Part shown: positions 1-64,000 of the stretch, piece by piece
Layout: each line of letters starts with the position of its first letter
Position numbering within the stretch: the first letter of the stretch is position 1
Notes under the pieces: generated by a model
Databases searched by the model: none
Told to the model about the DNA's origin: nothing
What the model saw: only the letters and a program-made list of their open reading frames with translations
DNA from: a virus
Taxonomy: Duplodnaviria > Caudoviricetes
Length of the DNA stretch: 64,000 nucleotides
Virus record (IMG/VR): IMGVR_UViG_3300028048_000124
Coordinates: 1-64,000 of that record
Direction: 5' to 3' (one strand)
Translations under genes and position numbers: made by a program

Positions 1-63
1 CTTCTCAATCCAGGTCGTTTTGCCTGCGCCAGGGTCACCACGCATCAATAATAGAGTTCTCAT
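1..63 (-). CDS. 5' fragment of a P-loop kinase, polynucleotide kinase (Pnk)-like; continues off the left edge
   Basis: Hand translation from ATG at 63 gives MRTLLLMRGDPGAGKTTWIEK. The N-terminal Walker A (GxPGxGKT) is typical of T4 Pnk/AAA_33 kinases. AAGGA SD upstream. Confidence 0.6.
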   Translation of the reverse strand, partial: MRTLLLMRGDPGAGKTTWIEK

Positions 64-75
64 TTCCTTTCTCCC

Positions 76-288
76 TTAATTTCTTCGGCTGATGGCCAGA
101 TATATCGCCATCAGAACCAAGAAGATTACCAGGTCTAACGCCAACGGCATCCAGAGTGGGAAGAATACCCAAAACCAACTGAACGTGATGGCTCCGACCA
201 ATTTCAATATGAGGAATACGATGAATGTCACGAAGCCCATGAACTCAAGGCTTAGCGATATGTGTATCCCAGTGTGTTTGTCTTCCAT
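76..288 (-). CDS. small two-helix membrane protein, hypothetical
   Basis: 70 aa, two hydrophobic segments, GGAGGAG SD. Confidence 0.7.
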   Translation of the reverse strand: MEDKHTGIHISLSLEFMGFVTFIVFLILKLVGAITFSWFWVFFPLWMPLALDLVIFLVLMAIYLAISRRN

Positions 289-310
289 TCGGTCTCCTCC
301 AATCGTAAAT

Positions 311-340
311 ATTATACACCGTATTTGGGAAGGATGTCAA
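311..340 (-). promoter_or_regulatory. sigmaA/70-type promoter
   Basis: TTGACA-18-TATAAT on the minus strand, overlapping the end of the cca gene. Confidence 0.65.
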
Positions 341-1766
341 CTTTAATTATGTCTATGAGTTTTTCCCTCTCGTTCAAACTCGGGTCGTCCAACACTTTTT
401 CCATGAGGTATTGGAGCGTGTCACCCACTTGTTTTCCCTTGAGGCCGAGGTCCATCAGGACATACCCGTCGACGGCCAACCCGGCCAACGTAAGCGGCTG
501 TTTGGTGGTGATTACCTCGTTGTATCTCCCGTAGCACGTGGCTATGTTGTAGATTGCGTATCTGACGTCAACCATGAGGTTATGGGCGGTGGCATCGGCT
601 CGACGCAACTTCATGAATTCGAGGAAGTTGTCTACCCCGATTTCGTTCAATGCCTTTTTGAATTTAGACATCTTGCACCTGGCCAACTCGACGTCATGGT
701 ATCTGACGTATGTGGAAATCCTTTCGATTTGCTCGTTTGAGAATTTCAATATCCCCATCAAATCCAAGGCTATTTTCTCGGATTCGTATTGATGGTCATA
801 ATAACTATATTCGCCGGAGCCGTCGTCCTTAGGCGTTTTGACTGCCGGCTTCCCGGTGTCATGTAACAACGCCGCCCACCTCAATTCGAACACCTTGGGG
901 ACGCCTTTTACGACGTCGATGGTGTGGTGGAACACGTCCGTGTAATGCCACTTGCTCCCGTGCTCGCAACGAAGCATGTCTCCGAGTGGGGTCATCCCGT
1001 CGAATAGGAACGGCTCAAGTCCGGTAAGGACAACGTACACTAGAACTTCCGGCATATCGCTCATCAACGTCTTGGTCAACTCATCCCTGATTCTCTCCTT
1101 GGACACCTTCTGAATCAAAGGTGCGCAGGCAGAGATTGCTAAATACGTCTGCGGGTCGATGGAGAAGCCCAATTTGGCCATGAATCGAATGGCCCTTAAC
1201 ATCCTTAGGGCATCCTCGTTAAAACGCCTCACGGGGTCTCCCACGCAGCGTATGATGCCATACTCCAAATCGTTGAAGAATGATTCCTCCAACGCAAGTA
1301 CTTCTTCACTTGAGATGTCGTATGCGAAGGAGTTGACGGTGAAGTCCCTCCTCGACAAATCCTCTTCCAGGGACGGGACGAACGTGACCTCGTCAGGATG
1401 CCTTCCGTCGGTGTATTTTCCATCTACCCTATAGGTTGTGATTTCGAAGAACCAGTCATACATCCTGTCGTGGACGGTGATGGTTCCGTGTTTGATGCCG
1501 GTATCGATGAACGTGTATCTCTTGATGGTCTTCCCATCCTCCGTGAATTCGGCCTCGCCCAATAACGACTTGACCTCGTCCGGTTTGAGGTTGGTACAGA
1601 GGTCGTAATCGGCCGGAACATTGCCCAAGAGCAAGTCCCTGACGCATCCGCCAACCAAATACAATTCATCATCGGATTCGGAAAAGACACACGCCATGTC
1701 CGCAAGGCTGCTAACTATATCTCTGTCCGTTATGGACTTCAATAAATTAATACTCTTTCTGAACAT
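312..1766 (-). CDS. cca: class II CCA-adding tRNA nucleotidyltransferase with HD domain
   Basis: Motifs LYLVGGCVRDLLLG, DYD, EITTYR, EDLSRRDFTVNS, EDALRMLRAIRF and HD region HHT...LLHDTGKP. Start moved to ATG 1766 behind a GAGGAGG SD. Confidence 0.92.
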   Translation of the reverse strand: MFRKSINLLKSITDRDIVSSLADMACVFSESDDELYLVGGCVRDLLLGNVPADYDLCTNLKPDEVKSLLGEAEFTEDGKTIKRYTFIDTGIKHGTITVHDRMYDWFFEITTYRVDGKYTDGRHPDEVTFVPSLEEDLSRRDFTVNSFAYDISSEEVLALEESFFNDLEYGIIRCVGDPVRRFNEDALRMLRAIRFMAKLGFSIDPQTYLAISACAPLIQKVSKERIRDELTKTLMSDMPEVLVYVVLTGLEPFLFDGMTPLGDMLRCEHGSKWHYTDVFHHTIDVVKGVPKVFELRWAALLHDTGKPAVKTPKDDGSGEYSYYDHQYESEKIALDLMGILKFSNEQIERISTYVRYHDVELARCKMSKFKKALNEIGVDNFLEFMKLRRADATAHNLMVDVRYAIYNIATCYGRYNEVITTKQPLTLAGLAVDGYVLMDLGLKGKQVGDTLQYLMEKVLDDPSLNEREKLIDIIKVDILPKYGV

Positions 1767-1802
1767 TCGTGTGTCCTCCTCTGACAATCCACCACATGGC
1801 CA

Positions 1803-2972
1803 TCAGACCATGTAGTGGATGTTCTTGTCGTATTTTCTGGTGATGACGATGTATTCGACGTGAAGTGCCTTGATACGTTCGTTCTCCGCGGATTCCTCGC
1901 GTTTCTTGGCCTTCTCAATCTCGGTGTCGTCGTCATCGATATCGTTGTCGTCGTTGTAGAGATACCACTGGACGTCCTTGACCTTGCTTCCGTCGACGAC
2001 GGTTGCTCCGAGGGTCGTGTTGTAATTGCCGTGGATTGGGTTGAACGTGACGTAGACGGAACCTTTGTTCATATACTTCAACTCGACTTCGACTTCGGAA
2101 TCGGAATCGAAGAGGTCGAGGTATTGCTCGCGGGTCTGGGTCTTGGTGCCATCGCTGAACACGACCTGGATTTTGTATCTCTCGCGTTCGATGTTGATGA
2201 TGTTGAGGTCCTGGATGCTTGATTCGAAGGTGTAGCCTTGGGACAATTCCCAGGCGATTGAACGCAAGCAGTCGTAGTTTAGGTCGACCTTGGAACTGAA
2301 GTTGATTACCTTGTCGATTTCACCCCAGAACTTCCTGTCGAGTTTGTCCTGCAGATATTCACGGATTTCGGCGGGATTCGGATACCCGAATCTGAAATGG
2401 TAGTGGAATCTGCCGGGACGGTTGACCAGGAACTCATTAAGTTTCTCAAGCGAGTTGCAGGTGACGATGAACATCTTCTTGCCCTGCTCCATGCCATCCA
2501 ATAGGGTGAGCAATTCGGCCTGGGCGTCGGCTGGGTCCTCGTCGTTCCCACGGCGTTTTGAGACGAAGGTTTTGTCGAACTCGTCGAAGATGATTACGAC
2601 CTCCTGCTGAATCTCGGAGAGGAAGTCAGCGATGCCTTTGACGTATTCGTTGACGGTGATGACCGGATAGCCTTCGGAGACGGCGCGTTCGGCGATTAAC
2701 TTGGCGCAAACCGACTTGCCGATGCCCTTCGCACCCGAGAGGATGACGCCGAGGTTACGATTGAACTTCTTAAATGAGTTCATGACCTTGTCGACCTTCT
2801 GGGCATGGACGCCGTAAATCTTTTCGTTGACCTTGATGTCTTCCTTCAATTCGAGGTAGAAACCTGAGAACTGGCTGAAACGCACGATATACGTTTGTGG
2901 CGGAAGTTGGTCGTATGTCCTTAGATTGTCATCGTAGATTCGATAGACGTTTCCGGTATTGACGATTTTCAT
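1803..2972 (-). CDS. AAA+ ATPase
   Basis: Walker A GAKGIGKS, Walker B IIFDEFDK, sensor/Arg-finger region NRPGRF. Confidence 0.85.
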   Translation of the reverse strand: MKIVNTGNVYRIYDDNLRTYDQLPPQTYIVRFSQFSGFYLELKEDIKVNEKIYGVHAQKVDKVMNSFKKFNRNLGVILSGAKGIGKSVCAKLIAERAVSEGYPVITVNEYVKGIADFLSEIQQEVVIIFDEFDKTFVSKRRGNDEDPADAQAELLTLLDGMEQGKKMFIVTCNSLEKLNEFLVNRPGRFHYHFRFGYPNPAEIREYLQDKLDRKFWGEIDKVINFSSKVDLNYDCLRSIAWELSQGYTFESSIQDLNIINIERERYKIQVVFSDGTKTQTREQYLDLFDSDSEVEVELKYMNKGSVYVTFNPIHGNYNTTLGATVVDGSKVKDVQWYLYNDDNDIDDDDTEIEKAKKREESAENERIKALHVEYIVITRKYDKNIHYMV

Positions 2973-2989
2973 TGTTTTTGTTTTCCTCC

Positions 2990-3310
2990 TTAACCTTCAA
3001 TCCATTCGCCGGATAGGTTTAACATTAACTTGTTGTTGTAATAGATGTCCACAGCATATGTGTAATAGCCATTCTGCTGGGAATAGCAAGGAACGTAATA
3101 CATCTTGCCGGGGTTACCGAATCGGAACCCGTAGTCGCCCACCCCCACAAAGATAAGGTCCGGTGAGAAGTCTTCCTTCTCGATGCCGGTGTCGCGCAAT
3201 TGCTCGAAGTCGGCATAGTTGCATTCGCAACAATCCTGGTCATGGTCATACGTGATTTTGTAACCGTTGTCGAACAAGACCATTTCGTCGTTTATTTTGA
3301 CTACTTTCAT
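2990..3310 (-). CDS. hypothetical protein (106 aa, several Cys)
   Basis: Start MKVVKIND at 3310 behind GAAAGGA SD. The longer ORF call overlaps two other genes. Confidence 0.7.
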   Translation of the reverse strand: MKVVKINDEMVLFDNGYKITYDHDQDCCECNYADFEQLRDTGIEKEDFSPDLIFVGVGDYGFRFGNPGKMYYVPCYSQQNGYYTYAVDIYYNNKLMLNLSGEWIEG

Positions 3311-3549
3311 AAGATTCCTTTCCTCCAGTCCATGAGTCTGTCGATTACCCACTTTATGTCGTCCAACATGGCCGACGTGAGTTCGACTCCGTCCCTTGGG
3401 ATGAAGACATATCGTTTGTGCCGGAACCTGATTGTCCCCAATATGTTGAAGTGCTTTTTGTCGGTTAGCATCAGCGTCCTGGTCTCTTCGCATGACGCGA
3501 TGTCCTCGTAATCGATGATTGGGGAACTGAAATGCGGGAACACCATCAT
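3307..3549 (-). CDS. hypothetical protein
   Basis: 80 aa, ATGA-type overlaps with both neighbours. Confidence 0.65.
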   Translation of the reverse strand: MMVFPHFSSPIIDYEDIASCEETRTLMLTDKKHFNILGTIRFRHKRYVFIPRDGVELTSAMLDDIKWVIDRLMDWRKGIL

Positions 3550-3722
3550 TCGAAGTCCTCCTTGGAAAATAATTCATTAAAGAAACCTTCAACATAGCCA
3601 AAATCAGTGATGATAGTTTTACCAGTTGAAGTTTTACCAGTTGTTGTATTACTGTGTTCCAAAACAAATTCAATTTCTGCTAATAATTTTTCAGCATTTA
3701 CTTCTTTTCCTAAAAATTTCAT
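3546..3722 (-). CDS. hypothetical protein (58 aa), AT-rich
   Basis: MKFLGKEVNAEKLL... behind GGAGG SD. The start abuts the upstream stop. Confidence 0.6.
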   Translation of the reverse strand: MKFLGKEVNAEKLLAEIEFVLEHSNTTTGKTSTGKTIITDFGYVEGFFNELFSKEDFE

Positions 3723-4666
3723 TATTGAAAATCCTCCTTGTTGATTACGGTTACCGGCCTTCCGTATTGGAACGTACCTGGCAATGGCAATCCTGGGATT
3801 TGAGAATCGTTGACGATGCACTCGAACTTGGGCGTTCCCTTATCGTCAACGTATGGTTCCTCCCCGGCCGCGATTCCGTCTTCGTAGATTCCGGCCACCT
3901 CTTTGCAGAATGAGTGGGGATTCGCACGGATTGCCGAGGTTCTGACCAACACGTGGTATCCGCCGCTGGTGCTTACGATTACGTAATTGCCTTTGCGGAA
4001 TGTGTTGGCGAGGAGGTTCCTCAACTGCCGCTCGTATGACACGAATATGTCGGATTGGAACCGGGTGCCTTTTTTTGGGTCCTTGAACCAGGACGGAACG
4101 TCGATATCGAAGTCCATCCAATATCTTGAGCCCTTGCAATTGGCTTTGAAGTGCTTTAGGTTGTTTTCTAGATTGCCGAACAACTGGTAACTCTGTAGGT
4201 TATCGGCCGTTGTCTTCCCACCTAGCATCGCCTTGCAGATTGCCGTCTTGACGTCGTTGATTTGGGTCACGATGGCATCGGCAACCTTGATGTCGTCGCA
4301 CGGATTTACGTAAAAGATGACGGAGAGCGTCTTCTCGGGGAGCGGTTCACCGAGGGAAGTGGTATACGCATACTTATCGACGTTGAACCTTCTGACCCTT
4401 TTGAGGAAACCCTCGAAGGTCCAGTTGTTATCCTCGTCGATGTAAAGTGCGTCCTTGAATTTGCCCAACCTGACGGATTGGGTCGCAAGGAATTCCGATT
4501 CCTTTCTGGTGAGACCGTAAGTGGCCTGTTCCTCTTTGGTCAACTTCTTATGCCTGGACACGAACACCATGGAATAGGATTCGTTTACCTGTGGCTTTTG
4601 GATGACGTGGTCGTAAAACCACTTCAACTCGTTGACGTCCGAGATTACTTGGTACATCTCTCCCAT
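3722..4666 (-). CDS. possible AEP-superfamily primase-polymerase-like protein
   Basis: MDFDID (DxD) and STSGGYHVLV (sxH) motifs in AEP order. Start MGEMYQ at 4666 behind AAGGAGG. Confidence 0.45.
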   Translation of the reverse strand: MGEMYQVISDVNELKWFYDHVIQKPQVNESYSMVFVSRHKKLTKEEQATYGLTRKESEFLATQSVRLGKFKDALYIDEDNNWTFEGFLKRVRRFNVDKYAYTTSLGEPLPEKTLSVIFYVNPCDDIKVADAIVTQINDVKTAICKAMLGGKTTADNLQSYQLFGNLENNLKHFKANCKGSRYWMDFDIDVPSWFKDPKKGTRFQSDIFVSYERQLRNLLANTFRKGNYVIVSTSGGYHVLVRTSAIRANPHSFCKEVAGIYEDGIAAGEEPYVDDKGTPKFECIVNDSQIPGLPLPGTFQYGRPVTVINKEDFQ

Positions 4667-4696
4667 AATGGCCCTCCTTTCAAGTCGGTCATACTT

Positions 4697-4726
4697 ATTA
4701 TACACCGAAATTTGGATTAGTAGCAA
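4697..4726 (-). promoter_or_regulatory. sigmaA-type promoter
   Basis: TTGCTA-18-TATAAT. Confidence 0.55.
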
Positions 4727-4875
4727 TATTTTAGATTCTGGGTGTGTTTTTGTTTGCGGCTGTAGACAGTGCGGTCGCGGAAGATGTGCATGCGGGTGGA
4801 ACGTTGCACATCGAAGTGCATCTCGTTCCTGAGTTTGGTCGGGTCGACCTTGATTGTCATGGTTTCGATTTTCAT
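4717..4875 (-). CDS. 52-aa basic protein, ArfA-like (absent from the ORF track, <60 aa)
   Basis: Hand translation MKIETMTIKVDPTKLRNEMHFDVQRSTRMHIFRDRTVYSRKQKHTQNLKYCY*. AAGAAGGA SD and its own promoter. YxRKxKH resembles the ArfA motif. Confidence 0.55.
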   Translation of the reverse strand: MKIETMTIKVDPTKLRNEMHFDVQRSTRMHIFRDRTVYSRKQKHTQNLKYCY

Positions 4876-4902
4876 TGTTGTTTCCTTCTTTCAACGTCGA
4901 TG

Positions 4903-4931
4903 ATTATACCACCGACCGAAACCATATTCAA
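4903..4931 (-). promoter_or_regulatory. sigmaA-type promoter
   Basis: TTGAAT-17-TATAAT with extended -10 TG. Confidence 0.7.
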
Positions 4932-4932
4932 G

Positions 4933-5550
4933 TCATTTTTTGTGTCTTTGGTCGAAAACCTTCCTGTTGTTGTATTTGACGCTATATTCGTTTCTGATTT
5001 TCTTGACCTCGTCGTAGGCGGTGTTGACCGGGCCGTACTCCGGACAGTGCTTTGCATATGAGCAGGCCGAGACGATTGACTCGACGAATGAGAGCAGGAA
5101 TTTCATGATTTCCCACTTGTCGGAAACGTCGTCCTTTGCATCATAACTATGCACGGATTTGATTCCGTATTCGCAGCCTGTGCACAAACCCTCCTTCAGG
5201 GCGTTTTTAAGGGCCTTCAGAAGGTCGGCGTTGAAGAGGAAGTTCCGAAACCTGTACTCGCTGTATTTGAGGTTCCTGTCGGCCATGTTAACGAGATAGA
5301 TTTCGGCCTGGAAGACCTTCATCGAGGGAATCTCCCCGATGTGGTCGCTGCAGCATACGAACTTCAAATCGTTTCCGTCGCGCCAATGGGTGGTGAATGG
5401 GTTGGTCTTCGATGTGAACATGACGGCCAATGCGATGTTGGGGACGTCTGTCTCGAAAAGGTAAAGCGGGTGGTCTGACACCAATGTCCCGTCGTGGTTG
5501 ACGAACTTGCTGCAGAGGTAGGCTGTTCCTAGGATTCTCTTGATTTCCAT
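4933..5550 (-). CDS. hypothetical protein
   Basis: 205 aa, GAAAGGA SD. Confidence 0.7.
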   Translation of the reverse strand: MEIKRILGTAYLCSKFVNHDGTLVSDHPLYLFETDVPNIALAVMFTSKTNPFTTHWRDGNDLKFVCCSDHIGEIPSMKVFQAEIYLVNMADRNLKYSEYRFRNFLFNADLLKALKNALKEGLCTGCEYGIKSVHSYDAKDDVSDKWEIMKFLLSFVESIVSACSYAKHCPEYGPVNTAYDEVKKIRNEYSVKYNNRKVFDQRHKK

Positions 5551-5580
5551 AACGATGGTTTCCTTTCAAGGGTTTAAGTG

Positions 5581-5654
5581 TGGTGCCGGATACTCGAATC
5601 GAACGGGTGTCTAGGGGTTACGAAGCCCTTGTTCTGCCACTGAACTAATCCGGC
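5581..5654 (-). tRNA. tRNA-Thr(CGU), CCA encoded
   Basis: GCCGGAU/AUCCGGC acceptor stem, GUUC/GAAC D stem, anticodon loop UUCGUAA, T loop UUCGAUU, A73-CCA end. Two stem mismatches. Confidence 0.88.
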
Positions 5655-5665
5655 TTATCGTCTAT

Positions 5666-5694
5666 AGTATATATCAAAAAGAAAAAGGTGTCAA
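5666..5694 (-). promoter_or_regulatory. sigmaA-type promoter for the tRNA
   Basis: TTGACA-17-TATACT. Confidence 0.75.
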
Positions 5695-5713
5695 ATCATT
5701 TTCAATCGACACC
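5676..5713 (-). terminator. intrinsic terminator after nrdG
   Basis: GGTGTC...GACACC stem followed by TTTTTCTTTTT. It overlaps the -35 box of the tRNA promoter. Confidence 0.6.
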
Positions 5714-5722
5714 CTGATTTTC

Positions 5723-6349
5723 TTAGTCCTTGTTGTCTTCCGCGGTGATTATGAACCTCGCCGGATTGCCAACCTTTTCCTTGCGGAATTTATGTGTGAC
5801 GTTCATCCAGACGAGTTCTCCGTTGATTTCCTTCTTCTCGAATAGGAGTTGGTTGCTCCAGGGGAACTGCAACACGCCGTTGTTGGTTTGATGCCATTCC
5901 TCGACCGGTCCCTTCGGCATAATCCATCTGCCGATTTTGTAAAGGTCCAGGTTTTCGAGCAACTCCATGCCCAAGAACTCCCTGCCGCTGTACATCCCGA
6001 CCTTGAGTTCGGGATATTTGCCGTGGATGTACTTGGCGATTCTAACGACGTCCTTGTGGTCGCTGTCGCCGCCCATCAGGCCGAACACCGTGATTCCGGG
6101 ATTTTCAGCAATCAGTTTGTCGATTTCCTCATTTGTTAATAATGTACCAACATAGGGTCTCAACCAAGGCTCAGAGCACTGGGAACAGTGACAGACACAC
6201 CCTGTAATATTTACACATAGCGTAATTTCATCGGGAAACTCCGCAAATGTAACTGCTACATCATAGTACTTAAGCGGTTTACCAAGGGATTCATTTTCTT
6301 CTTCTTTATTTTTTAAGTTTAAGTCTTCCGTACATATATCCTTGAGCAT
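5723..6349 (-). CDS. nrdG: anaerobic ribonucleotide reductase activating enzyme (radical SAM)
   Basis: TFAEFPDEITLCVNITGCVCHCSQC (CxxxCxxC), LMGGD, YSG, KIG motifs. Near nrdD. Confidence 0.88.
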   Translation of the reverse strand: MLKDICTEDLNLKNKEEENESLGKPLKYYDVAVTFAEFPDEITLCVNITGCVCHCSQCSEPWLRPYVGTLLTNEEIDKLIAENPGITVFGLMGGDSDHKDVVRIAKYIHGKYPELKVGMYSGREFLGMELLENLDLYKIGRWIMPKGPVEEWHQTNNGVLQFPWSNQLLFEKKEINGELVWMNVTHKFRKEKVGNPARFIITAEDNKD

Positions 6350-6373
6350 AAGAATTTCCTTTCGTTGATATCG

Positions 6374-7510
6374 TTATTCGATTCCCCTTAGGTAGGACAT
6401 AGCCTCTATCTTGGAGAATCTTTCGAGAAGCGGTCTCAACGCATCCGAATCGAACGGTGACGTGGAATCGCCATCAAGATAATCGATTACGTCGTTAAGG
6501 GCCTGTGCTATCTTTTCTTCTGAATCGAGCCTTAGTTTGCTAACTCCGTACATCTTCATGAAACTGCTGATGAATTCGTCGGACAACTCCTGGTCGCTTA
6601 GGTCCCTGAGAACCTCAGGAATCTTCCCTTCGAAGTCGACCCCGTACTCATTCTCAAGCATCATGAAGTACGCTTGGCTTTTATTGTTTTTCGGAGGATA
6701 TTCCAACTCTCCCTCTATCTTGTAAATCTTCTTGGAGATTGAGTTCGCCATCTTCGGGAGGAATTGCTGCGAGTGCAGCCTTCTCGCCTCCGAACCGGGC
6801 ATGTCGGCAATCTCGAGTTTTCCCGTGTCGGAATTCAGATAGAACGCCTTGACCTCAGGGTCGTTTCTGACGACCTGGGTTTCTGACGCAGGCAACTCCC
6901 TGATGAACTTGGCGAGTTCCGTCTCTATCTTCTTCCTTGAGTGCGATAGGAAATATGTCCTGATGTCCTTTTGGCCGTCCCTGACGTCGTATGCCACGAA
7001 CTCGCAGAATGTGTTGCCAACCGGGATTTCCCTGCCGTCCGGTGAATTGGCGGCCGGGATGTTGTACTTCCTGTTGGCCCTTCTTCTTATCTTGATGAAC
7101 CTCTCATTGCCGTCATGTTCTGTCACCCACCCGATTACGGGGCCGAACCTGTCCTTTGAATCTCCGGTTGGAAGATATTCGGCCAATTCCAAAGCGTTTG
7201 CCTTGTATTCGCTCATTTGCCTCATTCTGGTTGGGCTTACCGACACGTCGACCTCGCTCTCGGGTGTGATTCCTATCGGTGGGAACTTCGGGTCTCCGAA
7301 ATCGAACTTCTCGCAATCCACGGTCCCGTCTCTCCTGGAGATGTTCGTCAGGACGTGTTTCTCAAGATGCCCGAATAAGTCCGCCGCATTCGAAAAACTC
7401 TCGGTCAACGCATCGTCGCAATCCCTGAACATTTCCTTGATGGATTCCGGGACCTCTCCGAAAGCGTTTATGAACAGTTCCTTTTCCGATATGCAATCAG
7501 ACTTACCCAT
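6374..7510 (-). CDS. orphan protein (378 aa) downstream of the structured RNA
   Basis: GGAGG SD with ATG at 7510. The ORF-track start at 7753 is the TTG of a -35 box. No family recognised. Confidence 0.7.
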   Translation of the reverse strand: MGKSDCISEKELFINAFGEVPESIKEMFRDCDDALTESFSNAADLFGHLEKHVLTNISRRDGTVDCEKFDFGDPKFPPIGITPESEVDVSVSPTRMRQMSEYKANALELAEYLPTGDSKDRFGPVIGWVTEHDGNERFIKIRRRANRKYNIPAANSPDGREIPVGNTFCEFVAYDVRDGQKDIRTYFLSHSRKKIETELAKFIRELPASETQVVRNDPEVKAFYLNSDTGKLEIADMPGSEARRLHSQQFLPKMANSISKKIYKIEGELEYPPKNNKSQAYFMMLENEYGVDFEGKIPEVLRDLSDQELSDEFISSFMKMYGVSKLRLDSEEKIAQALNDVIDYLDGDSTSPFDSDALRPLLERFSKIEAMSYLRGIE

Positions 7511-7524
7511 AACACCCTCCGAAT

Positions 7525-7719
7525 ATGCAAATACAACAAGAGTATCCTCCTGCCGTATCGCGATTAAGCCACATTCACCCAAGTGGCCCGGGACACGGAA
7601 TTTAATCCGGTTATAGTCAGTCTCGCCTCGCACTGACAGCCCCCGCTCGTTACCCCGGCGGAGGGAGGGACGTTTGGTCCGGCTCACGAAGTCCGGATAG
7701 GTGTCCCTCAACCTTACAT
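7525..7719 (-). ncRNA. unclassified highly structured RNA or 5' leader (~195 nt)
   Basis: Nested helices read by eye: AUGUAA/UUGCAU closing helix, GGUU/AACC, GAGGGAC/GUCCCUC, UCCGG/CCGGA, CCUCCGC/GCGGGGG, GUCAGU/ACUGAC, CCGUGUC/GAUACGG, GCCAC/GUGGC, CAGGAG/CUCUUG. It begins right after a perfect promoter. Confidence 0.6.
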
Positions 7720-7724
7720 CACCA

Positions 7725-7753
7725 ATTATACCAGAGGCATAACCGGATGTCAA
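7725..7753 (-). promoter_or_regulatory. perfect sigmaA promoter with extended -10 and A-rich UP element
   Basis: TTGACA-17-TATAAT with TG at the extended -10 position, preceded by AAAAAATAAAAAAT. Confidence 0.85.
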
Positions 7754-7805
7754 CGGCTATTTTTTATTTTTTACGAGAAGGTCAGCCTTCCTCCTCGATG
7801 ACAAC

Positions 7806-7834
7806 AGTATATCACTTATTTGATATACCGTCAA
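7806..7834 (-). promoter_or_regulatory. second, tandem sigmaA promoter
   Basis: TTGACG-17-TATACT overlapping the nrdD stop codon. Confidence 0.65.
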
Positions 7835-8319
7835 TCACTTAATTTAGCATCGTCTTCGTCCGAGTAGTGGGCATAGGCACGCTTGGCTGCCTCTTCCTGC
7901 CTGACTTGGCTGAAGTTGCTAACCCTCTTGAGGTAACCGATGATTCTCGTCGCGTAATCGACGTTTTTGGAACCGCAATTCGGGCACTCGTGGAGCATTC
8001 TCTTGTCGATGTGTCCGCACTCGTTGCAAATCGTGTTCGGGATGTTGTAGGTGAAGTAATTGCACCCGGCCTTTACAGCGACGTCCATTAGTTTCCTATA
8101 GGCCGCCTTGGTCAGATGGCTATCGAGGTTGCAATGCAACGCGACTCCGCCATCACATTCTGTGGCGAACCCGTTTCCCTGGTAGAAGAACTTCTTGGTC
8201 GGGCTGATGGATTTGTCCTCGACGGGATAGAAGTAGGAATTGTATAGGTTCCTGTTCTTGTTGACGACGTATCCGTCTTCCTTGTCCCATTTATACAACT
8301 TGGCACCTGCGTTTTCTGC
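7831..8319 (-). CDS. nrdD: class III ribonucleotide reductase, exon 2
   Basis: AENAGAKLYKWDK..., GG...H, Zn-site CNECG/CPNCGS and glycyl-radical loop TRIIGYL. Confidence 0.9.
   Translation of the reverse strand, partial: AENAGAKLYKWDKEDGYVVNKNRNLYNSYFYPVEDKSISPTKKFFYQGNGFATECDGGVALHCNLDSHLTKAAYRKLMDVAVKAGCNYFTYNIPNTICNECGHIDKRMLHECPNCGSKNVDYATRIIGYLKRVSNFSQVRQEEAAKRAYAHYSDEDDAKLSD
7835..7849 (-). promoter_or_regulatory. repeated phage promoter-like motif (variant)
   Basis: TGCTAAATTAAGTGA within the last nrdD codons. Confidence 0.5.
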
Positions 8320-8575
8320 CTTGCTATTACTTTATGACTGATTGTTTAATCAGCGGGAAAGGTGCTTCTTTAAAGTGTCTTTACACTTGACCTCTCCTCC
8401 CCAATTTCTCTTGATGCGTTATGTTTGGGGGTTAGACTGTTGCATCTACACATCATGTGTAGTCGGCTCATTCAGTCGTTGTAGGTGAACTTATCTTCCT
8501 AGGCGTTGCCTTCGTCAAGGGTTTCGCCGTATATTAGAGTCGATTTTAGATTCCCACAAATTATTTTAGAAGGCT
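8320..8575 (-). mobile_element. group I self-splicing intron in nrdD (256 nt, no endonuclease ORF)
   Basis: Removal restores ELIP|AENAG in frame. The 5' exon ends in U and the intron ends in G. P1 is AUUCCU with GGGAAU (terminal U-G). P7 is GACUG/CAGUC. P8 hairpin is CUACACA/UGUGUAG. Confidence 0.9.
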
Positions 8576-9961
8576 AGGAATCAATTCTGTGTTGTATCTG
8601 TGGTGTGCGTCCCTGTCCGCCGTGTTGACGGCCTTGATTGTCCCGAGGATGTCCCTTGCGAATTGCCTGTACCCCTCGTCGTTTGGGTCGGTCTTGATTC
8701 CGAGGTATTCCGCACCCTCGATGAATCCGTTGACGCCAACCGTGAGAAATTGCTTATCCAAATCGATGAACCCGGCGGTGTATACCGTTAGCATCCCTGA
8801 TTCGAAGTCATCCCAAATCTTCGAGTTCCAGGCGGATAGGTATTTATGGACCCTGGAGACGATTGGCTTGAGGTAATCGCTGAGCGAGACCTTTCTGCCT
8901 TCCCTGTCCCAGTTTTGGACGATTCTGTTGATGTTCAACGTGACGACGCACTTCGAACCGGTCTCGACGCCACCGGCCCCCAACGTATAGGAGAACACGT
9001 TGTCCTCGACCTCGTTTCTGAGTCTGCAGCACGATGCCAAGGCATCAACTGAGTCAGATTGGTACATGAAGAACGAATGCCCTTCAGACCACATCTCGGC
9101 GAAGAAGTCGGCCATCTCCTCATCCTTGTATTTTCCGTTCTCGACGAGGATGTTCGCGGTTTCGACCGGGAACGTTAGAACCTCCCTGGTTCTTTCCTTG
9201 TTGAACCATTTCATGAACAACTTCTGCAATTCCTTGGTGGTTTCCCAGCACGGCATATCAAAGTCGGGGAAGAAGAAATCCTTGAAGATGCTTTCGAAAT
9301 AGTATTTGTCGAAATACGCGATGTTGATGAACGGGGATTGGTAGTTCCTCGCACCGGCCGGTTGGTTGATTGAATAGACGAACTGTTGGAACCAATCCTC
9401 GATTTTGTGCTTCAACGTGAATTTATGTTCACCCACGCTCTCGACGATGTCGTCAAGGTGCTCGATGTAATCCTGACCGTAGTCGAGACGTAGGAAATGG
9501 TCAAAGTAGGTGAGGAACTCAGGGATTGCCACGGCACCGGCGAACTGACCGGCCACCAAGAACAATAGGTTTATGATTCCGCCGATGAAACTGTTTGCGT
9601 GCGTAGGTGCCGAACTTGAGCCACCCAAGTCCCTAAGGCCGTTCCTTAGATAAGGATACAGCGATATGCTTGCGCAATACGGGAATAGGGAAGACTCGTC
9701 GTTTTGGTAGATGATGTGGTTCCTTAGGTCCTCTAGGTATTTGTCCGAGATTTCCTTTCCGAAGTCCCTTTCCAGATAGTTGCAGGTGATTGTCCTTCTT
9801 AGGTCGATGATGTCCTTCTTGCCTAATTCGCATTGCAACGTTGCGATGTTCTTTTGGGTAACGTTCGCGTTTGAATCGAACTTGGACCCTGTTGCGGCGT
9901 TCTTCGCCGACTTATATTCCTCAATGAATTTGAGTTTTCTTGCGATTGTCCGTGAATCCAT
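8576..9961 (-). CDS. nrdD: class III ribonucleotide reductase, exon 1 (spliced product 624 aa, no ATP cone)
   Basis: YCASISL, QFAGAVA, SPFINI, TFPVET, ASCCRL, VVTLN, TVGVNG motifs of NrdD. Confidence 0.9.
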
Positions 9962-9963
9962 AA

Positions 9964-10302
9964 TTACATGCCCTTTCTGCCGTTGATGTAGTCAATCATC
10001 GGTTTTCCGGTCAATAACTCACCGTTGACTTCCAGCGTCGGCGTGTGAAGGATTCCCCTCTTTTGCATTTCCGCGATATCCGTCACGCTCTCGTAATCGA
10101 TTGCGGAACGGTTGAGCAGCGACTCAATGGTTCTGCATTGGCCGCAACTCGCCTGATGGTAAAACACTACCTTGTCCATCGTCTTCCTCCTATCTTTGTA
10201 CTCAAGGCTCTCACAGGCCTCGATTGCATCTGAATAACTCCTAAGTTCCCCTTTGGTCATACCAAGGACCAAATCCGACATAAAAGCCTCTTCGTTGAAC
10301 AT
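9964..10302 (-). CDS. glutaredoxin/NrdH-like redoxin; two possible starts (10302 and 10179)
   Basis: SCGQC (CxxC) and TPTLEVNG (cis-Pro). Both ATGs have strong SDs. Confidence 0.8.
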   Translation of the reverse strand: MFNEEAFMSDLVLGMTKGELRSYSDAIEACESLEYKDRRKTMDKVVFYHQASCGQCRTIESLLNRSAIDYESVTDIAEMQKRGILHTPTLEVNGELLTGKPMIDYINGRKGM

Positions 10303-10320
10303 CTTTTCTCCTCTTTCTTT

Positions 10321-10429
10321 CACACAAGGCGTTAACAAAATACAGCACATGCCATATGATTTTGTGCATAAACTATAAGTGTGTGTTATAACAACACGAC
10401 AGGCGTGTTGTGGTGACTCTCCTGTGTGC
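10321..10429 (-). ncRNA. possible structured 5' leader of the RNR operon
   Basis: CACACAGG/CCUUGUGUG closing helix enclosing CAACACG/CGUGUUG, UAUAA/UUAUA and GCACA/UGUGC hairpins, located between the repeated motif and the SD. Confidence 0.4.
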
Positions 10430-10442
10430 ACTTAATTTAGCG
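10428..10442 (-). promoter_or_regulatory. repeated phage promoter-like motif (variant)
   Basis: CGCTAAATTAAGTGC upstream of the RNR operon. Confidence 0.55.
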
Positions 10443-10453
10443 GACGAGTAAGT

Positions 10454-10753
10454 CTACTTTGAGGCGAACTTCCTTTTGTACTTCGCGTACTCCCTCTCCC
10501 TAATCTTCACCAATTCATCTGGGAGGTCTCCCTCGTCGCTGAGCCAATCGAGGCTGAACGCATAGCATACGATTTTCCCGTTGGAACATAGTCTGCCTTC
10601 GTTCTTCACCCTTGTTCCGTCATAGGAATAGAGTGACGTGTGGTTTCTGTCGCAACAGAAGAACAGATAATTTTTTCCGTCCCTAACGGACGTCTTGGCA
10701 ACAAGGACTTCCCTTGTGCTGAATTTTGGCTGCCAAATAGCCTGTGCCGTCAT
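10454..10753 (-). CDS. hypothetical protein
   Basis: Start MTAQAIW at 10753 behind GAAAGGAG SD. Confidence 0.7.
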   Translation of the reverse strand: MTAQAIWQPKFSTREVLVAKTSVRDGKNYLFFCCDRNHTSLYSYDGTRVKNEGRLCSNGKIVCYAFSLDWLSDEGDLPDELVKIREREYAKYKRKFASK

Positions 10754-10780
10754 AAACGTCTCCTTTCGATATTCGCATAT

Positions 10781-10809
10781 ATTATACACGAAATGAAACA
10801 ATTAAACAA
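10781..10809 (-). promoter_or_regulatory. sigmaA-type promoter
   Basis: TTGTTT-17-TATAAT. Confidence 0.55.
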
Positions 10810-11764
10810 CCTGAAGTGTGTTCGTGTTGAATTCTACGACGGCCCTTTCATCGTCGGTCTCACAGGTGTCATATGACTTGTGATAGGCTTCCCTGGCCCT
10901 TCTGCATGCCTCCTGGGGATTGTCCCATGTGATGTCGATGACGTCCCTTAGGCATTCGCTCAGATAGACCATGTTGTTGTAAATCCAATCCGCGCTGACC
11001 TCGGCATTGCAGGCGTATCTGCATTCGTGGACTTCGCTCGGGCAGTTGTCGGAGCAGAACACGCCGTAGCCTTCGAATCCGTTTCTCTTGAAGAACGTGG
11101 CGGCGAAGCACCAAAGTGCGAACACCTTCTTCTCCTTGAGCAACGGAACCTCGTCGACACCGATGTTCCCGCCGATGAGTCCGGAAGGGCTTCCGTGCCC
11201 CAGGCATAGAATCTTGTCATGTCTCTTGATGAGTTCGTGGATTCCTTCCTTGCTTAATCCGCCGTTCCAAGATGATTTGTGGTATTCGTCCCATCCGCGG
11301 CCCTCGTAGATGATGTCCAACATCCTGGTGGTCGGGTCCGAAAGGTGGATGACCAAGGTATCAGATTTGCAAAGGGATTCGATGAGTTCCCTTTCCTTCT
11401 TCTTCTCGGCCTCGATTTCCTCCGGAGACTTCTCTTTCGGTTTGTACGAATAGTCTCCATAACCGTATGAAAGGAAATACTCATCGTCCAACCAATCGTC
11501 GTCTTTAGATGAGTTATCGACGATTCTCCTGAACTCCTTGTAGACGCTCGTGTCCTTGATTCTCAGTTTTTCGTTTTCGGTCAAAGCCTTATCGTCGAAA
11601 TCTCCGATGTAATTCCATTTGTCGTCATATACAACATACAACGAAAAATCATCCCCCGACGGAGTCTCGGTCAATACGTAACCGTCTTCTTCGAGGATGA
11701 CCTGTTCATCGATTTCGTTAAGGTTGTAACTTTCGTTTTCGGCCTTCCTGTTTTTCTTTGCCAT
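10802..11764 (-). CDS. hypothetical protein with possible clan CD (caspase/gingipain-fold) peptidase domain
   Basis: ILCLGHGSPSG and KVFALWC motifs, His then Cys, each after a hydrophobic strand. Confidence 0.4.
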   Translation of the reverse strand: MAKKNRKAENESYNLNEIDEQVILEEDGYVLTETPSGDDFSLYVVYDDKWNYIGDFDDKALTENEKLRIKDTSVYKEFRRIVDNSSKDDDWLDDEYFLSYGYGDYSYKPKEKSPEEIEAEKKKERELIESLCKSDTLVIHLSDPTTRMLDIIYEGRGWDEYHKSSWNGGLSKEGIHELIKRHDKILCLGHGSPSGLIGGNIGVDEVPLLKEKKVFALWCFAATFFKRNGFEGYGVFCSDNCPSEVHECRYACNAEVSADWIYNNMVYLSECLRDVIDITWDNPQEACRRAREAYHKSYDTCETDDERAVVEFNTNTLQVV

Positions 11765-11783
11765 GGTTCATTCCTCCTGCCCT

Positions 11784-11812
11784 ATTATACAACAATAAAA
11801 TAAACGAGTCAA
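11784..11812 (-). promoter_or_regulatory. sigmaA-type promoter
   Basis: TTGACT-17-TATAAT. Confidence 0.75.
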
Positions 11813-11823
11813 TAAATTTAGCA
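11809..11823 (-). promoter_or_regulatory. repeated phage promoter-like motif (variant)
   Basis: TGCTAAATTTATTGA overlapping a -35 box. Confidence 0.5.
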
Positions 11824-11828
11824 ATCTA

Positions 11829-13496
11829 TTACAGGCCTAGAACGTATCTGCTGAGAACCTGGAACGACTCGTCATCGAGTTTGTCGTCCACGACGAAGTC
11901 ACTCAATGCCTTCTTCCTGGCTACCAATTCGGCGACCGTTTCGTCGACGGTGTCCTTACATATTAAGTTATATATGAACACCGGGTTCTTCTGCCCGATT
12001 CTGTGGATTCTGTCGCACGTCTGCTCGAATAACGCGGATGTGTACGCGGTATCCAAATGAATCATATATGACGCGGCGGTAAGCGTGACACCGGTGCCCA
12101 TACGCTGCCAAGTGCAAAGCATGATTTTGCTATTGGGATTCCCCTGGAACTGGGTTATGTTCCTTTCGATTTCATAATCCTTGACGTCGCCTGTGCACAA
12201 CAGCGGCTTATAATCCTTAAGCCTGTCTGCGATTATGCTTAACGGCTCCTTGAACGTGGACATCACGACCACCTTGTCCCCCTGGGCGATTATCTGCTCA
12301 ATCAGGTCTATGCACCTCTCTACCTTGCTCGACTTTATGTTGTTCGTGGTCAAGATGGTTGGACAGACCGTCGCCTGTCTCAGCCTGGTAATCATTGACA
12401 ACAGGTTATTTGGGTGGAGTCTGACCTTATCCACTTCCCTCTTGAGACCATTACACACATCGGAGTAGAACCTCGCCTGGTCGTCGTTCATGTCCACGAT
12501 TTCGTTGATTACCGTTTTCTCCGGCAAATCAAGCAAATCCTTCGTCCTTCTGAGCGAACAGCAATCCAACTCGTCCTTAAGCAAATCGAGGTTCTTGTAT
12601 CCAACGACCTCGTGTCCGCTTACGCCGCCGTAGACGCAATACTGGGCCTCGAACGTCCCCAGCGTGGCTGAATCGTTGTCGGTCCATTTAAGAGGCACGA
12701 ACAAATCGGTCGGCTTATTGAGCATCGGGGTTCCTGTCAATCCAATCTTGTATTTGGCATCCAACTTAAGCAACCCCTTGCCCTGCTGTGATTCGGAATC
12801 CTTGCACTTATGGCATTCGTCGACGACAATCATGTCAATCTTGTTCTTGGACTTCTTGAACGCCTTAATCATCCTTTCGTCCCTGAACGATTCTATGTTC
12901 GTGATGATGAAGAACTCGTCGATTGGGTTCTTGAGTTGCTCGGCCCTCTTCTCGATTGAATCGTAGACCACTGAGCCCGTCGAAGTCACCCTTTCGCCGA
13001 GAATCACGCACGTCTCGTCGCTGTGTTTCTCTATTTCCCTCTTCCAGTTCGTCTTAAGCGTGTTGACGCAGCAAATCACCAAGCAGTGGGAAATCCCCCT
13101 CTGGGCCTTCAACTCGCGTGCCAGGCCTATCATCTGGGCCGTCTTACCCAAGCCCATCTCATCGAGCAACAGCCACTTGTCAGAACCAAGTCCATATTTG
13201 ATTCCCTCCTCCTGGTATTTGGAGAGTTTCAACTTGTAGTCCTGCGTCAGTTCATGCTCTTCCCTCTCGTCATCGTATTCGAGTACCTTAAGTTCGACGT
13301 CGTCGATATGCGAGAAATAGTCAATCATGTCGGCGAGTTCTAGAAGAGGGAGTTCCCACGCCTTGAGTTCCGGATGGTAATATGAAACCCTAAATGACTT
13401 CAGGTAATTGACTATGTCCTGCCTAAAGGAAAAGGTGACAAATACCGAGTATCTGCCACTTACCTTCATCGGTTTCGCTACCGTTAGGTTAATCAT
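11829..13496 (-). CDS. SNF2-family helicase/translocase
   Basis: LLLDEMGLGKT, VVDECHKCK, LTGTP, GTGVTLTAAS, QTCDRIHRIGQ. Confidence 0.92.
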   Translation of the reverse strand: MINLTVAKPMKVSGRYSVFVTFSFRQDIVNYLKSFRVSYYHPELKAWELPLLELADMIDYFSHIDDVELKVLEYDDEREEHELTQDYKLKLSKYQEEGIKYGLGSDKWLLLDEMGLGKTAQMIGLARELKAQRGISHCLVICCVNTLKTNWKREIEKHSDETCVILGERVTSTGSVVYDSIEKRAEQLKNPIDEFFIITNIESFRDERMIKAFKKSKNKIDMIVVDECHKCKDSESQQGKGLLKLDAKYKIGLTGTPMLNKPTDLFVPLKWTDNDSATLGTFEAQYCVYGGVSGHEVVGYKNLDLLKDELDCCSLRRTKDLLDLPEKTVINEIVDMNDDQARFYSDVCNGLKREVDKVRLHPNNLLSMITRLRQATVCPTILTTNNIKSSKVERCIDLIEQIIAQGDKVVVMSTFKEPLSIIADRLKDYKPLLCTGDVKDYEIERNITQFQGNPNSKIMLCTWQRMGTGVTLTAASYMIHLDTAYTSALFEQTCDRIHRIGQKNPVFIYNLICKDTVDETVAELVARKKALSDFVVDDKLDDESFQVLSRYVLGL

Positions 13497-13803
13497 TTTC
13501 TTCCTTCAATTCCGTTCTGTCTTCGTTGAAGACCGGTGATTTGTAATCGTGTTCGAAATCGTGGATGTCGCATTTATCGGTGACGAACCCCATATGGCAT
13601 TCGACCTTGAACGTGTGGTTGCAGTAATCGCAAGTGTATTCCTCTTCGTACTTCGGCATTTCGCCCAACGTGTGTTCTATCTTGCCAGATTCCGATTTGG
13701 TTATGTCGAAGGCACCGTCCAAAAGGTCCTCCGGAAAGTAAACCTCGCTGGGCATGTATTCGGCTCCGCAATAAGGGCATTTGATGATTCCTTTTGTTTC
13801 CAT
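13489..13803 (-). CDS. zinc-ribbon protein
   Basis: CPYCG and CDYCN pairs. Confidence 0.7.
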   Translation of the reverse strand: METKGIIKCPYCGAEYMPSEVYFPEDLLDGAFDITKSESGKIEHTLGEMPKYEEEYTCDYCNHTFKVECHMGFVTDKCDIHDFEHDYKSPVFNEDRTELKEEND

Positions 13804-13892
13804 GATAATTAAAAATCCTGCTTATATACCTTTCTGATATATTATACAGGATTTTAAGATAAAATATAAATATATTTTATTCGTATTGTGTA

Positions 13893-16319
13893 TTACCAGT
13901 ATACAGGTTTGCCCAATTTTCTAAAATATAGAATATAGGGTTTATTGGCATCAATATGTGAATTTGATGTATCTATTAAATTGGTTAAATTTACCGTCTC
14001 CGGTGAGCCCACAGGGGCAGCCGATTGGGAAGATGGCGTATGTGCGTATAATACCAGGCCAGTTCCACTTCCACTAATACTTCCTGAATATTGGTATTCA
14101 ATACCAAAAGTTACATCACACCCTGTTCCACCGAACTCCGGTATATAAGCACCATAACACTTCAATCTTCCATTCTCCCCGGACCCATATATAGTATCAG
14201 GAAGGACATGTGACGGCGGTACAGAAAATGTTCCGAGTGGAATAATATGACTCATGGCTGGATGTGGGTTATACCAACTTTGGCCCACTCCATTTCTCCT
14301 TATTACAAGAACAAACTCGAACGTTGCACCCGAACCGGAGGAGGAACCCATGTCTACAAAACCATCAAACGGTCCAGTATCAATCAAATAATTGCCATAG
14401 ACTTCATTAATTTTGTCAACATATGACCAAGACCCATCGAAAGGATTTGCCGTAAACACCCTAGGCACGGGAATTCCAGGGTTATATTTTTTGCCAATCA
14501 ATATAAGTCCAATTTTAGAACCTGTTACTTGACTTCCATCATAATCAACCGAGTACACATCCATGCTCTCATGTCCCGATGATATAGTATTAAACAACAA
14601 CTCGCTGAAAATAAATGCGGGAGACCTATTTCCAGACGCCGATACTGTTTTTGATAATCCGAACCTACAGAGAAACACCCTCGGCGTAGCAGCAGCAATG
14701 GTCGTTGATGCCGTATCTCTTATGACAACGACGAACGGAACTGTCGAGTTTGGAATATTTGCGGCCCCAGAATTCTTCTCTTGCTCAGACAATTTCGAGT
14801 ATAATTCCGACAATGTAGTATCATACGTGACATATTTAGAATGTGTCGACCCGATTAATTCAGAATATACATTTATTTTTTGATTCAAATCAAGAGTATT
14901 ATTCGTACTGGAATATGGAACACTAAAAGCCTCGCCATTAATTTTGACATAATTAACCTTTGGGATATATGCGTCTCCTACCTCATTTCCTTTCCAACTC
15001 TTTATCAAATCATACCCAAGATAGATATTATGGTTTTGGAAATCACCGACCATGGCAAATGTGCCTGTTCTTGGTGAAATTGGTGCACCTGTATCCGGGT
15101 CATATTCCTCTGGCAACTCAGGAAGAGTGAACTCCCTTTCCGCCGCAGTCGAAGGTGCTTTAATCTTATTGTTGTTATTATTTCCAGGCATCAAAACGAA
15201 ATTCCCACGAGCAAGGCAATTTGCATCACTGATGATTGAGCCCGCTTCTAGGTTGCCTGGTGTGGATATTGAGCCAGCCTCTATTAGGCCTTCCGCGGTT
15301 ATTGAGCCTGCCTCTATTTCGTCTTCAGTGGTTATCGGCCCTGTCGCTGCTATTGAGCCTGCTTCTATTCTGCCGTCTGTGGTTATTTCGTCTGCCGCTA
15401 ATATTGAGCCCGCGTCTATATGGCCATCTACCGTCAAATTCTGACCTACCTGTAAGCCTCCTCTGACATACCCATCTCCATCGACAGTTAAATTGTCACC
15501 AATGGTTGCTACCTGGGCATCCAAACCACCGCGTACCTGTAAGTCTCTTGATACTTCCCCAGAACCGTTGATTGTTAAATCTCCAATAACATCAAAGTCA
15601 CCCCCAACTAATGTTCCACCGGAAATTTCCAATGGATACTCTTGGTATTGTCCAGCCTTAAGTGTAACACCGGCAACGTTTAATTCGTCAGTTGTGAATT
15701 TTCTATGGATTGGGCTTCCGTCTGTGTTCTTGACGGCAGAAGAAGGAAGAATCAGTTTCGATTTTTCTGGGATTTCCCACTTAGATGATGTGGAATTGTA
15801 TTCCAACAATGCCAACGTATATTTCGTGCTGGCTGCCATCGGCTGGGTTCCCCTGGTGATTGCGACGCCTCCGAACTTCGCGACGTCGCCGGAGATGTTA
15901 TCCAACGGCGCACCTGTTGTGGTTGAACCTGACGCGTCAGTGCTGACCAACGTGAATGCTTTGTATTTCGTGTTCGAGCCTTCGTCATTCGTGAATGGCA
16001 AAACCTGGATTTGACCCCAAATGGTGTCGCCGTTCGATGGGTCTGAGAATAAGTCTGAATAATCGCTTGCGCTCAACGTTGCCTTGAAATAGTATCCGTG
16101 AATCAGGAAAATCAAAACCTTTGACGTCGAATTCCAAGAAACCACGAAACTTCCGGATTTGCTTCCTACGGCCGCATAGTTGTCATTACCTAAGAGCCTG
16201 AACCTGTTCGTTAGGTTGAATTCTGTATTGAGCCTTGATTCGGGATTGTAATTACTGGTTCCTACTTTGTCCCTAAACGCCGTAGGATATACTTGGATGT
16301 GTTCGCTCTTAATTTTCAT
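13893..16319 (-). CDS. tail fibre / receptor-binding protein
   Basis: Last gene of the baseplate operon. Beta-repeats G.L.V.G and (I/L)(E/D)AGSI. AT-rich C-terminal part. Confidence 0.7.
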   Translation of the reverse strand: MKIKSEHIQVYPTAFRDKVGTSNYNPESRLNTEFNLTNRFRLLGNDNYAAVGSKSGSFVVSWNSTSKVLIFLIHGYYFKATLSASDYSDLFSDPSNGDTIWGQIQVLPFTNDEGSNTKYKAFTLVSTDASGSTTTGAPLDNISGDVAKFGGVAITRGTQPMAASTKYTLALLEYNSTSSKWEIPEKSKLILPSSAVKNTDGSPIHRKFTTDELNVAGVTLKAGQYQEYPLEISGGTLVGGDFDVIGDLTINGSGEVSRDLQVRGGLDAQVATIGDNLTVDGDGYVRGGLQVGQNLTVDGHIDAGSILAADEITTDGRIEAGSIAATGPITTEDEIEAGSITAEGLIEAGSISTPGNLEAGSIISDANCLARGNFVLMPGNNNNNKIKAPSTAAEREFTLPELPEEYDPDTGAPISPRTGTFAMVGDFQNHNIYLGYDLIKSWKGNEVGDAYIPKVNYVKINGEAFSVPYSSTNNTLDLNQKINVYSELIGSTHSKYVTYDTTLSELYSKLSEQEKNSGAANIPNSTVPFVVVIRDTASTTIAAATPRVFLCRFGLSKTVSASGNRSPAFIFSELLFNTISSGHESMDVYSVDYDGSQVTGSKIGLILIGKKYNPGIPVPRVFTANPFDGSWSYVDKINEVYGNYLIDTGPFDGFVDMGSSSGSGATFEFVLVIRRNGVGQSWYNPHPAMSHIIPLGTFSVPPSHVLPDTIYGSGENGRLKCYGAYIPEFGGTGCDVTFGIEYQYSGSISGSGTGLVLYAHTPSSQSAAPVGSPETVNLTNLIDTSNSHIDANKPYILYFRKLGKPVYW

Positions 16320-16330
16320 GTGCAATCTCC

Positions 16331-16867
16331 TTATTTATTTGAAACCCTTAACGACCACGTTAGGATTATGTTTGATTTTCCGTCTGCCTCAATATTGTCG
16401 AATGCTCCATCTTCATCGAACAACGTGACCCAGGCGCAACAGCCACTCAAATCGTCCCACCTAGCATTTGAATTATATAGCCTCAGGTGGTTTATCTTTG
16501 CACCGGATGAAACGGTTGAGAACGGTACGACGAACTTATATGTGCAAACACTGTATTCGTCATCCTGTCCGGATGGTGACGTGGTTGTCCCGACCTCGGT
16601 GTACGGAATTGGTGTCAACGATACAGCCTCTGCCCCGCTCATCGACGACGGGTTATTTGTGAATCCAATCATCAGGAACTTAGGTGCGGCGTCATATTGT
16701 CCGGACGAGAAGTTTCCGGCCAAACACTTCGCTATGAAGGTGAATAGTGGAAGCCTTCCGGCATTCTTGGCGGTGACGTGCTTTATCACCTTGTCACCCC
16801 TCACCAGTTTTATATCGACTACCCCGGAATATCCGAGATTGTTTTCAGATACGATTGCGTTCTTCAT
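16331..16867 (-). CDS. baseplate/tail-fibre attachment protein
   Basis: Position between wedge and fibre genes, all-beta character, INHLRLY motif. Confidence 0.55.
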   Translation of the reverse strand: MKNAIVSENNLGYSGVVDIKLVRGDKVIKHVTAKNAGRLPLFTFIAKCLAGNFSSGQYDAAPKFLMIGFTNNPSSMSGAEAVSLTPIPYTEVGTTTSPSGQDDEYSVCTYKFVVPFSTVSSGAKINHLRLYNSNARWDDLSGCCAWVTLFDEDGAFDNIEADGKSNIILTWSLRVSNK

Positions 16868-17571
16868 TGCGTTTCCTCCACTATTTGCTCATTTCCGCGG
16901 ATAACTGCGGTGTTGTCCGTGATTCCGGCGTCTGCGTTTTCCGCATTTTCTATTTCGTCCTCGGACAACGTGACTCTTCCGCGGGTGACGCTACCGAGTT
17001 GAGGAGTTGATATATTGCCTGAGTAGTTGATTTCTGCGGCGTATCCAATATCCGTAACAGGTTTTTGTTTTACGACGGTTGCGGTAACGATTTCATAAGT
17101 GAACCCAGCCGGTAATACATAGTCCAACATATCCTCCAACAAGGCGATGTCCCCAACTGAACTTGGAACGTAAATGGTAACACTCCTATCGAACACGGTA
17201 TCATCTCCATTAAGAATGTCCGTTTGAATGATAACATCGAATTTTTCGTTGATGTTTTGCGATTTAAGCAAAACCCTGACGCAGTCCTCAATGGCCTTCT
17301 TCGTGCCCTTTATCCTTAGGATTGAGGCAAACGAATTACATAGTGCCTTAAGGTCGTTAACGTCATATGGATGCTTTGACTCAAACCCGAACGTGGTTGC
17401 CACCAAGTCCAACAACCTCGGGTCTGAATCCCTTGACAACGGATTGTTCTTCAAGCAATCTATCGCGGTTTTAGAATGATTAAGGACAGCCTCAAAGATA
17501 CGACCAATGAATTGGAAGTCCCTTGATTCGTTGTAATAGTACTCCGGTACCTGTCTGTAAGTCTTAATCAT
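16864..17571 (-). CDS. baseplate wedge subunit (T4 gp7 / P2 gpI-like)
   Basis: LLDLVATTFGF, ILRIKGTKKAIE and YVLPAG motifs. Follows the gp6-like gene. Confidence 0.7.
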   Translation of the reverse strand: MIKTYRQVPEYYYNESRDFQFIGRIFEAVLNHSKTAIDCLKNNPLSRDSDPRLLDLVATTFGFESKHPYDVNDLKALCNSFASILRIKGTKKAIEDCVRVLLKSQNINEKFDVIIQTDILNGDDTVFDRSVTIYVPSSVGDIALLEDMLDYVLPAGFTYEIVTATVVKQKPVTDIGYAAEINYSGNISTPQLGSVTRGRVTLSEDEIENAENADAGITDNTAVIRGNEQIVEETQ

Positions 17572-17573
17572 AA

Positions 17574-20500
17574 TTATAACTTGGATGTCCTCACTATTTC
17601 GATACTTGAATTCGAGAAGTCTATTTGGCAAAGAGTGAACTTGTTAGCCAGATTGTTCGAATCGAACATCGACAACGGGTCCGACAAGTCACTGCTCTCT
17701 ATTGCCGAGTAAGCGTCGATGTCGTTGTTATAGTAGAATAGGTCAACGCCGTCGCATGTCCCCGATTCCCTCAATAAATTTAGCAGACCGTCGCTGGCCT
17801 CAATCCTCGCATCGGTTAGGATTTCGCCGTTCAACGCCTTATTATAACCGCTGGTTACCTTAATCTTGCTGATTTGCAAATAGTCGTTTGAATTCTCATC
17901 GACCTTAATCTTAAGTCCGATTGTTCCGGATGCGCCGTAAATCTGAATGACGTTGATTCCAGCGTGCAAGTCATATGAGGAGCCAGTCCAAGACGATGGG
18001 TCATTATATGCCTTTGCGTACATTCCCGAAGGAAGTGTCAAGGAGACGGTCGCAGTTGAGCCGACCGGTTTTTCCCAGAAAAACATTATCAACTCCGTAT
18101 TTGACGCAGGTGACGAACTTGTGTATTCGACCGGTGTCTTCAAGTCGATGACTGCGTAATCACCTGAGGTTTTCTTGAGGTTTCTGCAACCTAATTGTAA
18201 GTATCCAGATAACTCCCTTTCCAACGTGACGGTTCTTTCCCCTCCGGAAACTATTTCCACATAACTTGGTGCCTCATAATTGAATGAGTATGCGCATACG
18301 TCGTATCCGACCTTTCCGTCCAAGTAGGTGACTGATGTATCGATATCCTTTTCTCCGCCGCATTGAATCAACGTGTTGAACACGAATTCAGTCTGTGTCA
18401 ACTTTACGTCTTTGGTGACTACCGAGATGATGTTTCCCGCCGAATCCGTGGTATAACTGTCAAGTAAACTGAGCGTCAACGATTGCTCGCAGGCATCGGT
18501 CGTCTTCAATTTCTGCCTTAATTCGGGACCTGCGTTGATGTCCAACCTCGAACGCAATTTCCAGTTGGTTGAACTATATGAAGGCAAAGTCTCGGTCTCT
18601 CCGCCGACCGTGTATTCGATTTCGTATCCGTCAGGCAAGTCCCTCCAGTCATTGGTGATGTATCCAGTAAACGTCGCCGGGCTTGAACCTGCGACGAATC
18701 TGATGGAGTCGCCCTCGACCAAAGTCAAAATCGTCATTTCCTCAATGGTCAGGTTCTTCTCACCTGCTGTAGTCGGAGTGTCGGTGAAGTTCTTGTATTT
18801 CCAGTTGAATTGCGAGAATGCGGCGAGTCCGTTTTGGCTGATGTCCTCGATTTCGATTTTCTCGTCGGATGCAATCTTCCATGTGGATAGGTCCTCTTCT
18901 TCGACGCAGTTCAACGTCAATCTCGTTCCACTTCCTAAAACCTCCAACTCGGTCAATGCCGTATTGGAGTAGATGAAGTATTCGTTCTCCCCCAAAACGA
19001 TTTGGTATCCCAAGAAGTTATCGTCTTCATCGTAAATCTTGTCGTTGTCCGTGAACAACGCGTTGTCTTGGTTGTTAGTAATCCAGTAGCAAGGAAGAGA
19101 CGATGACGTCAAAGTCGACTTGACCCTCTTTCTCTTTTGGATTTCCTCGCTGGTTCCGAGCGAATAGAATCCGAGTGTGACTCCCTCGACCTTAATCCAC
19201 TTTGTCGTGCTTCTTCTGTTGGTGGTGCTGTATTCCGCCCAAGGCTTCAAATCCAAACCGCTTGGCTTGAAGATGTTTTCGGCACCATCCGTCAATATGT
19301 ATTCCTGGCCGACCAACGTCGCGACGTGAACCGATTTGCTATCCTCGATGATTACCTCGTCGGAAACGCTGTAGGTCTTGATTCCGGTTGCCGTGTATAT
19401 TGTAAGGATGTCTTTGTCGTTGCTGTCCGTTCTGTCGATGTAAAGAACGTCTGTTCCGGCCAACTTGTGTTCTGTCTCATCTGCGATGTCGTTGCCATCC
19501 CACCTGTAGTTGACGTAGGCGGGGAAAATGACTTCTGTGACCAAACTCGGGGCGATTGCCTGGAAGACCTCGTTTTCGCCCAATTTGTATCCCGTCTTCA
19601 AAGAGGACACTGCCATCTTTGCCTCGGGCGTCATCTTAACGATTTTATCGTGCAGGAACTGTCCACTCGATTCCCCAACAGGGGTGAACAACGTTGGGGT
19701 TTGACCGAATTCGAAATTGAATCTCGTGTCATAATCAAATAATGACATTCTTCCGGCCAGGATGTTCTTTGCGGCCAATTTAGTATATGCACTGATATCG
19801 AAACTGCCTCCGCTTGACAAATTGTACAAAGGCCTCTCATTGCCGTCGTATGTCATGACTACTGTGTGTTGCTCGGGCTCGGGCATCGAAACGTTTTTGA
19901 TTCTCGCGTCGGCACCCAAAATTGCCTCGTAGATGAGGTCGTAGTCAATCTCGTAGCCATAGTCGACATTCCTTGCGTTGAATGCCTCGTACAAGGCCTT
20001 ATTGACGTTTTCGAGGATTGACTTCTGCTCGTATGCGTTCACTTTGTAGGAAGTGGTCAATTGCGCATTCAGCGTGTAATAGTTTTTGTAGAGGTAAACG
20101 TCGTCACTCTTCAATGACGTAGTATCATTCTTATATGTGTGTGAGATTGTCTTCTTGCTCTCGATTCCGGCCTCGATGTCTGATAAATCCTTCAAAGGCT
20201 TGAATGATTTATTGTATGTGTCGATTGTGTATGACGTCGTGATTGGATTCAAAGGATACAAGCACAAATCGAACGGGGTGATTGTAGTATTCTGTGTATT
20301 CGAAACCTTGGTTACGCCTTGGTTTGTAAAGGTAACCACGTTATTAGAATAGTTGATATCCGTCCTTCTGTCCGCCACCTGAACGTTAGATACGACGTCG
20401 TGCCCTTCGTCTGAAACAAGATTGTAGATTGCGTTTGCATAGTCTCTGCATGTGACCAAAGTATCGAATGTGCCGACTACCTTCTTGAAGGAATTATATG

Positions 20501-21482
20501 CCTCGTCGATGCTTTCAGGATTGCTTCCGTTCGATGTAGCGGAGAGGTTCGAGATAACCAAAACGGTTCCTTCGACAGTTTCTCCACCTTCAGTCGTATC
20601 CGGGTAAACCTGCACTGACGAATCACCTTCCAAGTATAGATTACCCGGTGATGAAAGCGTCGTCAGGAAACCGGACCTGATGTTTCCGCTCACGCCGAGT
20701 GTCCTGAAATACCTGATTGACAATCCGCTCTCAATAAGATTGGCGATGTCGTCGGGGAATTCCACGTAAGGAAGCCCACGACTGGAATCGTATCCGAATT
20801 TATATACGTAACTTCCCGGCTCCACTGTATTCAGGTTAGTCACCGCTTCCCAATGTTCGTCTCCCGAATCGGCACCTTCGTTTAAAATGAACACGCCGTT
20901 TTCGGCGACCATCTTCTCGGGGAAGTATATCCTGTTGTTGTCATCCAAATTCTCTAGATGGATTACATTGCTCCCGCCGACGCTCAAAGAAACGCACGTT
21001 CCCTCCATGGCCAAGGCTGAGACCGATTTATACCTTTCGGTCAATCTGCAGTCCTTTACCAATGTATACTTGATTGAGTTGTCGACGTCCACCACGACGG
21101 TGTCGAATGCCTTCAACGCGATGGCATCCGAAGTGCCTTTTAACTTCGAACCGGTGTACATGAATGACACGTTGGTCGTCGCGGACCTATAATACTTCGG
21201 ACTATACCCGCTTGCCTCACAGAGATTCCTCATGGATGACTCCTGGGTCGCGGAAGGCATGAAGCACTCCAAGGTGTTCTTGTCGCTGTTGTAGTTCAAC
21301 TTGTCTCCCATGAAGCCAAGCAATTTCAACAACACCACGCCGGGGTCGCTTTCGTTGGACGATTGCGGGTCCCATCTCGCAGACAACTTCTTGGCCAACG
21401 ACAAAATCTCAGGATACAGCGACTGGAAATCCTTATTGATGTAACTCTTGTTGCTGATGTTCAATTCTTCTGTGTTAATCAT
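17574..21482 (-). CDS. baseplate wedge subunit (T4 gp6 / baseplate J-like), 1302 aa
   Basis: KDFQSL, ESDPGVVLL, FGYD, GVSGNI, GSNPESI, LVTCRDY motifs. Confidence 0.85.
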   Translation of the reverse strand: MINTEELNISNKSYINKDFQSLYPEILSLAKKLSARWDPQSSNESDPGVVLLKLLGFMGDKLNYNSDKNTLECFMPSATQESSMRNLCEASGYSPKYYRSATTNVSFMYTGSKLKGTSDAIALKAFDTVVVDVDNSIKYTLVKDCRLTERYKSVSALAMEGTCVSLSVGGSNVIHLENLDDNNRIYFPEKMVAENGVFILNEGADSGDEHWEAVTNLNTVEPGSYVYKFGYDSSRGLPYVEFPDDIANLIESGLSIRYFRTLGVSGNIRSGFLTTLSSPGNLYLEGDSSVQVYPDTTEGGETVEGTVLVISNLSATSNGSNPESIDEAYNSFKKVVGTFDTLVTCRDYANAIYNLVSDEGHDVVSNVQVADRRTDINYSNNVVTFTNQGVTKVSNTQNTTITPFDLCLYPLNPITTSYTIDTYNKSFKPLKDLSDIEAGIESKKTISHTYKNDTTSLKSDDVYLYKNYYTLNAQLTTSYKVNAYEQKSILENVNKALYEAFNARNVDYGYEIDYDLIYEAILGADARIKNVSMPEPEQHTVVMTYDGNERPLYNLSSGGSFDISAYTKLAAKNILAGRMSLFDYDTRFNFEFGQTPTLFTPVGESSGQFLHDKIVKMTPEAKMAVSSLKTGYKLGENEVFQAIAPSLVTEVIFPAYVNYRWDGNDIADETEHKLAGTDVLYIDRTDSNDKDILTIYTATGIKTYSVSDEVIIEDSKSVHVATLVGQEYILTDGAENIFKPSGLDLKPWAEYSTTNRRSTTKWIKVEGVTLGFYSLGTSEEIQKRKRVKSTLTSSSLPCYWITNNQDNALFTDNDKIYDEDDNFLGYQIVLGENEYFIYSNTALTELEVLGSGTRLTLNCVEEEDLSTWKIASDEKIEIEDISQNGLAAFSQFNWKYKNFTDTPTTAGEKNLTIEEMTILTLVEGDSIRFVAGSSPATFTGYITNDWRDLPDGYEIEYTVGGETETLPSYSSTNWKLRSRLDINAGPELRQKLKTTDACEQSLTLSLLDSYTTDSAGNIISVVTKDVKLTQTEFVFNTLIQCGGEKDIDTSVTYLDGKVGYDVCAYSFNYEAPSYVEIVSGGERTVTLERELSGYLQLGCRNLKKTSGDYAVIDLKTPVEYTSSSPASNTELIMFFWEKPVGSTATVSLTLPSGMYAKAYNDPSSWTGSSYDLHAGINVIQIYGASGTIGLKIKVDENSNDYLQISKIKVTSGYNKALNGEILTDARIEASDGLLNLLRESGTCDGVDLFYYNNDIDAYSAIESSDLSDPLSMFDSNNLANKFTLCQIDFSNSSIEIVRTSKL

Positions 21483-21484
21483 GT

Positions 21485-21874
21485 TTAGTTATCTTCCTCT
21501 CCCGTGAATAGCGTGATGTTAAACATATTGGTCGTGAAGTCTAGCCTGTTCGTTACCCTGATGTTCGCGGATATCGTCGCCAACCTTCCGTTTCTGTTCG
21601 TAACTAACTGTATGTCCGACCTCTTTACAATCAACTGCGGCATGAACACCGTAATCTTCGTGTATATCTCATCGATTATGATGTCCCTCAAAAGGTGGTC
21701 GTTTTGCTCGTAGATGTATTTCTTTACAGAAGTCCCGAATGCCGGGTCTCCCTTGAAATCCCCGGACTCGGAACCAAGCAACGCACAAAGGTTCTGCATC
21801 GTCGCAGAATCGTCGTAAACGACGTTTGTGGAACTTGATTTGAACATCTTCGGGAATTCTATTGACGTTAGCAT
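21485..21874 (-). CDS. baseplate wedge/sheath initiator (gp25/GPW-like)
   Basis: QNLCALLGSESG..GDPAFGT..YIYE pattern. Confidence 0.8.
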   Translation of the reverse strand: MLTSIEFPKMFKSSSTNVVYDDSATMQNLCALLGSESGDFKGDPAFGTSVKKYIYEQNDHLLRDIIIDEIYTKITVFMPQLIVKRSDIQLVTNRNGRLATISANIRVTNRLDFTTNMFNITLFTGEEDN

Positions 21875-21890
21875 TTAGGTCTCCTTACAC

Positions 21891-21905
21891 TCATTTAATT
21901 TAGCA
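21891..21905 (-). promoter_or_regulatory. candidate late promoter
   Basis: Exact TGCTAAATTAAATGA before the gp25-like gene. Confidence 0.75.
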
Positions 21906-21906
21906 C

Positions 21907-22341
21907 TCAATGTTCGCCGAGTCTCGCTTTCAGTTTGTCTATTTCCTCCTCAAGGTATTCTATTTTCCTCAAGGCTTTTAGGAGGTCATCGGCGGTTACC
22001 TCCCCTATCAACGTGTTCTGTGGAAGCACCGCCTTATTCGTTACCTCCATATCCACGTTATGCTGATATGCCGCCGGCTCGTCTTCAAGGCCCCTGACAT
22101 ACAGTTTTCCGATTATCACCGGCAACGACCTCCTGTTGTTCTCAAACGCGACGAACACGCAGTCGTTTTCCTTATACCCCTCAAACGTCCCAGGATTGTA
22201 ACATACGGCACATTCGTATGTGGACGAGAATATCGAATCCGTCCCGCAATCGATGCCGGGTGACTCGAAGAACGGAATCCTTACCAGGTATTTATTGTCG
22301 TAAGTACTTGACTTACCTATTACGTATCCTTTAACTACCAT
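21907..22341 (-). CDS. baseplate central spike (gp5/gpV-like OB fold)
   Basis: YLVRIP, VFVAFENN, PVIIG motifs with a C-terminal coiled coil. Position in the operon fits. Confidence 0.6.
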   Translation of the reverse strand: MVVKGYVIGKSSTYDNKYLVRIPFFESPGIDCGTDSIFSSTYECAVCYNPGTFEGYKENDCVFVAFENNRRSLPVIIGKLYVRGLEDEPAAYQHNVDMEVTNKAVLPQNTLIGEVTADDLLKALRKIEYLEEEIDKLKARLGEH

Positions 22342-22346
22342 ACATT

Positions 22347-22376
22347 ATTATACAGGATTTTTCTAGTTAATGTAAA
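22347..22376 (-). promoter_or_regulatory. promoter ending 5 nt before the spike ATG (possible leaderless mRNA)
   Basis: TTTACA-18-TATAAT. The string AAAATCCTGTATAAT also occurs at 13841-13855. Confidence 0.45.
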
Positions 22377-23643
22377 CAGAACCAGAACTATTGTCCTCTC
22401 CTATTCTCGTTAGCGTCAACGTCGTCCTATATCCGGATGAGTCTATTTGGTCCTTTTGGGACGTGATTATGTACAACCCGGAACTGATGTGCTTCCTTCC
22501 GTAGTAATACACGTTGAGCCTTACGTTCGTCATCAGGATTGCCGGCCTCAACAACCCCTTCAATGTTATTTCCGCGCTAATTGGGTATTTTGTGGCCTTT
22601 TTCCACCAGGTTTCGTCGTCCGCGAACGTTTCCCTGTACGGATTCCCGGATGTGGCTACCGGTGCGAATACGTTTTCCAGTTCCCCATTGTCGTTTATCC
22701 TCTGGACATACTCAGCGTCGTTTATGCTGTTTTGGTATTTGTAGAACAACGAATACGTCTCGTTGTTGTTTACGGAGAACGATGTGACGATGTTCTGAGA
22801 CGGATAGCCGATGTCAATCTGATATGTCTGGAAGTCGTCACCGTTTTCAATGGAAACAACCTTAAAATACGTGCCACCGTAATCGCCAGTTACGTCATCG
22901 ACGACCTGCAACACATATGCCGCACCTGTCCCATCGTCGATGCATGAAACGAGATATGATAGATACTCGAATGCCGAGGAGTCGCCCAAATCCTTCAAAA
23001 CGACGGATTGCTCCTGTCCGTTGATTACCATGCACTTGAAGAACGTGTTCTTATCCGACATCCCCGGGAACACTTCGAGCAAACCGGCGGCAGGGGTCTC
23101 ATATAGCAACTGATATATGACATCTGTTGGTTTTGCCCTGCCGGGATGGATTGGGGGAAGTTTGGTCGATGTCGACAGGAAACTAGAACTTACCGCGGAA
23201 ACGGTGTATGTGATTATCGAATTCATCGCGGAAAACTGGGTTTGGATGGCTGTGATTATCGCTTCCTCGTCCCTGAAAATATAGGAAGGGACAGACATAT
23301 CGCCATAACTGAATTTTATATGACGTGTCTCGCTCACCGAACCGAATATCTTCTCAAAGAAATTCGGGTCATCGCCTGCGTGAATCGGGTAATTCAATAC
23401 CAAGGTGTATTGGTTTACCTTGCCGTTTACCTTCACGATGCTCAACGACGTTATGAAGTTGGGATACTTCACGCCAACGTATTTGTACTTCCTTCCATCT
23501 GAACTTATCTCTTCGGGGCTGGATTGCTGGAATACGCCGAAAACATAGTCACCGATAGTGACTTGAACAAATGGAACCTCAACCCTGCTCGCACTTGACA
23601 GCAGGTCGAGATTCCCGCCTCTCCAAAGTTCAGAATCCGCCAT
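22363..23643 (-). CDS. baseplate hub (gp27 / late control D-like)
   Basis: ITLKGLL, SGLYIITSQKDQI..SGYRTTLTLTR C-terminus typical of hub proteins. Confidence 0.7.
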   Translation of the reverse strand: MADSELWRGGNLDLLSSASRVEVPFVQVTIGDYVFGVFQQSSPEEISSDGRKYKYVGVKYPNFITSLSIVKVNGKVNQYTLVLNYPIHAGDDPNFFEKIFGSVSETRHIKFSYGDMSVPSYIFRDEEAIITAIQTQFSAMNSIITYTVSAVSSSFLSTSTKLPPIHPGRAKPTDVIYQLLYETPAAGLLEVFPGMSDKNTFFKCMVINGQEQSVVLKDLGDSSAFEYLSYLVSCIDDGTGAAYVLQVVDDVTGDYGGTYFKVVSIENGDDFQTYQIDIGYPSQNIVTSFSVNNNETYSLFYKYQNSINDAEYVQRINDNGELENVFAPVATSGNPYRETFADDETWWKKATKYPISAEITLKGLLRPAILMTNVRLNVYYYGRKHISSGLYIITSQKDQIDSSGYRTTLTLTRIGEDNSSGSVYIN

Positions 23644-23657
23644 GTGTAATCTCCTAA

Positions 23658-23987
23658 TTAATTAAACTTAAACGCGACCTGTCCAAGACTTGGAATCCTG
23701 ATGGTCGTCCTGTTTGGTTTCAACAGCGGTTCAAGTGGGTCCTGAATCCTGTTGAAATCCGCTATAATCCAGAAATAGTCCGGTCTCCCGTAATAACGCA
23801 AGGCCAACGAATCGAGCGTGTCTCCCATGATTAAGTGGTGGTCGACATATTCGACTCCGTTCACCGCCAATTGCCTTTCGAGGCCATATATGAACTTATC
23901 GTCCTCAGTGTGATAATAATATGGGATGACGGCGTATCTCGACAATGCGTCGTAAGACCTCATCGTTTTGTCTTTTAACTTATCCAT
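23658..23987 (-). CDS. LysM-domain baseplate protein (gp53 / P2 gpX-like)
   Basis: GDTLDSLALRYYGRPDYFWIIADFN, IRIP. Confidence 0.85.
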   Translation of the reverse strand: MDKLKDKTMRSYDALSRYAVIPYYYHTEDDKFIYGLERQLAVNGVEYVDHHLIMGDTLDSLALRYYGRPDYFWIIADFNRIQDPLEPLLKPNRTTIRIPSLGQVAFKFN

Positions 23988-23998
23988 GACTGAACCTC

Positions 23999-24631
23999 CT
24001 ACCTGGCGTCCTTTCCGTCGCGTGTGTTCTTGAGGATGTTGTTCGTAGACACCAATCCCCTGAACGAACCCTTAAGCCCGATTGTGGGTGCGTCATACGG
24101 GTCAACCTCGGTGACGGTGAAACTTATCGACACCTGGGCGTATTTCGATTCATGGCCGTTGACCATGATGATTGGTTTCTTATATGTCACGCCGATGGGA
24201 CCGTTGACGATTCCCTTGATGAATATCTCGTCCCCGAACCTTACCGCAATCATCGGTGGCTCGACCGTCTTGGACGAATCGGCCATGTATCTCGGAACTG
24301 AAATCGATTGCAGTTTCTTAATCAGGACATCTACATAATCGTCGCCTAGGTTTCCGCCTTTGACAGCGGTTCCGGTCGCGTCGTTTATCTTCAGATTCGA
24401 ATAACCGATGTTGACATCGTCCATCATGTCCCTGTGCAAATCGAGCGTGACCTGGACGGTTCTCGGACCTGAGTTGCTGTATGAGAACACGGGGGCACTT
24501 CTGCTCAACGCGTTCGCTTGCGCGAATGAGGAGGACATCGAATCCGTTATCGACTCTGGGTACGAAGGGAGGATTACGAATTCGTCCGTGTGGTAGAGAT
24601 AAATATAGTTTTTGATGAAATCAAATGCCAT
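23999..24631 (-). CDS. tail tube initiator / baseplate tube cap (gp48/gp54-like)
   Basis: PESITDS, SRSAPVFSYSNSGPRTVQVTL, PPMIAVRFG. Confidence 0.7.
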   Translation of the reverse strand: MAFDFIKNYIYLYHTDEFVILPSYPESITDSMSSSFAQANALSRSAPVFSYSNSGPRTVQVTLDLHRDMMDDVNIGYSNLKINDATGTAVKGGNLGDDYVDVLIKKLQSISVPRYMADSSKTVEPPMIAVRFGDEIFIKGIVNGPIGVTYKKPIIMVNGHESKYAQVSISFTVTEVDPYDAPTIGLKGSFRGLVSTNNILKNTRDGKDAR

Positions 24632-24633
24632 AG

Positions 24634-25992
24634 TTATGCCTCCTTATAGTCGCCGATAATCTTCTCGGCATCTTTGTCGACGTAGCCAATCTGGTCGTAT
24701 CTGCTTCCGCTTCTCGAATTAATCATGGAACTTCCGTTCCTGACAATCTCATAGCAGATGTTCCTCAGTTTCGTATCCCACACACCTGAATGGCCGCTTG
24801 GGTATCTCATCCCGAGTTTTCCTTCCAAATATCTTTGAAGCAACCTCTTCTGAATCCTGACCACGTCATCCCTGATTTCGTCGTCGTCCTTGATTACGTT
24901 TCCGAATATGTATTCTATTAGCCTATCGGCAAACGGATGGCTGACATACGTATTGTAGGATAACAACTGGGGCATCGAATAGTATGTCTTCTCGAACTTC
25001 GCCCCGTCTGGCGTTTCGTAATTGTTAAGTTCCAACGTGGGGACCCTGAATGACAATCCCTTGTCGTTCAAGCACATCCGCCCGTCCACCTTGTGTTCGA
25101 CGTCCGGGAAATTCAATTCGCCGAATTCGGAGAAGTCACCCTCCAACACGGTTATCGAAGACCTCAATGTGGTGGGGACCTTAATGAACAACTTAAGTAC
25201 GTGTTCGTGCTGATATAGCGTTTTGGTCAAACTTCCGGAGAACGAGAAATCCTTCAACTTACTGTAAAGAACCGGTCTCGACATCCTCGTGTTCGACTCC
25301 CTAATATACGTTTTAGTGTAGACGTTTTCCTCTTCTTTTCCAGGAAGTGAGACTATCTTTCCGTTATCGTAGAACCCCGCCACAATCTCAACCGTTCCGC
25401 TGCAGTCGATTCCTATCGTGTAATCCTCGAAGAATCTGACCGGGACGGCATAGATGACGGATTCGCTTGAGTTTATCATCTCGATGTCTTTTGTTGTGAT
25501 TTCTTGTGTTGTGCTGTCTTTTGTGCTGACCTTGAATTTCAACGCCATGGACTTGACCATCTCGTCGCAGTAGCAATTGTACATGGACATCAAATCTATT
25601 CCGACGTAATCCTTGTAGAACCTCAGATATTCACCAAGGTATTTATGTGTATATGAATCGTAGTATAGGCCGTTTATGATTAAATTTTTGGTGATGTTCA
25701 AGAGGTCTTCGCCGTATTTGTAGGAACATACGAACTCGAATGCCCTCTTCTCAACCGTCTTGATGACGCCGTCGACTTCCTCCTGCACCGTATACGTCGT
25801 GTCAATGTCATCCAATACCGTGCCGTCGGTGACAATGTTTGAAACCCTGTATATTCCGCTTCCGTAAACGTAAAGGCATCCCGAAAACACGGGAAGTTCT
25901 GGTCTCCACACCCTGCATTTGGGGAGATTGAATTCCTTGAGGAACTGTTTTATCTCACCGGTTATGATGTTATTGTTATTGAAATTCAACAT
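24634..25992 (-). CDS. hypothetical tail structural protein
   Basis: 452 aa, between tape measure and tube initiator. Confidence 0.55.
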   Translation of the reverse strand: MLNFNNNNIITGEIKQFLKEFNLPKCRVWRPELPVFSGCLYVYGSGIYRVSNIVTDGTVLDDIDTTYTVQEEVDGVIKTVEKRAFEFVCSYKYGEDLLNITKNLIINGLYYDSYTHKYLGEYLRFYKDYVGIDLMSMYNCYCDEMVKSMALKFKVSTKDSTTQEITTKDIEMINSSESVIYAVPVRFFEDYTIGIDCSGTVEIVAGFYDNGKIVSLPGKEEENVYTKTYIRESNTRMSRPVLYSKLKDFSFSGSLTKTLYQHEHVLKLFIKVPTTLRSSITVLEGDFSEFGELNFPDVEHKVDGRMCLNDKGLSFRVPTLELNNYETPDGAKFEKTYYSMPQLLSYNTYVSHPFADRLIEYIFGNVIKDDDEIRDDVVRIQKRLLQRYLEGKLGMRYPSGHSGVWDTKLRNICYEIVRNGSSMINSRSGSRYDQIGYVDKDAEKIIGDYKEA

Positions 25993-26006
25993 TTACGGTT
26001 CCCTCC

Positions 26007-28316
26007 TTATGCGGTCAATCCACCGGGCAATACCCCAGTGCCATATCCAAGCAACGCCGATAGGTTCTCTATGTTCACCCTGATTGTCCCATCCGACAAT
26101 ATCCTCTTAATCGCATTGACGGAATCTGAAATCTCATCCAATTTCTTTTGGGTATATGGACGCTCCACGGCCTGTGACACTGCGATGGCCGTTCCGTACT
26201 CGAACTTATCGAGCAACGCTGTGTTGTCCTCTCCCCAGGTCGTAGAACGGACGTTATATCCGGCGAGTGCGCCGACCATCTGAACGATTGAGTTCATCTT
26301 CGGGTCAAACAGGTCAACCAAGTAATTATAGATATCGGTTGCGTATTTCTCGTTCGATTCCTGTCTCTTTTGCTCCGCCGTTATCGCCGCGTCGTCCTGT
26401 GCCCCGGAAAGTGCCTGTTCGGCAATCTCGCCGCTGGCACTCTGTCCGCTATACGAACTCTGCGAGGTTCCCAACGCGGAACTCAATTTCCTTACAAGAG
26501 GCCTTCCGGTTTTCCTGTTTAGTTGGTTTCTGTATTCGGCGAAACCGCTTCCACGGCCTGTCGTGGTCAATGTCCTAAGTGCGTTTGCCCCACCGAAGTT
26601 CTGGTTCATCAATCCACCCATGTTGGTGGCGTTTCCAAGGCCGGTGAAGAAATCGCCGATTTTACCCAATGTGGAGACGCCGACGATACCGGTCTTGATT
26701 AAGTTTTCGACCGTTGTCTCCAAGTCGACCATGTTACCCATGATGGAGATTGCCGGAATCGCGATGCCGCCGGTGACGTTTTGAATCAAATCGGTTATCT
26801 GCCAGATTGCGTTAAGTCCGGCATTCGTTGCGATTCCCTGACCGATGCCGTATTTGATGTTGGTCATCATGTTGTTGAACTTCTCGGCAAGCGACGTTCT
26901 GCTGTCGATTTGCCCCAACTGATACTCCAACTCGCCTATTGCGTCGTTGAACCCCATAATGCTCTTACTCAATTCCGTGATGTCGTCAGCACCGAGGTTG
27001 ATTGATGCCCTCAAATCGGACATCGTCATGCCGAACACTGATGCGTATTGGCTTCTTACTACGTTGTTGTCGCTTGATGCGATTTCCTGCAAATACCCAA
27101 CCAACGACGCCATTAATCTGTTTACGTCGTTCGCCGCCATTCCACCCTGTGCCAATCCGGCATAGTCAAGACCTGCCCTGGATGCGGCCATGACCAAAAG
27201 GTTTTGCATCTCCGAGCCGACCTCCGTGATATTGCCGCTTGCCAACTGGCCCAAGGCCCCGGCGATTGACGAAATGGCATTGGACGACATACCGACGCTT
27301 GATAAGGCACCCAACCACTTTTGGACCTGATATTCAAATCCTATTGATGACTGTGCATCCATGGTCGCTGTGGCTTCCATCAACGCCTCGGTGACGGAAT
27401 CGAATTCGTTGCTTAGATATTCCGTATTCTGGAACTGTTCGTTCAAATACCTGGTTAGATATGCCTCCATACCCAAACGTGCGGCTGAGGAGTCGGCCTG
27501 TTGCAATCTGACTATCCTCAGCAAAGATGAGTTTGCGACCTCAAACGTCGTGGCAATCTTATCGCTGATTGTGTCCAAGAAAGCCCTTTGCTCGACGTTG
27601 AACGCGATGCCTTCGGCAACCAAGTCGTTCAAACTATCCAACATCTCAGACGTCTTGAAGTACGGTGACATCCCAAGTGTTCCGGTAAGTTTCTTCTCAA
27701 TCGCTGAGAAGGTCTTTTGTGAGCCCTGCAACCTAGTGTCGATTGCAGCCTGATATTCAGAGTATGCCGAAATGACGGCATTGATTTCCCCGCTTAACGC
27801 GTCGCCTAAATTCGCAAGACCCTTCGTGATGCTCTTCTTGGTGTCTTCTAGGCTACCCTTGAGAGTATCGAGGTTCTCCTTGAGGTCTGCCTTAATCGTA
27901 TCCTTGATTTGCTGTCCTTTTGATTTATCGGTTCCATCCTCGTTGATGGATGCCCTCAACTTGGCAATCTCAAGTTCCCTATCAAGTTGCTTATCCTGCT
28001 TCTCACGCTCTTTTTGGGCTTGTTTGCCATACTCCTTGAAATATTCTATGACAGCCTTCTTGGCCGCTATGGCATCATCCCTATCCTGTTTCTGCTTATA
28101 GTCCCTTAGGAACTTTGCCCTAAACGCCTCAGTGACCTTGATATTGTTTTGTTGCAAACCCAAAACAAAGGCAGCGAGTGCTTCCTCCTGCTTCTCTCGT
28201 TCTTCCTTTTCCTTCTGACGCCTTTTCTTATCGTTTTTGATGCCAACCTGAAGAAGCATATCCTCAACGGTTACAGCATCGTCGATTGTCTCGGGTCTGC
28301 CACTTTTTCTTGCCAT
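26007..28316 (-). CDS. tape measure protein
   Basis: 769 aa, helical, Ala/Gly/Ser-rich, directly after the tail chaperone. Confidence 0.75.
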   Translation of the reverse strand: MARKSGRPETIDDAVTVEDMLLQVGIKNDKKRRQKEKEEREKQEEALAAFVLGLQQNNIKVTEAFRAKFLRDYKQKQDRDDAIAAKKAVIEYFKEYGKQAQKEREKQDKQLDRELEIAKLRASINEDGTDKSKGQQIKDTIKADLKENLDTLKGSLEDTKKSITKGLANLGDALSGEINAVISAYSEYQAAIDTRLQGSQKTFSAIEKKLTGTLGMSPYFKTSEMLDSLNDLVAEGIAFNVEQRAFLDTISDKIATTFEVANSSLLRIVRLQQADSSAARLGMEAYLTRYLNEQFQNTEYLSNEFDSVTEALMEATATMDAQSSIGFEYQVQKWLGALSSVGMSSNAISSIAGALGQLASGNITEVGSEMQNLLVMAASRAGLDYAGLAQGGMAANDVNRLMASLVGYLQEIASSDNNVVRSQYASVFGMTMSDLRASINLGADDITELSKSIMGFNDAIGELEYQLGQIDSRTSLAEKFNNMMTNIKYGIGQGIATNAGLNAIWQITDLIQNVTGGIAIPAISIMGNMVDLETTVENLIKTGIVGVSTLGKIGDFFTGLGNATNMGGLMNQNFGGANALRTLTTTGRGSGFAEYRNQLNRKTGRPLVRKLSSALGTSQSSYSGQSASGEIAEQALSGAQDDAAITAEQKRQESNEKYATDIYNYLVDLFDPKMNSIVQMVGALAGYNVRSTTWGEDNTALLDKFEYGTAIAVSQAVERPYTQKKLDEISDSVNAIKRILSDGTIRVNIENLSALLGYGTGVLPGGLTA

Positions 28317-28327
28317 AGACTATCTCC

Positions 28328-28558
28328 TTAATTCCCTGCCTTCGCAGATGCTCTTGCCCTTTCGATTTGCTCTTGTTGTCTCTGGTACTCCGCTTGCAGG
28401 AAGTCCAGGTAATACTCCCTTTCGACCGGCGTCATACCCATCACATCGGAATATGTGACACCGGCGTTTTTCGTGAGTGTGTAACACTCGTTTACGATTT
28501 GTTTATACCTAATCGGCCCGTATGGTTTCCCATCGCTAGTCAATTGAGGGTCCAAAAA
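28328..28558 (-). CDS. tail assembly chaperone extension (gp51/GT-like), probably reached by frameshift
   Basis: YSDVMGMTPVEREYYLDFL motif. No SD plus start codon ahead of the conserved part. Overlaps the end of the upstream chaperone at a T6 run. Confidence 0.55.
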   Translation of the reverse strand, partial: FLDPQLTSDGKPYGPIRYKQIVNECYTLTKNAGVTYSDVMGMTPVEREYYLDFLQAEYQRQQEQIERARASAKAGN

Positions 28559-29300
28559 ATTCAGGTGTGAAGCGAAACGTGGTGACCACATTGTAACCAC
28601 ATGAGCCACACTTTGCCACAACAGAAGTGTCTAGGCCTACCTTTCCGTTTAACTTTCTGGCAGTCTGTAAGAGCACGTTGGCGTCCCTCATCGGGAGTTT
28701 TCTTACAAAGGTCTCCAATGCCGCGGCATTTGGAATCTCGCCGTCAACCCTATAAATCAATGATTCGAGGGTTACCATCAAACCGGGGTCATAGGTTAAG
28801 TCAGGTGATTTCCTCTTGATTTCCTTTACCCTAGCCTCGTTCTGGTCGAGAATCCTTGGGGTTTGAATCCTGAGTTCGATTTCCTTGCCGGTCTGAGGCA
28901 ACTTGACCTTCCTCAACTTATTGATTTCCTCTTCGTTATATTCAAGGACCGTGAGGTCATCCAAGTTGATGTTGACCACAGTCGACTCACCGCAATTGGG
29001 GCAACTGATGACCATCTTGTAATCGGGTCCGTATGTGACGACCCTCAACTTATGCAATAGGAATTGATAGTCGCCGACGCATAGGTCATAGACATGCATT
29101 CCAATAGGAGTCGTCAAGCATGACTCAATCAAATCGCTCATCACCTTATAAGGTGTGTCCGTTTGGGAGAGCCTCTTCATCTCCTCAATCGTCGTCATCG
29201 AACGAATCGTCACGTGCGGGTCTATTGGCGTATCGTAAATCTTTCCCTGCGATGGCAAGATGTATGATTCCGATATAGTATAATTACTAGCATTACTCAT
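28536..29300 (-). CDS. tail/baseplate hub assembly chaperone (T4 gp26-like)
   Basis: LPSQG, IRSMTTIEE, DYQFLLHKLR, CPNCG and CGSCG Zn pairs. Start MSNASNY at 29300. Confidence 0.75.
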   Translation of the reverse strand: MSNASNYTISESYILPSQGKIYDTPIDPHVTIRSMTTIEEMKRLSQTDTPYKVMSDLIESCLTTPIGMHVYDLCVGDYQFLLHKLRVVTYGPDYKMVISCPNCGESTVVNINLDDLTVLEYNEEEINKLRKVKLPQTGKEIELRIQTPRILDQNEARVKEIKRKSPDLTYDPGLMVTLESLIYRVDGEIPNAAALETFVRKLPMRDANVLLQTARKLNGKVGLDTSVVAKCGSCGYNVVTTFRFTPEFFGPSID

Positions 29301-29316
29301 TGTCTTTTGCTTCCTT

Positions 29317-29538
29317 TCATTCATTATCCATATCATTTAATTTAGCAACGATATTGGTGCTCTCATTTGATTGTGGTGAGAGTAGCCACGAATTCAAGAC
29401 AACCCTAATCAGCGTCGAAATCGTCATGCACTCGCGGTCTGCCACCTTCTTCAGGTTGGCATACATCTCCATCGGCAATTGGACTCCGACAATCTTCTTC
29501 TCCGCCGGTTTCGTCGTTTCCTGTATGTGTAGTTCCAT
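29317..29538 (-). CDS. ribbon-helix-helix (CopG-like) DNA-binding protein
   Basis: VGVQLP..MYANLKKVADRECMTISTLIRVVL. Confidence 0.65.
   Translation of the reverse strand: MELHIQETTKPAEKKIVGVQLPMEMYANLKKVADRECMTISTLIRVVLNSWLLSPQSNESTNIVAKLNDMDNE
29333..29347 (-). promoter_or_regulatory. candidate late promoter
   Basis: Exact motif before the tail chaperone. Confidence 0.75.
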
Positions 29539-29560
29539 AGTAGTAAGGTTCCTTTCCTGT

Positions 29561-29575
29561 ACAACTAATTTAGCA
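29561..29575 (-). promoter_or_regulatory. candidate late promoter (variant)
   Basis: TGCTAAATTAGTTGT before the RHH gene. Confidence 0.6.
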
Positions 29576-29611
29576 CCGATATTTTTTAAAAAATTTTAAA
29601 AAATTTAAAAA

Positions 29612-29641
29612 CAAAATAAAAGAGCAGCGATTAAACTGCTC
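29612..29641 (-). terminator. intrinsic terminator after the tail tube gene
   Basis: GAGCAG/CTGCTC stem plus TTTTATTTT. Confidence 0.75.
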
Positions 29642-29663
29642 AAATTATTCATTGTTTTGGGAT

Positions 29664-30308
29664 TTATTCAGCGGGTTTGATTTCATCGCCGATGACAGGG
29701 AATGCCTTGTCGTATCTGATTGTCGCGGTGATGGTTCTCTTGCTGTTGTCTTCCATTGAGTACTCAGGTTCCGAGATGCCTTTTACCCAACATCCCTTCA
29801 ATTCCCAGGTACGGACCAATTCGTAGTCCGGGGTGTATTCCATCAAGAGGCAATCCCTCTTGTAGTCTTTCATACGACCGACCTTCTCGGTTCTTGCGTC
29901 GTATGATAGTTTCTGCCAAGCCAATAAGACCGATTTGGATTGTGCGCCGATGAAGTCGTTGACTTCCAACGTCCCATCGCCAAACGTGGGAACGCCTGCG
30001 GCGTACATCTTATCGTTGCCCCTGGTCACGACGATTTCCTCTTGCGTGAAGTGGGGAACGCTTGCCTTGACGACCGACAACCTGATTGATTCCTTGGCAT
30101 CTTCCAACTCAATCTTGTCTTCCGGTTGCGCGTTTGTTCTGTCCCTGGTGATACCTGCCCTTAAAAGTGGGTCGTTTTCCCTGGGTTTCTTAGTAACGGG
30201 GTCAACTCCGTCGAATTGAATAACGAATTCGAAGTTATTAGAACGAGCGACCTCGAACTTCTCAGGGTTATCAGCCAAGTGATATGTACCGATTTTTTCT
30301 GCTGCCAT
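29664..30308 (-). CDS. tail tube protein (gp19-like)
   Basis: RSNNFEF, YAAGVPTF, WELKGCW motifs. Follows the sheath gene. Confidence 0.85.
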   Translation of the reverse strand: MAAEKIGTYHLADNPEKFEVARSNNFEFVIQFDGVDPVTKKPRENDPLLRAGITRDRTNAQPEDKIELEDAKESIRLSVVKASVPHFTQEEIVVTRGNDKMYAAGVPTFGDGTLEVNDFIGAQSKSVLLAWQKLSYDARTEKVGRMKDYKRDCLLMEYTPDYELVRTWELKGCWVKGISEPEYSMEDNSKRTITATIRYDKAFPVIGDEIKPAE

Positions 30309-30329
30309 AGTTATAATTTCTCCTTATCA

Positions 30330-31469
30330 TTATTCACTGACGGATGCTCTGTTGTCGTTGTCGAGAACGATTGTCAACTCGAAGTCTTCGACTGCCTCGA
30401 TAGGAGTGATGACTACCCTTGCCTTCAACCTTGCCTTAGCGTCAGTCGCTTCCTTGACGATGTTATAGGAAGTGATGCCCTGTCCGGACAACATCGAATC
30501 GAGCATAGGGGTCAATAGACCCTTAAACGTTGCCCAAAGAATATCCGAGTTTTGTTCGAATGTCAATTTTCTTGATGCCGAGTATAATGTCTTGCTGATT
30601 TCGCAAACGAGGTTCCTGACGTTCAAGAACGATGTAGCCTTCGTGGCACCGTCATTCTTCTTCAAGGTTCTGTTTCCGTAAATCATATAACCATAAGGTC
30701 TGACATAGCAAATCGGGTTGACCGCGACGCCGATGTTATCACCTTCGCCATCCAATTCCTCAGCCCTGCATTGCAGGATATCCTGAGCGGCCGTTCCGTA
30801 TTCGACCAAAGGTGCGGTCAAATTGGGAACGGTGCCCCTCAAAGCACCGGCAGTTGCGAACCAGACAGGATTGGAGACGATTGAAGCGGCATATGCACTC
30901 AAGAACGCGAATGAACCGGGAAGTTCATTTGTAGCGGAATCGCCATCGATTGATAACTTTGTGAATTTGCACCAAGGGGCGAACATTGCGCCGAACTCAC
31001 CGTTGCCGAGGTTTTGGACCAAGTTATGGACAAGCGTTGCGTTCACGGTTGCCTTCGGGGCATCCAACAATGCGAAGCAATCTCCCCTTGCAGCAGCACA
31101 TGAAAGCATGTCCTGATAGATTTCGCTCTTTCCGGCGAAGTCCCCAGCCGTGATGAATCTGATGTCATATAATGACTTATCGCGCAATCCTTCCCTTCCG
31201 AAATCGATGCTTGATTCTGCCTCGACAGCATCAACTAAAACCCTCATGCCCAAAGCGAGAAGCCTGTAGGCCATGCTCCAGCCAATACCGGTATTCGTTT
31301 CCCCGCAGCCATCTGTGACGCTCATGAAGTCGTCGATTGTCGTGAACAAAGTGGGCTTCGTGATTTTGATGCTTGCAGCCTTCTTCAAAGGAATGTATAC
31401 GGTATTGTCTACACCAGGTAATACGGAAGAGCCAGTATTGTCTAATTCTTTGATTTTAATTTTTGGCAT
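30330..31469 (-). CDS. tail sheath protein (gp18-like), compact 379 aa
   Basis: WFATAGALRG, VNPI, YGNRTL, LNVRNL, LTFEQN, ITPIEAVE motifs. Confidence 0.9.
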   Translation of the reverse strand: MPKIKIKELDNTGSSVLPGVDNTVYIPLKKAASIKITKPTLFTTIDDFMSVTDGCGETNTGIGWSMAYRLLALGMRVLVDAVEAESSIDFGREGLRDKSLYDIRFITAGDFAGKSEIYQDMLSCAAARGDCFALLDAPKATVNATLVHNLVQNLGNGEFGAMFAPWCKFTKLSIDGDSATNELPGSFAFLSAYAASIVSNPVWFATAGALRGTVPNLTAPLVEYGTAAQDILQCRAEELDGEGDNIGVAVNPICYVRPYGYMIYGNRTLKKNDGATKATSFLNVRNLVCEISKTLYSASRKLTFEQNSDILWATFKGLLTPMLDSMLSGQGITSYNIVKEATDAKARLKARVVITPIEAVEDFELTIVLDNDNRASVSE

Positions 31470-31507
31470 ATATTCTCTTTCTCCTTAATCTGATTGAATT
31501 CTGCTGT

Positions 31508-31546
31508 TCATTTAATTTAGCACAAACATTATCATTTAATTTAGCG
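31508..31546 (-). promoter_or_regulatory. tandem candidate late promoters
   Basis: Exact motif at 31508-31522 and a one-mismatch copy at 31532-31546, before the sheath gene. Confidence 0.75.
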
Positions 31547-31552
31547 ATAATT

Positions 31553-32209
31553 TTACCTCTTGTTTCCATTGTCAAGGGGTATCTCGTGAACCTCGTCCTC
31601 CGTCGAAGGCGTGCCATCCGTGTGGACTCTTACCTCCGCGGCGACGACTTTCTTGACGTCCTTGATTGGGATATTGAACAAGTAGCAGTCATCAATGTAA
31701 AGTTTTATTGTGAATCTGGTGAACTGACCAGAGAACAATCTTTGCGGGATGTCGCTCGTATCGGAGATGGTTTCCTCCATCCTGACGTTTGCGACGTGTT
31801 CCTCGTCTACTCCGTTGTATTTCAGATGGACGGTCATCTTCGGGTAGTTTATGATGTTGAAGATGAAGTTCCTCAAATACTCATCGGCCTCCCAGAACTC
31901 CTTCGTATAGATGTCAAGTTGGTATCTTACGTTGATTGGAATTGCCGTAACTGCCGTCGTTTTGTTTTGGTTCGCGGCAATCCTTCCGCCGCTGAAGGAC
32001 AGTGCCCTTTTGTTTGTCTGAAGGATATCTATATCGCTGTCCCTGCTTAACGCGATAAGAGGTAAGGTAATGGGTTTATCGTCTGTCTTGTCCGCGACGA
32101 CTTGGAATAATCTGGCTGTTTCGTTCGGTTTCAGGATTGTCATGTTCTCATCCTTAACCCAACCTTTTATCTTTTCAAACAATGCGTCATCGATGTGTCT
32201 TACTCCCAT
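31553..32209 (-). CDS. tail terminator / sheath stabiliser (gp15-like)
   Basis: LPLIALSR, IPINVRYQLDIY pattern. Lies upstream of the sheath gene. Confidence 0.65.
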   Translation of the reverse strand: MGVRHIDDALFEKIKGWVKDENMTILKPNETARLFQVVADKTDDKPITLPLIALSRDSDIDILQTNKRALSFSGGRIAANQNKTTAVTAIPINVRYQLDIYTKEFWEADEYLRNFIFNIINYPKMTVHLKYNGVDEEHVANVRMEETISDTSDIPQRLFSGQFTRFTIKLYIDDCYLFNIPIKDVKKVVAAEVRVHTDGTPSTEDEVHEIPLDNGNKR

Positions 32210-32607
32210 TATTGCACCTCATTTCTTGCTTCGTATACCCTTCTTATCGTCAACATGTTCTCGGAGATGGCGTCGAACACCGACCCCAGAACATCATATC
32301 CCTTAACATCTGCTGTCCCGAACTTAAACAGGGATGCCAATGTGTCGAGATTGTATTTCGAGTTGGGGAACATCTTGTTCTTATCGACCTCAAGAACGTA
32401 CTTACCTCCGACCTTATAGGCCTTCAGGTTATGGACGATGTACACAAGCACATCGTACATATCCCCGCCTATTCCCAACTCCCTGAGTTTTCGGTTCATC
32501 GCACGTGCCCTGGCCTTACTGTAATAATCGCCGATATAGGCTTCGATAAGGGAAGGTATGTATTGCGTCGCGAATATCCTTGAGGGTGAATCGAGGACAA
32601 GTCTCAT
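32209..32607 (-). CDS. hypothetical protein (neck region)
   Basis: 132 aa, coupled overlaps with neighbours. Confidence 0.6.
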   Translation of the reverse strand: MRLVLDSPSRIFATQYIPSLIEAYIGDYYSKARARAMNRKLRELGIGGDMYDVLVYIVHNLKAYKVGGKYVLEVDKNKMFPNSKYNLDTLASLFKFGTADVKGYDVLGSVFDAISENMLTIRRVYEARNEVQ

Positions 32608-32611
32608 AGGC

Positions 32612-33931
32612 TTACCTCTTCAAATCATATAAGACGTAGGACAATATTTCATCGTCAGTCAATCCACTGCCCTTTAGTCTCTCAATTCCCTGTTGAATGG
32701 CTGTCTTCCTAGCACCGTTCCTCAATCTCTTGACGGGATTGCCGTTCACGACATATGAACCGCTGGATTTAACGACTGCGGAAGTCGTCGTTTTCTTTGA
32801 TTTGTCCTCCGCGGACAACTGGTCTTTTCTGGTAATGATTTCATTTAAGTTTGCGATTGTGTGGTCTTTCGGACTCTTCGATACGGTGCAAGAAGCCAAC
32901 AACAATCTGTCATTCGCCTTCGACAAATCCAACTTCTGGCCTCCGACGATTGTCTTTGCCGCTGCGGCATTTAGGTTCTCATATCCATCCAATACCCACT
33001 CGAATACATCGAATATCTCAGATGCTTCTGACCACTTCAACGTTCCTGTCAAATAATTGCTTGCATTCGGTCCGTGCAACAATAGGAAATCATATCTGCT
33101 GTTCGGTCCAACCAGGTCTTTTCTTTCCAATTCCCCGCCGCTGTATAGGTTATTCAAAATCGTAAAACCGCTTCTGGTTATATCGACTCTGCACCTAATA
33201 AGGAACTTAAGAATAGGATTGTTGACAGATATGTCGGATTGTATGACCGAACCAATCAACAAATCCAAATAACCGTATGATTTCAACGTGTTCAATCCGG
33301 ATAAATCAGCCGGAGTCGTTCCGTCTTTATATGCAGTTTTTCCAAACAATACTTCGCTAATCATGGCGGCAACGACGGCATCCTGCTCGGTGGCGGCATA
33401 GTTTCCGCCCTCACGTCTGTCCGTCTCCTCGTAATCGGCCACCTTGACGCCCTTTGTGTTCTTCGCGGCCTGCACTATCCAAATAGCGTCTTCTCTATTG
33501 AATTTGCTTGCCTTTGCCCTATCCTTTTCGATTACGAACCTATATTTCCCGTTGTTTATCGGTGCTGAACCTGTGGTGCCGTAAACTGGAAGGAACCCTT
33601 CAATCGGGAAGGATTTAATCGACTTATCGAAAGACGTACCGCTTTCCAACTTCAAATATCCCTCTGACGCCGTTTTCGCGTAGTCGACGTTATTGCCGTT
33701 GAAAAACCTCGACATATCCTTTTGCTCCGGTGCGAATTCGACGTATATCGCATACAAAACCTCGCCCGAGGATGTGTTTATGTCCGCCTGGGCAAAGGCC
33801 TCTTCCCATCTTCCGGCCTTCATCAACGCAATCGTGTCGTTACTAAAATTGACGTCTTTGAAGTCCTTGCTCTGAAACGTCCTTTTTTCGGTTAAGACCG
33901 TTTTCGATTCATTCAGTTTATTCAAAAGCAT
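32612..33931 (-). CDS. hypothetical virion-associated protein
   Basis: 439 aa, N-terminal KLNE/VLTE motifs. Confidence 0.6.
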   Translation of the reverse strand: MLLNKLNESKTVLTEKRTFQSKDFKDVNFSNDTIALMKAGRWEEAFAQADINTSSGEVLYAIYVEFAPEQKDMSRFFNGNNVDYAKTASEGYLKLESGTSFDKSIKSFPIEGFLPVYGTTGSAPINNGKYRFVIEKDRAKASKFNREDAIWIVQAAKNTKGVKVADYEETDRREGGNYAATEQDAVVAAMISEVLFGKTAYKDGTTPADLSGLNTLKSYGYLDLLIGSVIQSDISVNNPILKFLIRCRVDITRSGFTILNNLYSGGELERKDLVGPNSRYDFLLLHGPNASNYLTGTLKWSEASEIFDVFEWVLDGYENLNAAAAKTIVGGQKLDLSKANDRLLLASCTVSKSPKDHTIANLNEIITRKDQLSAEDKSKKTTTSAVVKSSGSYVVNGNPVKRLRNGARKTAIQQGIERLKGSGLTDDEILSYVLYDLKR

Positions 33932-33933
33932 TA

Positions 33934-34434
33934 TCAGTCGTCCTCCTCGTTGTTCAATAGGTTGAAGTCGTTATCTTCGTGTTCTGCCTGTCCCTTTTCG
34001 AAGACGTCCTCGAACTCAGGTGCCAACTCACACGCGATGCTTGCCGGATACACCGATTTCATCGACATCTTGACGACACGGAACACCCTACCATCAGAGT
34101 TATCGATTCCACTTGGGAGAATGAACAATGCACCGACTTGCAGATTCTTTAGGTTATACGGGACGTAGATAACCGGGGCGGTATCGTTTTGCTCTGCGTT
34201 CCACCCCAGTTTCTTCATCGTCCATATCGTCGGGTGTTCGTCGAAGATGCATCCGACTACCACAGGCTCATAGTAAAAGGTGTCAAGTTCCCCATACCTA
34301 TCCCAGGTCTTGCCTTCCCTCGGGGCACGGTATATCACCATGATTCCCAAGAGCCTGCACATTTCCTCGAAATACTGTCTGTGCAACTTGATATTGTCAG
34401 CGTTTAACAATAATCCTGTGCTTGAGTTTTCCAT
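33934..34434 (-). CDS. neck protein (gp14-like head closure)
   Basis: IYRAPR, KKLGW, GALFILP, VFRVV pattern. Position fits. Confidence 0.55.
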   Translation of the reverse strand: MENSSTGLLLNADNIKLHRQYFEEMCRLLGIMVIYRAPREGKTWDRYGELDTFYYEPVVVGCIFDEHPTIWTMKKLGWNAEQNDTAPVIYVPYNLKNLQVGALFILPSGIDNSDGRVFRVVKMSMKSVYPASIACELAPEFEDVFEKGQAEHEDNDFNLLNNEEDD

Positions 34435-36536
34435 TAGATTTTCTTAGGTCCTTCGACTCTTCCCTTGATTACCTTATCGTTCTCGGAATACCTGTAGGTG
34501 AGGCTTTCGCTCAAGAGTTTCGTGCCACTCAACTCACAGGTCAATCCGAAGGCTTTCTTGTTGGAGAACGTCTCGTTCAACCCGAACAATTTGATTTTGC
34601 CCTTCTTTGTTATTTCCTTAGCCTCGAAGACGAACTTAGTGGTTCTTTCCTTTCCGCTGTTGAATTTGATTTTCCCTTCCAATACGACCTTGTTTTCGTT
34701 TTCGTCGATTGAACCGGACGTGGTTTCATATCCGCTTACGTTCGAATAGTTTTCCCTAAGGTACTTGGTGATTAACATATCGAACTTGCCTTCGTCCAAT
34801 TCATTTGCCTCGACGTCCTTATATTGTAAAGATTCCTCTTTCTTCTCCTCTTCGGGCTCTTCCTCGTCGCCAATCATTTGCGGTCTCTTGGATTCGCCTT
34901 CTTCCTCTGCCGGAGTCACTTCGCCGGTTTCTAGGTCGAGTGTCGCCTCTTCGCCTTCTGCCGGAACCTCTTCAGCCGGTGTTTCCTCGACGGGTGCTTC
35001 CTCATGGGTTTCCTCAGGTACAGAGGTATCCAAATCGGCATCCGGATTTGCCTCGGGGTCTACGTCGACAGCGGCGATTTGACCGATTACGATATACCCG
35101 GAATCGCTTCCGCAATGCGTGCATGCTTCGCCGACATTGTAAAGGGGCTTTCCTGATGTTTGGTCGATGTCATTCTCAGACTTCTCCAATTTATCCCTGT
35201 CAGCGTATCTTATTGTTCCGCAAACCGGGCATTGCAACCCGATGCTTCCGATGTATGATTGCTTTAGGTCATCGACGGAATCGGCTGATACGTCGACGAT
35301 TTGCTCGACGTGCTCATCCTCTTCGTTCTTGTCCAAGAGTTCCTTCGCTTCCTCCGCGTCTTGCTTGTCGTTGATATCGAATTCCTTCGATTCCTTCAAT
35401 GATTCGTCGGTTGATTCCGAGCCTTTGTTTCTCACTCTGAAGAACTTGGAGTCCTTCTTTGCCCTTGCGTGGCCGCGGGCTTTGTTTTCGACTTCCTCAT
35501 CGACGGGATGCTCTTCCTCTGCAGCAGGGGTTTCCTCTGGGGCGGGTTCCCCTTCATCTTCGCCTTCCTTCTTCAATTTGATGTTCTTGTCGGGTTCATC
35601 CGAATCCAACACATCGAATGCGAAATTGACGACTATGTGGTTCGTTTCGTCTTGGAGTCTGCTTCCGATTTCCTTTCTCAATTCCTCTTCGTCAGGGATG
35701 TCTTTGACTTTGATGTCGAGTTCAGCCGGAAGTTCCGCTGCCTCTTCGTCTTCCACGCCCTCCAAATCGTATTCGATTCCGTAGACGTGCAAAGACAACT
35801 CGCCTTCCCCGGCCTCGTCTTTATGTTCTTCCTCGCCTTCAGGATGGTCGTAGACGGCCTCTGGGTCATCCTTCAGTTTTCCAAGGAATTCCTTGTGTGC
35901 CTCTTCCTCGTCCTTGATGTGGGTCAATTGCTTCTTTGCGTTTCCGTCGACCTTTGAGATTACCTTATCGTATCCGTCGATTGCCTCGTCTTCGTCGTCG
36001 GCTAGGAAATCCATTTGCCCTTCGAAGTCGTCGGGAACCTCCGTATCGTCTTCCTTTGCCTCAGTGACCGTGTCGATTGATTCCTCGTCGTCTGCCTCGT
36101 ATTCGTCCAAGCCGTTGCCCGGTCTTTCCCCTAAGGCGGCCCTTGCTTTCTCCTCGACCATTTCAAGCGGAGTGTCCAGAGTGAAAACGCCATCCTCGGG
36201 TTTTATGGATGCGAGGAAGTCATGCCCATCGTCCAACAATTCCACCAAAACCTCATCGATGTTGTCGATTTTGAATTCGTCGAAAATGACGCTGCATGCC
36301 TCGCCTTCGTTTAATCCTTCGAAGAATAGGTAGTAGGTGCCGTCACCGACGGGCAACTCCCTGTCCAACACATAGGCCTTGCTGTCCTCGAACAATCCCC
36401 TGATGTCGTTTGCCTTTTCCTCTCCCTCTTCACCGTCTTCAACGGCCTCAATCAATTTCTTCCTGATGGAAGGGTTGATTTTGACGACGCAGAGTTCGTC
36501 AAGTGATTGGAATGCGTTCTTCAATAATTCGCTCAT
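34434..36536 (-). CDS. very acidic virion-associated protein with Zn ribbon
   Basis: 700 aa, E/D-rich linkers, CPVCG/CTHCG, several LxE motifs. Confidence 0.6.
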   Translation of the reverse strand: MSELLKNAFQSLDELCVVKINPSIRKKLIEAVEDGEEGEEKANDIRGLFEDSKAYVLDRELPVGDGTYYLFFEGLNEGEACSVIFDEFKIDNIDEVLVELLDDGHDFLASIKPEDGVFTLDTPLEMVEEKARAALGERPGNGLDEYEADDEESIDTVTEAKEDDTEVPDDFEGQMDFLADDEDEAIDGYDKVISKVDGNAKKQLTHIKDEEEAHKEFLGKLKDDPEAVYDHPEGEEEHKDEAGEGELSLHVYGIEYDLEGVEDEEAAELPAELDIKVKDIPDEEELRKEIGSRLQDETNHIVVNFAFDVLDSDEPDKNIKLKKEGEDEGEPAPEETPAAEEEHPVDEEVENKARGHARAKKDSKFFRVRNKGSESTDESLKESKEFDINDKQDAEEAKELLDKNEEDEHVEQIVDVSADSVDDLKQSYIGSIGLQCPVCGTIRYADRDKLEKSENDIDQTSGKPLYNVGEACTHCGSDSGYIVIGQIAAVDVDPEANPDADLDTSVPEETHEEAPVEETPAEEVPAEGEEATLDLETGEVTPAEEEGESKRPQMIGDEEEPEEEKKEESLQYKDVEANELDEGKFDMLITKYLRENYSNVSGYETTSGSIDENENKVVLEGKIKFNSGKERTTKFVFEAKEITKKGKIKLFGLNETFSNKKAFGLTCELSGTKLLSESLTYRYSENDKVIKGRVEGPKKI

Positions 36537-36557
36537 AGTTTGTTATCTCCTATTTCA

Positions 36558-37283
36558 TTAGTCTATCGGATATATAATCTGACTGTTCGTCGTTAGCATG
36601 TCCCTAAGGCTCGCCAACTCCTCGTTGGCCTCGCTCAACAACGTATCGCCGTCCTGCTCCCACAAGGCGGAAGATTGTTTGTATCTGCTACGTATTCTTC
36701 CCAATATCAACTTCGTCTGGGCTATCGAGAGTTTCAATAGGATGTCAATCCAATAGTCGCTCTTAACCTCATCGACGTTTTCGAATACCGGGACGTATTC
36801 AATCGTGATGCTTTGCGGCGTATCCGTCGCGCAGTTCACGTAAAGTTTCTGTTCGTACCTGTCCTGCTTGAACGCCAAGTCCGTGCTCGTGGTGTTCCTC
36901 ATCTGCAACAGCGTGTTGTAACTCATGTAGTTCAACAGGTAGTCCTGTAGGTTGTACATGGTTCCGCCGTTGGTGAACGCCATCCATGTTTGCGCGTACA
37001 TCGGGTCGATTACGGTCGATGGCTTCCTTCCGTCCCCGCACGTGGTATCGCCGTTGAACCCCTCCGTCCTGAATACCCTTGACACGGAACTAACTTTGCT
37101 CCCAGACAAATCGATGCAGGACGCGAACGGGACCGTTATCAACCTGGTCTCGTCGATGAACCTTTGGAGTTCCTTCAACGATTTGTACACGACCTTCTCG
37201 ATGGTAGAGTCTGGAATCTCAAGGTTAAGTATCCCGCCGGTCAATTCCAACTTAATATTTTCAATGTAATCCTTTATTTTCAT
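36558..37283 (-). CDS. neck protein (gp13-like head-tail adaptor)
   Basis: YIENIKLELTG..LNLEI, LGRIRSRY, LLSEANEEL motifs. Confidence 0.75.
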   Translation of the reverse strand: MKIKDYIENIKLELTGGILNLEIPDSTIEKVVYKSLKELQRFIDETRLITVPFASCIDLSGSKVSSVSRVFRTEGFNGDTTCGDGRKPSTVIDPMYAQTWMAFTNGGTMYNLQDYLLNYMSYNTLLQMRNTTSTDLAFKQDRYEQKLYVNCATDTPQSITIEYVPVFENVDEVKSDYWIDILLKLSIAQTKLILGRIRSRYKQSSALWEQDGDTLLSEANEELASLRDMLTTNSQIIYPID

Positions 37284-37313
37284 TGCTACCGAACATCCTT
37301 TTGCTAAACTCTA

Positions 37314-37328
37314 TCATTTAATTTAGCA
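37314..37328 (-). promoter_or_regulatory. candidate late promoter
   Basis: Exact motif before the neck gene. Confidence 0.75.
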
Positions 37329-37341
37329 TCAAATTATCCAA

Positions 37342-37372
37342 TAAGAAAAGCGGGAATTTCACCAATCCCCGC
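37342..37372 (-). terminator. intrinsic terminator
   Basis: GCGGGGATT/AATTCCCGC stem plus TTTTCTT. Confidence 0.75.
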
Positions 37373-37391
37373 CCCGTTGATTATGGTTTTG

Positions 37392-38255
37392 TCAGTCTTC
37401 GTCGGACTGGAACATCTTGTGGAATCCGTCCAAAGTGCTTTGCATATCGCCCGTCGAATCCTCGACGAAATACCAGATATGCTGTGCTTCGTACCAATCG
37501 GATTCGGATTCACCGACCGTAACAGAATCGTGTCTCGCGATTGCCCACTTGTGTTCCCTTGCGAACTTGGCGACGATTTCCTCCGTAGCCCAATGGTCGT
37601 GCTTCCAGTCTCCGTCGATGTACATTTCCAACTTGAGGTCTGCCAACGAATTGTCCGAGTTCATGAATGTCCCGTCTTCGGGATGGATTCCGTATTTTGC
37701 CAATTCGTCGAACAGTTCCTTTTCGAATGCGGCCAATTCCTCGTGTGTGTATTCGCCTTCCTTGCCGCTTAGGAATCCCTCTTCCACAGGAGGTTCCTCC
37801 TTTGGCTCATCTTCCTTGGGCTCGTCATCCAAATCGACTTTGCCTTCGTCTCCCTTGTTCCAATCGATGACGCCGTCCTCACCGACGTCGAATCCCTTGA
37901 CTTCCTCATACTCGTTTAGGAGTTGCGATGCCAAGGCCTTGTAATCCTCGTCTTTGAGGATTCCCCTCGATTCTATGATGATATCGCCGGTTTCCTTGTC
38001 CGTGAGCATCTTCCACTCGTCAGGCGTATCGTTCTTATTGAATACCTTGATACAGGCGCAAAGTGCCCAGTCCAGGTCATCCTCGTCCTGGATTACGTCC
38101 TGTCTCTGTTCCTTGCCCCAACCGGGTTCCCAGTTGACCGTGACGGCCAATGGACCGTCATCCAACATGACCCAGCCTCCGACATAGTCCTTATTGGCCA
38201 AAAGGAATTCGACTTCTTCCTTGAGCCATTTTTCCAATTTCTTTACAGCGTTCAT
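37392..38255 (-). CDS. acidic two-domain hypothetical protein (putative head cargo)
   Basis: 287 aa, acidic linker EEPPVEEG. Confidence 0.6.
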   Translation of the reverse strand: MNAVKKLEKWLKEEVEFLLANKDYVGGWVMLDDGPLAVTVNWEPGWGKEQRQDVIQDEDDLDWALCACIKVFNKNDTPDEWKMLTDKETGDIIIESRGILKDEDYKALASQLLNEYEEVKGFDVGEDGVIDWNKGDEGKVDLDDEPKEDEPKEEPPVEEGFLSGKEGEYTHEELAAFEKELFDELAKYGIHPEDGTFMNSDNSLADLKLEMYIDGDWKHDHWATEEIVAKFAREHKWAIARHDSVTVGESESDWYEAQHIWYFVEDSTGDMQSTLDGFHKMFQSDED

Positions 38256-41200
38256 TCCTTTATCTCCTTTAAGAGGGTTTTCAAACCCTCAAGTGCCTGC
38301 TCGTAATTGACGGTGGCATCCTCGTCAAAGTCCGGGTTCACGACTTCCGTTCCGTTCTTGACGTCCCAGATTGAATATTGGTTGAACAACCTCGCCAAGT
38401 TCATTGCGAGTTGCCCGTCTTCCAAGTGATATGAGATTTCTGGCTCACCGTAAACGCCGAGGTATTCCACACCCAATTTAGCACCGACCGTTGACCTTAC
38501 GGCCGCGATATCCTCATCGGTTATCTCCGGCCTGAAGTAACTTACGAAGAACCCGTCATCGAATTCCTCCTTGCTTACCTTGCCGTCTTTCAGGGAGTAG
38601 GTACCGTCTTCCGGCAACTTATCCTTGAGTGCGTTCAACTTGTCGTGGGTGATTTCGTCCATGTCCAATTCCTCGCCCAGACGCTCCAACGAAAGTTCCT
38701 TCGATAGGCATGCTTTCCTGGAATCCTTCAGGTCATCCAGATATCCGAGGTTTCTGAACTCCTTGAATATGAGGTTCCCAAGGCCATATTCGCCGTCTGA
38801 GGCGATTGAGGACTTACGGAGGTCATATATGTCGGTGATGAATTCATTCACGTCCTGAGAGGTCGGATTCGAGTCCTTGAGTGCGAAGTATTTGTCTTCC
38901 CATTCCGTGAATTCCTTATCGAACGATTCTTCGTCCAAATCCGGGATATCGGTTTGTTCCGGTTCCTTAATCCACTTTCCGTCCTTGACTGAGTAGATTC
39001 CGTTTGACCTCAATCCGTCCAGGTTATCCAATTCGACGAATATCTCTACCGGGATTCCGAAGAAGTTTATGTCGTAGTTCTTATTGAATATGGAGCGATA
39101 TGCACCATATAGTTTATCCGTCAATTCCTTTGGACACTCCAATTTGGTCGAGTCGGCGATGATGTGCACGTCGACGTCGCTGTCCTTTGTGTAGTTGTAT
39201 GAGACGTTGCTTCCAACCAACACGATGTCCTTGACCGCGATGTTGACACCGTCTTCCTTCAACTCATCGACAAACGTATTCACGATGTTGTCGATTGCCT
39301 CGGCGACGTCCGGCTTCAATGCGTTTCCGTCAAACAACGTGGGATTCAACGTGTCGTGCTTTTCGATGTCCTCGTCGATTCCAGCCTCGGCCGCTTCCTT
39401 GGCCTCCATCAATGCCCTGTAAACGTTCACATAGGCATCGTGCCTCGTCGTATCCACGCATTCGATTATGCAATACTTAGCGGACGGATGCTCATCGAAG
39501 AACTTCTTGACCCCCAAAAGGACTTCCCTGTTCTTCCTCTTTCTGAGCAAAGGCTCATCCCTGTAGGTATCCCTGGACACCTTCATGCAGATTTCCGGGA
39601 CCCTGGAATAGAAAATCCTCTTACGTGTATTGGCGTCGTCATCGTATTTATATGACATCCTGGTGAATTTGTTGGACGGGGAGAATATGAACTTATACGG
39701 TCTCTTGAATTCCAAGTCGGAGATTTCATCTTCGGCGTCTTCCGCCAATGCGGCACCGCCTTCCCCGCATCCTTCGCAGCCACTTGCTTGGGCATCGTTT
39801 CCCATCGCGTGGTTGAAGAACGCGATGTTGTGCTCGACGTCACCTGCGTTATAGTTCACGAACCAGCCTTGTGCGCCTTTCTTGTTCGTTCTGGCGTGCT
39901 TCTTGGCCGTTTTCTTGAGGATGTCCTTAAGTGCGGTTCCCTCATCGAGGTTCTCCCCGAGGGTCCCTTCCCTCAATTCGTCTATGAACTGCCTGTTAAC
40001 ATGGCATGGCTCAAAATCATCGAGGTCGTTGACGACTATCTTGAACGGGAATTCCCTTGCCTCTTCCTCGTCTCCGAACTCCTCCATCGCATGGTCCAGG
40101 TCGTACATTATTACGATGCTATCGACGACTGGGCTTAATATATAATCGTATCTTCCGTCGTCTGCGCCGACGCAAAGCATATCGTATAATTTCCGATACT
40201 TTTCCTTTGGTACCTCGTATACCCAATCGGAATCGTCGTTTGACGGCTCGAAGTCTATGTCGTCGACATTGTCTTCCGACTCCAACGATTCGTTCGTTCC
40301 CTTGGTCGCTCCCCAATGGACGACGAGTCTGTTTCCTTCCCTGTCTTCCTTATAGTTCCAACCAAACGGATTTTGCCATGTGCTCGGCTGCCTCGGTGCT
40401 TGGATGTAGATGTGGACCTTTTCATCCTCCGCGATGTCTCTGCCGTAATCGTATTGACTTGCGAGTTCAAGGCCCTCGGAACCAACTGAGGTTACGTTAT
40501 TGGGAACGAATAACCCGCTCAAGTTCATGCAGCGTTCAAACGAACCCCTGCCGATTGCGACGTCGCATGACGGGAATTCGAATTTGGACATCGCGCACCT
40601 TGAGAACGCCTGGTCCCCAATCGTCAACGATGACGGTTCCTCCCTGAATTTAACCTCTATTAATGTCGAATTTTCACAGAATGCACGGCTTCCAATCGAC
40701 GTACAGGTCTTAGGCAACGTGACAACCCTGACGGGGGTTCCAGAGAACACCTCATAGGAAACCGCCTTCACCCCGTCTGGAACGTCGATTTGTTCGAGAA
40801 CCTCATGGGTAGGATTATAGTAGTATCTCAGAATATTATCCGTGATTCCGAATTCCACCGATGTGTCGATGGTGAACACGTCGTCGATGGAATCCATGTA
40901 TTTCCATGCGGAATCCACGAACGACATAATCTCATCCGTATCATTGTTTTCGAGGTTATACTTCCTGAATACCTTCTCGACGTTGTTGATTAACTCGTCG
41001 CTGTTATATCCCCAACTGTACCTCGAATACTGGTTTGCGAAATCCGCGGTGAACACAGGGGTTCCGTTAACCTCGGCCTTCTTGACGTCCTTCGATGCGA
41101 ATGTGTTTCCGCCAACCACGTATTCCAAGGTGACCATAATCTCCGGCGTCGCCTTCGTTTCCGGGTTGTAGTTCGAAATGACGACGAGTTGTCTCCACTT

Positions 41201-41635
41201 CGCCCCCTCGATTCTCCTTGCGTCCTTCTCCCTGACGAAGGTGAACGTGATTCCGCCGCTCTTCCTGGATACGGATATGCCGGACTTCTTAGTCGGTTCC
41301 TTGAATCCCTTTTCAATCAATTCCTTTGACAATTTCTCCAGGAAACCGTTTCCATTCAAAATCTCGATGCCGGATGATTTGACGGACGAGGTGTCGATTG
41401 CGCCCAACTTCCTGCAGAAGTTCTTGACGGTGTCGTTGTATTTATATAGGTTGTTGCCTATTTTGACGATGCGGAAATAACCGGTCTCTCCGCCGATTAT
41501 CGCCTCATATTGTCTCAATGGAACCATGGCCTTCATCGCCTCCTCGAAAGAGTAGACGGCCGTTTCCATGTTATCGCTATATCCCTTCGGGAAATAGACT
41601 GCGTTTGTTTTTATCCTTGAATTGCCGATTCCCAT
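38252..41635 (-). CDS. 1127-aa multidomain protein: BspA-type LRR, Pol-beta nucleotidyltransferase, C-terminal SAM-lyase-like domain
   Basis: LRR (IGSRAF, IGDQAFSRC, IGRGSFERC). NTase LVGSNVSYNY..DSDVDVH. C-terminus FVSYFRPEI...GVYGEPE...AMNLARLFNQYSIW. Confidence 0.6.
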   Translation of the reverse strand: MGIGNSRIKTNAVYFPKGYSDNMETAVYSFEEAMKAMVPLRQYEAIIGGETGYFRIVKIGNNLYKYNDTVKNFCRKLGAIDTSSVKSSGIEILNGNGFLEKLSKELIEKGFKEPTKKSGISVSRKSGGITFTFVREKDARRIEGAKWRQLVVISNYNPETKATPEIMVTLEYVVGGNTFASKDVKKAEVNGTPVFTADFANQYSRYSWGYNSDELINNVEKVFRKYNLENNDTDEIMSFVDSAWKYMDSIDDVFTIDTSVEFGITDNILRYYYNPTHEVLEQIDVPDGVKAVSYEVFSGTPVRVVTLPKTCTSIGSRAFCENSTLIEVKFREEPSSLTIGDQAFSRCAMSKFEFPSCDVAIGRGSFERCMNLSGLFVPNNVTSVGSEGLELASQYDYGRDIAEDEKVHIYIQAPRQPSTWQNPFGWNYKEDREGNRLVVHWGATKGTNESLESEDNVDDIDFEPSNDDSDWVYEVPKEKYRKLYDMLCVGADDGRYDYILSPVVDSIVIMYDLDHAMEEFGDEEEAREFPFKIVVNDLDDFEPCHVNRQFIDELREGTLGENLDEGTALKDILKKTAKKHARTNKKGAQGWFVNYNAGDVEHNIAFFNHAMGNDAQASGCEGCGEGGAALAEDAEDEISDLEFKRPYKFIFSPSNKFTRMSYKYDDDANTRKRIFYSRVPEICMKVSRDTYRDEPLLRKRKNREVLLGVKKFFDEHPSAKYCIIECVDTTRHDAYVNVYRALMEAKEAAEAGIDEDIEKHDTLNPTLFDGNALKPDVAEAIDNIVNTFVDELKEDGVNIAVKDIVLVGSNVSYNYTKDSDVDVHIIADSTKLECPKELTDKLYGAYRSIFNKNYDINFFGIPVEIFVELDNLDGLRSNGIYSVKDGKWIKEPEQTDIPDLDEESFDKEFTEWEDKYFALKDSNPTSQDVNEFITDIYDLRKSSIASDGEYGLGNLIFKEFRNLGYLDDLKDSRKACLSKELSLERLGEELDMDEITHDKLNALKDKLPEDGTYSLKDGKVSKEEFDDGFFVSYFRPEITDEDIAAVRSTVGAKLGVEYLGVYGEPEISYHLEDGQLAMNLARLFNQYSIWDVKNGTEVVNPDFDEDATVNYEQALEGLKTLLKEIKE

Positions 41636-41646
41636 AGTTCCTCTCC

Positions 41647-43650
41647 TTATAAGTGGTCAACGACCCTGACGTCTGAGAATCCGTCATCAACGTCGCCTTC
41701 TTCGGTATAGCCCCATTCGACGGGGATGTTGTCCGGGTTCCACTCCTCGTCCCAGCCTTCAGGCTTCGATTCGGCCTCGGCCTTGATTTTGAGGTTTCCG
41801 CATTTATAGAACGCGTAGACGCCGACGTAAGTGACTTCCTTTGGGATGATTACCTCTGTCAACTCAGTCTTGCCGGCGAAGCAAAGGTCCTCGATTCCGG
41901 TGATTCCGTCTGGAATGATTGCGGTTCCCTTGGTCTTCCTTCTGAATTCGATTACCGTGTTATCCTGATAGATATAGTCATCCAAATCGGTGAACACGTA
42001 ACCCAATTGCTTTGCGTTCTTCAGGTGGGGAAGGTTCTTACGCTTCCTTGCCATCGCAGGAGGTAGGAATACGCCGTCGACTGCCGGTGCGTCCTTCAAT
42101 TCCTTATTGATTTGGGTTTTGTTCATCCACTCGTCCTTCGCGTTGTAAACCGCGCGGTTTCCGTTTGGGTATATCGCGAAGGCGAATTTATCCGTCTCGT
42201 CCTTCCTTAGGAAGAAGTAGAATTGGACGTTGTCCCTCTTCGTGTATTGGTCCCAGTAGGTCTCTGGCTGCATATCGCCCCTGACCCATCTCTTTGAACC
42301 TGAGATGCACCATTGTGCGTTCTTTCCGTATTTCTGCGATGCCGCGAATGTGTTGATTTTATAGACTTCCCAATTCTCGTTCTCGGCGACTTTCTCAGCA
42401 CCGGCCTTGGCCTCCGCGTCGGATTGTGAACGTGTCTTCTTACCTTCCAATTCGGTCAGGATTGCATCCAACTCGTCGGGCGTATGCGGATTCTTCTTTG
42501 AAGTCCAATACATGATGTCCTTTTGCTGTCCCTGCAATCTGTTCTTCTGCTTCAGGAACCTGTCGTAAAGTTCCTGGCCTCCCCATTCGATGAATCTGTC
42601 GATGTCGGCCTTAGCCTCGTTCAAAAGGCTCTCGATGACCTTGACGTCGTCGAGTTTCAATTCCTTTTTGACCCTCTTGACGAAATCGTCGATTGACTCG
42701 TCAGGGATTTCCCTGCCTTCGTTCAACGATTCGTCCACAGAACCGTCGTCGAGTGCTATATCGGTGTATTCCAATTTCTCCTGCTTTTCCCTGATGTCCA
42801 AACCGGCCGTGATTGTACCATCATCAGTCAAGCCGAAAGAGTATGTGAATTGGACGTTGTTCTCATCCCTCCAGGACTCCAACTCCTCGCTGATTTCATC
42901 CATCGCGTTGTTGAATGCCTCTTGGGTTACGGCGATTTTGAAATTCGATTTTATTTGAAGATGCCAATAATGGACGCTCTCATCGAATATCGAAGGATAT
43001 TCCCTGCAGGATTCTATTTCGAAATCCAAGGAAATCAATTTCTGCTTGAATGACTCAACCTCATCCTCGGTGGCTTGCACAAGGGTATATTCCGAGCCGT
43101 TCTCCTCAAAGATGTTTCCGTTCCTGGGCTTTCTCCTGAACGAGCCTTTGCCCTTCTTTGCCTTGAATGTCTGTGAACGTGTTCTGCCCCACATAGCCTT
43201 TGCGTTTGGGTCACCCGCTTTCTTCGCCTGTGGTTTCTTACGCTTTCCCTCTTCGACCGATAACCTTGACTTCGCCTCGTCTTCGTAATTCGAGATTATC
43301 TCCTTGGCCTTCGATTCGACCTCGTCTTTGTCTAGGCCTTCCTTCAGACCGTATCTCTTGATTGTGGGCTTCGTCTCATAGAACGATTCGTATAATCCGG
43401 AGATGTCGTCAAGTGCGTCCTCATCGTCAGTGATGACGTAATCGCCGATGATTTCGTCCGTAGGCTCAACGACGAAAACGACGAAACCCTTTTCGTTGGC
43501 AAGTCTCGCGACGTCTTCCTCGGGAAGTCCGGAATCGCCGACTATGTCCCTGGCGAAACAGAACTGATGGTCGCGGCAACCGTCATCGTCACAGCGTCCC
43601 CTCAACGCCTTTGCCAAAAGGTTCAATAAGTAACTGTTCTTTGTATCCAT
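41647..43650 (-). CDS. 667-aa multidomain protein: ArfA-like module, PcfJ-like domain, BspA-type LRR
   Basis: KAKKGKGSFRRK; ASQKYGKNAQWCISG; IPDGITGIEDLCF..VGVYAFYKC. Confidence 0.6.
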   Translation of the reverse strand: MDTKNSYLLNLLAKALRGRCDDDGCRDHQFCFARDIVGDSGLPEEDVARLANEKGFVVFVVEPTDEIIGDYVITDDEDALDDISGLYESFYETKPTIKRYGLKEGLDKDEVESKAKEIISNYEDEAKSRLSVEEGKRKKPQAKKAGDPNAKAMWGRTRSQTFKAKKGKGSFRRKPRNGNIFEENGSEYTLVQATEDEVESFKQKLISLDFEIESCREYPSIFDESVHYWHLQIKSNFKIAVTQEAFNNAMDEISEELESWRDENNVQFTYSFGLTDDGTITAGLDIREKQEKLEYTDIALDDGSVDESLNEGREIPDESIDDFVKRVKKELKLDDVKVIESLLNEAKADIDRFIEWGGQELYDRFLKQKNRLQGQQKDIMYWTSKKNPHTPDELDAILTELEGKKTRSQSDAEAKAGAEKVAENENWEVYKINTFAASQKYGKNAQWCISGSKRWVRGDMQPETYWDQYTKRDNVQFYFFLRKDETDKFAFAIYPNGNRAVYNAKDEWMNKTQINKELKDAPAVDGVFLPPAMARKRKNLPHLKNAKQLGYVFTDLDDYIYQDNTVIEFRRKTKGTAIIPDGITGIEDLCFAGKTELTEVIIPKEVTYVGVYAFYKCGNLKIKAEAESKPEGWDEEWNPDNIPVEWGYTEEGDVDDGFSDVRVVDHL

Positions 43651-43665
43651 GCGATAAACCCTTCC

Positions 43666-44622
43666 TTAATTGTATCTATAGGCGTAATATCCGCCGTCCA
43701 ATGAAATCTCGTTGTCGTCGTATCCTCCGACGTATCCGCCGAAACTGCTTACCCGCAATTCATCCTCGATATATGCGTCGGCATCGAATAAATCCGGATT
43801 GTTATTGACTTCATATCTCAAGTCCCTTTCGCCGTACATATCCATGAACCATTCTATTCCGTTTGAATATATGCTGTAGTAGTGGTCGATTAACTTATCC
43901 CTCAGGGAATCCATCGATATATTGCAGTCATAATTATCCCTGTCGGAGTCATCGAAATCCTCATCCTCGGTATCGACGTCAGGTTTAAGCGTGAAATCGT
44001 CCGGGAAATTGATAACACCTTCATCGATTGCCTCGTCGATTACTTCATCGTCATCCATGTAGTCGACCCTTTCACGGCAATTATCCTCATACATTTCATT
44101 GAATGCTTCTTCGTTTAGGTAATCTTCGTATCCATTGAATTCCGCCGGTCCAGAATCGTAAAGCATATCCCTGAGGTATTCCTCCGCAGCAGCACGTGCC
44201 TCATCATATGTCAAGACATAATAGGATTCGGCGGCATGGTAGGAGTCGACTTCCTCCGAGACCTCATAGACGTGTTTCATATGCGGGTCCTCGGTGATTG
44301 CCTCAGGGTCTACCTCAAGGTAATCTGCCAGGGCGATAATCCTATCGTCAACACCACTGTAATCTGGTGATTGGAAATCGATGTCGGAGATATCGTCATC
44401 ATCATCGACGTCCTCGGTAACGGACTCATCGTCACCTAATTCCTGAAGTATATCCAACTTGAAGTCCTGTCTGACTTTGTGTCCCTTGTCGTCGAAATCG
44501 ACGAACACCGTCGCAACGTCCTCGTCTATGTATTCTATGGTGCCTTCCTTGCCGTCCCAGGCGTTTCCGGCGTTTACGAGTTTGATTCTTTGCCCTTTAT
44601 CCATGTTATTCCTCTCATACAT
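43666..44622 (-). CDS. acidic hypothetical protein with N-terminal SH3/KOW-like domain
   Basis: GQRIKLV...GKEGTIEYI...VFVDF, then a very D/E-rich domain. Confidence 0.6.
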   Translation of the reverse strand: MYERNNMDKGQRIKLVNAGNAWDGKEGTIEYIDEDVATVFVDFDDKGHKVRQDFKLDILQELGDDESVTEDVDDDDDISDIDFQSPDYSGVDDRIIALADYLEVDPEAITEDPHMKHVYEVSEEVDSYHAAESYYVLTYDEARAAAEEYLRDMLYDSGPAEFNGYEDYLNEEAFNEMYEDNCRERVDYMDDDEVIDEAIDEGVINFPDDFTLKPDVDTEDEDFDDSDRDNYDCNISMDSLRDKLIDHYYSIYSNGIEWFMDMYGERDLRYEVNNNPDLFDADAYIEDELRVSSFGGYVGGYDDNEISLDGGYYAYRYN

Positions 44623-44649
44623 TAAAATTCCGAAGATAATTATACCGTA

Positions 44650-44664
44650 TCATTTAATTTAGCA
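44650..44664 (-). promoter_or_regulatory. candidate late promoter
   Basis: Exact motif before the cargo operon. Confidence 0.75.
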
Positions 44665-44697
44665 CCAAAATATCATATCGGTAAAGCACGAAGTGCG

Positions 44698-44840
44698 GAT
44701 ATCTTTAGATATCGTTATAGTATATTATATAGTATATATTAGACGTTACATATATTATACGTTACATTTATATGTTACATATATAGACGTTACATATATA
44801 ACGTTACAGAAAAGAAAAGAGAAATATATATAAAGAGAAA
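44698..44840. repeat. AT-rich non-coding tract with five GTTACA direct repeats (origin-like)
   Basis: GTTACA at 44745, 44761, 44774, 44789 and 44803; GATATC-TTTA-GATATC; purine tract at 44809-44840. Confidence 0.6.
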
Positions 44841-44841
44841 A

Positions 44842-44866
44842 CAAAAGGACCCACCGAAGTGGGCCC
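44842..44866 (-). terminator. intrinsic terminator after the major capsid gene
   Basis: GGGCCCAC-TTCG-GTGGGTCC plus TTTTG. Confidence 0.85.
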
Positions 44867-44895
44867 TAAGTATTCCGTCAAGTAGTCGGTCAAGA

Positions 44896-46224
44896 CTATT
44901 CGCCAACGATTTCCGTTGAGACGATTTGCTTCTTAGCAACGACTTTACCAGCGATTAAGAGGTCTGCGTTGAGCATCTCCAATGCGTAGAGGGTTGAGAA
45001 GCCTTGAGACATACCACCGTCGGCATAACCTAACAATTGGGTCGGAACGACTGCCATGTAAGGTGCGTAGACAGCGGCGGATGACATCATATCGTCACCA
45101 TTGACACCGAGGACGAACTTACCTGCTTCGATGTTAGGTGTAACGAACACCTTGACACCGTTTAAGGTACCTGCCAAGTAAGGACCGTTGATGTGAGCGG
45201 TCGATGCGGCTCTGAATCCTTTGATGAAGGTCAAGATAGGCAACACGTTTGATGCGATGAGCATGTAGTTAGGAGCATATCTCTTAGTTGCATCGTAGAT
45301 TTTTTGTTTACCGATTTCGACGATTTCACTGAATCCTTCGTAGTGTTCTGCTTTGGAAACACCTGCGGGAAGAGTCTTGTTGAATTCCAATTCGGCATCC
45401 TCTTTTGCGTTGGCAATCAAGAGGTCGGTGATTTCGGTGTCGATTTCATAGGACAACTGACCGACGGCCTTTTCTGCCAATTGGTCGCCCAAGTCGAAGC
45501 CGTAGTCCTGTTTGCCTTGGAAAGCGGCGATTTGTGAGTAGTAGACTGCAACACGTCTTGCTTTGGCAATCAAAGGAATAGACTTGATTTGTGCGTTGAC
45601 GATAGGTAAATCGTGTTGAGGAATGACGACGTTGTCGTAGGTGTATGCGATTCTACCGGAGGCAGTGACGGTGACCTTGCCGCCAACGATGGGCAATTCG
45701 CTCTTTGTACCGTCTTCGGCGATGAATGTTGCCTTGTCGCCAACGACAGGAGTCCATGCTAATGTGACTTCCTTGGATTCCTCGCCGGAGGCCAATGTGA
45801 CGGGTTCAACGACCGGGGCACCGGTGTAGTTGACGTCGACCTTGCCAAGTCTGAACGGGTCATTGAAGATGTCGCCACGTGAGGTTTCACCTTTGTTTGA
45901 ACCTGCGGTGTATTGGACGTAGGTGATGTAGCCGCTCATTGAGGCCATAGGTTGGACGATGACTAATTCAGGGGCGATTAACGTAGGAAGTGCGACTGTG
46001 GTTAAGTTCAAGCAGAATCTCTTCCATTCGCCTAAATCAGCACGTTGAGTACCGACTGAGTTATTGAATTGTTCATTCAAGAATTTAGCAGTGTTGTCAA
46101 TAACCTGAGCAATTGCTAATTTACGGGTGTTGTCCATTGTAGCACCTTCGTGGGTTCTGGAATAAACGGATTCAGTAACAGCGATTCTCTTTTGATAAGT
46201 TTCAAGTAATCTGTTGTTATTCAT
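44896..46224 (-). CDS. major capsid protein (T4 gp23-like)
   Basis: PELVIVQPM..SGYITY, ARRVAVYYS, YEIDTEI, AVYAPYM motifs. Confidence 0.9.
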   Translation of the reverse strand: MNNNRLLETYQKRIAVTESVYSRTHEGATMDNTRKLAIAQVIDNTAKFLNEQFNNSVGTQRADLGEWKRFCLNLTTVALPTLIAPELVIVQPMASMSGYITYVQYTAGSNKGETSRGDIFNDPFRLGKVDVNYTGAPVVEPVTLASGEESKEVTLAWTPVVGDKATFIAEDGTKSELPIVGGKVTVTASGRIAYTYDNVVIPQHDLPIVNAQIKSIPLIAKARRVAVYYSQIAAFQGKQDYGFDLGDQLAEKAVGQLSYEIDTEITDLLIANAKEDAELEFNKTLPAGVSKAEHYEGFSEIVEIGKQKIYDATKRYAPNYMLIASNVLPILTFIKGFRAASTAHINGPYLAGTLNGVKVFVTPNIEAGKFVLGVNGDDMMSSAAVYAPYMAVVPTQLLGYADGGMSQGFSTLYALEMLNADLLIAGKVVAKKQIVSTEIVGE

Positions 46225-46257
46225 TTTGTTCTCCTTAATAAAGATGTACTTAATAAA

Positions 46258-47829
46258 TTAGTTTTTGATTTTCGCGATTCCAAGGAGCGTACTGTCGATG
46301 TCATCATCGTCGTTGTGGGCCTTAGCCATTGGCTCCTTAGCGGATTCGCGAATCTTGACTTTGACTTTTCGGTCAAAATTGAACGGGATTTTGGTCATGT
46401 TCAATTCATAGTCCAGCAAGTCCTCGCAGACTGCGTCGATGTCGTCCAGCGTATAGGATTCTGGTAATCTGTTCCTGATGTCGTTCTCAGTGACGCCGTA
46501 CATGACGGCTTTGCTTGAGATGTAACGGGCAACGGTCTCAGTTGATAACCTCTTCCATCCGCTTGCTGACCTCTTCGCCTTCGCAAGGCTCTCGCTCAAT
46601 TCCTTCTCTTTTGATTCAGAGTCAGACTTGACGGCGTTGAGTTCCTCCGTCAACCTTGAGATTTCGGCGGCGTGTTCCTTCTCCTTATCGGCGATGCTCT
46701 CCTTCAACGACAGGATTTCCCTGTCCTTTCCGGCAAGCGATTCGTTCAATCCGGCTGAGGATGTGTTGCCAGCCTTGACCTTTTTGGTCAACGTCGTAAT
46801 CAAACCGTCTTTGGATTCAATAGTTTGTGTTTTAACTTTGAGTTCTTCTTCTAAAGTTGATACCTTCGATTCGAGCGTTCTCTTCTCTTTGGCAGCGACA
46901 GTCAAACGCGTTACCGCTTTCTTGTATTTACCAAGTTCTTCATTAAGTCGATTAGATTCGGCATCGCTGACTGCTAACTTCTCCTGAAGTTCCTTGACCT
47001 GCTTTTTGAGGGAGTCACTTTCCTTTAATGCATCCTGCAAACTCTTGATTAGTTCATCCGACCCATCATTATTGGCTTCATCTGCTTCAATAGTTTGTTC
47101 AGAGGAGTTACTCTCTGCTTTTTTATCTGCAGGACTTTCGTCCATTGCATTCTTAGTTTCGGCACTTTCCTCCTCGGAAAGTTTGATTCCGAGGTTGTTT
47201 AACGTCTCGGTCATAATCTTCTTATCCTCCTCGGACGAAGACTTGAGGCTTTCGTTAAGTGCCTTCGTTAAATTTAGCGTGTCCTTTTTGTCCTTCTCCA
47301 ACGATTCGGACACATATTGTAGCCTGGCGGACTCGACGGCTGGCACCAAAACGATGTCGAAGCATTCGCAATCGTAGGTGTCCGGGTCGACGTAATCGTT
47401 TCCGTCCTCGTCGGTCAATACCTCTCCGGTTCCCCTCGATGACACGCCTAGCGTGGAACCGTAGTCGCATAACGCCTTAAGAATCTTCCCGTTTGGGGTT
47501 GGAAGGATGTCGAAGACGGCCTTAAGGGTTCCGTCCTTGTCCTTCTTCGGAGGTTCGGCCATGCAGACCGCGACCTTCTCCATGTCGGTTTCCGTCCTGT
47601 CAGCGGGATGGCCCAGTTCACCGTACATGACTTTGTTTTTGAACTTCTCCTTCATGATAGGATTGTCGAAAACCTTTTCCCAAAGAGTTTCGTTGTACAT
47701 CCTACCATTGCGAGTGGGGTTGAGGAAATCGGCGACGTTACCGACAAGGCGGCCCAAAATGCCACGCTTTTTGATTTCGTCTTCCGTCAGACTTTCGTAT
47801 GTATAGTTGTTATTCAATCTTTCTAACAT
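46258..47829 (-). CDS. prohead protease (gp21-like) fused to a coiled-coil scaffold
   Basis: NGRMY, YGELGHP, LGVSSRGTG, FDIVLVPA, followed by about 300 aa of coiled coil. Confidence 0.88.
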   Translation of the reverse strand: MLERLNNNYTYESLTEDEIKKRGILGRLVGNVADFLNPTRNGRMYNETLWEKVFDNPIMKEKFKNKVMYGELGHPADRTETDMEKVAVCMAEPPKKDKDGTLKAVFDILPTPNGKILKALCDYGSTLGVSSRGTGEVLTDEDGNDYVDPDTYDCECFDIVLVPAVESARLQYVSESLEKDKKDTLNLTKALNESLKSSSEEDKKIMTETLNNLGIKLSEEESAETKNAMDESPADKKAESNSSEQTIEADEANNDGSDELIKSLQDALKESDSLKKQVKELQEKLAVSDAESNRLNEELGKYKKAVTRLTVAAKEKRTLESKVSTLEEELKVKTQTIESKDGLITTLTKKVKAGNTSSAGLNESLAGKDREILSLKESIADKEKEHAAEISRLTEELNAVKSDSESKEKELSESLAKAKRSASGWKRLSTETVARYISSKAVMYGVTENDIRNRLPESYTLDDIDAVCEDLLDYELNMTKIPFNFDRKVKVKIRESAKEPMAKAHNDDDDIDSTLLGIAKIKN

Positions 47830-47877
47830 CTCGATTCAATCCTCTTTGTACAAATAATCGGTGAAACATAGCCTTAT

Positions 47878-47892
47878 TCATTTAATTTAGCA
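47878..47892 (-). promoter_or_regulatory. candidate late promoter
   Basis: Exact motif before protease and capsid. Confidence 0.75.
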
Positions 47893-47908
47893 CGTGAAAA
47901 TACTGAAA

Positions 47909-49504
47909 TTATTGATAACGTTTGATGTGTTTCTTAAGGAAATCCAATTCCTTGGTGTTGCCGGTGATTGTCCTTGCGCCTACCTTGATGTAGATAATCA
48001 GGTCGTCTGCGCAGTTGTAGAAGGCCCTATATCCAATCTTGGTGATTCTCTCGGGCAACCAAATCTTGTGCATGTTCTCGCATCCGTTGAACGCGAACGC
48101 CTTGATTTCGTCGCCTTCGTAATCGTCGGACACGATTGCCTCCCTAATCATCGTCTTGAACTTCTGAGGTACGGGTTCGCCGATGTACTTATATGGTTCA
48201 CCGGCTTCCAATCTCTCCATCGTCTCGATGTCGAGCAAGGATTGGCAGTTCTTGAACTCGGAGTTCTTGATGACGTCGACCAATCCCTCTTCCTTCAGGA
48301 ACCTCGCGAATTCGTCCGCGGTATTGGCACTGTAGCCGCCGCTGTAATACGAACTGTTGTTCGAGTGGTTGAATTGGCTTACTTTGTATCTTGATTCGTC
48401 ATCGAACGTAATCAACGCCTTGTTGTTTGGCCTCGGTTCGTTCTTGTTCTTTTGCTGGAAGCACACATAGCATCCCTTTCCGCCGTGTAGGTAGTGGGGA
48501 TAATAGTTCTCCGCCGAGCGTTTTCCTTCGTCGCCTTTGTATCCGAATCCTCCGACGCACCACTTCGCGCCGTCGCCCCATTGGTCGAAGACGAATGCAC
48601 CCAAAGGTGATTTCACCTTCCAGACTTCCCACTTCTCGTTTTCGCCGATGAATTCCATGTGGTCCTCATACGTCCCGGTCACATCGTCAGGCCAGGTGAG
48701 TTTCTTGCATAACGCAGGGAAGTCGGCCAAGTCCTGCTTGAAGTCCGACATCGAGCCTGAGGATTTCCTTTCCTCGCCGCCCTCTTCGGCACCTTCCTCG
48801 CCGGCTTGTTTCTCCGGTTCTTCCATACCGCGTGTAGCGACCAGGTTGACCAAGTCCTGCAATGACTTTACCTGCATGATGTCACGCTTGTTCTCGGGCA
48901 ATCTCTTTCTCTTCTTCAAGTCGTCGAACGCCCCGAGTTGGTCTTTGTATTCGTGGACGGCGACCATCATCTCCCTGAACGTGGTGACTTTGGTCTTCAA
49001 CAACTTAATCAACCATTCGATGTAAGTTCCGCCTTCGTTCGAGTTTTCCTTATGTGTGGGGTCGATGTTGGCCAATTTCATGAAATCCCTTTCCGAGACT
49101 CCCAATTCCTGGAACATCGATTTGTTCTTGTTGCTGTTGTAGTAGTCTTTGATGTTGGTGATTTTCTCGTCGAGGACCTCTTCCTTCAACGATTCGTCAT
49201 CCCTGCATTCGCTTTCCGCATCGGCGAGGATTCCCTCGGCTGTGCTTGCGTCTTTCTCGTCGACCAAAAGCCCGTTGTCACCAACTTCGTATTCGATTCC
49301 GTTGGCGTCGAAGTACATTTCCAAATCGCTCATGTCGACGCATGAGTTTGTAGTCTTGATACAAACCTTCTTGCCCCACGGATTTTTATCCTCTTTCTTA
49401 GGCTCGAGTTTTTCGTTCAATTGCTTTTTCTGTCTTGTCTTGACCACGCCGGAGGTCTCTTCCCTCAAGTCGTCCAAGGCCTCTAATATCATTCTACTAC
49501 GCAT
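47909..49504 (-). CDS. multidomain protein: PcfJ-like domain plus BspA-type LRR
   Basis: ENEKWEVWKV...GAKWCVGG; IKAFAFNGC..ITKIGYRAFYNC. Confidence 0.6.
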   Translation of the reverse strand: MRSRMILEALDDLREETSGVVKTRQKKQLNEKLEPKKEDKNPWGKKVCIKTTNSCVDMSDLEMYFDANGIEYEVGDNGLLVDEKDASTAEGILADAESECRDDESLKEEVLDEKITNIKDYYNSNKNKSMFQELGVSERDFMKLANIDPTHKENSNEGGTYIEWLIKLLKTKVTTFREMMVAVHEYKDQLGAFDDLKKRKRLPENKRDIMQVKSLQDLVNLVATRGMEEPEKQAGEEGAEEGGEERKSSGSMSDFKQDLADFPALCKKLTWPDDVTGTYEDHMEFIGENEKWEVWKVKSPLGAFVFDQWGDGAKWCVGGFGYKGDEGKRSAENYYPHYLHGGKGCYVCFQQKNKNEPRPNNKALITFDDESRYKVSQFNHSNNSSYYSGGYSANTADEFARFLKEEGLVDVIKNSEFKNCQSLLDIETMERLEAGEPYKYIGEPVPQKFKTMIREAIVSDDYEGDEIKAFAFNGCENMHKIWLPERITKIGYRAFYNCADDLIIYIKVGARTITGNTKELDFLKKHIKRYQ

Positions 49505-49528
49505 GCAAAATTCTCCTTGATTAGTTTA

Positions 49529-49543
49529 TCATTTAATTTAGCA
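49529..49543 (-). promoter_or_regulatory. candidate late promoter
   Basis: Exact motif. Confidence 0.75.
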
Positions 49544-49559
49544 CGAAAATTCACATTCA

Positions 49560-50570
49560 TTACGGTGCGTACAACGACATGCTCCTATAGAGTGCCTTCC
49601 TAGCCTTCTCCTTCATATTCTCCGGGAGTTTCTCAAGTAGCATCTCAATCCTCTCCTCCTGGAATTCCGACAGTTTGGCTGGAACGTCAGACCTTTCGTA
49701 TTTGCTTCTTTGCGGGAATCTTGCCTTGAACCAATCGAACAGTTTTTGGTTTTCGTATATCAACTCGCCGCCTGTGTCCTGAAGGCACAGCACCGCGAAC
49801 CTCTGTGCCAATCCGTCGAGATTCACGTTGGGATTGGAGGAACTGATGGTCGTGCACCTAAATGTCTCCTTATCGACCTTTAACCCGCGTTTTCGTTGAT
49901 AATGGTCATGGAGATAGACGTTAAGGTTATTGACCTGCCTGAACTTGCTGATTGAGGCGTCGATTGCCTCCTTGTGTTCCTTATAGCATCTTTCCATCTC
50001 GGATTTGAAATACGGTCTGAAGGAGTGATGCACAGTTATCGATTTGTCCTCAATCTTCCCATATATCTCCCTGTAGGTGTTGTCAAGGTGATGCCCGTAC
50101 ATCGTGTCCATCCTGGTCACGCCGTAGAATCTCGTATATTCCTCGTCGACTCCGTTGAAGAACATCGCCGGTGTCAACGCGCCGATTGCGAATACGTCGT
50201 CGTTGGCGTAGATGAATCTGTTGTTCACGCCAGGTATATTCCAGAGGAACATCTCTATCGCCGTGCTGTTGAACGTAGGCAAATACTCTTCAGGTATGAA
50301 TTCCTTGTGAAGGACGACGTGTACCTTGCTTCTGTCAATCCACTCCGGGACCTGCGATTCGCTTTGGACGAGAAGGTGAATCTTTCCAATCCAGGGCATG
50401 TTCTTTTCCACGCACCTGAAGAAAAATCTGAAAAACTCTCCCTGACCCCTGAATCTGTTCGGTGCATCGACTCCCTCCTCATTGAGGTGTGGGCTGTATA
50501 TCTCAAACAGTTTTTGCCATTCCGGGTCGGAGGAATCGACGTATGGCACTACTAAATCAATTGGCTCCAT
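49560..50570 (-). CDS. Stealth-family hexose-1-phosphate transferase
   Basis: CR1 IDLVVPYVDSSDPEW; CR2 KNMPWIGKIHLL, LPTFNSTAIE, FIYANDDVF. Confidence 0.88.
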   Translation of the reverse strand: MEPIDLVVPYVDSSDPEWQKLFEIYSPHLNEEGVDAPNRFRGQGEFFRFFFRCVEKNMPWIGKIHLLVQSESQVPEWIDRSKVHVVLHKEFIPEEYLPTFNSTAIEMFLWNIPGVNNRFIYANDDVFAIGALTPAMFFNGVDEEYTRFYGVTRMDTMYGHHLDNTYREIYGKIEDKSITVHHSFRPYFKSEMERCYKEHKEAIDASISKFRQVNNLNVYLHDHYQRKRGLKVDKETFRCTTISSSNPNVNLDGLAQRFAVLCLQDTGGELIYENQKLFDWFKARFPQRSKYERSDVPAKLSEFQEERIEMLLEKLPENMKEKARKALYRSMSLYAP

Positions 50571-51957
50571 TGTTCAATACCTCCTTCACCTTCCTCAGGA
50601 ATTGGGCATGGCTTATCTCCACCCCAGGCCCCCTGATGATATTGTCGGAGATTGTAAGGCATTTGAGTTTTCTTTCCTTCGCAATCCTATCCATCTCGTC
50701 GGACCACCAGTTGGCGGTGCCCTGTATGTTCACAGTTTTGGTCTGAACGAATATTGTCTTATCAAGTACTCCCATCTCCTTGAGATAGTCGACGGTTTCC
50801 AAAAAATATTCCCTTGACATCTCGTGGCTCACGTTGTCTATGTCATACATGTTCAGGCACACCACGAAGAAATAATTGTCCCTGGCCTTCAGGCATTCAT
50901 AAAACGTGTTGAATGTGTTGACCCTTTCGTAAATCTCGTCGAGATACTTCTTCTCGGTAGGGACGTTGTGGATAATCTGGGCGAATGGGTAATCGTATCC
51001 TATAGTCTGGTCTCCTGCGAAACTCGGCTTCCTCTTGAATTCCTCCGGCTTAACCCTATTCAATTCCGCATAATATTTGTTGTTCAACAGAAGTTCGGCC
51101 ATCGCCTTCCCCTTCGTCAATACATTGTCGACCGGTCCTCTGAGCCTGTTCGCCCCAAGGTATCCGATGTCAGAGCAATTGCCGAGAAGTTGGATGTAAT
51201 GCCTTCCGTCCTTGTCGATGTGCCTTTCAAGGAACACGTCGAGATTCGGAACCTCGTGGTATTTGGAGATGTAATCCTCGATTTCAGTTGTGTTCCTCCG
51301 CATCTTCCTCCACTCATACTTCCGTTCGTTTGACCATGTGCTTGGCGCGGTCTCGTTGGCGTTCTTGAAGTGGATGCACCTTATCGTGCTAGGTGCCTTG
51401 AATTCCATGTCCGCATACTTAAAGTGCAAAAGTGTAGACCAGATTCTGTCCTCGAAGCCCTCAGACTTCTGCGGGTCCACGTTAGGCAACGGCTCCCTTT
51501 CGTAGATGTATCTTGAGATTGCGCACAGGTTCAACTGCGAATCGTTATACTTCGTGTATTTGCTACTTCCGTTTCCGTCGATGAAGCAGAATCCGTTCGG
51601 ATGCTTATCGAGTTCGTTCATATATGCCACATTGGCGTCTTTCGTGTCACATTGTAGTATAGCGTCGTCGTCGAACATGATGAGATAGTCGAAGTCTGAT
51701 TCCAGGAACTTCTCCCTTAGTTTGTTCCTAGCCCCCATGATTCCGAGTTTTCCGAAGTCGTATCTGAAAACCTTGTTTTTGCATTTACCGTTTAGGTTGT
51801 AAAATTTCCACTGTTGTGCTATAATAATGATTGGGACGTCCGGCCAGAGGCTGGAAAGTTGACCGACGAGCCTGTCCAGTCTGTCTTGCCTCTCCTTCCT
51901 TTCTGGCTGTCCCCATGGGAAATAACTCACTATTCCAAAGCAGGGTTTAGTTTTCAT
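50557..51957 (-). CDS. GT-A (GT2-like) glycosyltransferase fused to a DUF1796-like domain
   Basis: GARNKL..DYLIMFDDD (DxD). C-terminal LLGNC..GPVD..IHN..ERVNTF pattern. Confidence 0.65.
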   Translation of the reverse strand: MKTKPCFGIVSYFPWGQPERKERQDRLDRLVGQLSSLWPDVPIIIIAQQWKFYNLNGKCKNKVFRYDFGKLGIMGARNKLREKFLESDFDYLIMFDDDAILQCDTKDANVAYMNELDKHPNGFCFIDGNGSSKYTKYNDSQLNLCAISRYIYEREPLPNVDPQKSEGFEDRIWSTLLHFKYADMEFKAPSTIRCIHFKNANETAPSTWSNERKYEWRKMRRNTTEIEDYISKYHEVPNLDVFLERHIDKDGRHYIQLLGNCSDIGYLGANRLRGPVDNVLTKGKAMAELLLNNKYYAELNRVKPEEFKRKPSFAGDQTIGYDYPFAQIIHNVPTEKKYLDEIYERVNTFNTFYECLKARDNYFFVVCLNMYDIDNVSHEMSREYFLETVDYLKEMGVLDKTIFVQTKTVNIQGTANWWSDEMDRIAKERKLKCLTISDNIIRGPGVEISHAQFLRKVKEVLNNGAN

Positions 51958-52580
51958 TTAAGTTCCTCCGTTCTCCTGAGCATATCATTCAGGTCTTGTC
52001 CATTGAACCAGGTTGACAACGGGTCGTTCGCTCCGACAGACGTTTCGCCTAAATCGGTGTTTCTTGGGAATTTATATACGGAATTTGCGAACTTTCCGCA
52101 AATGTCGCTCACAAAAAGCGTGTCTTCGAACCCTTCGCCATCCTCGGGATTCACATCCCTGAAGTCCACTTGCGACATGATGTCCTTGCTTATGGCGAAC
52201 AGTTTAAGTTGCGGACCCTTGAAAAGACCTGCACCGCTTGGATGCTTTTCTATTTCCCTCAAGTACGAATCCGCCGCAGACTTCGACCCGACTATGTTGC
52301 AGTCGTCGTCAAGCATTATAAGATAATCGTAGCCGGAACAAAGGAACGTTCTCCTCAGTTCCCTTCTGGCCCCGACTATGCCCAGCCTATTAATATGACT
52401 AAAGACCTTGCAGTTGACAAGGTCTGGTTTATAGTCTTTCCAATTTTGAGCGATTATGATTATCGGGAGGTTGAACAACTCGTTGCACTTGGCCACGAGC
52501 CTTTCCAGTTTCTCCTTCCTCTTCGCGGAAATCGATTCGTCATCGGGGAGATATGAGATTATTCCTATCACCTTCTCCAT
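51954..52580 (-). CDS. GT-A (GT2-like) glycosyltransferase
   Basis: GARRELR..DYLIMLDDD, GFED. Paralogous to the N-terminal half of the downstream gene. Confidence 0.7.
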   Translation of the reverse strand: MEKVIGIISYLPDDESISAKRKEKLERLVAKCNELFNLPIIIIAQNWKDYKPDLVNCKVFSHINRLGIVGARRELRRTFLCSGYDYLIMLDDDCNIVGSKSAADSYLREIEKHPSGAGLFKGPQLKLFAISKDIMSQVDFRDVNPEDGEGFEDTLFVSDICGKFANSVYKFPRNTDLGETSVGANDPLSTWFNGQDLNDMLRRTEELK

Positions 52581-52597
52581 GACAGTCCCTCCGCGTG

Positions 52598-53050
52598 TTA
52601 TCTTATGCTTTCGAATGCCTTTAAATCAGCCCTTATCAGTTTTCTCAACGTGAGGGCAGGCTCAAGGTCATACGTAGTGTAGTAGTTGTTGAGCACCCTC
52701 GTGATTTCCTCCGCCCTGCTGTGGGACAGGAACATCGTTGGGTTATCCAAATGCTTCGCGTAAAGGTTGATTTGGAGAATCAACGCGGATAGGGTAGTCA
52801 ACACTTCGGTGGGTTCCTTCATCTCCTCCTTGACGAGGTTTATGTAGAGCGAACTCCTTTTCGCGTTGTAACTCTTTCTGAGTTGTTCGTAGAAACCGGT
52901 CACGTCAAGATGCCTTGAGTCGTTGATGACCTTCACGACATCCATCGGGATTTCGGGGGAGGTTGCGACTTTCCTCAACAACGAGGTCACGTCCTTGCCT
53001 TCCTCCTGCATTTGAGTCAATAAGATAATTAAATCGTTTTTCTTTAGCAT
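52598..53050 (-). CDS. hypothetical helical protein downstream of portal
   Basis: 150 aa, GAAAGGA SD. Confidence 0.6.
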   Translation of the reverse strand: MLKKNDLIILLTQMQEEGKDVTSLLRKVATSPEIPMDVVKVINDSRHLDVTGFYEQLRKSYNAKRSSLYINLVKEEMKEPTEVLTTLSALILQINLYAKHLDNPTMFLSHSRAEEITRVLNNYYTTYDLEPALTLRKLIRADLKAFESIR

Positions 53051-53079
53051 TGCTCCGTTCCTTTCTTTAATATCTTAGA

Positions 53080-54996
53080 TTAGAATTGTGAATTGTCCGT
53101 CCCATCTGGCACGCCTAACTCATCAAACGAAGGTAAGTATGATTCCTCGCCTTCGGTGCTGGGCTGCTCTTCGGTCGGAGGTACTTCCTCAGGTGGAGGC
53201 GGTAATTCACTTCCTGGTTCCTCTGGAGGAGTCTCAGTGCTCAACTCGGTCGGTCCTTCCCCGGACGTTTCAGGTTCCTTGCCCTCCTCGACTTCGTTCT
53301 CAAGAGAGTCAATGTAGTCCTGCAACAATGAGACGACCTCTGTATCAGCGATTGACTCAGCCAACAACGACTTCAGAATCTTCAACTTGATGATTGGGTC
53401 TTGGATATCCGCCAATTGAACCATGATGTCGTTGATGACGCCGACTTTGTTCTTCTTGTTCTCACGTCTGTCCAACTCCTCTTGGGTGACAGGTGCCTGC
53501 ATCCTGATTGTGAATTTGTTGACGTATCCGAAAAGTTTTCTGTCCATCAACATCAGGTTGACCAAATCGGTAATCATCTGGCACATCGTGTTTTGGACCC
53601 TCTTGACTGATTTGCCGTAACGAGAGGATTGGATTGACAGCGAAGTGCCGCCGTTGAATCCGGCACCGTCGTCGGTTACGCCGAAGAACGCCTTAGGGAC
53701 GCCCAAGGCACCGAACAACTTGTCTTGGAAGTGGTCGATATCGGTGAATTGCTTTGGGTCGAAGTCACCGCCTACCGTGGTGGTCGTGATGTTTCCGATT
53801 CCTCCGTGTGTAGGGGCGTAGATGAAGTTCTCGACCGGTGCCGGGTTGTTATACTCGGTCATCGAGTGGTCTTTGTCCAACGAAATCTTCTGCTCCATCA
53901 ATTGCTTGATTGACTGCAGGTGTGCGCCGATTTGCTCTTTCGGCATGTTTCCGACTTCGACGTTGACGATTCTAAGGATTGATGACTTTGTGATTCTGTT
54001 CAACAACGCGGAATCCTCAAGCAACGTCAATTGCCTCCAAATCTTGAAGACGGTGGCCAACTCGGATTGGCCTCTTTTTACTTTGTATGTCCTTGCTCCG
54101 GTGTTGTTCTTGTAGTCGTCGTCATTGGTGAAGATGTCGACTTCCTCCGGAACCCTGCTCGAATTGTCTTCCAAACAGGCATGGACGAAATCGGTGGCGC
54201 CGTAAACCTCTATGTCCCTTTTCTTCAATTTGTATTGCAAAAGGGAATTGTACATCATGTCAGATTGCTTTGAGTATTGGATGTTGATTGGGGCTTTGAC
54301 GAATCCCATCGTCTTGCCGAACTTGGTCAACTCGAACATCTCGCCGGGGTTTGGCACCATCTCGACGTAATTGACGTAATGGTCTCCCTGCTCATGTAAA
54401 ACGACGTTGACGTTCTCCTTCAACGATTCGACTTTCTCGGCATCCTTGACTGGGTCCAAACCCTCGTCGATTGAATCCAGGTTAAAACCTTCGTTAAGTT
54501 TTTCCCTTTCGTCTATTTTCTCCTTGTCGAACAATTCGTCTTCCTTTTCGTAGTCGGATTGTCTGTAAAGCCTTAGGTACAAATCACCGTATTTAATCAA
54601 TGAGTGCATCCATCTGTATGCGTTTTTGTCGACGTTCATGCTGTCCAACAGATACGAAACGTATTTGCCGCAGTTGGCGTCGTCCGATTCGGCCCAGATG
54701 ATTTGTCCGGCGTCGTTCGTTTCGACCGCGTCTTCGGCGACCGTCTTCAAATACGATGCCAAAATCGGGTCCTCCGACATGGTGTCAATCAATCTGTAGA
54801 TGTATTCCCTGTTTTGTGAGACGGTAGAAAAGCCCTCCAACTTAGAGATGTCTATGTTGGAATTGATTGCAGCACTGACGATATTGCTCAACAACGTCTC
54901 ATCCGTGTCGATGCCAATCTCGGCAGGCTCTTTCGGAACCGCTGTGACTTTGGTTCCGACTAATGGGTTTTCGGTAGTTTTCTTTTCCTCTGCCAT
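53080..54996 (-). CDS. portal protein (gp20-like)
   Basis: KYGDLYLRL, LEDSALLNRITKS..RIVNVEVGNMP, LFGALGVP, KRVQ motifs. Start MAEEK behind AAGGAG SD. Confidence 0.9.
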   Translation of the reverse strand: MAEEKKTTENPLVGTKVTAVPKEPAEIGIDTDETLLSNIVSAAINSNIDISKLEGFSTVSQNREYIYRLIDTMSEDPILASYLKTVAEDAVETNDAGQIIWAESDDANCGKYVSYLLDSMNVDKNAYRWMHSLIKYGDLYLRLYRQSDYEKEDELFDKEKIDEREKLNEGFNLDSIDEGLDPVKDAEKVESLKENVNVVLHEQGDHYVNYVEMVPNPGEMFELTKFGKTMGFVKAPINIQYSKQSDMMYNSLLQYKLKKRDIEVYGATDFVHACLEDNSSRVPEEVDIFTNDDDYKNNTGARTYKVKRGQSELATVFKIWRQLTLLEDSALLNRITKSSILRIVNVEVGNMPKEQIGAHLQSIKQLMEQKISLDKDHSMTEYNNPAPVENFIYAPTHGGIGNITTTTVGGDFDPKQFTDIDHFQDKLFGALGVPKAFFGVTDDGAGFNGGTSLSIQSSRYGKSVKRVQNTMCQMITDLVNLMLMDRKLFGYVNKFTIRMQAPVTQEELDRRENKKNKVGVINDIMVQLADIQDPIIKLKILKSLLAESIADTEVVSLLQDYIDSLENEVEEGKEPETSGEGPTELSTETPPEEPGSELPPPPEEVPPTEEQPSTEGEESYLPSFDELGVPDGTDNSQF

Positions 54997-55020
54997 CTTA
55001 TTCTCCTTCCGCAATGTCAA

Positions 55021-55035
55021 TCATTTAATTTAGCA
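55021..55035 (-). promoter_or_regulatory. candidate late promoter
   Basis: Exact motif before portal. Confidence 0.75.
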
Positions 55036-55040
55036 ACCTA

Positions 55041-57119
55041 TTACCAAACTATTATCCCCTGGCCAAGGTAAGGTTGCGACACAGGCTTTGCCGGTGGGAT
55101 TGCACTTTGGTGCTGCGGTTGCGCCGGCTGCGGGTTGTTGCCGGCTGGTTGCGGATTGTCATTTCTTCCTATTCCAGCCAAGGGGTCGAGTGCCCTCTTC
55201 ATCTCCTCCTCGAAATCGACAACCATTTGATTTACGGAAACGCCTTTCTCGGAGTTAACCTGCTTGACCACGTCTATCGTTTCACCGTGGTCGAATGCGA
55301 ATTCCTCCGCGTATAACGACGCGTTGTATAACGCACCGCACACGGCGTCGGCTTGGTCTTTTGAGTTTATGCCAGCCGGGCTGTGGTCTATCTTGCCGTT
55401 TCCGTCCCTTACCAATCCGATGATTTCGTCGGTGAGCAGTTTCGTTTCGTATGTTTCGATACGCTCTTCGTAGATTGCGTTCTTGAACGTTATGTACGGT
55501 TTGCACTGTCTGTTCTCAAGCCTATCGACCGAGATTACCTTGCAATCGAATCCCTGGGCGGATAGTTGTTGAGCCAAGTCAGCGGATTGGAAAGTATCGT
55601 AACTGATTCCCTTGATGTTGAATCCCTGTTCCCTAAGCCAATATATGAACTGTCTGTTCTTCTCGAATGACACCTGGTGTCCCTTCGGTGCCTTGATTGA
55701 CACCGAGAACGCCAACTGATAATACAGTTCCTTTGAGTCCGGCACGCCGTCGACGTGTGGTTTCTTACCTTTAATCCACACGCCTGCGATACCTGTTTTG
55801 TCGCCGGACATGGACATGTCGAGGTGGATGTACAACGGCATCGAGACCATGTTTTGGTCTATCAATCCCATGTCGAAGAAATCCTTGTACTGTGTGTTGT
55901 CATCGGTTCCGTCTCCGACGACCAGTATTTCCTTGGTGAATGGGTTCTTGTGTCCTTCCTTGCGACACCTCGCCCAACGGACGCCGCTGATGTAACTCAT
56001 GCTGTTAGACGTCGAGATGCCTGCGATATCCGTCAAGGCGATATCAAGGTCATCTGTGAAGTTCTCATAATATCCCATCGGGACCATTAGGATTGTGTAT
56101 CCCCTGTCCCTGTATATCTGCATCTCCTTCTCGGTTATCCCGAGTGGCAAGACCTCGCTGTCAAGGAATTTGTTGCCGACGGCGACCGCGAATTTCCTCG
56201 GGCTGTCCTTATCGGTACGGATGACCCATTGGGGCTCATCGACGATGAGTGTCGTCTTGGATTCGTTCTTCCTCTTCATGTCGATATACGTTTCGAGGAA
56301 CGATTGGTCGGTTCTCTTGGACGATGCCAAAATGTGTAATGTAGGAAGTTTCTCGCCCTTCATGAAACGGGATTGCATACGGGCGTCGATGGAACTGATT
56401 AACTGCTTTGCCTTGGCCTTCTGCTTTTCGACGTCTTGGTTCTGGATGAACGAGATTTCGTCCTCGAACGACGCGAATATGGCACGACCGATGACGTGCC
56501 TTGGCTGTGAGCCGTAAATCAACTCCACGCCTTTGTTAGGTTGCCATACGGGCTCCTGTGCCTTGTTGACCGTTCCGTGGGCCATGAACCAGGGGCTTGA
56601 TTGAAGCAACTCCTGAATCTTGCTCCAGGCGACGCCTTTGGCGGCATCCAACGTGATGTTAATCAAGGATACCGTGATGTGGTCGATTGGCTGCAACCCG
56701 AAATGTTTGTATGGGTCCTTCAGGCAAAGCAATCTGTAAAGCATGTAAAGCAAACAGATGACGGCGAAGAAGGATTTACCGAGACCGATGGCACCTGACA
56801 ATACCACGGTGTTGTACGCAGTGTCGACGTTATTCGGGAAAATCTCATGGAGTTTCTCAACCCAATACGGGAATACCGTGAACTTACCTTCGTCGTTCAC
56901 GAGGCCGTTTCCAAGGTATTTGGGGTCGCGCAAAAAAGTCTCCACGTCAACTGGAATCTCAGCGTAGTCGGCGTAAAGCAAATCCTCGTATAACTTGGAT
57001 TTGCCGGACTCCGACATCTCCTTCAATATCTTAAGGGCGACTTCCCTCTCAGCGGGAGACAAGGCGTCCAAGGCCTCTGTGTTCAATTTTGTAATGTCCA
57101 AGGAATTTCCTCCATCCAT
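55041..57119 (-). CDS. terL: terminase large subunit
   Basis: Walker A GAIGLGKS, Walker B FEDEI, nuclease IHLDMS, ISYDTFQS and KDQADA. Confidence 0.9.
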   Translation of the reverse strand: MDGGNSLDITKLNTEALDALSPAEREVALKILKEMSESGKSKLYEDLLYADYAEIPVDVETFLRDPKYLGNGLVNDEGKFTVFPYWVEKLHEIFPNNVDTAYNTVVLSGAIGLGKSFFAVICLLYMLYRLLCLKDPYKHFGLQPIDHITVSLINITLDAAKGVAWSKIQELLQSSPWFMAHGTVNKAQEPVWQPNKGVELIYGSQPRHVIGRAIFASFEDEISFIQNQDVEKQKAKAKQLISSIDARMQSRFMKGEKLPTLHILASSKRTDQSFLETYIDMKRKNESKTTLIVDEPQWVIRTDKDSPRKFAVAVGNKFLDSEVLPLGITEKEMQIYRDRGYTILMVPMGYYENFTDDLDIALTDIAGISTSNSMSYISGVRWARCRKEGHKNPFTKEILVVGDGTDDNTQYKDFFDMGLIDQNMVSMPLYIHLDMSMSGDKTGIAGVWIKGKKPHVDGVPDSKELYYQLAFSVSIKAPKGHQVSFEKNRQFIYWLREQGFNIKGISYDTFQSADLAQQLSAQGFDCKVISVDRLENRQCKPYITFKNAIYEERIETYETKLLTDEIIGLVRDGNGKIDHSPAGINSKDQADAVCGALYNASLYAEEFAFDHGETIDVVKQVNSEKGVSVNQMVVDFEEEMKRALDPLAGIGRNDNPQPAGNNPQPAQPQHQSAIPPAKPVSQPYLGQGIIVW

Positions 57120-57126
57120 TCATATA

Positions 57127-57141
57127 TCACTTAATTTAGCA
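57127..57141 (-). promoter_or_regulatory. candidate late promoter (one mismatch)
   Basis: TGCTAAATTAAGTGA before terL. Confidence 0.7.
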
Positions 57142-57160
57142 ATCGTTTTTTAAAATTTTT

Positions 57161-57185
57161 AAAAAAGACCGGGATTAACCCGGCC
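57161..57185 (-). terminator. intrinsic terminator
   Basis: GGCCGGG/CCCGGTC stem plus T6. Confidence 0.8.
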
Positions 57186-57186
57186 T

Positions 57187-59859
57187 TTATGCTTTTCTGC
57201 TTAATACGGAAATGAAGTCTTCGTAACCGTACTTCTCCGTGTCTTCCTCGCTCGGTGCGAACGCCAGGACGAACGTTTCGCCTTCCGCCAGGTCATAATC
57301 CAAGAAGATTTCAAGTGCCTGCTCGAACGTGAAGAACCCGGCGAACTCGGCGGGGTCGATGTTTCCGTCAATCCAATCTCCGCTGCTCGTCTCGAGGCTA
57401 AAGAACCATGCATCCTCCTCAAGCAAATCCTTTTTGTCTAGGATTTCCCTCCTGTCTTCGTGGACGATGTATTTGTTGATGATTTCTTCGGATGAATCTC
57501 CTCCCGCTCTAAATTCGATGTCAGAGAGATTGTTTTCATCTTCAACTCCATCGACAATCGCTCCATCTTCCTCTTCCAACGGAATTCCTCCATCATCTCC
57601 GCGTGCGTCTTCTTCACCATCATCCAAATCTATCTCCCCAAATCCTTCGAACGCGTTTATGTCCTCTTGCCACTCGTTGTTCTCGAACACGGCGAAGTAA
57701 ACCTGCTGTCCGGTATGCATGTCGGATACGACGAGTGCTACACCCTGCTCCATATACCCGCTGTAGATTTGTTCCTCTATGGCTGCCTTCCACTGCGGAA
57801 TCGCGGCCTGAACGTCCTCAAACGAATCGACGTAGCATAAACCGGAAGGATAATCGTATCCGTATTTATCCAATACTTCCTTGACGAACTCCGGGTCATA
57901 GTCCTCGGTGATTGGTCCTCCCAATCTCCTCGTGACCTTCGCTTCGTTTGTTCCGTCGCTCTCATCTGTTCCATCATCGAGTTCCAATTCCGCGGAACTT
58001 CCGATTATGTCGTCCTTCCTGTCCTTCAACTCATCTGAGGCCAGTTCCCAGACGAGGTCGTTTATCTTCTCGCTTAGCCAATCGTTATTATACAAATCGC
58101 TGCCGATTTGCCGGGCCAAAACACTCTTCTCGTCATCAGATAGGTTGCAGTAGATGAACGTGCACTCCAATGCCGTGTCGCCGTTGGCAAACGGATTGGA
58201 CCATTCCTCTTCGGTGTAATTCGCTTTGTCGAAATAATAGTCAAGCGAATCCTTTGCCAAGATTGCCCACATATTCTCGATATCGCTGTAATCGTAGTCT
58301 GTGTACCAGTCTTCATTGAGAATCCTTTGGTCATGGCACGCCTTGATTTTCTTTGCCGCCTCGACCATTATCCTCTTGAAAGGCACTTTGTTTTCCTTTA
58401 GTTTCGCGATATAATCATTCAATTTCTCCGGTGTCAATGATTCGCCGACGTCATCCGTTCCGTCATCCAAATCGAATTCGACGTATTCGGCGACGTCGAT
58501 TGGGCCGACCCTATCAATCAACTCATCCAACAATTCGGCGAACGATTCCTCGAACCACTCCTGGTCGAATTCGTTCCACCCATAGTAAGGCTCCCTGAAT
58601 TCGAATTCCTCGCAGATGTCCTCTATGACCTGCGTCTCTATGTTCGCTTGCAAATCGGCTGAGTAATATCCGAACTGTTCGACGAAATTTAATAGGTTCG
58701 TGTCATCCGTCAGGTAGTTCCTATCCACGGAAACCGATATCTTTCTGCTCCCGTCGAACCCGTTCGTCAATTCTACTCCGGTAGGCAAGGCGTCCCTGAA
58801 CGCCTCTTTGAAAGCCTCTTCCGCCTGGTTGCATGAACCTGACTCCACGCCTCTGTTATACGCTTCCGTGTAAACGCTGATTAATTCGTCCTTGATGTCG
58901 TCCTCGATTCTTCCCTCGTACCCTTCTTTGTCAGTTAGGATATTGCAGAAATCCTCGGCTGAGATTCCCAATCTCTCAACCATCTCGTCAGTGACGTGGT
59001 ACTGCATTTGATTTAGGTCCGCCGCATCATACCCGCCGAAATAATTCCACAAATCCCCGACGATTGCGTCTTCGAGGAACTCCTCGGATAAATCTGTGTG
59101 ACCCTTATCCGCCAAATCGCGTGCCGTGACCTCGACTTGAAGATGGTCGTTCTCGCCCAATATCTTATCTATCTCCTGGATGAGTTTTTCCTTTAGTTTT
59201 GGATTGTCCGTCAAATCGCTTTCGGTTTCAATCATCCCGGCCACATCGTTGGCATCCAGCATATCCAATATATTCTCGTTTTCAACCAAGTAGTTAAATA
59301 CGTCTTTGAAATCCCTGTGGAGTGACCACCAGTTGATGGAGTATCCCCTGTTGTCTATGCAGTACTTCCTCTTGAAGTCAAGTAGGAATCTGTATTCCGG
59401 GCTGTTCTTGTCGACCAATACGAATGCTCCGTCATCGACGCATTTCTGATAATCCCCGTCGGAAAAATCCCATCTGGTAGGTTCCTCAAGCAGCCTATAG
59501 GCATCGAGTGTCTTTGGCCTCAACAGCAAAGTGTCGTCGTTTTCATAGACCAAATCGCACTCTTCCAGAATCCTGCTCGATTTTATTTCCTGTATGTCCT
59601 TGATGAAATCGTCGGCGGAACGGTATGAATCGATTGACCTGAATCCCCTCTTATCCTTCAGATACATCTGCAGTCCTGTTTTCACCGCCTTGTAATTGTC
59701 GTAAGTCAGGCTGTCGTCCTTGATGAGGCTTACGAGCCACTCGCAAAAATCGCCTGTGGTCATGTCGTCGTTGTTCGAAGTTGGGTCGGCGTATATCGCC
59801 AAGCCCAAATCGGAATCGTTGATATCCGGGTATTTGTTTTTCAATTCCTGCCACGTCAT
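57187..59859 (-). CDS. 890-aa acidic multidomain protein with degenerate PcfJ-like N-terminal domain
   Basis: VYENDDTLLLRPKT..PTRWD (no Cys). LxE/IxE motifs between domains. Confidence 0.55.
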   Translation of the reverse strand: MTWQELKNKYPDINDSDLGLAIYADPTSNNDDMTTGDFCEWLVSLIKDDSLTYDNYKAVKTGLQMYLKDKRGFRSIDSYRSADDFIKDIQEIKSSRILEECDLVYENDDTLLLRPKTLDAYRLLEEPTRWDFSDGDYQKCVDDGAFVLVDKNSPEYRFLLDFKRKYCIDNRGYSINWWSLHRDFKDVFNYLVENENILDMLDANDVAGMIETESDLTDNPKLKEKLIQEIDKILGENDHLQVEVTARDLADKGHTDLSEEFLEDAIVGDLWNYFGGYDAADLNQMQYHVTDEMVERLGISAEDFCNILTDKEGYEGRIEDDIKDELISVYTEAYNRGVESGSCNQAEEAFKEAFRDALPTGVELTNGFDGSRKISVSVDRNYLTDDTNLLNFVEQFGYYSADLQANIETQVIEDICEEFEFREPYYGWNEFDQEWFEESFAELLDELIDRVGPIDVAEYVEFDLDDGTDDVGESLTPEKLNDYIAKLKENKVPFKRIMVEAAKKIKACHDQRILNEDWYTDYDYSDIENMWAILAKDSLDYYFDKANYTEEEWSNPFANGDTALECTFIYCNLSDDEKSVLARQIGSDLYNNDWLSEKINDLVWELASDELKDRKDDIIGSSAELELDDGTDESDGTNEAKVTRRLGGPITEDYDPEFVKEVLDKYGYDYPSGLCYVDSFEDVQAAIPQWKAAIEEQIYSGYMEQGVALVVSDMHTGQQVYFAVFENNEWQEDINAFEGFGEIDLDDGEEDARGDDGGIPLEEEDGAIVDGVEDENNLSDIEFRAGGDSSEEIINKYIVHEDRREILDKKDLLEEDAWFFSLETSSGDWIDGNIDPAEFAGFFTFEQALEIFLDYDLAEGETFVLAFAPSEEDTEKYGYEDFISVLSRKA

Positions 59860-59873
59860 AGTTTATTCCTCAA

Positions 59874-59888
59874 TCATTTAATTTAGCA
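59874..59888 (-). promoter_or_regulatory. candidate late promoter
   Basis: Exact motif. Confidence 0.75.
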
Positions 59889-59890
59889 CA

Positions 59891-59920
59891 ATAAAAGCCT
59901 CCCAACGATGTGGAAGGCTT
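59891..59920 (-). terminator. intrinsic terminator
   Basis: AAGCCTTCCA/TGGGAGGCTT stem plus TTATT. Confidence 0.7.
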
Positions 59921-59935
59921 GTGGTTTTCGCTTTA

Positions 59936-61036
59936 TCAGAGCATCGTGGTCAAGAGAAGTTGTTCGTTGACTCCTTCGTCTTCGTCCGTGTCGATGCCAC
60001 CCTCGTCGTTATCTGGATGGTTGTTGTCCCTGACTTGGATGTTTGGCATATTGGTCCTGACCCAATCCCTCAATCTGTCCGCATCATAGAACTCGACTTG
60101 CACGAATTCGTGAGGTCCGCGTTGTGCGTACAACGGGCTTGCCTCGCCGTTTCTGAATAGGAACAACGTGAATCTGCCGTTTTCCAACTTGGCGATTGCG
60201 AATCCGTCATCCAACTCGCTTTCAAGGGTCATGTTGAATTGAGCCAATGCGTCTTCCAAGGAGTCCGCCTCGACCTGTCTCGGTTCTACTTGGACCATTT
60301 CCATTTCCGGCTGTGCGGGCTCTTCGGGTTCGTCTACGGGTACCGGTGCGTCCTCGTCGTCTTCGTATTCGTCGTCGTAGTCGTCTTCGCGTTTCTCGAT
60401 TCTGAGTCCGGCCAATTCAGGAACGGCTGTCGCCAGGTCAGCGGGTCCGTCCGGAAGGTATCCGATGTTGTGGTCAGGGGCGTTCCAGACATCGCATCCG
60501 CTTCCGGAGATGTGTGGGCAGATGCAGTATTTCTCGTCGCCGTTCTTGATTGCGATATAATATCCCTTGTATTGTGCGTAGTCGCCGCCCTCCAGGTATT
60601 TGTCGAAGAACTCCTGTCCCCTGTTTTCGTAACCTGGGTATCTGCCAGTGATGCACCATCTGGTCTGTGCGCCGTATTTGACGGCCGCTTCGTAGGTGGT
60701 GATGTGGTAGACCTTCCATTGGTCTCCGCCGTATTCTCCCTCGTAGACGAGTTCGGCACCCTCTTCGGCCGTGCGTCTCCTCTGCGAATTCGTGGGTTTG
60801 TTTTCGAGGTTGGATAGGAACGTCTCCAACTCGGCGACTGCAGCATCGCCTTCGTTGTTCTTCTTGCCAATCCAGTAACCCATGTCGTTCTCTGGTGCCC
60901 TCATCCTGTTCTTCTGGGCCTTGAATCTGGCCAACATGTCTTCACCGAAAGCACTGATGAAGTTGTTGTCCATCTGCCTCGATTCCTCAAGTTCGTCCCT
61001 TTCAAATGCCTCGTTTAACATTCTGAAATAATTCAT
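59936..61036 (-). CDS. PcfJ-like domain protein with acidic C-terminal domain
   Basis: WKVYHITTYEAAVKYGAQTRWCITG; N-terminal MLNE..LEES. Confidence 0.6.
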   Translation of the reverse strand: MNYFRMLNEAFERDELEESRQMDNNFISAFGEDMLARFKAQKNRMRAPENDMGYWIGKKNNEGDAAVAELETFLSNLENKPTNSQRRRTAEEGAELVYEGEYGGDQWKVYHITTYEAAVKYGAQTRWCITGRYPGYENRGQEFFDKYLEGGDYAQYKGYYIAIKNGDEKYCICPHISGSGCDVWNAPDHNIGYLPDGPADLATAVPELAGLRIEKREDDYDDEYEDDEDAPVPVDEPEEPAQPEMEMVQVEPRQVEADSLEDALAQFNMTLESELDDGFAIAKLENGRFTLFLFRNGEASPLYAQRGPHEFVQVEFYDADRLRDWVRTNMPNIQVRDNNHPDNDEGGIDTDEDEGVNEQLLLTTML

Positions 61037-61049
61037 GTCAGATATCTCC

Positions 61050-61391
61050 TTACTTTGTCATGTCGTTGACGAACTTGACGGTGCTGTCGATGTAATCGCT
61101 CAACTGGTCGATGAACGCGTCCAAGTCAACCCCGGCCGCCTTGCAACTGGCCTTGACCGATGCGATGACCATCTCCTTCTTTTCCTTGCCGGCCTTTCCG
61201 GATTTCTCCGCTTCCTTGATTGCCGCATCAGCCATCGCCATAATCATCGCCCAGATTTCGGACGCCGATTTCTCCTTCATGGCCTTGATGAGGTTCTTGA
61301 TTGCGAAGAACGCACCGATGCCGGTTCCGATTAATCCGCATAAGCCGGTGATTAATGCGATAAGTCCGTTCGCTGTAGTAATCCAATCCAT
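61050..61391 (-). CDS. holin (LL-H-like)
   Basis: One N-terminal TM helix, then AIKEAEKSGKAGKEKKEMV..IDSTVKFVN pattern. Confidence 0.7.
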   Translation of the reverse strand: MDWITTANGLIALITGLCGLIGTGIGAFFAIKNLIKAMKEKSASEIWAMIMAMADAAIKEAEKSGKAGKEKKEMVIASVKASCKAAGVDLDAFIDQLSDYIDSTVKFVNDMTK

Positions 61392-61408
61392 ATTCGTTCT
61401 CCTTTACC

Positions 61409-61861
61409 TTACTTCTTGGTTTCGTTTAACCTTTGTCTAGGTCTTGGTTTAGGTTTTGGCGTCTCATCCATCTGCATCACCGTGTCGTGCATGCTGTCGG
61501 CGACGCCGTTTTTACCCAGGTTATGATACGACCAGTAGATTGAATCGTAATCCCTTTTATCACCTACGGTGCAATATCCCCGTTCCTTGTATTCGTTATA
61601 TAGGCGAACCAAGTCGACGTACAGGTCTTTCTGCAACCCGTTCTTCACGAGTCCCAAGTCGTTCTTTATGCATCCGACCTCTTCCTTCACTGGTTCCAGT
61701 TCGTCTCGTATGACTTCCCTGAATTCCTCCTGTCTGTCTTTCTTGATTTGCTCTATGTGTTTCTTGCTTCTGTGCTTTATTGACTTGTATATATCCGCCA
61801 CTACCAAGCCGATGAGCGAACTGCCGCCCAAGGCTAATAGGATTTGTAACCATACCGGCAT
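61409..61861 (-). CDS. lysis-cassette membrane protein (holin-associated)
   Basis: N-terminal TM helix, coiled coil, YNEYKERGY..YHNLGKNG pattern of Bacillota phage pre-holin genes. Confidence 0.55.
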   Translation of the reverse strand: MPVWLQILLALGGSSLIGLVVADIYKSIKHRSKKHIEQIKKDRQEEFREVIRDELEPVKEEVGCIKNDLGLVKNGLQKDLYVDLVRLYNEYKERGYCTVGDKRDYDSIYWSYHNLGKNGVADSMHDTVMQMDETPKPKPRPRQRLNETKK

Positions 61862-61879
61862 AATCCGCCCCTCCCTATC

Positions 61880-61894
61880 TCATTTAATTTAGCA
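61880..61894 (-). promoter_or_regulatory. candidate late promoter
   Basis: Exact motif before the holin cassette. Confidence 0.75.
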
Positions 61895-61919
61895 TCGCGA
61901 AAACCGTCGCGAAAACATA

Positions 61920-62285
61920 TTATTCGACTATGAAGAATTTGCGCTTAGGCACCAAGGTAACTACTTGACTGGAGCCGTCAGCGTACTTCCTCTCCAACTT
62001 GATTGAATAATAGTATGTTCCGGTCAGAAGGTTCTCCGTGTCCTCGGGATTGAACCGGATTCTGATGTCGCCGTATTGGTTCAAATCATCCCTCTTATAC
62101 GCTTTCCTGATGATTGCGTTCTCGAATGGCTGATTCGCCTCCATGACGCCGACGTAGACCGTATCGTCGTCGTTTAACGGATACCTCATCGGAACCATCT
62201 TGGTCCCGCAATTGATAAAGAAGTTGAATTCGAAGGTGTCTCCCCTGTTGATTGTTATCAATTGATTAGATGAAATGCCTGACAT
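61920..62285 (-). CDS. BppU-N-like Ig-fold protein
   Basis: ITINRGDTFEF..FNPEDTENL..GTYYYSIKL. Confidence 0.55.
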   Translation of the reverse strand: MSGISSNQLITINRGDTFEFNFFINCGTKMVPMRYPLNDDDTVYVGVMEANQPFENAIIRKAYKRDDLNQYGDIRIRFNPEDTENLLTGTYYYSIKLERKYADGSSQVVTLVPKRKFFIVE

Positions 62286-63910
62286 TATTCCTCTCCTCCT
62301 TCATCCTCGTCCTCTTCCGGACCCCTGAACGTTTTCCTTTTGTTGTCGTATGTGAACAGATGTCCCTGTCCTTCCGGTTCCTCTTCCTGGACACCCGGTT
62401 TCTTTTGGAACCTGTATTCGTTTCCCTTTCTGAACTTGCCCCTTTCATCCTTTCCGATGAAGCCCCTGTTAGTCGCTGCCTTCATCGTTTCCTTATCATC
62501 TAAGAACATTCCCTCGCCGCTGCCGTCCTCCTGGTCGAACAACGACAACTGAACCGCCTTGTCGTAAGGCATCCCGTAGATTTGCGGGAAGATGTAATCG
62601 GCGTAATTCCTTTGCATGTAATCCTTGCAATACTTGACGTAGTTGTTGATGACCGACGCAATCTTCATGCACCAACTCAAATTGCCCAAGACCAGGTTGA
62701 CGTGCTTGCATCCGGCACCTTTGTCATCCAGGTTGTTGGCCCCTATCGCACCGCCTTGTCCCTCCGGCTTAGGTGCGTATGTGGCACCGCCGACCGCGCT
62801 GTCGTAGCGGCCCTGCTTTGCCCACCAGTCCATCCTGTATTTCCAGTCCGGGCAGGTGCAGGACACGTACACGTCTCCGGTGTTCAACGACTTCATCAAC
62901 GATTTGATTACGGTGCTGAACTCGAACTTCATGTTGTTCCTCTTGACTTCGTCCTGTATGTTCTTCAGGATGTTCTCGAAAGTGACCCTGACGACATAGT
63001 CGTCGGTCTCGCCGTGGACGTTGATGTCGAAGTCGAGTATATCGCCCTTCCAGAACGCGTTCATGTCGATTCTGTTGTAGTCCCTGACAGAGGTGGCTAC
63101 ACGTGAGTGAAGCCTTCTCTCCCATCTGTTTTTGCCTTTCGATTTATCGCCACGGTATTCGGCCCCGCCTTTTGATTTGTTAATCAAATCCTGCCTGGTT
63201 TTCTCAAGGAGCAACGATTCCGTGACCCTTGCCGGTTCCCTGATTCCGAGTTCCGCCAAGGTCTTGTTTCCGCCTTGCCTGTTAATTGGCATGATGTGGT
63301 GGTCTATTAGGATGTCGGCAACCTCCTCGTCGTCCAACAACCTGTTGACCTTCATCTGTCCGGTGATAATCCAGGGGACGGTATCAGGTCTAGGATTCGT
63401 CCTGTATCTATAATAACCGTGGCTGGGTATCTTCGTCAAGCCTGCGAGCGAATGCTGATACCTGTCGCTTCTGTATGTCCTGACGTTTCCGTCGTCATCC
63501 ATCTTGGTCCTCATGAACCCCTGTTCGTCGGACTCCGGTTGATAGTCGACGTCCATTGCGTATTCGCACTCGGCCCAAACGAAATCGGCTGGGAATTCAG
63601 GTTCCCCCGTTTCCTTGTTCTTTCTATCGAACTGAGGTGCCCTCGGGACATCGCCCAAGTGCCAACCGGGGCGATAGGAAAGCGTTCCGCTGCCGGTCGA
63701 TTTGACCTGTTGCCTTCCGGTCTTCGACAATCCGGCCAACTCCCCTTCCTCGGCGTCAAGCCATACCCCGATGGGAGTATCCTCCCCGCCAGGATTCGCT
63801 ACCATGGGAGGATAGAGTTTTCCGTTCTTGACCCTGAAGACCTTGTATGCCACGCCCGTTTTTCCGGGTGCGTATCCGTCTTTCGCTTTTCTTTCCAGTA
63901 TATCAGCCAT
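62285..63910 (-). CDS. two-domain protein: polyvalent-type N-terminal domain (possibly ART-like) plus SWIM zinc finger
   Basis: AYKVF..GKLYPPM..YRPGWH..VWAECEY; linker VTESLLLE; VSCTCPDW...GCKHV. Confidence 0.55.
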   Translation of the reverse strand: MADILERKAKDGYAPGKTGVAYKVFRVKNGKLYPPMVANPGGEDTPIGVWLDAEEGELAGLSKTGRQQVKSTGSGTLSYRPGWHLGDVPRAPQFDRKNKETGEPEFPADFVWAECEYAMDVDYQPESDEQGFMRTKMDDDGNVRTYRSDRYQHSLAGLTKIPSHGYYRYRTNPRPDTVPWIITGQMKVNRLLDDEEVADILIDHHIMPINRQGGNKTLAELGIREPARVTESLLLEKTRQDLINKSKGGAEYRGDKSKGKNRWERRLHSRVATSVRDYNRIDMNAFWKGDILDFDINVHGETDDYVVRVTFENILKNIQDEVKRNNMKFEFSTVIKSLMKSLNTGDVYVSCTCPDWKYRMDWWAKQGRYDSAVGGATYAPKPEGQGGAIGANNLDDKGAGCKHVNLVLGNLSWCMKIASVINNYVKYCKDYMQRNYADYIFPQIYGMPYDKAVQLSLFDQEDGSGEGMFLDDKETMKAATNRGFIGKDERGKFRKGNEYRFQKKPGVQEEEPEGQGHLFTYDNKRKTFRGPEEDEDEGGEE

Positions 63911-63926
63911 CGCAATGCTATCCTTA

Positions 63927-63941
63927 TCATTTAATTTAGCA
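63927..63941 (-). promoter_or_regulatory. candidate late promoter
   Basis: Exact motif. Confidence 0.75.
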
Positions 63942-64000
63942 ACAGAAAAAATCTACCGCTGTGACACGATAGATTGTATTTCCGGGATTTAGGCGTTCAA

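Follow-up and report, generated by a model that had tools for sequence, protein, structure and literature searches.

An inserted cassette with an elaborately structured leader at the nrdD/nrdG junction of a T4-like phage and its possible role in translational control

Results

The nrdD/nrdG junction carries an inserted cassette

The window analysed here, a stretch of 64,000 nucleotides (positions 1 to 64,000 of the IMG/VR record IMGVR_UViG_3300028048_000124), belongs to a T4-like phage in which a 1.5-kb gene cassette is wedged between nrdD and nrdG. We favour, with a probability of roughly 0.55, the reading that this early-gene cassette was acquired and that its leader controls translation in cis, as in the homing-endonuclease cassettes of the T-even phages but in a far more elaborate form. 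An earlier note on this DNA, made from the sequence alone, had described a structured RNA and an orphan protein between the two genes; a second structured domain (domain II), an alternative pairing of an anti-SD element, the status of the unit as an insertion and the fusion of an ORF378-like module in the homolog P0006 are new here. The features, from upstream to downstream, are as follows.

Positions 7835 to 7849, minus strand: late-type promoter motif TGCTAAATTAAGTGA, overlapping the last nrdD codons, 325 nt upstream of the ORF378 ATG.
Positions 7806 to 7834, minus strand: sigma-70-type promoter TTGACG-17-TATACT, 10/12 in the promoter scan.
Positions 7725 to 7753, minus strand: perfect sigma-70-type promoter TTGACA-17-TATAAT (12/12), with a TG extension before the -10 and an A-rich upstream tract.
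Positions 7524 to 7719, minus strand: domain I, a multi-branched non-coding RNA of 196 nt (MFE -80.5 kcal/mol, z -3.10).
Positions 7664 to 7677, minus strand: anti-SD CCAAACGUCCCUCC inside domain I, with GAGGGAC (7709-7703) or the SD and AUG (7520-7507) as alternative partners.
Positions 7364 to 7518, minus strand: domain II, a long imperfect hairpin of about 60 bp enclosing the SD, the AUG and codons 1-49.
Positions 6374 to 7510, minus strand: ORF378, a 378-aa acidic orphan protein (pI 4.9), with the SD GGAGG at 7520-7516, 5 nt before the ATG.
Positions 6278 to 6349, minus strand: N-terminal extension of nrdG, 24 codons, AT-rich (29% GC) and absent from relatives.

The earlier note had remarked that the unit separates two genes that are often adjacent, and the loci of related phages bear this out. 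In the closest relatives (L010 and L012), nrdD and nrdG are spaced by about 30 nt or overlap, and relative to these the cassette is an insertion. The same gap is filled by a 329-aa repeat ORF, or by an HNH gene together with others, in two further loci (L020 and L017), and 5 related phage records contain no member of the ORF378 family. In the window, nrdD is complete upstream of domain I (Pfam profile to 560/562) and nrdG begins after ORF378. The nrdG product of the relatives starts with MLK(V/Y)YD, while that of the window reads MLK, 22 extra residues and then LKYYD; from this comparison, the 24-codon extension is probably the right-hand scar or edge of the insertion. A gap inside nrdD gave a weak match to RF00028 (group I intron).

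In T4, the nrdG/nrdD junction is occupied by mobC, a promoter-less free-standing cassette of the HNH family (PMC2988022, Table 1). The present cassette shares with mobC the insertion site between the anaerobic reductase and activase genes. Unlike mobC, ORF378 has two sigma-70-type promoters, and no HNH, GIY-YIG or other nuclease model matched it.

Strong promoters precede an unusually long leader

Both sigma-70-type promoters described in the earlier note were recovered by a promoter scan at 12/12 and 10/12. The perfect promoter is one of only two 12/12 sites in the 64 kb; its predicted transcription start lies near 7719, which gives ORF378 a leader of 208 nt. Comparable minus-strand promoters at 340, 4726, 4931 and 11812 have leaders of no more than 30 nt, and the one at 5694 (minus strand) drives tRNA-Thr directly. 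Downstream of the 7806-7834 promoter lies a short hairpin (about 7797-7774) followed by an A-rich tract.

The 15-nt motif at 7849-7835, previously recognised as a copy of a repeated phage motif, is indeed a copy of TGCTAAATTAAATGA with one mismatch. The variant CTAAATTAA[AG]TGA occurs 14 times, always on the minus strand and mostly 11-50 nt upstream of late-gene starts. On the minus strand from 7719 to 7364, the late motif does not recur, even at a relaxed match of >=10/15, and no sigma-70-like site was found. No terminator-like site was present on the minus strand from 6000 to 8800, including the stretch between domain I and ORF378.

The leader is non-coding and highly conserved among near-identical copies

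As had been cautioned, the RNA region has no in-frame stop: the frame is open from 7753 to 7511 (81 codons; P = 0.022 in shuffles), while the other frames have 6 stops each. The codon score of the leader is -0.09, compared with 0.62+-0.22 for genes and below 99.5% of coding windows, and its GC-by-position pattern is not gene-like. The distant homologs of ORF378 all begin at the position of M1 (ATG 7510). Given this codon score and the starting Met that the distant homologs share, it is very unlikely that an 81-codon N-terminal extension is translated.

The known copies of the unit of leader and ORF378 are 90-100% identical only (eight near-identical contigs); the 90% identical one, P0015, lies on 8.9 kb. 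In the copies belonging to P0012 and P0001, the leader has 0 amino-acid changes in 80 + 40 codons while the ORF bodies differ by 3-4%; about 4 leader changes would be expected at the rate of the ORF body (P ~0.015, two variant contigs).

Domain I is predicted to be an unusually structured RNA and matches no known family

The stretch from 7560 to 7840 is the most structured of the 64-kb minus strand after GC correction, and none of 200 dinucleotide shuffles was as stable as domain I folded alone. In the MFE structure, a closing helix (AUGUA/UGCAU) links the predicted 5' end of the transcript to a position 5 nt upstream of the SD, and is followed by a GGUU/AACC junction helix, three hairpins and then three further hairpins. 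The closing helix, junction and first three hairpins thus appear as first drawn. The proposed second arm (CCGUGUC/GAUACGG) forms in a 170-nt prefix only; in the full RNA, GAUACGG pairs downstream instead, in a 13-bp hairpin. Fold and codon statistics together support the original view of the stretch as an unusually structured non-coding RNA behind strong promoters and ahead of an orphan protein.

The failure to match this RNA to a known family also stands. Rfam 15 covariance models run over 6 kb at E<=1 returned tRNA-Thr alone, which was also the sole match of ARAGORN, and the isolated 271 nt at E<=10 gave just a 14.7-bit chance match to P35 (gathering score 70). With a covariance model built from the single sequence of domain I, no second copy turned up in its own record, in 4 related records or in 11 related loci, and nothing matched in the T4 tRNA/rnaC/rnaD region, the best score (5.6 bits) lying elsewhere in the locus. 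DNA pattern scans for two domain I stems in IMG/VR and JGI metagenomes gave 0 matches, and blastn of 7360-7860 against phages gave none. We also considered domain I as a group I intron and rejected this, as RF00028 had no match on 7490-7760 at E<=10 and nrdD is already complete upstream.

Two alternative helices are predicted to trap the SD and AUG

In a 220-nt fold, the anti-SD of domain I is predicted to pair with the SD and AUG with probabilities of 0.74-0.94. This paired-SD fold has a free energy of -85.4 kcal/mol, compared with -80.5 for the free-SD fold, which appears first in a series of prefixes. Among 60 gene starts, the one of ORF378 is preceded by the 220-nt region with the lowest MFE (-85.4 vs -53.8+-8.3). 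Its SD region itself is paired with a mean probability of 0.73, which ranks only 7th of the 60, so sequestration alone is not exceptional.

Domain II, which the earlier description lacked, has an MFE of -62 kcal/mol (z -4.22), and 0/200 shuffles were as stable; when synonymous codons were permuted its z-score was -4.2, and when they were resampled, -2.3. It includes a helix of 7518-7485 with 7394-7364. It is retained in a 355-nt fold in which domain I stays intact. Positions 7518-7507 are thus predicted to pair either with 7364-7374 or with 7677-7664, and the SD and AUG were paired by prediction in every context folded. Among the variants, the inferred nucleotide changes behind G2E, I7V and D33G keep the pairing of domain II, while those behind E19D and R29K break it; the hypervariable G47 is unpaired.

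ORF378 represents a rare protein family

The 378-aa ORF and its GGAGG SD were described earlier as lacking a recognisable motif, and ORF378 had no match in Pfam, PHROGs, NCBIfam, PADLOC or PDB sequence profiles. Searches of ORF378 and 7 homologs against Pfam, PHROG and NCBIfam (E<=0.01-0.1) revealed no homing endonuclease family (HNH, GIY-YIG, LAGLIDADG or others). The family is acidic and comprises 8 relatives among 1.84 billion representatives; P0003, P0018, P0004, P0009, P0022 and P0021 are distant homologs, at the level of 30% identity. Neither tblastn against 50,697 phage records, nor protein searches of IMG/VR, JGI metagenome contigs and GTDB genome contigs, nor the ESM Atlas gave a match to ORF378, and neither IMG/VR nor the phage records contained the homologs P0003 and P0004. 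ORF378 proper has no paralog within the window.

The structural comparison suggested in the earlier note gave no fold match above noise. The AF2 models were partly confident (pLDDT 61-63), and Foldseek found nothing in PDB or BFVD at E<=0.001. A VIA wide search with two of these models gave best Z values of 6.0 (WGR domain, 77 residues, rmsd 3.2) and, for the second model, 6.9 (Gse1p, 103 residues, rmsd 4.0); the tool's stated range for noise includes both. The WGR-like match spans residues ~106-214 of ORF378 and serves as a lead only.

The homolog P0006 joins an ORF378-like module to a second, C-terminal module, which shares 43% identity with the C-terminal half of one of this phage's late-gene products. 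Neither module matched Pfam. The CxC...CxH module of P0006 was considered as a SWIM finger, which Pfam did not confirm.

Discussion

A translational-control leader as the best explanation

We propose that a T4-like phage acquired the 1.5-kb cassette between nrdD and nrdG, where selfish genes are known to land, and that the cassette would have brought its own early sigma-70-type promoters together with the orphan acidic protein. The 208-nt leader would act as a cis-acting translational control region, in which domain I would fold first, during transcription, and the SD and AUG would then be trapped either by the anti-SD that it contains or, in the complete mRNA, by codons 37-49 in the ~60-bp hairpin. 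With the SD and AUG trapped, ribosome loading would be confined to the brief period that precedes synthesis of the 3' arm, or would have to await opening of the structure, for which temperature, a factor that binds it or cleavage of the RNase III type are candidates. The dose of ORF378 would thereby be kept low or timed. We infer from the predicted folds that these structures form in vivo, restrict translation and get opened.

In T-even phages, RBS-sequestering structures are placed ahead of genes inserted at such sites: hairpins of this kind control I-TevI, I-TevII, I-TevIII, segB and Aeh1 mobE, and are also found on T4 soc, e, 39, 25 and 26 (PMC2988022). ORF378 resembles the T-even homing-endonuclease genes in lying in or beside nrd genes, in having a consensus SD that, together with the start codon, is predicted to be buried in stable mRNA structure, and presumably in the restriction of its translation dose. 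The T-even cases have a single short hairpin, bypassed by a late promoter inside it. In the case of ORF378, a hairpin of ~60 bp is predicted to extend 49 codons into the ORF, and a multi-branched domain of 196 nt accompanies it. The three promoter-like sites of ORF378 all lie upstream of both domains, no late or middle promoter yielding a transcript without the 5' arm was found between 7719 and 7364 on the minus strand, and the protein carries no endonuclease motif.

The scheme also recalls the leader of the maturation protein gene of the RNA phage MS2, where translation is controlled kinetically through delayed long-range folding: a complementary segment far upstream pairs with the SD and thereby closes a domain of several hairpins, which would leave only nascent RNA open to translation. 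The likeness is one of mechanism, drawn from the predicted folds, and the ORF378 leader is unrelated in sequence.

Since no terminator is present, two alternative helices are predicted for the SD and AUG, the protein is acidic and the T-even phages offer a precedent, a cis-acting translational leader is the simpler reading. Several points count against it. The open frame through the leader (P = 0.022) is unexplained, the 196-nt multi-branched domain far exceeds what sequestration needs, and no promoter lies inside the structures, unlike in the T-even cases. The pairing of the SD region ranks only 7th of 60 gene starts, the coding hairpin stands out less (z -2.3) once synonymous codons are resampled, and the folds are thermodynamic predictions throughout.

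Alternative readings

The same excess of complexity speaks for domain I as a stand-alone stable RNA, either released from the transcript or serving as the RNA partner of ORF378 in an RNP or an RNA-guided or RNA-regulated enzyme. Domain I begins at the predicted transcription start, its closing helix joins the predicted 5' and 3' ends as in stable RNAs, the comparable promoter nearby (5694) drives a tRNA directly, and the leader is more conserved than ORF378 in the near-identical copies. T4 itself encodes the structured RNAs rnaC and rnaD (species 1 and 2; 120-140 nt) beside its tRNA genes, and domain I resembles them as a phage-encoded structured RNA near a tRNA gene of a T4-type genome. Yet no ORF follows rnaC and rnaD with an SD that they contact, and they are unmatched by the covariance model, which found no RNA homolog in the own record, the 4 related records or the 11 related loci either. 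With neither a terminator nor a recognisable processing site downstream, and with an acidic ORF378 (pI 4.9) that shows no recognisable nucleic-acid-binding or nuclease domain, we regard a stand-alone RNA as unlikely.

It is distinctly unlikely, in our view, that the structure arose by chance or survives as a relic in DNA that came in by horizontal transfer, with the leader having no function except as a long 5' UTR. The z-scores of -3.1 and -4.2 were picked after scanning, and because the copies are 90-100% identical, the identity of their leaders could reflect recent common descent or recombination. Against this, two adjacent independent domains are both outliers, the leader has fewer amino-acid-changing substitutions than ORF378, the boundaries of the fold match the predicted start and the SD, and the other early promoters in the window have leaders of at most 30 nt.

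Domain I might also be an aptamer belonging to a riboswitch not yet described, or a switch that binds a protein or senses temperature, in which GAGGGAC would act as the anti-anti-SD, GUCCCUCC as the anti-SD and GGAGGG as the SD. Like riboswitch expression platforms, it combines a junction-type 5' domain of several stems at the transcription start with mutually exclusive anti-SD pairings; the free-SD (-80.5) and paired-SD (-85.4 kcal/mol) folds are nearly isoenergetic, with the free-SD fold first, and the leader is strongly conserved. In longer mRNA, however, the coding hairpin buries the SD with domain I intact, so an internal switch in domain I is not needed for repression. GGAGG/CCUCC-rich sequences commonly give alternative pairings, the function of the ORF378 gene offers no clue to a ligand, and, unlike the riboswitches in Rfam, the isolated stretch is matched by no model at E<=10 and has no RNA homologs in the records and loci searched. 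We therefore consider a switch of this kind very doubtful.

Translation of the stretch as an N-terminal extension of 81 codons (TTG 7753) or 41 codons (GTG 7633) is scarcely credible: gene callers gave 459-aa and 419-aa forms on three contigs and the translated sequence of the open frame is 100% conserved, but TTG 7753 is the -35 hexamer itself and lacks an SD, transcription from the perfect promoter begins further downstream, ATG 7510 has a strong SD, and 378-379 aa was chosen in 6/9 gene calls.

Significance

T4-type phages are a model for RNA structures that hide the RBS of selfish gene cassettes. The present cassette differs from the known ones in its uncharacterised protein family, its own strong early promoters and a leader several times larger and more elaborate. 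Should this leader do no more than throttle translation, it would extend a known theme; a 196-nt domain that senses something or acts together with the protein would represent a new class of phage RNA. That domain I is such a new class, whether as a switch sensing a ligand or a protein or as the RNA that partners the ORF378 family, carried with that gene as a mobile early module in T4-like gut/rumen phages, seems to us rather unlikely.

Polyvalent proteins are packaged in the virion, and their effector modules also exist as solo versions; such fusions together with solo early versions are the pattern of early-acting conflict proteins (PMC5512222). P0006, which joins an ORF378-like module to a late-protein module, resembles these proteins in domain architecture only. 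Judged from sequence, this fusion in another phage suggests an early-acting role of ORF378 in host takeover or counter-defence.

Genomic setting of the RNA-ORF378 unit

The simplest account of the structured RNA and the 378-aa open reading frame (ORF378) is that of an early-gene cassette that the phage acquired, with a long leader that would control translation in cis. The virus record behind the window is 76 kb long with a completeness of about 44%, and all genes flanking the unit are on the minus strand.

Features of the region and the late gene discussed below (window coordinates)
10431-9967, minus: thioredoxin-like gene
9961-8564 and 8298-7834, minus: nrdD in two pieces (matching positions 24-414 and 424-560 of the Pfam NRDD profile)
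7719-7524, minus: domain I, the 196-nt structured RNA
7518-7364, minus: domain II, a long coding hairpin
7510-6374, minus: ORF378
6349-5726, minus: nrdG
5654-5581, minus: tRNA-Thr(CGU)
62288-63910, minus: late gene immediately downstream of a late motif, 541-aa product

Both sigma-70-type promoters proposed in the earlier note were recovered by scanning, with scores of 12/12 (7753-7725) and 10/12 (7834-7806), and the 15-nt repeated phage motif is present at 7849-7835 with one mismatch. This motif has 14 minus-strand copies, mostly 11–50 nt upstream of late-gene starts. The early region holds a cluster of comparable sigma-70-like sites (340, 4726, 4931, 5694, 7753, 7834, and 11812), and where such sites precede ORFs the leader is at most 30 nt long, the sole exception being the 208 nt after 7753. 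The tRNA-Thr(CGU) gene has its own early-type promoter (TTGACA-17-TATACT, 5666-5694, minus strand, 11/12), ending 11 nt upstream.

The unit lies at an insertion hot spot

In the closest relatives (L010 and L012, nrdG 72–74% identical), nrdG directly follows nrdD, and the RNA-ORF378 unit is an insertion. Five related phage records, of which four reach at least 90% completeness, lack the ORF378 family. The gap between nrdD and nrdG is filled differently in other related loci:

L011: a small ORF
L020, 5016-6005: a 329-aa ORF with four repeats of ~35 residues of the type K(E/K)TCLEKYGV
L017, 4099-6035: three ORFs (HNH-type, thioredoxin and one of 238 aa)

In T4, the HNH gene mobC is located at nrdG/nrdD (PMC2988022). 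The nrdD/nrdG junction is an insertion hot spot. In addition, the nrdG of the window carries 22 extra residues (29% GC) after its first three codons (6278-6349, minus strand), and the LKYYD that comes after MLK and these residues aligns with the MLK(V/Y)YD start of the relatives. The extra stretch may be a scar or a remodelled 5′ end from the insertion event.

The leader has a predicted structure and is treated as non-coding

The structure drawn for 7719-7524 in the earlier note proved to be essentially the minimum-free-energy form of the isolated fold (−80.5 kcal/mol, z −3.10), and none of 200 shuffles was equally stable. After GC correction, 6 of the 12 most structured 196-nt windows on the whole minus strand fall in 7560-7840. 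Among the GC-corrected structure outliers of the window, 1645-1840 (minus strand; −71.9 kcal/mol, residual z −4.4) ranks second; it includes a perfect 15-bp hairpin immediately upstream of GAGGAGG at the junction of ORFs 2972-1803 and 1787-312.

An Rfam search returned no family for the RNA stretch, even for 271 nt alone at E<=10. The ORF378 protein cluster has nine members of 90–100% identity (Logan, ENA, and JGI assemblies), and the leader was compared in the two contigs whose gene calls took in the upstream frame. P0012 covers 81 leader codons (body 97% identical) and P0001 covers 41 (body 96% identical); neither has an amino-acid-changing substitution in the leader, although the body rate predicts about four (P about 0.015). 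This, the sole comparative evidence, shows either constraint or very recent shared ancestry, and it says nothing of structure. No divergent homologous DNA turned up when IMG/VR, JGI metagenomes, GTDB genomes, and phage records were scanned. Domain I is complex and conserved, which leaves room for the earlier note's proposals of a stable RNA, RNP or riboswitch; yet the fold itself is the one positive argument for these, and we consider them, taken jointly, unlikely.

The frame upstream of ORF378 is open without a stop (P = 0.022 in shuffles). Its codon score of −0.09, versus 0.62 ± 0.22 for 81-codon windows of phage genes, is below 99.5% of those windows, and its GC-by-position pattern is wrong for coding. 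Since, moreover, TTG 7753 coincides with the −35 hexamer and the N-terminus of all distant homologs is at the position of Met 7510, translation of the 81-codon extension is very unlikely and the stretch was treated as non-coding.

The start of ORF378 is predicted to be sequestered

Predicted pairing of the ribosome-binding site was missed in the earlier note. With the SD and AUG included, 7677-7664 (CCAAACGUCCCUCC) pairs with 7520-7507 (GGAGGG..AUGG) at ensemble probabilities of 0.74–0.94, and GUCCCUC in this segment would alternatively pair with GAGGGAC (7709-7703), the hairpin of the earlier note. The predicted energies are −85.4 kcal/mol with the SD paired versus −80.5 kcal/mol with it free; in prefix-series folding the free-SD fold forms. 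In the longer mRNA, domain I is predicted to stay intact, and the SD, AUG, and codons 1–13 would pair with codons 37–49 at the base of domain II, an imperfect hairpin of ~60 bp (−62 kcal/mol, z −4.22; 0 of 200 shuffles as stable). Against sequences coding for the same protein, its z is −4.2 with permuted synonymous codons and a weaker −2.3 with resampled codons. The 3′ arm encodes LTESF..DLF.HL, a motif kept in distant homologs, and the 5′ arm encodes an N-terminus that is not conserved in them, which would fit an N-terminus adapted for pairing with the constrained 3′-arm segment. Averaged over the SD region, the pairing probability is 0.73, which ranks 7th among 60 gene starts, and SD sequestration alone is not unusual; in overall stability, the 220 nt upstream of ORF378 are the extreme of the 60.

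Hairpins hide the ribosome-binding sites of inserted endonuclease genes and several own genes of T-even phages (PMC2988022). ORF378 is likewise an inserted gene with its ribosome-binding site within predicted structure, but the case departs from these in scale and design: its leader has two adjacent domains of predicted structure with no promoter inside, and the product is not a recognisable endonuclease. Sequestration might be relieved by ribosomes loading on nascent RNA ahead of 3′-arm transcription, by RNase III-type cleavage within the long helix or by a factor that binds to domain I.

Over 10 nt, 7739-7748 in the 7753 promoter spacer is perfectly complementary to 7605-7614 in the P2/hairpin region of domain I, a complement present only in transcripts begun at upstream promoters; when longer transcripts are folded, the promoter region is predicted to make its own hairpin instead.

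ORF378 and its module fusion

No family library matched ORF378, an acidic protein (pI 4.9), and only eight relatives, all unnamed metagenome proteins, were found among 1.84 billion representatives. Two AF2 models were confident over residues 220–365 only, and structural searches with them gave no match above the stated noise level of the tool. In the 650-aa homolog P0006, an ORF378-like N half is fused to a C-terminal half that matches residues 227–518 of the 541-aa late protein (63910-62288) at 43% identity (E 4e-80). The N half of that protein is phrog_30118 (unknown function) and the C half has a CxC...CxH module; by its domain architecture, the protein is a carrier that swaps modules and may be virion-associated. 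Polyvalent proteins swap effector modules on a virion-associated carrier and also have solo, early-expressed versions (PMC5512222). Given the resemblance of the P0006 fusion to such swapping, the analogy suggests that ORF378 may act early in host takeover or counter-defence.

Interruptions inside nrdD

A 256-nt ORF-less stretch (8320-8575, minus strand), preceded by U and ending in G, interrupts nrdD. Its excision yields an NrdD of 624 aa that is joined at YNTELIP|AENAGAK, matching relatives with a continuous gene, and it aligned over the full length of the Rfam Intron_gpI model below threshold (19.7 bits, E 0.006). It is a probable group I intron. Three related phages have insertions of 0.8–1.8 kb within nrdD, near residue 312 of the window protein (L013:3181-4953, L015:4044-4870, and L016:3812-4638), which may represent ORF-containing introns or inteins.
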